Shown: positions 1 to 1,796 of the stretch, one piece after another | Layout: the number at the start of each line of letters is the position of its first letter | How positions within the stretch are numbered: position 1 is the first letter of the stretch | Source of the DNA: Escherichia coli | Lineage (GTDB): Bacteria; Pseudomonadota; Gammaproteobacteria; Enterobacterales; Enterobacteriaceae | Direction: 5' to 3' (one strand) | Length of the DNA: 1,796 bases | NCBI RefSeq assembly: GCF_003334255.1 | Contig: NZ_QOWU01000149.1 | Translations under genes and position numbers: made by a program | Notes under the pieces: model-generated | What the model was told of the DNA's origin: nothing | Database searches by the model: none | Seen by the model: the letters and a program-made list of their open reading frames with translations, nothing else

Positions 1-74
1 TGTGTGAGTTCCGGCTGAATTTGTGGGGAGCGGAGTTTGCGGCGTTCTTACAGTGTAAGCAGTAGGAAAACCGC

Positions 75-96
75 GACGGGGACGAAAGTCCCCGTC
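75..96 (+). other. Perfect 9-bp GC-rich stem (GACGGGGAC / GTCCCCGTC) with GAAA tetraloop; RNA structural element of unknown role in the leader of the first ORF
   Basis: Read directly: 75-83 gacggggac, loop 84-87 gaaa, 88-96 gtccccgtc are exact reverse complements. No U-tract follows on the + strand (aactggttgc), so it is not a canonical intrinsic terminator. It sits 11 nt upstream of a GAGG Shine-Dalgarno at 108-111. Confidence 0.55.
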
Positions 97-121
97 AACT
101 GGTTGCTGAGGTTCAGCCGAT

Positions 122-523
122 ATGGCACCCGTTTCAGGTGAGAGAATGGACGACAGAATTCTCCGGTATATGCAGCGTGTTGTGAGAAATTCCCGCAACC
201 CTGAATTTATGAATGAAGTTAAAGACGCCTGCCTTAAAAAGCAGGCGTTTTGCTTTGAAGCGCCGGATGGTTTTCTGGTGCTGCGTTCTGTGCTCAGTGA
301 CGATGGTATCCCTTATGTTCTGGTGTTACTGGGCGTGTGTACGGGGAGTAAGAGTGTTGAGCGTTATCTGCCGGAGGTGAAGACATTAACCCGCCTGGCT
401 GGCGGACGCTGGGCCGAATTTCATACGGCAAGACGAGGATTTATCCGGCTGGGAAAACGTCTGGGCTTTGAGCGAATGCCGGATGATGAGGATGGCTTCA
501 TGGTGTTCAGGATAGCAGTCTGA
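122..523 (+). CDS. Hypothetical protein, 133 aa; C-terminal region has a weak GNAT-like 'KxLGFE' motif (unconfirmed)
   Basis: ORF with ATG at 122 and TGA at 521-523. An in-frame TGA at 107-109 means the start cannot lie further upstream. GAGG at 108-111 is 10 nt before the ATG; an alternative in-frame ATG at 146 is preceded by AGGTGA (136-141). The ORF is followed by an intrinsic terminator. Product unknown. Confidence 0.7.
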   Translation: MAPVSGERMDDRILRYMQRVVRNSRNPEFMNEVKDACLKKQAFCFEAPDGFLVLRSVLSDDGIPYVLVLLGVCTGSKSVERYLPEVKTLTRLAGGRWAEFHTARRGFIRLGKRLGFERMPDDEDGFMVFRIAV

Positions 524-575
524 CTGCCACTGTATTCATCATCGAGCGTAAACCCACATTGCAATTCACATTCTG

Positions 576-598
576 ACCCTGCTCCGGCAGGGTTTTTT
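576..598 (+). terminator. Rho-independent (intrinsic) terminator, + strand
   Basis: Stem CCCTGC (577-582) / GCAGGG (587-592) with 4-nt loop tccg, extendable by an A576:T593 pair, followed by a T6 run (593-598). It lies 54 nt after the stop of ORF 122-523. On the minus strand there is no U-tract after the stem, so it is unidirectional. Confidence 0.8.
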
Positions 599-605
599 GT
601 TATCT

Positions 606-611
606 GAGGAG
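606..611 (+). promoter_or_regulatory. Shine-Dalgarno (GAGGAG) for the 617-1273 CDS
   Basis: GAGGAG is 5 nt upstream of ATG 617. Confidence 0.75.
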
Positions 612-616
612 CCATT

Positions 617-1273
617 ATGGGCGGAAGTAAAGGTGGTGGTGATACCAAAGTAAAACCAACAGCAGCGCAAATAGCACAGGAAGAGGTGGCCTGGAAAGGG
701 TGGCAGGATTACAAAAATATTCTCCGTCCGGCAGAAGATAACTTCATGAAAAAGGTCGATGACCTTAACAGTGAGCAGCAGTACGAAAATATCGCAGGCA
801 CAACAAATCTTGGGTATCAGAAACAGTTTGGTGAAGCGCGAAGGGAGCTGGCGGGTAATCTTGCTCAGTCCGGCGTTGACCCATCCAGTGGTCGTTTTAA
901 TGCAGTAATGGATGCAAATCAAAGCGACCAGGTGATCGGGCAGATTGACACGACCACACGGGGGCAGGTATCGCAGGCAGATAAATATATTGCCGGGCTA
1001 CAGGATGTTGCGGCTCTCGGTTCCGGTCAGAAGGCAGATGCGTTACAGAGTTTTAACTCGCTGGCAGACAGCAGTCTGGCAAAAGCTAAATCGGACGCAC
1101 AGGCTGCGTTTACGAAACAGCAGGGGCGAGCCTCTCTTGTTGGCGCTGGTCTGGGTGCGGTTGGTGCATATGCGATGCATAAGGCTGGCGGTAGCGGAGG
1201 AAGTGGCGGTGCTAAAACACCTGGCACCGGCGCTAATGCCATTCAGCATCAGGCTCAGAACTGGAGACTGTGA
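617..1273 (+). CDS. Hypothetical low-complexity Gly/Ala/Gln/Ser-rich protein, 218 aa; candidate virion-associated (ejection, pilot or scaffold-like) protein, family not recognised
   Basis: Long ORF with a strong SD (GAGGAG, 5-nt spacer) and ATG start. The N-terminus is MGGSKGGG and the C-terminal region contains AGGSGGSGG. A hydrophobic Gly-zipper-like stretch ASLVGAGLGAVGAYAM maps to about 1130-1177. No cysteine. The stop TGA (1271-1273) lies 2 nt before the next start. Confidence 0.8.
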   Translation: MGGSKGGGDTKVKPTAAQIAQEEVAWKGWQDYKNILRPAEDNFMKKVDDLNSEQQYENIAGTTNLGYQKQFGEARRELAGNLAQSGVDPSSGRFNAVMDANQSDQVIGQIDTTTRGQVSQADKYIAGLQDVAALGSGQKADALQSFNSLADSSLAKAKSDAQAAFTKQQGRASLVGAGLGAVGAYAMHKAGGSGGSGGAKTPGTGANAIQHQAQNWRL

Positions 1274-1275
1274 TT

Positions 1276-1722
1276 ATGGAGTACGGTAAATACGAAACTC
1301 TCGCAAGGGCTGGTTATTCAGGAGCAGCCCGCCCACAGGGTGACTGGCAGACGTCAGCAGCGCTGACACGCCAACAATACGACGACTGGCGAACCAGATA
1401 TTTGCCCCGCGTGGCAAGGCTGGCTGACCTTGGCGAGAACAACAGCCTGATGAATGCGCAGCTTGCCCGGGTGGGCGGCCTTGCCACTTCCAGTCTCCGT
1501 ACAGCGCAGATGGCGCAGGATAACCAGATGGCACGATATGGCGTTAACCGACCTGATAATCCCAACAGTAATACGCTGGGGTTACGTAATGCCCTGGCAA
1601 TTGCTGGCGCGAAAAATGGTATCCGTGAAGCAGAGCAGGATCGTCAGATGAACATACTGACGGGGGCTTCTGCACCTGCAAGACAGCAACTGAGTGTTGG
1701 CGGACAACTGGTGTCAGCGTAA
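1276..1722 (+). CDS. Hypothetical protein, 148 aa from ATG 1276, Ala/Gln/Arg-rich and cysteine-free; translationally coupled to the upstream gene
   Basis: GGAG at 1263-1266 is 9 nt upstream of ATG 1276. The six-frame track starts at GTG 1270, but that leaves only a 3-nt spacer to the SD, so ATG 1276 is preferred. Stop TAA at 1720-1722. The upstream stop and this start form ...GTGATTATG..., typical of coupled genes. Confidence 0.75.
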   Translation: MEYGKYETLARAGYSGAARPQGDWQTSAALTRQQYDDWRTRYLPRVARLADLGENNSLMNAQLARVGGLATSSLRTAQMAQDNQMARYGVNRPDNPNSNTLGLRNALAIAGAKNGIREAEQDRQMNILTGASAPARQQLSVGGQLVSA

Positions 1723-1731
1723 GGAGGAAAT

Positions 1732-1796
1732 ATGGGATACGGTTTACTGGATATTGCGAATCAGTCACGGCGTGAGGCATTACAGGGAATAAGTGA
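1732..1796 (+). CDS. 5' end of a further hypothetical gene (first 21 codons, MGYGLLDIANQSRREALQGIS...), truncated by the window edge
   Basis: Strong SD AGGAGG (1722-1727) overlaps the upstream stop and is 4 nt before ATG 1732. The frame stays open to the end of the window. It is too short for the ORF track to list; the call rests on the RBS and operon context only. Confidence 0.5.
   Translation, partial: MGYGLLDIANQSRREALQGIS

What the first reader, a model, noticed from the sequence alone, without database searches (positions are those of the whole stretch)
75..96. Perfect 9-bp GC-rich hairpin with GNRA (GAAA) tetraloop in the leader of the first ORF
A 9-bp perfect inverted repeat around a GAAA tetraloop is very unlikely by chance in 1.8 kb. 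It lacks a following U-tract, so it is not a standard terminator. Possible roles are a 5' mRNA stability element, a protein-binding or processing site, a Rho-dependent or attenuator structure, or the 3' end structure of an upstream gene (a frame-3 reading frame ends at TAG 63-65).
Basis: seen in the sequence. Interest (0 to 1): 0.4.

Follow-up and report, generated by a model that had tools for sequence, protein, structure and literature searches.

The report
Hok toxin mRNA 3' protective hairpin
The hairpin is real, but it belongs to the upstream gene: it is the conserved stem-loop in the 3' untranslated region of a small Hok-family toxin mRNA carried by a Shiga-toxin phage, a well-known kind of element that in the plasmid R1 model stops 3' trimming of the toxin mRNA and protects its active form.

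Summary
Window 75-96 is a perfect 9-bp stem (GACGGGGAC/GTCCCCGTC) with a GAAA loop, -18.2 kcal/mol, and no U-tract on the + strand. Chance alone is not negligible: 2.7% of shuffled windows hold one.

The window is the tail-gene region of a 933W-like Stx phage. The frame ending at TAG 63-65 is a 46-aa Hok/Gef toxin (Pfam E 4.7e-8) that starts 75 nt upstream of the window.

The hairpin sits 9 nt after the hok stop. Bases 113-130 are complementary to the predicted hok mRNA 5' end, as in the tac/fbi end-pairing of hok mRNAs. R1 hok and the phage's other locus, hokW, fold the same way.

The ~355-nt module recurs at 76-83% identity in P2-like and lambda-like prophages, a chromosomal site and plasmids. 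Similarity stops right after base 130.

Across 28 distinct 3' UTRs the stem is paired in every sequence. Four of nine pairs show compensatory double changes, and wobbles fit the + strand.

In R1 the equivalent stem-loop blocks PNPase/RNase II trimming and stabilises the truncated, translatable mRNA. I infer the same role here.

It is not a leader element of ORF 122-523. It is a new member of a known kind, and of low interest.

The parts
1..65 (+). 3' part of the hok-family toxin ORF. The full ORF is 46 aa and starts 75 nt upstream of the window, at L002 5925. The stop codon TAG is at 63-65.
   Evidence: ORF. Pfam HOK_GEF PF01848, E 4.7e-8. phrog_251 'MokW-like host killing', E 2.8e-24. RefSeq names it 'Hok/Gef family protein' in homologous loci. 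30% identity to R1 Hok, sharing the SLCE-R and AAF motifs.
69..73 (+). 5' arm (AACCG) of the outer helix below the hairpin. It pairs with 100-104.
   Evidence: Predicted. 96% of cells are paired across 28 distinct sequences, and pair 73/100 alternates G-C and G.U.
75..96 (+). The reported hairpin: a 9-bp stem with a GAAA loop. It is interpreted as the 3' terminal stem-loop (exonuclease road-block and stabiliser) of the truncated, active hok mRNA.
   Evidence: Sequence. -18.2 kcal/mol. 100% paired, with 4 of 9 pairs carrying double changes. Variants are listed. The position is equivalent to the R1 hok stem at +342..+359 and to the hokW stem. The R1 function comes from PMC1635323 and PMC9841398.
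100..104 (+). 3' arm (TGGTT) of the outer helix.
97..130 (+). The 3' tail that would be removed by 3' trimming, if processing follows the R1 model. It runs from the base of the hairpin to the end of the fbi element.
   Evidence: Inferred by analogy with the 39-nt tail removed from R1 hok mRNA (398 to 361 nt; PMC1635323). Not shown for this locus.
113..130 (+). fbi-like element TCAGCCG-ATAT-GGCACCC. It is complementary to the predicted hok mRNA 5' end, GGGUGCC-UUU-CGGCUGA (L002 5778-5794, upstream of the window). Sequence similarity to hok modules in other contexts ends at base 130.
   Evidence: 5'/3' end pairing appears in the minimum-energy fold of the whole mRNA (z -6.3) and in all 11 homologues folded.

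Best explanation
The hairpin at 75-96 is the 3'-UTR terminal stem-loop of a hok-family type I toxin mRNA. The hok cassette is inserted between lom and the tail/virion genes of a 933W-like Shiga-toxin phage.

Shown here:
- The ORF ending at TAG 63-65 is a Hok/Gef toxin.
- The hairpin lies 9 nt after its stop codon.
- Bases 113-130 pair with the predicted mRNA 5' end (tac/fbi-type end pairing).
- The cassette, from 5' end to fbi, moves as a unit between genomic contexts.
- The stem is maintained by compensatory changes, and its wobble pairs fit the + strand RNA.

Inferred from the plasmid R1 paradigm:
- The full-length mRNA is locked and untranslatable through the 5'/3' pairing.
- 3'-to-5' exonucleases (PNPase, RNase II) slowly remove the tail 97-130.
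- They stop at the base of this very stable GC-rich GNRA hairpin.
- The 5' end is then released and refolds, giving a long-lived, translatable toxin mRNA that can be targeted by the antisense antitoxin. Its 3' end is protected by the hairpin.
For: - Toxin identity: Pfam HOK_GEF, E 4.7e-8; phrog_251; sub-threshold HokA and Hok NCBIfam hits; RefSeq 'Hok/Gef family protein'.
- 5' UTR: Rfam sok RF01794 aligns over its full length at L002 5778-5936, + strand, E 1e-5, though below the gathering score.
- Whole-mRNA fold: -150.3 kcal/mol, z -6.3, with 5'/3' end pairing and the hairpin kept. The same is seen in 11 of 11 homologues.
- Same architecture in intact R1 hok (398 nt) and in the phage's other locus hokW. 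In each, the toxin stop is followed after 8-9 nt by a GC-rich stem-loop, then 17-29 nt, then the fbi.
- The cassette is found at 76-83% identity after ogr in P2-like prophages, between J and a tail fibre gene, next to the L31B gene, and on IncI1, IncHI2 and IncF plasmids. Similarity starts at GGGTGCC and ends at GGCACCC.
- Covariation: 28 distinct 3' UTRs, stem 100% paired, 4 of 9 pairs with changes on both sides. The score is 0.213 against 0.101 for shuffles (0 of 500 reach it), and slid controls give 27-61% paired.
- Strand: 10 G.U cells against 1 A.C cell, which points to the + strand RNA.
- Loops are GNRA in 26 of 28 distinct sequences: GAAA, GAGA, GCAA or GUAA, counting L004, whose stem is 10 bp around a GCAA loop.
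- A decayed copy with a broken hok ORF has lost the hairpin (L014).
- R1 experiments: the stem-loop is described as the 'road-block' to 3' trimming by PNPase and RNase II, taking the mRNA from 441/398 nt to 361 nt (PMC1635323). 19 of 22 loss-of-toxicity substitutions in the 3' UTR break a C-G pair of this stem, and the truncated mRNA is absent in the G345A and C358A mutants (PMC9841398). Both positions map inside the R1 stem in L099.
Against: - No transcript data for this locus were available, so promoter use, 3' ends and processing are inferred.
- The Stx-phage copy lacks the intrinsic terminator that follows the fbi in R1 and in the P2-like copies. The next terminator-like site is at 575-594. 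The primary transcript therefore probably does not end bluntly at the fbi, and trimming would have to cross a translated gene or follow an endonucleolytic cut.
- No overlapping mok frame with a conserved start codon exists in this subfamily.
- No sigma-70 consensus promoter was found for hok or for an antisense Sok, and the Rfam sok hit is below threshold.
- Predicted exposure of the hok Shine-Dalgarno sequence rises only slightly after in-silico truncation, from 0.00 to 0.00-0.36.
- Chromosomal hok loci are often reported to be inactive (cited in bioRxiv 10.1101/2025.08.07.668861).
Confidence: 0.8

Rival explanations
1. Vestigial element. The hairpin descends from a hok 3' stem-loop, but the cassette is silent or inactive in this phage, so the hairpin has no present function there.
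For: There is no terminator after the fbi in the Stx-phage context. There is no conserved mok frame. No consensus promoter was detected. Chromosomal hok loci have been reported as unable to mediate killing (citing earlier work).
Against: The toxin ORF is intact in all Stx-phage copies. Stx-phage-type copies keep the stem: their variants differ only by loop changes or single substitutions that preserve G.U pairing. In L003 the UTRs are almost identical while the toxin is only 54% identical, which argues for selection on the RNA elements or their recent exchange. A copy that really is decayed (L014) lost the hairpin quickly.
Confidence: 0.1
2. Leader element of the downstream gene (ORF 122-523). 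On this view the hairpin stabilises the 5' end of that mRNA or regulates its translation.
For: It lies 26 nt upstream of the annotated ATG at 122. The fbi overlaps that ATG, and a small hairpin at 105-117 covers the GAGG at 109-112.
Against: The hairpin accompanies hok in contexts that lack this gene. The hok-less homologue in Aeromonas phage phiARM81mr directly abuts the upstream tail gene. The PHROG 610 profile starts at residue 9, so the real start is probably ATG 146, preceded by AGGTGA at 136-141 and lying beyond the hok module. No promoter was found between the hairpin and the ORF.
Confidence: 0.04
3. Transcription terminator or attenuator. It would act either on the minus strand (hairpin followed by CGGTTTTCC) or as a U-less pause or partial terminator for hok or late transcripts on the + strand.
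For: The pattern scan lists it as terminator-like on the minus strand. In R1 the equivalent hairpin is followed by UUUU.
Against: All annotated genes within 6 kb on either side are on the + strand, so there is nothing to terminate on the minus strand. The minus-strand T-run is only 4 T after a 3-nt gap, and shrinks to 3 T in most homologues (GGAAACC on the + strand). The wobble pairs fit the + strand and would be A.C mismatches on the minus strand. On the + strand AACTGG follows, with no U-tract, in all members of this subfamily.
Confidence: 0.04
4. Chance inverted repeat, or a duplex-DNA protein-binding palindrome.
For: 2.7% of shuffled windows contain a perfect hairpin of equal size.
Against: Compensatory changes keep the pairing while the sequence changes, at 4 of 9 pairs and across several genomic contexts. 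A sequence-specific DNA site would conserve sequence rather than complementarity. G.U tolerance indicates RNA.
Confidence: 0.02

Closest known systems
Terminal 3' stem-loop of hok mRNA in the hok/sok system of plasmid R1 (stem at +342..+359; the 3' end of the 361-nt truncated hok mRNA)
   Same: It is a GC-rich stem with a tetraloop beginning 9 nt after the toxin stop codon. It lies upstream of an fbi element that pairs with the mRNA 5' end, and it is embedded in a strongly structured mRNA of 350-400 nt. In R1 it acts as the road-block for PNPase and RNase II trimming, and it is needed for accumulation of the truncated active mRNA (PMC1635323; PMC9841398).
   Different: - The stem sequence is unrelated: GGCGGGC-GCAG-GCCCGCC in R1.
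- The R1 stem is followed by UUUU; here there is no U-run.
- The tail to be removed is about 34 nt here, against 39 nt in R1.
- R1 has a terminator right after the fbi and a mok leader frame. The Stx-phage copy has neither.
- The toxins share only 30% identity.
hokW-sokW of Sakai prophage 5 / 933W (Takada et al. 2021, PMC8621323)
   Same: It is in the same phage family and has the same mRNA architecture: a GGGUGC 5' end, a post-stop hairpin GCGGGGGA-GUAA-UCUCCCGC with a GNRA loop, and an fbi CCUCAACGCACCC. [quoted passage not shown]
   Different: It is a different locus: AP000363 at about 57.5-57.8 kb on the minus strand, against about 44.6-44.9 kb on the + strand for this one. It encodes a different toxin (MKQQKAM..., 51 aa). 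The locus in the window has not been characterised experimentally in anything I found.
Chromosomal and prophage hok homologues of E. coli (hokA-E; the closest NCBIfam model is HokA)
   Same: They are Hok/Gef toxins with conserved mRNA folding elements. Homologues of this cassette occur in 1750 of 5426 complete E. coli genomes.
   Different: The HokA equivalog score is 38.4 bits against a cut-off of 89, so this is a separate subfamily of 45-46 aa toxins.
Generic 3' stem-loops that protect bacterial mRNAs from 3'-to-5' exonucleases (for example REP-stabilised mRNAs, or terminator hairpins)
   Same: A stable GC-rich hairpin at or near an mRNA 3' end that blocks PNPase and RNase II.
   Different: Here the hairpin is internal to the primary transcript and defines a regulated processing end-point that switches the mRNA from an inert to an active form. 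It is not a repeated element.

Membership tests
[quoted passage not shown] | Encodes a Hok/Gef-family small membrane toxin | tested here: met
   Pfam PF01848, E 4.7e-8, covering model positions 6-42 of 42. phrog_251, E 2.8e-24. The NCBIfam HokA and Hok hits are significant but below the curated cut-offs.
[quoted passage not shown] | The 5' end (tac) is complementary to a 3' element (fbi), closing the full-length mRNA | tested here: met
   GGGUGCC-UUU-CGGCUGA pairs with UCAGCCG-AUAU-GGCACCC (window 113-130). This appears in the minimum-energy fold and in 11 of 11 homologues. The 5' side is nearly invariant, so the 3' side varies only through wobble-compatible changes, and there is no two-sided covariation.
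[quoted passage not shown] | A stable stem-loop between the toxin stop codon and the fbi, forming the 3' end of the truncated mRNA | tested here: met
   Window 75-96, 9 nt after the TAG. It is 100% paired with compensatory changes. The position is equivalent in R1 and hokW.
[quoted passage not shown] | An overlapping mok leader reading frame whose translation is coupled to hok | tested here: not met
   An overlapping open frame with a start codon exists in L002 but not in L001, L003, L005, L006, L009, L010 or L013. A conserved GAGG like the mok Shine-Dalgarno sequence is present, but no conserved start codon follows it. This lowers strict R1-type membership; it does not lower hok-family membership.
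[quoted passage not shown] | A cis-antisense Sok RNA gene overlapping the hok 5' UTR | tested here: inconclusive
   Rfam RF01794 'sok' aligns over its full length at L002 5778-5936, but scores 35.6 bits against a gathering score of 59. No sigma-70 consensus promoter was found on either strand. This region lies upstream of the window.
[quoted passage not shown] | Refolding of the 5' end (tac/ucb) after removal of the 3' tail | tested here: inconclusive
   In the predicted truncated RNA the 5' end re-pairs with GGAAAGGCCCC at +49..+59, as the model expects. The predicted exposure of the Shine-Dalgarno sequence changes little, however.
[quoted passage not shown] | 3' exonucleolytic processing that stops at the base of the stem-loop | not testable with these tools
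   This needs 3' end mapping in wild-type, pnp and rnb backgrounds.
[quoted passage not shown] | An intrinsic terminator just downstream of the fbi | tested here: not met
   It is present in R1 and in the P2-like and other copies, but absent in the Stx-phage context. There the next gene follows directly, and the next terminator-like site is at 575-594.
Rho-independent (intrinsic) terminator | A GC-rich hairpin immediately followed by a U-tract on the transcribed strand | tested here: not met
   On the + strand AACTGG follows, and the site is not listed by the scan. On the minus strand the scan lists it with the tail CGGTTTTCCT, but the T-run is short, offset, and reduced to TTT in most homologues. 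No minus-strand gene converges on it.
Any curated Rfam family at the hairpin itself | A covariance-model match covering 75-96 | tested here: not met
   cmscan with E up to 1 over L002 5000-8000 gave no match overlapping L002 6075-6096.

The most novel reading that the evidence does not exclude
In 933W-like Stx phages this hok cassette has lost both its own terminator and a mok frame, and it abuts the next virion-region gene. Its fbi overlaps the annotated ATG at 122.

If the cassette is active, hok RNA would have to be carved out of longer transcripts, including Q-antiterminated late transcripts. The hairpin would then be the exonuclease stop that directly generates the active, fbi-less toxin mRNA.

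That would tie Hok production to lytic late transcription, as a lysis-assisting 'second holin' like the one reported for hokW. It could also couple translation of the downstream gene to the hok mRNA conformation.
Probability: 0.12. Interest if true: 0.5.

Novelty: new member of a known kind. Interest (0 to 1): 0.17.

Why it matters
The main value is correct annotation. A striking hairpin that looks like a leader element of a phage structural gene is in fact part of a toxin-antitoxin cassette, and it marks the likely 3' end of the active toxin mRNA.

933W/Sp5-type Shiga-toxin phages thus carry two hok-family loci, and only hokW-sokW has been studied. The second locus may contribute to prophage retention or to the timing of lysis and Stx release, which is why 3' end mapping and stem mutagenesis would be worthwhile.

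The comparative data add an independent, covariation-supported example of the hok 3' road-block stem-loop, with a strong preference for GNRA loops. Beyond that, the element is an ordinary member of a well-understood system.

Tried and rejected
- Chance: shuffling gives 2.7%, which is not decisive alone. Chance is rejected because of the covariation.
- Terminator on the + strand: rejected, as there is no U-tract.
- Terminator on the minus strand: flagged by the scan but rejected on gene orientation, a weak and unconserved T-run, and the strand bias of the wobble pairs.
- Leader of ORF 122-523: rejected using hok-containing contexts that lack the ORF and the hok-less Aeromonas phage homologue.
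- Identity with the published hokW-sokW: tested with the paper's primer sequences and rejected. That locus lies about 13 kb away on the other strand.
- Rfam: no family covers the hairpin. There is only a sub-threshold sok hit on the 5' UTR and some chance-level hits.
- Search for a conserved mok frame: none found.
- Search for consensus promoters for hok or Sok: none found, so the Sok part stays unresolved.
- In-silico truncation to test unmasking of the Shine-Dalgarno sequence: the 5' end refolds as expected, but the accessibility change is small and inconsistent.
- The first R1-type hit fetched (L095) was cut by IS150 at its 5' end, and L096 was disrupted by IS elements. An intact copy (L099) was used instead.
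- PMC1370018 (Gultyaev et al. 2000, on hok covariations) is not held in the library.

Full report
**1. The observation**

Window 75-96 reads GACGGGGAC-GAAA-GTCCCCGTC: a perfect 9-bp stem with a GAAA loop, exactly as reported.
- On its own it folds at -18.2 kcal/mol.
- It is retained in the fold of 60-125 (z -3.8).
- An outer 5-bp helix, 69-73 with 100-104, extends it across an internal loop.
- No U-run follows on the + strand.
53 of 2000 dinucleotide-preserving shuffles of the window (2.7%) contain a perfect hairpin of 9 bp or more with a 3-8 nt loop.

**2. Where the window comes from**

The window is 99.8% identical to Escherichia phage PhiR5_2 and 94-95% identical to about 180 Stx-converting phages of the 933W / VT2-Sakai type. 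It lies downstream of lom, at the start of a run of genes of unknown function, all on the + strand. The second of these weakly matches a virion structural protein family, phrog_8003.

**3. The upstream frame is a Hok toxin**

The frame that ends at TAG 63-65 starts 75 nt before the window (L002 5925). It encodes a 46-aa peptide, MSQKSLITVTICMTVIFTIWMLHGSLCEFRLNLWGAEFAAFLQCKQ. The evidence that it is a Hok toxin:
- It matches Pfam HOK_GEF (E 4.7e-8) and phrog_251.
- It gives significant but sub-threshold NCBIfam HokA and Hok hits.
- It shares the SLCE-R and AAF motifs with R1 Hok.
- RefSeq calls the homologues 'Hok/Gef family protein'.
- The Rfam sok model (RF01794) aligns end-to-end over the region from L002 5778 to the hok start. 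Its E-value is 1e-5, but the score is below the gathering threshold.

**4. The hairpin is part of a hok mRNA architecture**

The sequence at L002 5778-5794, GGGUGCC-UUU-CGGCUGA, is complementary to window 113-130, UCAGCCG-AUAU-GGCACCC.
- The 353-nt RNA between these two ends folds at -150.3 kcal/mol (z -6.3). Its two ends are paired, and the 75-96 hairpin is intact.
- This is the layout of hok mRNAs. A 5' 'tac' element pairs with a 3' 'fbi' element, and a stem-loop sits between the toxin stop codon and the fbi.
- I checked this on real sequences rather than from memory. An intact R1-type hok (L099 228-625, 398 nt) folds with the same end pairing and a post-stop stem at +342..+359.
- The phage's other hok locus, hokW, does the same. 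Its stem-loop is GCGGGGGA-GUAA-UCUCCCGC.
- In all three loci the stem starts 8-9 nt after the stop codon.

**5. The hairpin travels with hok, not with the downstream gene**

Cassettes 76-83% identical over their whole length occur in several unrelated settings:
- after ogr in P2-like prophages;
- between gpJ and a tail fibre gene in a lambda-like prophage;
- next to the L31B gene on a chromosome;
- on IncI1, IncHI2 and IncF plasmids.

Similarity begins at GGGTGCC and stops immediately after GGCACCC (window 130). In total, 1750 of 5426 complete E. coli genomes hold a copy.

The downstream ORF (phrog_610) has only one hok-less relative, in Aeromonas phage phiARM81mr. There it directly abuts the preceding tail gene, with no leader at all. 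The PHROG profile also begins at residue 9 of ORF 122-523. The real start is therefore probably ATG 146, preceded by AGGTGA and lying outside the cassette.

**6. Covariation**

From the annotated loci and 80 IMG/VR loci I obtained 31 distinct 3' UTRs, which gave 28 distinct rows in the alignment.
- The 9-bp stem is paired in 100% of cells. Five pairs never vary and four show changes on both sides.
- The stem variants are GACGGGGAC/GTCCCCGTC, GACGGGGAG/CTCCCCGTC, GACGGGGGA/TCCCCCGTC, GACGGGGAAG/CTTCCCCGTC, AGCGGGGAC/GTCCCCGCT and GGCGGGGGAG/CTTCCCCGCC.
- The covariation score is 0.213, against 0.101 for shuffles (0 of 500 reach it). Sliding the partner columns drops pairing to 27-61%.
- These sequences are related, so the shuffle control is not a probability. 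The slid controls and the several distinct double changes are nonetheless clear.
- Non-Watson-Crick cells are 10 G.U against 1 A.C, which fits the + strand RNA and not the minus strand.
- Loops are GNRA in 26 of 28 distinct sequences, counting L004, whose stem is 10 bp around a GCAA loop.
- A decayed copy in E. albertii, with a broken hok ORF, has lost the hairpin.

**7. Mechanism**

What the R1 literature establishes:
- Full-length hok mRNA (441 or 398 nt) is folded blunt-ended through 5'/3' pairing. It is inert to both ribosomes and Sok.
- PNPase and RNase II slowly remove the terminal 39 nt.
[quoted passage not shown] This form refolds, is very stable, is translatable and binds Sok (PMC1635323).
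- Deep mutational scanning found 22 loss-of-toxicity substitutions in the 3' UTR. Nineteen of them break a C-G pair of this terminal stem, and the truncated mRNA is absent in the G345A and C358A mutants (PMC9841398).
- Using the paper's numbering, both positions fall inside the stem of L099, and position 361 lies 2 nt past it.

What I infer for the window:
- Positions 97-130 are the removable tail.
- Positions 75-96 are the road-block and 3' protector of the active toxin mRNA.
- In silico, an RNA ending just after the hairpin re-pairs its 5' end with GGAAAGGCCCC at +49..+59, which is tac/ucb-like. The predicted change in Shine-Dalgarno accessibility is small.

**8. Differences and caveats**

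- This subfamily has no conserved mok frame.
- No consensus promoter was detected for hok or for an antisense RNA.
- Unlike R1 and the P2-like copies, the Stx-phage copy has no terminator after the fbi. The next terminator-like site is at 575-594. How a discrete 3' end would arise in this phage is therefore unknown, and the cassette could be partly vestigial.
- The published hokW-sokW system of Sp5 is a different locus, about 13 kb away on the other strand.
- I found no experimental work on the locus in the window.

**9. Verdict**

The feature is real and conserved, and it is explained: it is the 3' terminal stem-loop of a hok-family toxin mRNA.

It is a new member of a known kind, and interest is low (0.17). 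The most novel reading still open is that the hairpin carves active toxin mRNA out of late phage transcripts, which would link Hok production to lysis. I put that at about 12%.

Noticed in passing
AP000363 (VT2-Sakai) about 57.5-57.8 kb, minus strand = L097 453-839; compare window = AP000363 44777-46572: 933W/Sp5-type Stx phages carry two separate hok-family loci. The experimentally studied hokW-sokW (51-aa toxin, MKQQKAM...) is not the one in the window. The window's locus (46-aa toxin) seems uncharacterised, and some records label it 'MokW-like host killing'.
   Followed up: yes
window 122-148: The annotated start of ORF 122-523 (ATG 122) lies inside the hok fbi element (ATGGCACCC). The PHROG 610 profile begins at residue 9, and the Aeromonas phage homologue is shorter at its N-terminus. 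ATG 146, preceded by AGGTGA at 136-141, is therefore the more likely start, and the first 8 codons may be an annotation artefact.
   Followed up: partly
window 575-594: A terminator-like hairpin, GACCCTGCTCCGGCAGGGTT followed by TTTTGTT, lies on the + strand between ORF 122-523 and ORF 617-1273. It is the first plausible intrinsic terminator downstream of the hok cassette in this phage.
   Followed up: no
window 225-248: A second perfect 8-bp inverted repeat, ACGCCTGC / GCAGGCGT with an 8-nt A/T-rich loop, lies inside ORF 122-523. The scan flags it as terminator-like on both strands. Its function is unknown.
   Followed up: no
L002 5822-6007 and homologues: An overlapping mok-like frame with a start codon is present in PhiR5_2 but absent in most homologues, including the close Stx phage 75/02. 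This hok subfamily therefore appears to lack a conserved mok. A conserved GAGG like the mok Shine-Dalgarno sequence remains at L002 5859-5862.
   Followed up: partly
L003 (E. coli SJ3 prophage, same lom-hok-ORF context): The toxin is only 54% identical to the window's Hok, while the 5' and 3' UTRs (hairpin, fbi) are almost identical. The cassette is mosaic, with its RNA elements more conserved than the peptide.
   Followed up: partly
L004-L008, L011, L012 and many IMG/VR loci (for example L057, L060, L065, which end right after the hok stop codon): In P2-like prophages the same cassette sits just after ogr, at the very edge of the predicted prophage. There it is followed, 15-25 nt after the fbi, by a proper terminator (CCCGCAGCGTAAAAACTGCGGGTTTTC) that the Stx-phage copy lacks.
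   Followed up: partly
L014 (E. albertii plasmid pEA5_1): This is a decayed copy. The hok ORF carries an internal deletion, and both the post-stop hairpin and the fbi are lost.
   Followed up: no
L095 1-290 and L096 (flanks): R1-type hok loci on IncF plasmids are often cut by IS elements. IS150 removes the 5' half of the hok mRNA leader in pMB3565_1, and ISKpn28 and IS421 flank the Raoultella copy.
   Followed up: no
window 617-1722: ORF 617-1273 (phrog_611, with a weak match to a virion structural protein family) overlaps the next ORF by 4 nt (GTG 1270), or sits 2 nt before ATG 1276. ORF 1276-1722 (phrog_596) is followed by a small gene annotated 'bacteriocin' in some records. The Aeromonas phage phiARM81mr has the same gene order.
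   Followed up: no

Follow-up and report, generated by a model that had tools for sequence, protein, structure and literature searches.

A hairpin followed by a U-tract stands in the leader of the gene block corresponding to 933W L0130–L0134 in the window, by which we mean the whole stretch of 1,796 nt analysed here and which derives from a Shiga-toxin (Stx) phage of the 933W/Sp5/phi24B type. Its stem is conserved and carries compensatory changes in diverged relatives, it stays linked to the genes downstream, no promoter accompanies it, and it lies within the late operon. We consider it likely that this hairpin is a functional intrinsic terminator that bars ordinary polymerase from the block and is read through by polymerase modified by Q. 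The features of the window are listed in Table 1.

Table 1. Features of the window, with coordinates counted from its first nucleotide.
Feature	Position	Strand	Details
hok/gef-family toxin gene, 3' end	1–65	+	Stop codon 63–65; the RefSeq Hok/Gef CDS ends at 65
hok mRNA 3' region	74–130	+	Hairpin 74–97, then GGCACCC (124–130), an fbi-like element
ORF133 (933W L0129, Sakai ECs1237, phi24B vb_24B_43/CM19)	146–523	+	phrog_610; small protein; start codon probable
Terminator-like hairpin embedded in the ORF133 coding sequence	224–256	+	Stem 224–232/241–249, then TTTTGCTTT
Variable spacer, ORF133 stop to hairpin	524–574	+	Insertion/recombination hot spot
Intrinsic-terminator hairpin and U-tract	575–601	+ only	Hairpin 575–594; U-tract 593–598, then GUU
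Shine–Dalgarno sequence (GAGGAG) of the 617 gene	606–611	+	From sequence; relatives keep a purine-rich Shine–Dalgarno (GGGGG, AAGGAG)
First block gene, '617 gene' (933W L0130, ECs1238, vb_24B_44)	617–1273	+	phrog_611; weak phrog_8003 'virion structural protein'
Second block gene (933W L0131, vb_24B_45)	1276–1722	+	phrog_596
Third block gene, start	1732–1796	+	83 aa, glycine-zipper-like, annotated 'bacteriocin'; leaves the window

The hairpin at 575–601 and the surrounding genes

Read directly from the sequence, the stem pairs G575–C582 with G587–T594 (GACCCTGC-TCCG-GCAGGGTT), giving eight base pairs (five G-C, two A-U and one G.U) around a loop of 4 nt. The hairpin is GC-rich, with a folding energy of −14.5 kcal/mol. 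On the plus strand it runs into TTTTTT, with GTT directly after; no T-run follows the stem on the minus strand, which means that the site would work in a single direction. The original prediction had placed a terminator just 3' of an ORF at 122–523, with 7 nt from the end of the T-run to the Shine–Dalgarno sequence and 18 nt to the ATG at 617–619. The sequence confirms this arrangement and the end of the ORF, but not its start, which is probably the ATG at 146: the match to the PHROG profile sets in at residue 9, and where relatives carry an upstream insertion their ORF starts at the equivalent position.

In a consensus scan, 575–601 was the top terminator-like site on the plus strand of the window, which held eight such sites compared with 2.0 ± 1.6 in shuffled sequences. 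The site has the sequence hallmarks of an intrinsic terminator, namely a stem-loop, a 3' U-rich tract and a structure kept in evolution. From these features we infer that it is a functional Rho-independent terminator, at which transcription would actually end. A search of Rfam gave no family at this hairpin.

Upstream, the window opens within a hok/gef-family gene, and a sok/hok leader RNA precedes it outside the window (Rfam sok at 8777–8936 of locus L002, E = 5e-7, below the gathering score). The GGCACCC motif shows complementarity to the hok mRNA 5' end, and the layout of this region appears to match the hok mRNA of plasmid R1. Such an fbi-like element implies that hok transcription extends at least to around position 130. 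The product of ORF133 is predicted to adopt a GNAT-like fold, with an AlphaFold2 pLDDT of 90.6 and Foldseek matches that are nearly all GNAT acetyltransferases; it had no match in Pfam or NCBIfam, and a search of ORF133 together with its neighbours against PADLOC, Pfam and NCBIfam was equally negative.

On the downstream side, the 617 gene probably encodes a virion protein, as its product is 49% identical to p65 of Aeromonas phage phiARM81mr, annotated 'putative virion structural protein'. The second gene of the block is 47% identical to p66 of the same phage. After the third gene come a gene of 421 aa and then one for an LPD5/LPD38 protein of ~2790 aa.

Conservation and linkage to the downstream genes

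Across 19 distinct variants drawn from 47 close relatives, none of the 16 stem positions varies, against 20 of 63 positions in the flanking non-coding sequence (Fisher p = 0.008). We extended the comparison to a diverged set of 10 distinct variants, for which stem pairs were tabulated by script, MAFFT having misregistered variants of differing loop length. All 80 of 80 stem cells are paired in this set, which contains six loop versions. Five of the 16 arm positions vary with pairing kept in every variant, including one double change from C-G to A-U, the number of independent stem changes being small. A weakened version of 4 bp occurs in one lineage (L139/L140).

In Escherichia, Salmonella and Citrobacter prophages the hairpin lies 21–23 nt from the downstream ATG with any upstream neighbour, be it ORF133, a minus-strand Phd/Doc cassette, extra ORFs or an unrelated gene, and homology between these contexts starts exactly at the stem. 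Where the upstream context has been replaced (L121, L141–143, L134 and L137), the hairpin is still 22 nt from the ATG. The spacer between ORF133 and the hairpin varies at 14 of 47 positions among close relatives; in L121 and L141–143 it is replaced by the Phd/Doc cassette and in Salmonella by one or two extra ORFs. The junction beside the terminator has repeatedly taken up toxin-antitoxin and other cargo. More distant relatives in Aeromonas, Serratia, Yersinia and Pectobacterium lack the hairpin and have a junction of 6–14 nt, and in 37 loci (Aeromonas, Tolumonas, Serratia, Yersinia and Pectobacterium) ORF133 directly abuts the 617-gene homologue across a gap of this size. A truncated remnant in Yersinia frederiksenii (L133) was left out as uninformative. 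These comparisons indicate that the hairpin travels with the downstream block and not with ORF133, and that it represents a lineage-specific insertion separating two genes which are direct neighbours elsewhere.

The linkage bears on our initial model, in which the hairpin is the 3' terminator of an accessory ('moron') transcription unit composed of hok and/or ORF133, ending lysogenic transcripts and having no particular tie to the downstream genes. Several observations suit such a model: in Stx phages the hairpin comes immediately after ORF133, uninduced cells transcribe the hok region, an antiserum against lysogen cultures recognised CM19, the product of ORF133, and low-GC accessory genes (L0126, L0127, lom, hok and an Eib/YadA-like adhesin) have accumulated from the tail-tip gene to ORF133. 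In nearly all lineages sampled, however, ORF133 adjoins a 617-gene homologue, and with a GC content of 0.51 it resembles core genes (0.51–0.56) and not lom, L0126 and L0127 (0.40–0.44), so that neither presence and absence nor GC sets it apart as they would a moron. On this comparison it appears to be an ancestral, core-like member of the late-gene module. The hairpin itself does not travel with the upstream gene, and it is present in a Salmonella locus (L146) from which the upstream accessory genes are absent. The distant relatives and rearranged contexts led us to reject this model as the primary explanation, and we now think it unlikely. The same terminator would still end hok/ORF133 transcripts in Stx phages, which makes the moron role a sub-function of the barrier proposed above and no true alternative to it.

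In Hfq CRAC data the hok/sok region just upstream has strong Hfq-bound reads in uninduced Sakai, and the ECs1237–ECs1238 interval is absent from the CRAC tables examined, in which the neighbouring hok/sok interval is present (Tree et al. 2014). We also considered a 3'UTR-derived, Hfq-binding sRNA from the ECs1237–ECs1238 interval, which this absence neither supports nor excludes.

The constant spacing invites a different explanation, that the hairpin acts mainly at the RNA level, as a 5' stabiliser or processing site of the downstream mRNA, as a hairpin protecting the 3' end of the preceding segment of the long late transcript, or, given the U-tract beside the Shine–Dalgarno sequence, as a translational enhancer. 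The distance to the ATG is strictly kept although 14 of 22 leader positions vary, and hairpins of similar, terminator-like form lie behind the head-cluster genes L0116 and L0117; phage hairpins in head-gene clusters are often thought to govern mRNA stability. Against this, all canonical features of an intrinsic terminator are present, with a U-tract retained in every variant and at least six long in nearly all, while the Shine–Dalgarno sequence is not sequestered and the structure of the region beyond the hairpin is no greater than in shuffled sequence (z = 0.22). The short distance and the needs of the Shine–Dalgarno sequence can account for the constant spacing. We therefore give an RNA-level function little weight as the main role of the hairpin; it is compatible with termination, and the two are not mutually exclusive.

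Transcription of the block within the late operon

In 933W the hairpin lies at 46,310–46,329, within the late operon and on the same strand as pR'/qut/tR' (20.67–21.41 kb; Q, pR', qut and tR' together span 20.2–21.4 kb), and from pR' to L0134 every gene except bor is on the plus strand. The hairpin is ~25.6 kb downstream of pR'/qut/tR' and is therefore not the site of Q action; the pR'-qut-tR' layout of a late switch is not found here, as the window contains no promoter and the module is this far away. The 933W late strand carries at least six strong intergenic terminator-like hairpins, the present one included, and four of these have the next Shine–Dalgarno sequence and ATG within ~20 nt, two of the four inside the head-gene cluster. 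A terminator-like hairpin also follows lom. In Sakai the counterpart of the hairpin and U-tract, upstream of ECs_1238, occupies 1,293,269–1,293,292 of NC_002695.2, and in phi24B the site falls at 46,433–46,474 of HM208303. The original prediction had likened the site to Q-type control at the head of a structural operon. Its suggestion of read-through by antiterminated polymerase is most likely correct, but the hairpin is not the switch terminator of Q, since the true module lies far upstream, and the genes behind it make up a sub-block within the late operon rather than an operon of their own.

Published expression data are consistent with late control. In Stx phages, transcription that starts at pR' proceeds past tR' into the late genes in a Q-dependent manner (PMC7547250). 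By RNA-seq and qPCR in phi24B, vb_24B_44 rose 8.3-fold and vb_24B_45 7.0-fold on induction (p<0.05), the tail genes upstream of lom rose about 15.5–15.8-fold, lom was constitutive (3.0-fold, not significant), and the giant gene CM7 was induction-linked with a significant change. Fold induction roughly halves over the region (about 15.7 to 8.3), which fits partial termination or a different basal level alike. The location of the downstream genes on the late strand of a Q-controlled lambdoid phage and the induction of the first two in phi24B make a need for read-through or antitermination, as first predicted, the most likely case.

We found no sigma-70-like promoter on either strand of the window with a strict consensus scan. 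With a relaxed sigma-70 weight matrix, on which lambda pR, pR' and lacUV5 score 13.3–14.4, the best score in the hairpin region was 6.88, compared with a median best of 7.34 in shuffled sequences. These scans bear out the earlier statement that no convincing sigma-70 promoter separates the terminator from the Shine–Dalgarno sequence. The original prediction had also proposed, as a check, promoter models for alternative sigma factors, and motifs for sigma-54, sigma-E, sigma-32 and sigma-28 gave no fit above chance near the hairpin. A sigma-E-like TCTGA at 572–576 was dropped, having a poor −35 element and no conservation outside Stx phages. The other source of transcription envisaged at the outset, a promoter within the last part of the upstream ORF, is not supported: nothing there scored above chance, and the upstream sequence is wholly replaced in relatives while the unit of hairpin, Shine–Dalgarno sequence and gene is intact.

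The same results weigh on the idea that the block has its own promoter near the hairpin, dependent on an alternative sigma factor or activated by the phage, with the terminator merely dividing two independent operons. Unconventional promoters are invisible to consensus scans, and the lower fold induction of the downstream genes compared with the tail genes would suit separate transcription. Yet the ~22 nt from hairpin to ATG are mostly U-tract and Shine–Dalgarno sequence, the different contexts have unrelated sequence ahead of the hairpin and so share no conserved promoter there, and the short junction in hairpin-less relatives excludes an ancestral one. Taken with the negative sigma-factor scans, this makes a separate promoter very improbable.

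The reading we favour remains a terminator in the leader that Q-modified polymerase would override. As there is no promoter after it, transcription of the block would fall solely to polymerase that had begun at pR' and acquired terminator resistance from Q; in lambda, Q-modified polymerase is known to resist terminators over long distances. Ordinary polymerase on the plus strand would be stopped at 575–601 before reaching the block, whether it came, in Stx phages, from the accessory genes just upstream that are active in lysogens (lom, hok and others) or from spurious starts, and the block would thereby be insulated in lysogens. Transcripts of lom may rarely reach the site, given the hairpin that follows lom itself. 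Since L146 keeps the terminator without the accessory genes, blocking their lysogenic transcription cannot be the sole reason for its upkeep. If Q-modified polymerase wholly ignores the hairpin, it would have no lytic effect, and its selective value would rest on the uninduced state.

The hairpin embedded in ORF133 may belong to the same arrangement. It is kept from Escherichia to Aeromonas, with 93.5% of its cells paired compared with 28–54% for slid partners, and four of its pairs change on both sides. Its covariation score is 0.252 against 0.096 in shuffles, a value reached by none of 500, and Rfam returned a weak, terminator-like match to GlmZ. This older hairpin would probably do the same barrier job ~350 nt before 575–601. 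A more tentative proposal, which we hold to be possible but doubtful, is that L0130–L0134 is guarded by a dedicated gate of two terminators passable only by antiterminated polymerase, which would silence the block in lysogens and might also set its lytic dosage. The older terminator, within the coding sequence of the GNAT-like gene, would have persisted from Aeromonas to Escherichia through compensatory substitutions that alter the protein sequence (A-C..Q-A against A-I-R-N-R-V-A), and the newer one in the leader would have been added in the Escherichia/Salmonella/Citrobacter clade. As part of this proposal, the products of the block may be injected or virion-internal, among them the giant LPD5/LPD38 protein, a polyvalent protein, and the glycine-zipper peptide. 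The hairpin in ORF133 offers a clean, testable case of RNA structure constraining protein evolution.

Significance and comparison with known systems

A barrier of this kind would explain how the distal third of the late operon in Stx phages stays silent beside constitutively expressed accessory genes (lom, hok and adhesins) and yet is produced after induction. It also draws attention to the series of internal terminators that the operon contains. Expression of L0130–L0134 should then depend strictly on Q, which bears on models of Stx-phage expression and on the reading of prophage transcriptomes; the practical consequences are modest. In the two stretches of the 933W record inspected, terminators are annotated only beside pR' and none at the site described here, and a search of the literature for the genes ECs1237, ECs1238, L0129 and L0130 returned no relevant paper on it.

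Three known arrangements invite comparison. The terminator tR', from which StxS arises in Stx phages, halts unmodified polymerase but lets Q-modified polymerase through (PMC7547250), and by analogy 575–601 may do the same. The two differ in setting: tR' lies at the start of the late operon, within a few hundred nucleotides of a constitutive promoter and qut, whereas 575–601 has neither nearby, so that tR' is a decision point and 575–601 would be a passive barrier. Moron cassettes are units of promoter, gene and terminator inserted in late operons (Juhala et al. 2000; PMC3594210). Like a moron terminator, 575–601 stands at the edge of a region of lysogen-expressed accessory genes (lom, hok and the Eib-like adhesin) and would bar their transcription from the late genes; unlike one, it is preceded by an ancestral, core-like gene and stays with the gene downstream.

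The closest likeness is to the internal terminators of lambda-type late operons. Terminators of this kind, overridden by Q-modified polymerase through processive antitermination, are already known, and 575–601 is most likely an additional such site: it lies downstream of pR' on the late strand of a Q/pR'/qut system, in a near-continuous run of genes on that strand, and combines a hairpin and U-tract with no promoter of its own, downstream genes that are induction-linked and expressed in the late programme, and several comparable sites along one operon. What distinguishes it is that it behaves as the leader of the downstream gene across rearranged contexts, and that it appears as a lineage-specific insertion between genes that elsewhere abut.

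The hairpin ahead of the 617 gene

The gene starting at position 617 (the 617 gene; L0130 in phage 933W) is preceded by a terminator-like stem-loop with a T-run, here called the leader hairpin. It was the top plus-strand terminator-like site in a scan of the window, with a folding energy of -14.5 kcal/mol. The original prediction had placed a terminator upstream of this gene, which is confirmed by the anatomy, the fold and the conserved pairing described below, and its coordinates for the T-run, SD and start codon all proved right when read from the sequence. The minus strand has no T-run after the hairpin, so the leader hairpin works in one direction only.

Feature coordinates in the window and in compared loci
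Feature	Sequence	Position	Strand	Detail
Leader hairpin, stem	window	575-582 / 587-594	+	GACCCTGC-TCCG-GCAGGGTT
T-run of leader hairpin	window	593-598	+	read from sequence
SD of 617 gene	window	606-611	+	read from sequence
Start codon of 617 gene	window	617	+	ATG; read from sequence
Leader hairpin in 933W	933W	46,310-46,329
pR'	933W	20,666-20,693
tR' terminators	933W	up to 21,408		three
Other late-strand hairpins	L048 (933W)	2079-2102, 4482-4499, 4922-4940, 14100-14118, 17676-17695	late strand
Hairpin within ORF133	window	224-249 (to 256 with T-run)	+	then TTTTGCTTT
Homologous sites	L052	9055-9090
Homologous sites	L096-L132, L135-L149
Phd/Doc pair, ORF133-hairpin junction	L121	6422-7023	-
Phd/Doc pair, ORF133-hairpin junction	L141-143	3152-3753	-
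Extra small ORFs, ORF133-hairpin junction	L137 (Salmonella)	3134-3935
Low-GC cassette, hok-ORF133 junction	L024, L025, L032, L033, L046	about 1900-3520		1.6 kb
IS21-like element within ORF133	L029	1329-3907
hok-like 3' hairpin	window	74-97
hok-like 3' motif	window	124-130		GGCACCC
hok mRNA 5' end	L002	8777		GGGUGCC
Third L0130-block gene	window; L002	1732-1796; 10732-10983		83-aa peptide
Giant-gene homologue ECs1242	L049 (Sakai)	12024 onward

It had also been claimed that no promoter lies between the terminator and the 617 gene, and this held in strict, relaxed and alternative-sigma scans. A consensus scan found no sigma-70-like promoter in the window, and no alternative sigma-factor motif fitted near the hairpin. 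The best score near the hairpin in the relaxed weight-matrix scan was 6.88, compared with a median best of 7.34 for shuffled sequence and 13.3-14.4 for real promoters. These results argue against a hidden promoter near the hairpin serving the 617 gene and the four genes after it (the L0130-L0134 block).

Conservation and linkage to the downstream gene

Escherichia phage PhiR5_2 matches the window at 99.8% identity, and many Stx1- and Stx2-converting phages of the 933W/Sp5/phi24B type (Sepvirinae) match it at 94-95%. Of 5426 complete E. coli genomes, about 420 contain the greater part of the window. Annotated records give the order, on one strand, of tail fibre, tail-tip fibre, L0126 and L0127 (two small membrane-protein genes in 933W), lom, hok/sok, ORF133 (L0129 in 933W, ECs1237 in Sakai), the hairpin and L0130-L0134, the L0134 product being about 2790 aa long and having LPD5/LPD38 domains. 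An 83-aa glycine-zipper-like peptide is the product of the third gene in the block. Some records label it 'bacteriocin' or 'Blp family class II bacteriocin', and it weakly matches OmpA-like glycine-zipper lipoproteins in NCBIfam; it may act on membranes as part of the virion or of its ejection apparatus.

Across 47 close relatives with 19 different sequences between them, all 16 stem positions are invariant, whereas 20 of 63 flanking non-coding positions vary (p = 0.008); one loop position is T or C, and the T-run is six or seven long. All the Escherichia, Salmonella and Citrobacter prophages (617-gene products 56-100% identical) have the hairpin, 21-23 nt ahead of the ATG. In a set of 10 distinct variants, standard pairing holds in all 80 stem cells and survives at the five arm positions that vary (a double change from C-G to A-U, and changes from G.U to A-U, G.U to G-C and U-A to U.G). 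The loop occurs in six versions, and 14 positions of the 22-nt leader are variable. A weakened 4-bp hairpin occurs in one Salmonella lineage, together with a separate strong terminator 300 nt upstream.

What precedes the hairpin differs among these prophages: it can be ORF133 itself at a distance of 59-93 nt, a Phd/Doc toxin-antitoxin cassette on the minus strand (L121, L141-143), one or two additional small ORFs (Salmonella L137, L139) or, in L134, a gene that is not related to ORF133. Between the window and the Phd/Doc variant, homology stops at the ORF133 stop codon and resumes exactly at the stem, continuing into the 617 gene. Because the hairpin stays constant across these contexts with its pairing kept, the comparison marks it as a selected structural element of the L0130-block leader. 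A role in RNA stability or translation would be compatible with termination at this site.

More distant relatives lack the hairpin. In 37 loci from Aeromonas (including phage phiARM81mr), Tolumonas, Serratia, Yersinia and Pectobacterium, the 617-gene homologue begins 6-14 nt after the ORF133 homologue, with just the SD in the gap and no terminator. In the 34 loci checked for upstream genes (Aeromonas, Tolumonas, Serratia), lom, hok, L0126 and L0127 were all absent there, and ORF133 sitting directly before the 617-gene homologue in the distant relatives indicates that it is ancestral to the module. At 0.51, the GC content of ORF133 is like that of the core genes, with L0126, L0127 and lom at 0.40-0.44. 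The hairpin thus arose in one clade, inserted between two genes that adjoin in other lineages. We had considered it as the terminator of an upstream accessory cassette (a moron, in the late operon), but the distant relatives and the replaced upstream contexts led us to reject that interpretation; Salmonella L146 also keeps the hairpin with no accessory genes upstream. In Stx phages, ending such a unit is better regarded as a subsidiary function.

Both junctions beside ORF133 are hot spots for cargo. In addition to the Phd/Doc pairs and Salmonella ORFs, the hok-ORF133 junction can carry a cassette encoding an Eib/YadA-like trimeric autotransporter, and one locus has an IS21-like element within ORF133.

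ORF133 and its intragenic hairpin

The upstream ORF was originally placed at 122-523; its end is unchanged, and its start is probably ATG 146. ATG 122 lies inside a 74-130 element resembling hok mRNA 3' elements, whose GGCACCC is complementary to the hok mRNA 5' end, and together these look like an fbi/tac-like fold-back pairing. No terminator was found from these elements to the hairpin within ORF133.

ORF133 is a universal member of the tail-fibre-to-giant-protein module and had no Pfam, NCBIfam or PADLOC match. An AlphaFold2 model from an 18-sequence alignment was confident (pLDDT 90.6, pTM 0.81), and its Foldseek matches in the PDB were nearly all GNAT acetyltransferases (E about 1e-3, query-normalised TM 0.5-0.62), among them the AtaT, TacT and GmvT toxins, Naa50 and spermidine acetyltransferase. 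The nearest solved structures were AtaT/TacT-type toxins and N-terminal acetyltransferases, and the description that fits ORF133 best is a small protein of predicted GNAT-like fold.

Its coding sequence contains a second terminator-like hairpin (dG -14 to -20 kcal/mol), which all lineages examined share, Escherichia as well as Aeromonas and Tolumonas. One version reads GCC TGC ... CAG GCG (A-C..Q-A) and the other GCC ATC CGT AAC CGG GTG GCG (A-I-R-N-R-V-A); both fold, so pairing is kept through protein-altering changes on both arms. When 25 distinct sequences were aligned without gaps, 93.5% of cells were paired, compared with 28-54% with a slid 3' partner, four pairs had changed on both sides, and the covariation score was 0.252 against 0.096 +/- 0.016 for shuffled alignments (0 of 500 reached 0.252). 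The T-run is coded TTT TTG TTT even in Aeromonas-type loci, where long ORFs use CTG about three times as often as TTG, and TTT about as often as TTC. With related sequences and about four independent events, this is good but not conclusive evidence that the pairing is under selection. In lineages lacking the leader hairpin, no later plus-strand terminator-like element was found in ORF133 or in the short stretch leading to the L0130 block.

Position in the late operon and expression

In 933W the leader hairpin lies about 25.6 kb downstream of pR', which the record annotates along with Q, qut and three tR' terminators; bor is the sole opposite-strand gene between. The hairpin is therefore deep inside the late operon and, contrary to what had been proposed, does not head a separate operon. 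Strong intergenic terminator-like hairpins on the late strand follow the portal gene, L0116, L0117, lom, ORF133 (the leader hairpin) and L0133; at four of the six (after L0116, L0117 and L0133, and the leader hairpin) the next SD and ATG come within about 20 nt of the T-run. The five besides the leader hairpin are absent from the record's annotated features in that stretch. A terminator right before the next gene with a promoter-less gap is a recurring pattern in this operon, as expected if a terminator-resistant polymerase reads it.

Published phi24B data, for which we verified the coordinates of the CM genes, link the block to induction. In RNA-seq after norfloxacin (SI Table 4, PMC4651098), fold changes in order along the late strand were 134 for S, 96 for stx, 75 for the small terminase subunit, 30 for portal, 15.5 and 15.8 for tail genes vb_24B_40 and _41, and 3.0 (not significant) for lom; vb_24B_44 (the 617 gene), _45, _47 and _48 rose 8.3 (p = 0.039), 7.0 (p = 0.047), 7.3 and 5.6-fold. 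By the first two of these four values, the genes immediately downstream of the hairpin are expressed with the induced programme. Likewise, lom (CM18) was expressed similarly in lysogens and induced cells, and the giant gene CM7 (vb_24B_48) changed significantly on induction, which surprised the authors as CM7 is downstream of lom (PMC3342100). The ORF133 product (CM19, vb_24B_43) was detected by antiserum raised against lysogen cultures (PMC3342100). In uninduced Sakai the lom-ECs1237 interval (hok/sok) is strongly Hfq-bound (PMC4104026 supplement), so plus-strand transcription starts just upstream in lysogens.

In the Hfq CRAC table of Tree et al. 2014, the giant-gene homologue ECs1242 takes 17th place among genes, with reads mostly in the second of each column pair. 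If that column is the opposite strand, there is abundant antisense RNA inside the giant gene, where Riley et al. list minus-strand ORFs.

The best-supported reading is an intrinsic terminator before the L0130-L0134 block that is passed by Q-modified polymerase. Unmodified polymerase would be stopped at the hairpin, which may thereby insulate the block, and Q-modified polymerase from pR' would read through into it. Read-through by an antiterminated polymerase, as originally suggested, is the likely mode of expression given the position, the lack of a promoter and the induced expression. We speculate that the block needs guarding because the glycine-zipper 'bacteriocin' peptide and giant polyvalent protein may harm the lysogen. 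The less ordinary parts of the arrangement are a conserved leader hairpin that is indifferent to what precedes it and a terminator-like hairpin within the ORF133 coding sequence.

The likeness drawn to a Q-type switch did not survive: lying so far past pR', qut and tR' on the same strand, the leader hairpin is not the terminator used in Q-type control. The tR' of the Q switch sits near pR', at 20.7-21.4 kb, whereas the leader hairpin is internal to the late operon.

What the first reader, a model, noticed from the sequence alone, without database searches (positions are those of the whole stretch)
122..523. Stand-alone 133-aa ORF with a weak GNAT-like C-terminal motif
The segment ARRGFIRLGKRLGFERM resembles the GNAT acetyltransferase motif-B pattern (A-x-x-x-Y/F-x-K-x-G-F-E), and it is preceded by alternating hydrophobic strands (FLVLRSV, YVLVLLGV) consistent with a beta-sheet core. 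At 133 aa the protein is shorter than typical GNATs and I could not identify a clean motif A (Q/R-x-x-G-x-G/A), so this is a weak hypothesis. It is a separate unit from the downstream cluster, with its own leader structure and terminator.
Basis: inference. Interest (0 to 1): 0.3.

Follow-up and report, generated by a model that had tools for sequence, protein, structure and literature searches.

The report
Mini-GNAT gene heading Stx-phage ejection module
The ORF is a real, conserved gene of Shiga-toxin phages whose protein has the acetyltransferase (GNAT) fold and sits, like T7 gene 13 and P22 gene 14, just before the genes for proteins probably injected with the phage DNA; it is dispensable in the laboratory and its chemistry is untested.

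Summary
The window comes from the late region of a 933W/Sp5-type Shiga-toxin podophage. The ORF is real: dN/dS is 0.06-0.26, and 419 of 5,426 complete E. coli genomes carry it. It is Sp5 ORF75/ECs1237 and Phi24B vb_24B_43, annotated "hypothetical" almost everywhere. The start is probably ATG 146 (125 aa), not ATG 122.

The gene is not an independent unit. In all but a few damaged cases among 84 related loci it is followed by the same five genes. The next gene resembles P22 gp7, an ejection protein. Small GNAT-like T7 gp13 and P22 gp14 occupy this position in their own phages.

The "leader" hairpin lies just after an upstream hok-type toxin gene and was not shown to serve either gene. The downstream terminator is real but occurs only in the E. 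coli and Salmonella clades.

One unexpected feature: codons 27-37 carry a terminator-like hairpin with invariant synonymous sites and compensatory changes.

Verdict: a new, divergent member of a known kind.

The parts
1..65 (+). 3' end of an upstream Hok-family toxin gene (stop at 63-65). Part of a hok/sok-type insert that, with lom, separates the tail genes from this ORF only in the E. coli clade.
   Evidence: Annotated 'MokW-like host killing' in NC_029120. A Hok-like ORF is read in L002 and Rfam's sok model matches just upstream at E 6.5e-6, below its gathering score. lom and hok are absent upstream in the non-E. coli clades.
74..97 (+). Stable GAAA-loop hairpin 9 nt after the hok stop, with no U-tract on the + strand.
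   Evidence: dG -23.6 kcal/mol, z -6.2. Listed only as a minus-strand terminator-like site. Its flank is nearly invariant in the hok-bearing loci.
137..144 (+). Shine-Dalgarno-like GGTGAGAG serving ATG 146.
   Evidence: Read from the sequence. The same motif precedes a GTG start in a clade that has no equivalent of ATG 122.
146..523 (+). Coding sequence of the 125-aa mini-GNAT-fold protein (alternative annotated start ATG 122, 133 aa). It is Sp5 ORF75/ECs1237, Phi24B vb_24B_43 and phrog_610.
222..257 (+). Terminator-like RNA hairpin embedded in codons 27-37: an 11-bp stem (222-232 with 241-251), an 8-nt loop and a U-rich tail UUUUGCUUUG. Function unexplained.
   Evidence: dG -19.4, z -3.5. Synonymous sites are invariant in 20 non-redundant homologues. 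It is kept down to ~28-34% protein identity, with C-G / A-U / U-A alternatives at one pair. 98.1% of cells are paired, and 0 of 500 shuffles reach the observed covariation score. It occurs once per locus, always in this gene.
428..478 (+). The b5-a4 segment ARRGFIRLGKRLGFERM (GNAT motif-B position). It holds the family's most conserved residues: T94, R96, G98, R101 and G107 in 125-aa numbering.
575..600 (+). Intrinsic-terminator-like hairpin (575-594) with a T-run, between this gene and the next.
   Evidence: Conserved in the E. coli and Salmonella clades with a compensatory change; absent where the genes are 7-8 nt apart.
617..1273 (+). 218-aa protein (Sp5 ORF76, phrog_611; SD GAGGAG at 606-611). 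Probable counterpart of P22 gp7 / T7 gp14 (internal virion protein B, an ejection protein).
   Evidence: hhalign of its family against the P22 gp7 family gives probability 59.5%, E 9e-5, over 163 collinear columns. The two share an N-terminal G/K-rich motif and a C-terminal Gly/Ala-rich hydrophobic stretch. It hits phrog_8003 'virion structural protein' at E 7.6e-9. Deleting ORF76 strongly lowers infectivity.
1276..1722 (+). 148-aa protein (Sp5 ORF77, phrog_596), third gene of the conserved block.
1732..1796 (+). Start of the 83-aa protein (Sp5 ORF78, phrog_594), cut by the end of the window.

Best explanation
The ORF (most likely 146-523, 125 aa) encodes a minimal, highly diverged GNAT-fold protein. 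It is the conserved first gene of what is probably the internal-virion (ejection) protein module of 933W/Sp5-type Shiga-toxin podophages and their relatives. It has the fold and the genomic position that T7 gp13 ('internal virion protein A') and P22 gp14 have in their phages.

Most likely it is made with the late genes in the infected cell and stays out of the virion. There it would help the proteins encoded directly downstream to be prepared or loaded into the particle. Those proteins are a gp7-like 218-aa protein, three further proteins and a 2,789-aa polyvalent protein.

What is shown here: the fold, the synteny, purifying selection, and (from the literature) that the gene is dispensable in Sp5. 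What is inferred: the function as an assembly helper. Whether it acts by acetyl or acyl transfer, or only by binding its partners, is open; I put catalysis at roughly 35-40%.

For: Synteny. In the 84 loci examined the gene is followed by homologues of the 218-, 148-, 83- and 421-aa proteins and the giant protein, apart from a few damaged or truncated loci. The same order is seen in relatives at 26-44% identity, often with overlapping stop and start. Tail genes lie upstream. lom and hok are inserts found only in the E. coli clade.

Next gene. hhalign against P22 gp7 gives probability 59.5%, E 9e-5, over nearly the full length, with a shared N-terminal Gly/Lys-rich motif. P22-type loci have the order DUF2824 (gp14), P22_gp7, Inj_translocase, gp16.

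Literature. T7 IVP-A and the genes at the same position in other podoviruses match acetyltransferases. T7 IVP-A is needed for morphogenesis but is not kept in the virion. [quoted passage not shown] My AF2 model of T7 gp13 (pLDDT 93) has the full GNAT element order.

Genetics in Sp5. ORF79 and ORF80 are essential, and deleting ORF76 strongly lowers infectivity (PMC5155283).

The giant protein carries polyvalent-protein domains LPD5, InPase, RadC and LPD38.
Against: No sequence similarity to T7 gp13 (PF11090) or P22 gp14 (PF11039). BLASTP finds nothing, hhalign probabilities are 0.2-2.9%, and no Pfam hit appears for any of 139 family members. The hhalign control of gp13 against gp14 also fails, so that test is uninformative rather than negative.

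Sp5 ORF75 was deleted on its own. It is not among the nine essential genes, nor among the mutants singled out for changed titres. Any morphogenetic role is therefore auxiliary under laboratory conditions.

Motif A (Q/R-x-x-G-x-G/A) is not kept in this protein, and the usual a4 Tyr position is Gly/Ala.

Absence from the virion has not been shown for this protein.

In E. coli phages the gene lies between lysogen-expressed inserts and a terminator. A Phi24B expression-library clone overlapping its 5' end reacted with serum raised against lysogen cultures. Some expression outside the late programme is therefore possible.
Confidence: 0.6

Rival explanations
1. It is an active acetyltransferase working as an accessory 'moron' or anti-defence gene. 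On this view it modifies a host or defence protein, as the mini-GNAT anti-CRISPR AcrVA5 acetylates Cas12a, or a small molecule. It would be expressed partly from the prophage together with lom and hok, and would be unrelated to virion assembly.
Against: Position and order relative to five structural-type genes are fixed across clades that have no inserts at all. Stop-to-start spacings there are 7-8 nt or overlapping. Accessory genes are normally patchy between related phages. There is no PADLOC hit and no promoter-like site upstream in the window. Motif A is degenerate. The CM19 clone also covers hok, and lysogen cultures contain spontaneously induced cells.
Confidence: 0.13
2. It is a catalytically dead GNAT-shaped relic. 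On this view the reading frame is kept mainly because the DNA hosts a conserved regulatory RNA element (the terminator-like hairpin in codons 27-37) and the ribosome traffic that controls it.
For: Synonymous sites in codons 28-37 are invariant across clades, and one stem pair shows compensatory changes. Motif A is not conserved. The deletion has no reported phenotype.
Against: Purifying selection acts on the whole protein (dN/dS 0.06-0.26). The strongest residue conservation lies far from the hairpin (T94, R96, G98, R101, G107). The fold is predicted with high confidence from a diverse alignment. The most distant member examined (L004, 26% identity) keeps the protein and its position but not the hairpin.
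Confidence: 0.07
3. The GNAT resemblance is spurious and the protein belongs to an unrelated fold or family.
For: No sequence-based method detects any GNAT family, even at E up to 10. Strand b1 of the canonical fold is missing.
Confidence: 0.03

Closest known systems
T7 gp13, 'internal virion protein A' (Pfam PF11090, phrog_308)
   Same: Small protein (138 aa against 125 aa). The AF2 model has the GNAT element order, and it is reported to match acetyltransferases in HHpred (PMC4819975). It is the first gene of the internal-virion/ejection protein block, directly after the tail genes and before a ~200-aa IVP-B.
   Different: No detectable sequence similarity. T7 gp13 keeps strand b1 and a b6-b7 hairpin. 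It is described as required for morphogenesis, whereas Sp5 ORF75 is dispensable. T7 has its own promoter phi13 in front of the gene.
P22 gp14 (Pfam PF11039 / DUF2824, phrog_651 'head morphogenesis')
   Same: A 151-aa gene between the tail needle gene and gene 7 (ejection protein) in a temperate enterobacterial podophage. The downstream partner gp7 is the best match for the window's 218-aa protein. Hardies et al. count it as a standard IVP-A homologue.
   Different: hhalign probability is only 2.9% (a 25-residue stretch around 'YLPE') and BLASTP finds nothing. I found no statement of its mechanism in the searched library.
N-terminal and ribosomal-protein acetyltransferases (Naa20, Naa10/Ard1, Naa50, RimI) and other canonical GNAT enzymes
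   Different: Sequence identity is 10-15%. The canonical Q/R-x-x-G-x-G/A loop is absent and strand b1 is missing. The protein is 25-35 residues shorter. No activity is known.
AcrVA5 (PDB 6iuf), a mobile-element mini-GNAT that acetylates Cas12a
   Different: AcrVA5 is an accessory anti-defence gene with no fixed structural-gene neighbourhood (my own knowledge). The window gene has a fixed place in a morphogenesis block.

Membership tests
GNAT superfamily (fold level) | Mixed alpha/beta fold with the order b1-a1-a2-b2-b3-b4-a3-b5-a4-b6-b7. | tested here: met
GNAT superfamily (enzyme level) | Motif A, Q/R-x-x-G-x-G/A, in the b4-a3 loop (pyrophosphate binding of acetyl-CoA). | tested here: not met
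   The window protein has C65-T-G-S68-K-S70. Across 139 family members position 65 is S/C/G, position 68 is Gly in only 39 of 139, and position 70 is Ala or Gly in 78 of 139.
GNAT superfamily (enzyme level) | Binding of acetyl- or acyl-CoA and transfer to an amine. | not testable with these tools
   Needs biochemistry. Conserved R96, G98 and R101 at the start of a4 could contact CoA phosphates, but that is inference only.
GNAT superfamily (sequence families) | Significant match to a Pfam or NCBIfam acetyltransferase model. | tested here: not met
   No Pfam hit, even at E 10, for the protein, and none at E 0.1 for any of 34 or 139 relatives. NCBIfam gives none. PDB sequence and profile searches give none.
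Podovirus IVP-A class (T7 gp13 / P22 gp14) | Small acetyltransferase-like protein. | tested here: met
   for the window protein. and PMC4819975 for T7 gp13.
Podovirus IVP-A class (T7 gp13 / P22 gp14) | Encoded directly upstream of IVP-B (T7 gp14 / P22 gp7 type), at the head of the ejection-protein block and downstream of the tail genes. | tested here: met
   Synteny across 84 loci and distant relatives. The next gene against the P22 gp7 family gives hhalign probability 59.5%, E 9e-5. That homology is suggestive, not proven.
Podovirus IVP-A class (T7 gp13 / P22 gp14) | Sequence homology to PF11090 or PF11039. | tested here: not met
   hhalign probabilities of 0.2% and 2.9%, BLASTP nothing, Pfam nothing. 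The control of gp13 against gp14 also fails, so the test has little power.
Podovirus IVP-A class (T7 gp13 / P22 gp14) | Non-structural protein required for making infectious particles. | not testable with these tools
   From the literature only. Sp5 ORF75 was deleted singly and is not among the essential genes (PMC5155283). This argues against a strict requirement. Virion content is unknown.
Phage 'moron' (independent accessory gene) | Own promoter and terminator, and patchy presence between otherwise syntenic relatives. | tested here: not met
   A terminator is present in two clades only. No promoter-like site was found. The gene is present at a fixed place in every related locus examined.

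The most novel reading that the evidence does not exclude
IVP-A-type mini-GNATs, this one included, would be real enzymes. They would acetylate or acylate the invariant Gly/Lys-rich N-terminus, (M)G-x-GG-K-GG, of the ejection protein encoded next door (P22 gp7 type), preparing it for packaging or for membrane insertion. This would be loosely analogous to the N-terminal acylation of penetration proteins in eukaryotic viruses. In addition, the deeply conserved terminator-like hairpin inside codons 27-37 would gate transcription into the ejection-protein genes according to whether this ORF is being translated or the polymerase is antiterminated.
Probability: 0.1. Interest if true: 0.75.

Novelty: new member of a known kind. 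Interest (0 to 1): 0.4.

Why it matters
The late region of the short-tailed Shiga-toxin phages is medically important but is still annotated almost entirely as 'hypothetical'.

Two placements here give that block a testable framework. One puts this gene in the GNAT-fold class that heads ejection-protein modules (T7 gp13 / P22 gp14). The other puts the next gene beside P22 gp7. Together they suggest that the Sp5 'tail' genes ORF76-80 are probably internal or ejected proteins.

The work also adds a third, sequence-unrelated family to the recurring pairing of a small GNAT-like protein with podovirus ejection proteins. The biochemical meaning of that pairing has never been worked out.

The nucleotide-level hairpin inside the gene is a separate, unexplained regulatory candidate.

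Tried and rejected
- Pfam, NCBIfam, PADLOC and PDB-sequence searches, with the single protein and with profiles of 34 and 139 relatives, gave nothing useful.
- hhalign of the family against the T7 gp13 and P22 gp14 families found no similarity. The gp13-against-gp14 control fails too, so I treat this as uninformative.
- Profiles of gp14 and gp13 against PDB gave only a weak PseH acetyltransferase hit for gp14, E 0.15.
- The BFVD hit to a 138-aa protein of Xylella phage Prado is not at the IVP-A position. Prado has no gene between tail tubular B and the internal virion proteins.
- The search for related loci with the broad alignment failed because no stretch was conserved enough. I used the narrow alignment instead.
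- The Rfam hits inside the window (GlmZ, BSnc120, mir-459, Six3os1) all lie far below their gathering scores, and I regard them as noise.
- I considered a -1 frameshift site because of 'T AAA AAG' in the hairpin loop. I rejected it because the heptamer is not kept in several clades (AAC AAG, AAT AAG, GAA AAG) and the hairpin encloses it rather than following it.
- The hairpin at 74-97 as a leader of the ORF: it sits directly after the hok stop and its flank is nearly invariant in the hok-bearing loci.
- I looked for published statements on the mechanism of P22 gp14 and found none in the library.

Full report
**Origin and reality of the ORF.** The 1,796-base window is 99.8% identical to Escherichia phage PhiR5_2 and 94-97% identical to about 190 Stx-converting phages of the 933W/Sp5 type (Sepvirinae). 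It lies in the late region. The order there is tail-fibre genes, lom, a small hok-type gene, this ORF, then genes of 218, 148, 83 and 421 aa and a giant one of about 2,790 aa.

The ORF 122-523 is as described. It is Sp5 ORF75/ECs1237 and Phi24B vb_24B_43. It matches phrog_610, 'unknown function', at E 3e-69. It occurs in 419 of 5,426 complete E. coli genomes, and every listed record calls it 'hypothetical protein'.

dN/dS against 11 of 12 homologues at 44-98% protein identity is 0.06-0.26; dS was not computable for the twelfth. It is therefore a protein-coding gene under purifying selection.

**Start codon.** Homologues from Salmonella, Yersinia, Pectobacterium, Dickeya and Serratia are 123-125 aa and align from residue 9 of the 133-aa ORF. 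The PHROG profile also starts there. GGTGAGAG (137-144) lies just upstream of ATG 146. The same motif precedes a GTG start in a clade that has no equivalent of ATG 122. ATG 146 is the likely start, but this has not been shown experimentally.

**What the protein is.** Sequence methods are blind to it:
- no Pfam hit even at E 10 for the protein;
- none at E 0.1 for any of 34 close or 139 distant relatives;
- nothing in NCBIfam, PADLOC or PDB sequences.

A profile search of 1.84 billion representatives finds 210 clusters, all 105-165 aa.

Foldseek against AFDB50 finds family members, plus ~130-aa Vibrio and Photobacterium proteins at 21-28% identity that UniProt names 'N-acetyltransferase domain-containing'. 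It also finds a 67-aa E. coli fragment, 98% identical, named 'GNAT family N-acetyltransferase'.

The enterobacterial subfamily lacks b1. More distant members carry a b1-like N-terminal extension such as MKLRLADP.

**Is it an enzyme?** Canonical motif A is not kept. The b4-a3 loop reads C-T-G-S-K-S. In 139 relatives the central Gly is present in only 39, and the last small residue (Ala or Gly) in 78. The position of the common catalytic Tyr in a4 is Gly or Ala.

The best conserved residues are A34, V45, A63, T94, R96, G98, R101 and G107. The basic T-x-R-[KR]-G-F-x-R patch at the start of a4 could bind CoA phosphates or a partner protein. That is inference only. Activity cannot be judged here.

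**Context.** The gene is not a stand-alone unit. Homologues at 26-44% identity sit in the same order. Tail genes (Phage_Tail_Tip, DUF4376) come first, then this gene. Genes of about 195-229, 134-168, 83-188 and 395-500 aa follow, and then a giant protein with InPase/RadC/LPD38 domains. Stop and start often overlap.

I examined 84 loci: 80 from IMG/VR and 4 from the encoding-contig look-ups. tblastn places the five downstream genes after it in all but a few damaged or truncated cases. lom and hok lie upstream only in the E. coli clade, so they are inserts.

The spacer to the next gene varies by clade:
- 7-8 nt in the Yersinia/Pectobacterium-type clade;
- 59-94 nt, with a conserved hairpin plus T6, in the E. 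coli and Salmonella clades, including a compensatory C-G to A-T change;
- about 230-255 nt, with a strong hairpin and a small hydrophobic ORF, in another group.

The 'leader' hairpin at 74-97 lies 9 nt after the hok stop.

**Link to known biology.** Hardies et al. (PMC4819975) report four relevant points:
- T7 'internal virion protein A' (gp13) matches acetyltransferases in HHpred;
- equivalent small acetyltransferase-like genes head the internal-virion-protein block of other podoviruses;

A cobavirus study says the same for a GNAT gene beside the IVPs (PMC6775973).

In P22 the order is gene 26, gene 14 (151 aa, DUF2824, 'head morphogenesis'), gene 7 (ejection protein), gene 20, gene 16. In T7 it is 12, 13, 14, 15, 16. 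My AF2 model of T7 gp13 (pLDDT 93) has the complete GNAT element order.

The window's 218-aa protein aligns with the P22 gp7 family over 163 collinear columns (hhalign probability 59.5%, E 9e-5). The two also share:
- the N-terminal motif: MGKGGGGS/MGGSKGGG in the window's family, against mature KGGKGG in P22 gp7 and MGSGGKGG in propeptide-less relatives;
- a Gly/Ala-rich hydrophobic C-terminal stretch.

The window gene therefore has the fold and the position of IVP-A. By sequence it is a separate family: BLASTP finds nothing and hhalign gives 0.2-2.9%. The gp13-against-gp14 control fails too, so this test has little power.

**Genetics from the literature.** In Sp5, ORF75 was deleted singly and in frame; the primers are in the supplement. 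It is not among the nine essential late genes, nor among the mutants noted for lower or higher titres. Deleting ORF76 (the 218-aa gene) sharply lowers infectivity. ORF79 and ORF80 are essential and were classed as tail-formation genes.

In Phi24B, an expression-library clone (CM19) covering hok and the first ~120 nt of this ORF reacted with serum raised against lysogen cultures. lom is expressed independently of induction. Some expression outside the late programme is therefore possible in E. coli phages.

**Best explanation and rivals.** The best-supported reading (confidence 0.6) is an auxiliary, probably non-structural GNAT-fold factor that assists the preparation or loading of the ejection proteins encoded downstream.
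- The anti-defence or accessory-acetyltransferase reading (0.13) fits the AcrVA5 resemblance and the local E. coli context. It does not fit the fixed synteny in clades that have no inserts.
- A reading in which the frame is kept mainly for an embedded RNA element (0.07) conflicts with gene-wide purifying selection and with conserved residues far from that element.

**Unexpected feature inside the ORF.** Window 222-257 forms an 11-bp hairpin with an 8-nt loop followed by UUUUGCUUUG (dG -19.4, z -3.5). It overlaps codons 27-37 (D-A-C-x-K-K-Q-A-F-C-F).

Among 20 non-redundant homologues the synonymous positions here are invariant: GCC 19/19, TGC 19/19, AAA 14/14, AAG 17/17, CAG 18/18, GCG 17/20, TTT 19/19, TGC 16/16 and TTT 19/19. 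Four-fold codons elsewhere in the gene use their commonest codon only 30-69% of the time. Three stem pairs join two third positions each.

The hairpin persists in relatives at about 28-44% protein identity. One pair appears as C-G, A-U or U-A. 98.1% of cells are paired, and 0 of 500 shuffles reach the observed covariation score. The shuffle control can be exceeded by relatedness alone, so most of the support is invariance rather than covariation. The element occurs once per locus, always in this gene, and is absent from the most distant locus, L004.

It looks like an intragenic intrinsic terminator or attenuator at the entry to the ejection-protein genes. Its function is unexplained.

**Novelty.** A small GNAT-like gene heading a podovirus ejection-protein block is a published pattern, so this is a new and very divergent member of a known kind. 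I found no record or paper that states this for Stx phages. Interest is moderate. The embedded hairpin and the conserved N-terminus of the neighbouring protein are the parts most worth an experiment.

Noticed in passing
window 222-257 (codons 27-37 of the ORF): Terminator-like hairpin plus U-tract embedded in the coding sequence. Synonymous sites are invariant in 20 non-redundant homologues, and one stem pair shows compensatory changes (C-G / A-U / U-A) in relatives down to ~28% protein identity. It occurs once per locus, always in this gene. Function unknown.
   Followed up: partly
window 1-65 and upstream (L002 11778-12066): A hok/sok-type toxin-antitoxin locus lies between lom and the ORF. 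It has a Hok-like 46-aa ORF, and Rfam's sok model matches at E 6.5e-6, below its gathering score. The published 20-nt 'microRNA-size' RNA 24B_1 of Phi24B (45711-45692, about 150 nt upstream of the window) falls inside the stretch matched by the sok model. It may therefore be a fragment of a Sok-type antisense RNA.
   Followed up: partly
window 617-1273: The 218-aa protein family has an almost invariant Gly/Lys-rich N-terminus (MGKGGGGS / MGGSKGGG). It aligns nearly end to end with the P22 gp7 ejection-protein family (hhalign probability 59.5%, E 9e-5). P22 gp7 exposes KGGKGG after removal of its 20-residue propeptide, and propeptide-less relatives start MGSGGKGG.
   Followed up: partly
window 575-600; L055-L059 around 7370-7410: The terminator hairpin after the ORF is conserved between the E. 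coli and Salmonella clades with a compensatory C-G to A-T change. It is missing in clades where the two genes are 7-8 nt apart.
   Followed up: yes
L065, L068-L072, L074-L076, L087 (about 7350-7600): In some relatives a 230-255-nt insert sits between the GNAT-like gene and the gp7-like gene. It carries a very strong hairpin (GAAAGCCCCGA...TCGGGGCTTTC) and a small ORF for a hydrophobic peptide. This junction seems to be a hot spot for small inserts.
   Followed up: no
L061 7001-9891; L020 about 7283-7313: In one prophage the ORF is cut after residue 73 by a ~2.5-kb insertion. In another the 218-aa gene is missing. Both are likely decayed prophages.
   Followed up: no
PQ600364.1 46353-46712; NC_029120.1 46388-46639: Doubtful public annotations. 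This ORF is labelled 'portal protein' in phage phiSTEC1589-Stx1c, and the 83-aa downstream gene is labelled 'bacteriocin' in Shigella phage 75/02.
   Followed up: no
L001 12329 onward; L003 11343 onward: The giant protein that ends the block (about 2,600-2,790 aa, essential in Sp5) carries polyvalent-protein domains (LPD5; InPase, RadC and LPD38 in a relative). That fits a protein delivered with the DNA better than a tail part.
   Followed up: no
P0114 (256 aa): One distant family member is fused to a ~130-residue N-terminal domain. In L005 and L006 the gene directly upstream carries DUF4376. I did not check whether the fused domain is the same.
   Followed up: no

Follow-up and report, generated by a model that had tools for sequence, protein, structure and literature searches.

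Introduction

Stx phages of the short-tailed type are vehicles of Shiga toxin genes, and they bind BamA before their DNA crosses the envelope. Beyond direct orthologues, the closest described systems to the genes discussed here are the ejection cassettes of P22, T7 and N4. Incorporation of P22 gp7 into procapsids is mediated by its N-terminal part. In T7, gp14, gp15 and gp16 are essential (PMC8954989), and the small ejected proteins gp6.7 and gp7.3 are also part of the system. In N4 and DEV the cassette consists of gp52 (150 aa), gp51 (644 aa) and gp50 (the 3500-aa vRNAP), in that order.

For podophages of the 933W/Sp5/phi24B type, an ejection role had previously been proposed for the giant protein of the cassette only, and the 421-aa protein had been labelled a possible transcription factor. 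A 2026 preprint on phi24B gives models for the majority of proteins in capsid, portal, adaptor, nozzle and fibre; the giant protein (gp47) is absent from its cryo-EM model and is proposed there as an ejection protein. In Sp5, head and scaffold functions map to ORF61 and ORF65 (scaffold function to the latter), and deletions show ORF79 and ORF80 (421 and 2793 aa) to be essential: the deletion phages package DNA and their particles are non-infectious. These two genes thus fully fit the expectation of a role in infectivity with none in head assembly or packaging; Mondal et al. classed them as 'tail formation' genes. The three small genes preceding them, which begin in the DNA analysed here, probably belong to the same delivery system.

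Results

The window (i.e., the whole 1,796-nucleotide stretch of Escherichia coli DNA that was analysed) shares 99.8% identity with Escherichia phage PhiR5_2 and 94-95% with many Stx2a phages, and is late-region DNA of a prophage of the 933W/Sp5/phi24B type. This prophage is a non-Stx relative, and prophages of human commensal E. coli are 99.7% identical to it. Its flanks carry terminase, portal, N4-gp56-type capsid, tail fibre, nozzle and needle genes, which is the kind of neighbourhood that the original prediction, a candidate virion-internal or ejection module with scaffold proteins as a further option, had proposed to look for. Downstream of the module, at the prophage end, lies the gene of a 2793-aa giant protein with LPD38/LPD5 domains. 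When two distant members of the g1 family were used as tblastn queries against deposited phages, only Stx-type, Aeromonas and Vibrio phages were matched, so that no better-studied carrier is found among them. An Rfam scan of the window gave no match above noise.

Table 1. Features of the window, in order of position
Feature	Position	Strand	Remarks
Hok/Gef-family (MokW-like) toxin gene, 3' end	1..65	+	CDS end at 65 as annotated in the 99.7% identical prophage
orfA	122..523	+	133 aa; Sp5 ORF75, PHROG 610
Terminator-like GC hairpin and T-run	575..600	+	between orfA and g1; consensus scan
g1 Shine-Dalgarno GAGGAG	606..611	+	5 nt ahead of ATG; read from sequence
g1	617..1273	+	ATG 617 to TGA 1273, 218 aa
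g2 Shine-Dalgarno core GGAG	1263..1266	+	9 nt ahead of ATG, within the 3' end of g1
g2	1276..1722	+	ATG 1276 to TAA 1722, 148 aa; alternative GTG at 1270
g3 Shine-Dalgarno AAGGAGG	1721..1727	+	overlaps the g2 stop codon
g3	1732..1796 (first 65 nt)	+	ATG 1732, runs past the window end

The three consecutive genes of the original prediction, on the plus strand and with gaps of 2 and 9 nt, are confirmed, with starts at 617, 1276 and 1732 (Table 1); g3 is 83 aa long in identical prophages. Each of them does have a Shine-Dalgarno sequence, although calling all three strong overstated the case of g2, where only GGAG is present. The tight spacing, together with the location of these sites within the ends of preceding genes, suggests that translation of g1, g2 and g3 is coupled.

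Family profiles are matched over their full length by all three products: phrog_611 by g1 (E 3.5e-119), phrog_596 by g2 (E 2e-83) and phrog_594 by g3 (E 1.7e-42). Their equivalents are Sp5 ORF76 (ECs1238), phi24B gp51 (vb_24B_44) and 933W L0130 for g1 (PHROG 611), Sp5 ORF77 (ECs1239) and phi24B gp50 (vb_24B_45) for g2 (PHROG 596), and Sp5 ORF78 (ECs1240) and phi24B vb_24B_46 for g3 (PHROG 594). These orthologues are the same genes, identically ordered and spaced and with no substantive difference, at 92-97% protein identity (95.4%, 96.6% and 91.6% to the phi24B proteins for g1, g2 and g3, respectively), and none of those in Sp5, phi24B or 933W has a published functional name. The system is of a known kind, with members so far functionally nameless. 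That g1 and g2 are real genes, and not chance ORFs, follows from their codon differences to phi24B (36 synonymous and 10 non-synonymous in g1, 32 and 5 in g2), the 951 cluster representatives of the g1 family at E<=1e-3, the phi24B peptides described below, and the spacing kept across 84 loci. In these loci, where the start of an ORF was taken as its first ATG, GTG or TTG and may be over-extended, the g1-g2 distance is -4 to 15 nt (single outlier, -20) and the g2-g3 distance -4 to 12 nt (single outlier, -29).

The gene order of the Stx-type cassette is needle, orfA, g1, g2, g3, g4, g5, where g1 to g5 encode 218, 148, 83, 421 and 2793 aa, with intergenic gaps of 2-68 nt. The three small genes thus follow the tail-needle region and precede the 421-aa and ~2800-aa genes, in a clustered operon running from small through middle to large, an order matching that of the ejection cassettes reviewed in PMC8954989 and that of N4 gp52-gp51-gp50. 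The order nozzle-needle-orfA-g1-g2-g3-g4-giant is found again among divergent prophages of IMG/VR and in phages of Aeromonas (phiARM81mr) and Vibrio, and the same synteny, from needle to giant gene, is kept in Salmonella-like, Aeromonas and Vibrio phages. Among 87 loci, 84 have a homologue of orfA directly 5' of g1, and the length of the spacer between the two depends on the lineage: in that of E. coli it measures 91-94 nt, and in many others 7-18 nt. Judging by this arrangement, orfA, which the original prediction omitted, belongs to the same conserved block as g1-g3. The Hok/Gef-family gene at the start of the window, on the other hand, has no counterpart at this locus in Aeromonas and Vibrio, and is an inserted accessory gene outside the module.

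A rival reading would make g1-g3 themselves 'morons', serving lysogenic conversion or carried as accessory cargo in the manner of their neighbours lom and hok, and would take their traces in virions for contamination. They adjoin the lom and hok insertions, 3' of the terminator-like hairpin; g3 is annotated 'bacteriocin' in some records; and the authors of the phi24B preprint treated its homologue as a contaminant. However, lom and hok are without counterpart in the Aeromonas and Vibrio loci, where orfA and g1-g5 keep their fixed order; a consensus scan found no sigma-70-like promoter in the window; the 'bacteriocin' annotation is a generic glycine-zipper match; and in the phi24B proteome gp51 forms a peak of 180 peptide-spectrum matches (PSMs) in a single gel slice, with a batch count comparable to that of the portal. 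We consider this reading very improbable, and the moron or bacteriocin identity was rejected given a synteny that is conserved across hosts.

The supplementary proteome of that preprint, whose coordinates map onto vb_24B_44, 45 and 46, lists both gp51 and gp50 as detected in purified virions. There are 523 PSMs in total for gp51 (82 in the batch), its peptides spanning residue 12 through the C-terminal Leu, and 129 for gp50 (83 in the batch), whose peptides likewise span the protein, with 101 in the batch for the portal, a total of 1634 for gp48 and of 10962 for the giant gp47, which is very abundant in virions. Homologues of g1 and g2 are thus present in mature virions, of another phage than the window's prophage and with proteins 95-97% identical to g1 and g2. 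Neither an entry nor a peptide was found for orfA in this proteome, and the proteome paper on EHEC phages (PMC12502783) reports major structural proteins only. The scaffold option of the original prediction finds no support and was rejected for g1-g3, since the homologues of g1 and g2 persist in mature virions and the scaffold function of Sp5 maps to ORF65.

The text of the preprint nowhere mentions gp50 and gp51, and they seem to be missing from its cryo-EM model, as internal proteins might be; a flexible external location would leave them unmodelled too. The latter would make g1-g3 accessory proteins of the tail or needle, with a role in receptor binding or tail completion, and disordered, hence invisible to cryo-EM. 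Their genes do lie 3' of the nozzle and needle genes and adjoin the equivalents of ORF79 and ORF80, the 'tail formation' genes of Mondal et al., and the preprint reports unmodelled density at the needle tip, as well as flexible fibres. That density, however, was tentatively given to gp54/gp55 (ORF73/72), which are other genes, and by a crude normalisation of spectral counts gp50 and gp51 are at least of the order of the portal, which is too many for a needle-tip factor. Their composition, moreover, fits ejection proteins and not Cys-containing tail proteins, and external receptor-binding proteins are usually host-variable, while conservation of g1-g3 extends from E. coli to Vibrio. An external location is, for these reasons, quite improbable.

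The deletions in Sp5 bear on the function of the small genes. Deletion of ORF76, the g1 equivalent, yields no lysogens under standard conditions and is described as causing 'markedly reduced infectivity'; the phage is still infectious and gives plaques, so that the gene is not strictly essential. ORF77 and ORF78, the equivalents of g2 and g3, are singly dispensable on K-12, with no clear defect, and ORF75, that of orfA, is non-essential.

These phenotypes, together with the abundance of the giant protein in virions, would also suit g1-g3 (and g4) being packaging adaptors or chaperones of that protein, which recruit it, protect its fold or tether it in the procapsid, and have no channel role of their own. 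The small genes are always co-encoded directly 5' of the giant gene; they are individually non-essential, unlike the giant gene and g4; and g1 resembles P22 gp7 in the region of the latter that serves procapsid incorporation (see below). Yet a pure chaperone needs neither cysteine avoidance nor glycine-zipper segments, and orfA, being absent from virions, would be the better chaperone candidate. In addition, plaque formation by the ORF76 deletion is hard to expect if the essential giant protein went unpackaged without ORF76. The adaptor role therefore seems unlikely, if less so than an external location.

The composition of the proteins matches that of ejection proteins. Both complete products of the window are free of cysteine, as had been claimed (0 Cys in the 218-aa and the 148-aa protein), and so is g3. 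The claimed richness in Gly, Ala and Gln (GAQ) holds as well: g1 has A 15.1%, G 13.8% and Q 10.1% (GAQ 39%), and g2 has A 15.5%, G 9.5% and Q 8.8% (GAQ 34%), against 16% in the neighbouring orfA, which has three cysteines. The GAQ content of P22 gp7 is 41.5% and that of T7 gp14 34%. Absence of cysteine from one protein of 148-218 aa is not significant on its own, the chance being ~0.1-0.2 at 1% Cys. In the block g1-g5 as a whole, however, not one of 3663 residues is a cysteine, whereas the neighbouring proteins contain 42 in 4215 aa (1.0%), and the Aeromonas and Vibrio versions have the same pattern. Over distinct homologues, cysteine counts are 0/5649 for g2, 1/3714 for g3 and 2/26364 for g4, against 376/31686 for the nozzle. 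The proven ejection proteins behave alike, with 0/1309 in P22 gp7/20/16, 1/2261 in T7 gp14/15/16 and 0/4294 in N4 gp50/51/52, and their neighbours do contain cysteine. The Cys-free, Gly/Ala/Gln-rich composition of g1 and g2 is thus also that of proteins whose ejection is proven in P22, T7 and N4.

By 12-residue entropy, low complexity, which the original prediction ascribed to the cluster at large, is confined in g1 to residues ~148-205 (glycine-zipper and GGSGGSGG), and no such segment was found in g2. The N-terminus of g1 is Gly-rich and its C-terminal part bears a glycine-zipper (residues 172-190); four long helices are predicted in this protein, whilst g2 is basic and predicted to be helical. 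The g3 protein is a glycine-zipper protein with nine overlapping [GAS]xxxGxxx[GAS] matches, and ends in GSLF. Maximal KD hydrophobicity is 0.94 in g1 (one weak glycine-zipper segment) and 1.69 in g3 (strong), with 1.31 in each of P22 gp7 and T7 gp14. Neither g1 nor g2 had a Pfam match, apart from EcsC at E 0.11 in the g1 scan; NCBIfam gave nothing but sub-threshold matches of g3 to glycine-zipper regions; and PDB sequence and profile searches with g1, g2, g4 and the giant protein gave matches at chance level only. Structure prediction, one of the checks proposed for the two complete proteins, returned all-helical AlphaFold2 models from family alignments, whose pLDDT of 47 (g1) and 45 (g2) makes them no evidence of fold.

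Against the P22 gp7 family, the g1 profile aligned by hhalign with a probability of 41.6% (E 2.7e-4), residues 2-55 of g1 falling on 22-75 of gp7, which puts the N-terminus of g1 at that of mature gp7 (KGGKG). A deeper g1 profile lowered this to 20.9%, over ~50 N-terminal residues. The C-terminus of gp7 was matched by g3 with a probability of 94.4% (E 9e-8), both ending in ...GSLF, although this match covers only the last 19 residues, a compositionally biased motif. Controls with reversed alignments gave 1.0% for g1-gp7, 0.3% for the deep g1 profile and 7.9% for g3-gp7. The gp7 family Pfam, PF25688, which every gp7 homologue carries, was not matched by g1, and any homology between g1 and gp7 would be weak. 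None of the remaining pairings, out of 48 with T7 and P22 proteins, exceeded 3%: hhalign of g1-g4 and orfA was negative against T7 gp7-gp17 and the other P22 late proteins, with 0.1% for g1 against T7 gp14 and all T7 profile matches below 1%. Against N4 gp51-gp58, orfA and g1-g4 gave nothing above 3% either, except g3 with the Gly-rich part of gp53 (18%).

Discussion

The cassette is parallelled in gene order by that of P22, which has a needle, a small Cys-containing gene (P22 gp14; here orfA), a Cys-free protein of ~220 aa that is rich in Gly, Ala and Gln, one of 420-470 aa and the largest protein. We take P22 gp14 to be an assembly helper of the ejection proteins and, by gene position, a possible counterpart of orfA. 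An ordered core stack, moreover, is seen neither in P22 nor in phi24B. The two cassettes differ in that the features united in P22 gp7 are spread over g1 and g3 in the Stx-type, in the additional 148-aa protein (g2) of the latter, and in the size of the largest protein (2793 aa, against 609 aa in P22). Also, DNA delivery in P22 depends on each of gp7, gp16 and gp20, whereas the g1 equivalent is not strictly essential.

The gp14-gp15-gp16 ejectosome of T7 is similar in that one operon encodes its small, middle and large internal proteins, which are Cys-poor, GAQ-rich and helical, and the 218 aa of g1 fall in the range of gp14-like proteins (181-240 aa; PMC8954989). It differs in its ordered core stack, and in the 4-5 predicted transmembrane helices reported for gp14-like proteins (PMC8954989), where g1 has one weakly hydrophobic segment. 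With N4, the Stx-type cassette shares an end in a giant Cys-free protein following small Cys-free ones, a capsid gene annotated as N4-gp56 family, and the size of g2 (148 aa; N4 gp52, 150 aa). Membrane activity of the small proteins is shown in N4 and proposed for the Stx-type. However, the giant protein is an RNA polymerase in N4 and here a polyvalent protein that has LPD domains as well as a metallopeptidase domain, and it is preceded by four proteins in the Stx-type cassette as opposed to two in N4.

Taken together, the phage flanks, the phi24B virion proteome, the genetics of Sp5 ORF76 and the composition class support the original prediction of a virion-internal or ejection module, and g1, g2 and g3 are probably internal, ejected genome-delivery proteins of 933W/Sp5/phi24B-type podophages. 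We infer that they would be made late, with coupled translation, from the Q-antiterminated late transcript, and enclosed within the capsid. Once the receptor is bound, they would leave via the portal and tail channel, along with the 421-aa and the giant polyvalent proteins, and the ejected proteins would jointly build or prime a DNA conduit across the envelope. In this process g1 would most likely take the role of the small, ~200-aa ejection protein (cf., P22 gp7 and T7 gp14), and g3 most likely provide the membrane-inserting glycine zipper. Since it has cysteine and was not detected in virions, orfA may be an assembly factor or helper.

It is tempting to go further and speculate, if with considerable doubt, on an ejectosome of five components that divides the task of a single gp7/gp14-type protein between g1, as a procapsid-binding N-terminal module, and g3, as a membrane-inserting GSLF glycine-zipper, with g2 as an extra basic helical subunit, the whole being specialised to export the Cys-free 2793-aa polyvalent enzyme via the tail. 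Complete avoidance of cysteine, presumably because ejected proteins cross the oxidising periplasm unfolded, could then be a general, sequence-only marker of the ejected set in any Gram-negative podophage. The Cys-free block recurs in four cassettes that are unrelated to one another (Stx-type, P22, T7 and N4), and, if the rule generalises, it would be a cheap predictor of ejected proteins.

Reading orfA and g1-g5 as one genome-delivery cassette would offer a concrete gene set for entry, host range and superinfection exclusion, and give a role to a large unannotated family, with 951 clusters for g1 alone. As to the 'bacteriocin' label found on g3 in some records, the glycine-zipper motif on which it rests says nothing on bacteriocin activity, and the label is a mis-annotation.

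Gene layout and phage context

Four + strand features were counted in the 1796-base window (the 3' end of a Hok/Gef-family gene, orfA and the g1-g3 group being counted), and the three-gene + strand cluster of the original prediction, with gaps of 2 nt and 9 nt, is exactly what the sequence holds. The Shine-Dalgarno (SD) sequences, said to be strong for each gene, are so for g1 and g3, whilst for g2, which has GGAG only, the wording was generous. Both complete products, of g1 and g2, are indeed cysteine-free and rich in Gly, Ala and Gln (39% and 34%, vs 16% in the upstream orfA), whereas the low complexity also predicted is restricted to the C-terminal quarter of g1. g1-g3 are presumably expressed by late-transcript read-through, by analogy with lambdoid Q antitermination, since a terminator-like hairpin lies 5' of g1 and no sigma-70-like promoter was found in the whole window. 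Another hairpin, strong and GC-rich, follows the Hok/Gef gene end, and window 1-103, holding both, matched no Rfam family.

Features of the window and of related phages (the latter in coordinates of their own records)
Feature	Position	Strand	Remarks
Hok/Gef-family (MokW-like) toxin gene, 3' end	last 65 nt, opens window	+	
GC hairpin	74-97		
orfA	122-523	+	133 aa, 3 Cys
Terminator-like hairpin + T-run	575-594		5' of g1
SD of g1	606-611		GAGGAG
g1	617-1273	+	218 aa
SD of g2	1263-1266		GGAG, within g1
g2	1276-1722	+	148 aa
SD of g3	1721-1727		AAGGAGG, overlaps g2 stop codon
g3	from 1732, cut by window end	+	83 aa in full
Stx-type g1-g5	14617-25709		cysteine-free cassette
Aeromonas phiARM81mr	14992-29113		cysteine-free cassette
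Vibrio D80	15004-27854		cysteine-free cassette
D80 HNH endonuclease gene	16224-17015	opposite	between g3 and g4 homologues
phiARM81mr reverse transcriptase and intervening-sequence protein, within tail block	6876-8509		
phi24B vb_24B_46 (83 aa) with gp48 (vb_24B_47)	4091-5618		421 aa

Identity of the window is 99.8% with Escherichia phage PhiR5_2, 99.7% with prophages of commensal human E. coli and 94-95% with ~180 Stx-converting phages, and 419 of 5426 complete E. coli genomes carry a match to 80% or more of its length. The phage genes sought in the flanks are there in annotated relatives, where the upstream order is terminase, portal, an N4-gp56-family capsid gene, adaptors, tail fibre, a nozzle-like gene and needle; then come two small genes, Lom and Hok, then orfA, g1, g2 and g3, and 3' of these a 421-aa gene (g4), a 2793-aa LPD38/LPD5 gene (g5, the giant) and the prophage end. 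Lom and Hok are insertions of the E. coli lineage between the needle genes and the cassette.

Members of the g1 and g2 families, all labelled hypothetical, occur as far as Salmonella, Citrobacter, Yersinia, Pectobacterium, Dickeya and Aeromonas. Among 1.84 billion representatives, a profile search picked out 951 clusters of the g1 family, 436 of them at E<=1e-10; nearly all are 185-250 aa long and align over their whole length. Nozzle-needle-(variable)-orfA-g1-g2-g3-g4-giant is the order retained in 87 loci, with tight gene spacing kept across loci and g1 identity falling to ~48-59% among the IMG/VR loci; in Vibrio phages with the same order, it falls to ~29% over the N-terminal 95 residues. 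orfA belongs to this block, directly 5' of g1 in nearly all related loci. The HNH gene of D80 is the sole interruption of the cassette seen, and within the tail block of phiARM81mr lie genes for a retron-type reverse transcriptase and a 23S-rRNA-intervening-sequence protein.

The feature itself is already known: the phage group has been sequenced many times, and the genes of the cluster had been deleted and detected in previous work. What this work adds is the grouping of orfA with the small proteins in a single conserved cassette proposed for genome delivery, its weak link to P22 gp7, and its cysteine-free marker.

Virion content and deletion phenotypes

In the 2026 preprint on phi24B cryo-EM and virion proteomics (doi 10.64898/2026.04.10.717836), the text proposes the giant gp47 as sole ejection protein, because it is abundant yet absent from the map, and mentions none of gp48-gp52; gp48, the g4 product, is labelled 'Transcription factor?', and the 83-aa protein, 'a homolog of a bacteriocin', is set aside as contaminant. 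The proteome-table coordinates correspond to vb_24B_44, 45 and 46; the proteins encoded there share 95.4%, 96.6% and 91.6% identity with those of g1, g2 and g3.

Spectral counts (PSMs) in the preprint supplementary table
Protein	Total PSMs	Batch-sample PSMs
gp51 (g1)	523	82
gp50 (g2)	129	83
86-aa frame	13	6
gp48	1634	179
gp47	10962	746
Portal	2226	101

A single gel slice holds the gp51 maximum (180 PSMs). Peptides of gp51 run from residue 12 through the last residue, Gly-zipper peptide included, and those of gp50 begin at residue 12; both proteins are therefore full-length in the virion and their predicted starts sound. orfA has neither entry nor peptide in this proteome. Batch PSMs divided by length and scaled to 12 portal copies, a crude estimate and not a measurement, suggest tens of copies each of gp51, gp50 and gp48 per virion. 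It is most improbable that the small proteins are accessory cargo or contaminants. The RefSeq 'bacteriocin' label is based on a glycine-zipper motif only; conserved gene order, composition and the essential status of Sp5 ORF79 point to the 83-aa protein (vb_24B_46) and gp48 as genuine cassette members. Presence of gp51 and gp50 in virions, phage synteny and cysteine-free composition support the original interpretation of a virion internal or ejection module, the observation beneath it being confirmed.

Single deletions of the Sp5 late genes are described by Mondal et al. (2016; PMC5155283). ORF75 to ORF80, equivalent to orfA and g1-g5, measure 133, 218, 148, 83, 421 and 2793 aa in their supplementary table. 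Without ORF76 the phage has 'markedly reduced infectivity' and gives no lysogens under standard conditions, yet still infects; ORF77 and ORF78 are outside the essential-gene set, and deletion of ORF79 or ORF80 leaves DNA packaging normal and the particles non-infectious (PMC5155283). That single deletions have mild phenotypes could reflect partly overlapping functions of the three small proteins.

On the model of P22, T7 and N4, the cassette products would enter the procapsid and stay disordered within the head; no ordered core stack is described in the preprint, which proposes that needle release triggers exit of gp47 and the genome (doi 10.64898/2026.04.10.717836). Extended to the small proteins, this trigger might let them leave via the tail, insert into the envelope (candidate membrane segments being g3 and the g1 C-terminus) and join the 421-aa and giant proteins, both essential, in building a conduit. 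That they are instead adaptors for packaging the giant protein is hard to tell from this model, and we consider it unlikely; a role as flexible external tail factors is less probable still.

Absence of cysteine

The g1-g5 products contain no cysteine in 3663 residues, vs 42 in 4215 (1.0%) in 17 neighbouring proteins, a rate at which its absence has a probability of ~1e-16. The Aeromonas and Vibrio cassettes also lack it (4077 and 3928 residues), whilst virion genes flanking cysteine-free cassettes have ~1%. Over distinct homologues, cysteine makes up 0/5649 residues in g2, 1/3714 in g3, 2/26364 in g4 and 376/31686 in the nozzle. The proven ejection proteins of P22 (gp7, gp20, gp16) have none in 1309 aa, those of N4 (gp52, gp51, gp50, 3500-aa vRNAP included) none in 4294 aa, and T7 gp14, gp15 and gp16 one in 2261 aa, namely residue 2 of gp14. 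In all three phages the portal, tail and assembly proteins alongside do contain cysteine. Neither an ejection-protein review (PMC8954989) nor an N4 paper (PMC12633501) mentions cysteine. This composition is class-level evidence for ejection, short of proof; avoidance of cysteine would suit proteins that cross the oxidising periplasm unfolded.

Possible relation to P22 gp7

P22 gp7 (229 aa, 41.5% Gly, Ala and Gln) and g1 (218 aa, 39.0%) are close compositional twins, as are gp20 (471 aa, 34.4%) and g4 (421 aa, 30.4%), and orfA parallels P22 gene 14 in its position between the needle gene and gene 7. When T7 and P22 late proteins were compared with the profiles (48 profile-versus-sequence pairs), g1 against gp7 was the sole standout. 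Against a profile of the gp7 family, g1 reached a probability of 41.6% (E 2.7e-4, g1 2-55 on gp7 22-75; reversed-alignment control 1.0%); a deeper g1 profile lowered the probability to 20.9% (control 0.3%), and Pfam PF25688, the gp7 family, did not match g1, which is at most a candidate member. The g3 family matched the last 19 residues of gp7 (94.4%, E 9e-8; reversed-alignment control 7.9%), both ending in GSLF.

The N-terminal region of gp7 is its procapsid-binding part, and OpdA removes its first 20 residues, the mature protein beginning KGGKG; in the alignment, the Gly-rich N-terminus of g1 thus coincides with that of mature gp7. Some g1-family members (P0312, P0324, P0327, P0333, P0337, P0339, P0350 and P0351) carry N-terminal extensions of 30-45 residues ending in an aromatic pair then K-G-G, which resemble the gp7 propeptide cleaved before KGGKG. 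The remaining members vary at position 2 among Gly, Ser, Cys and Ala (P0306 and ten others start MC), and the rare cysteines of the family lie almost only at residue 2 or inside the extension. These sequences would agree with an exposed, Gly-rich mature N-terminus that is conserved and may arise by processing.
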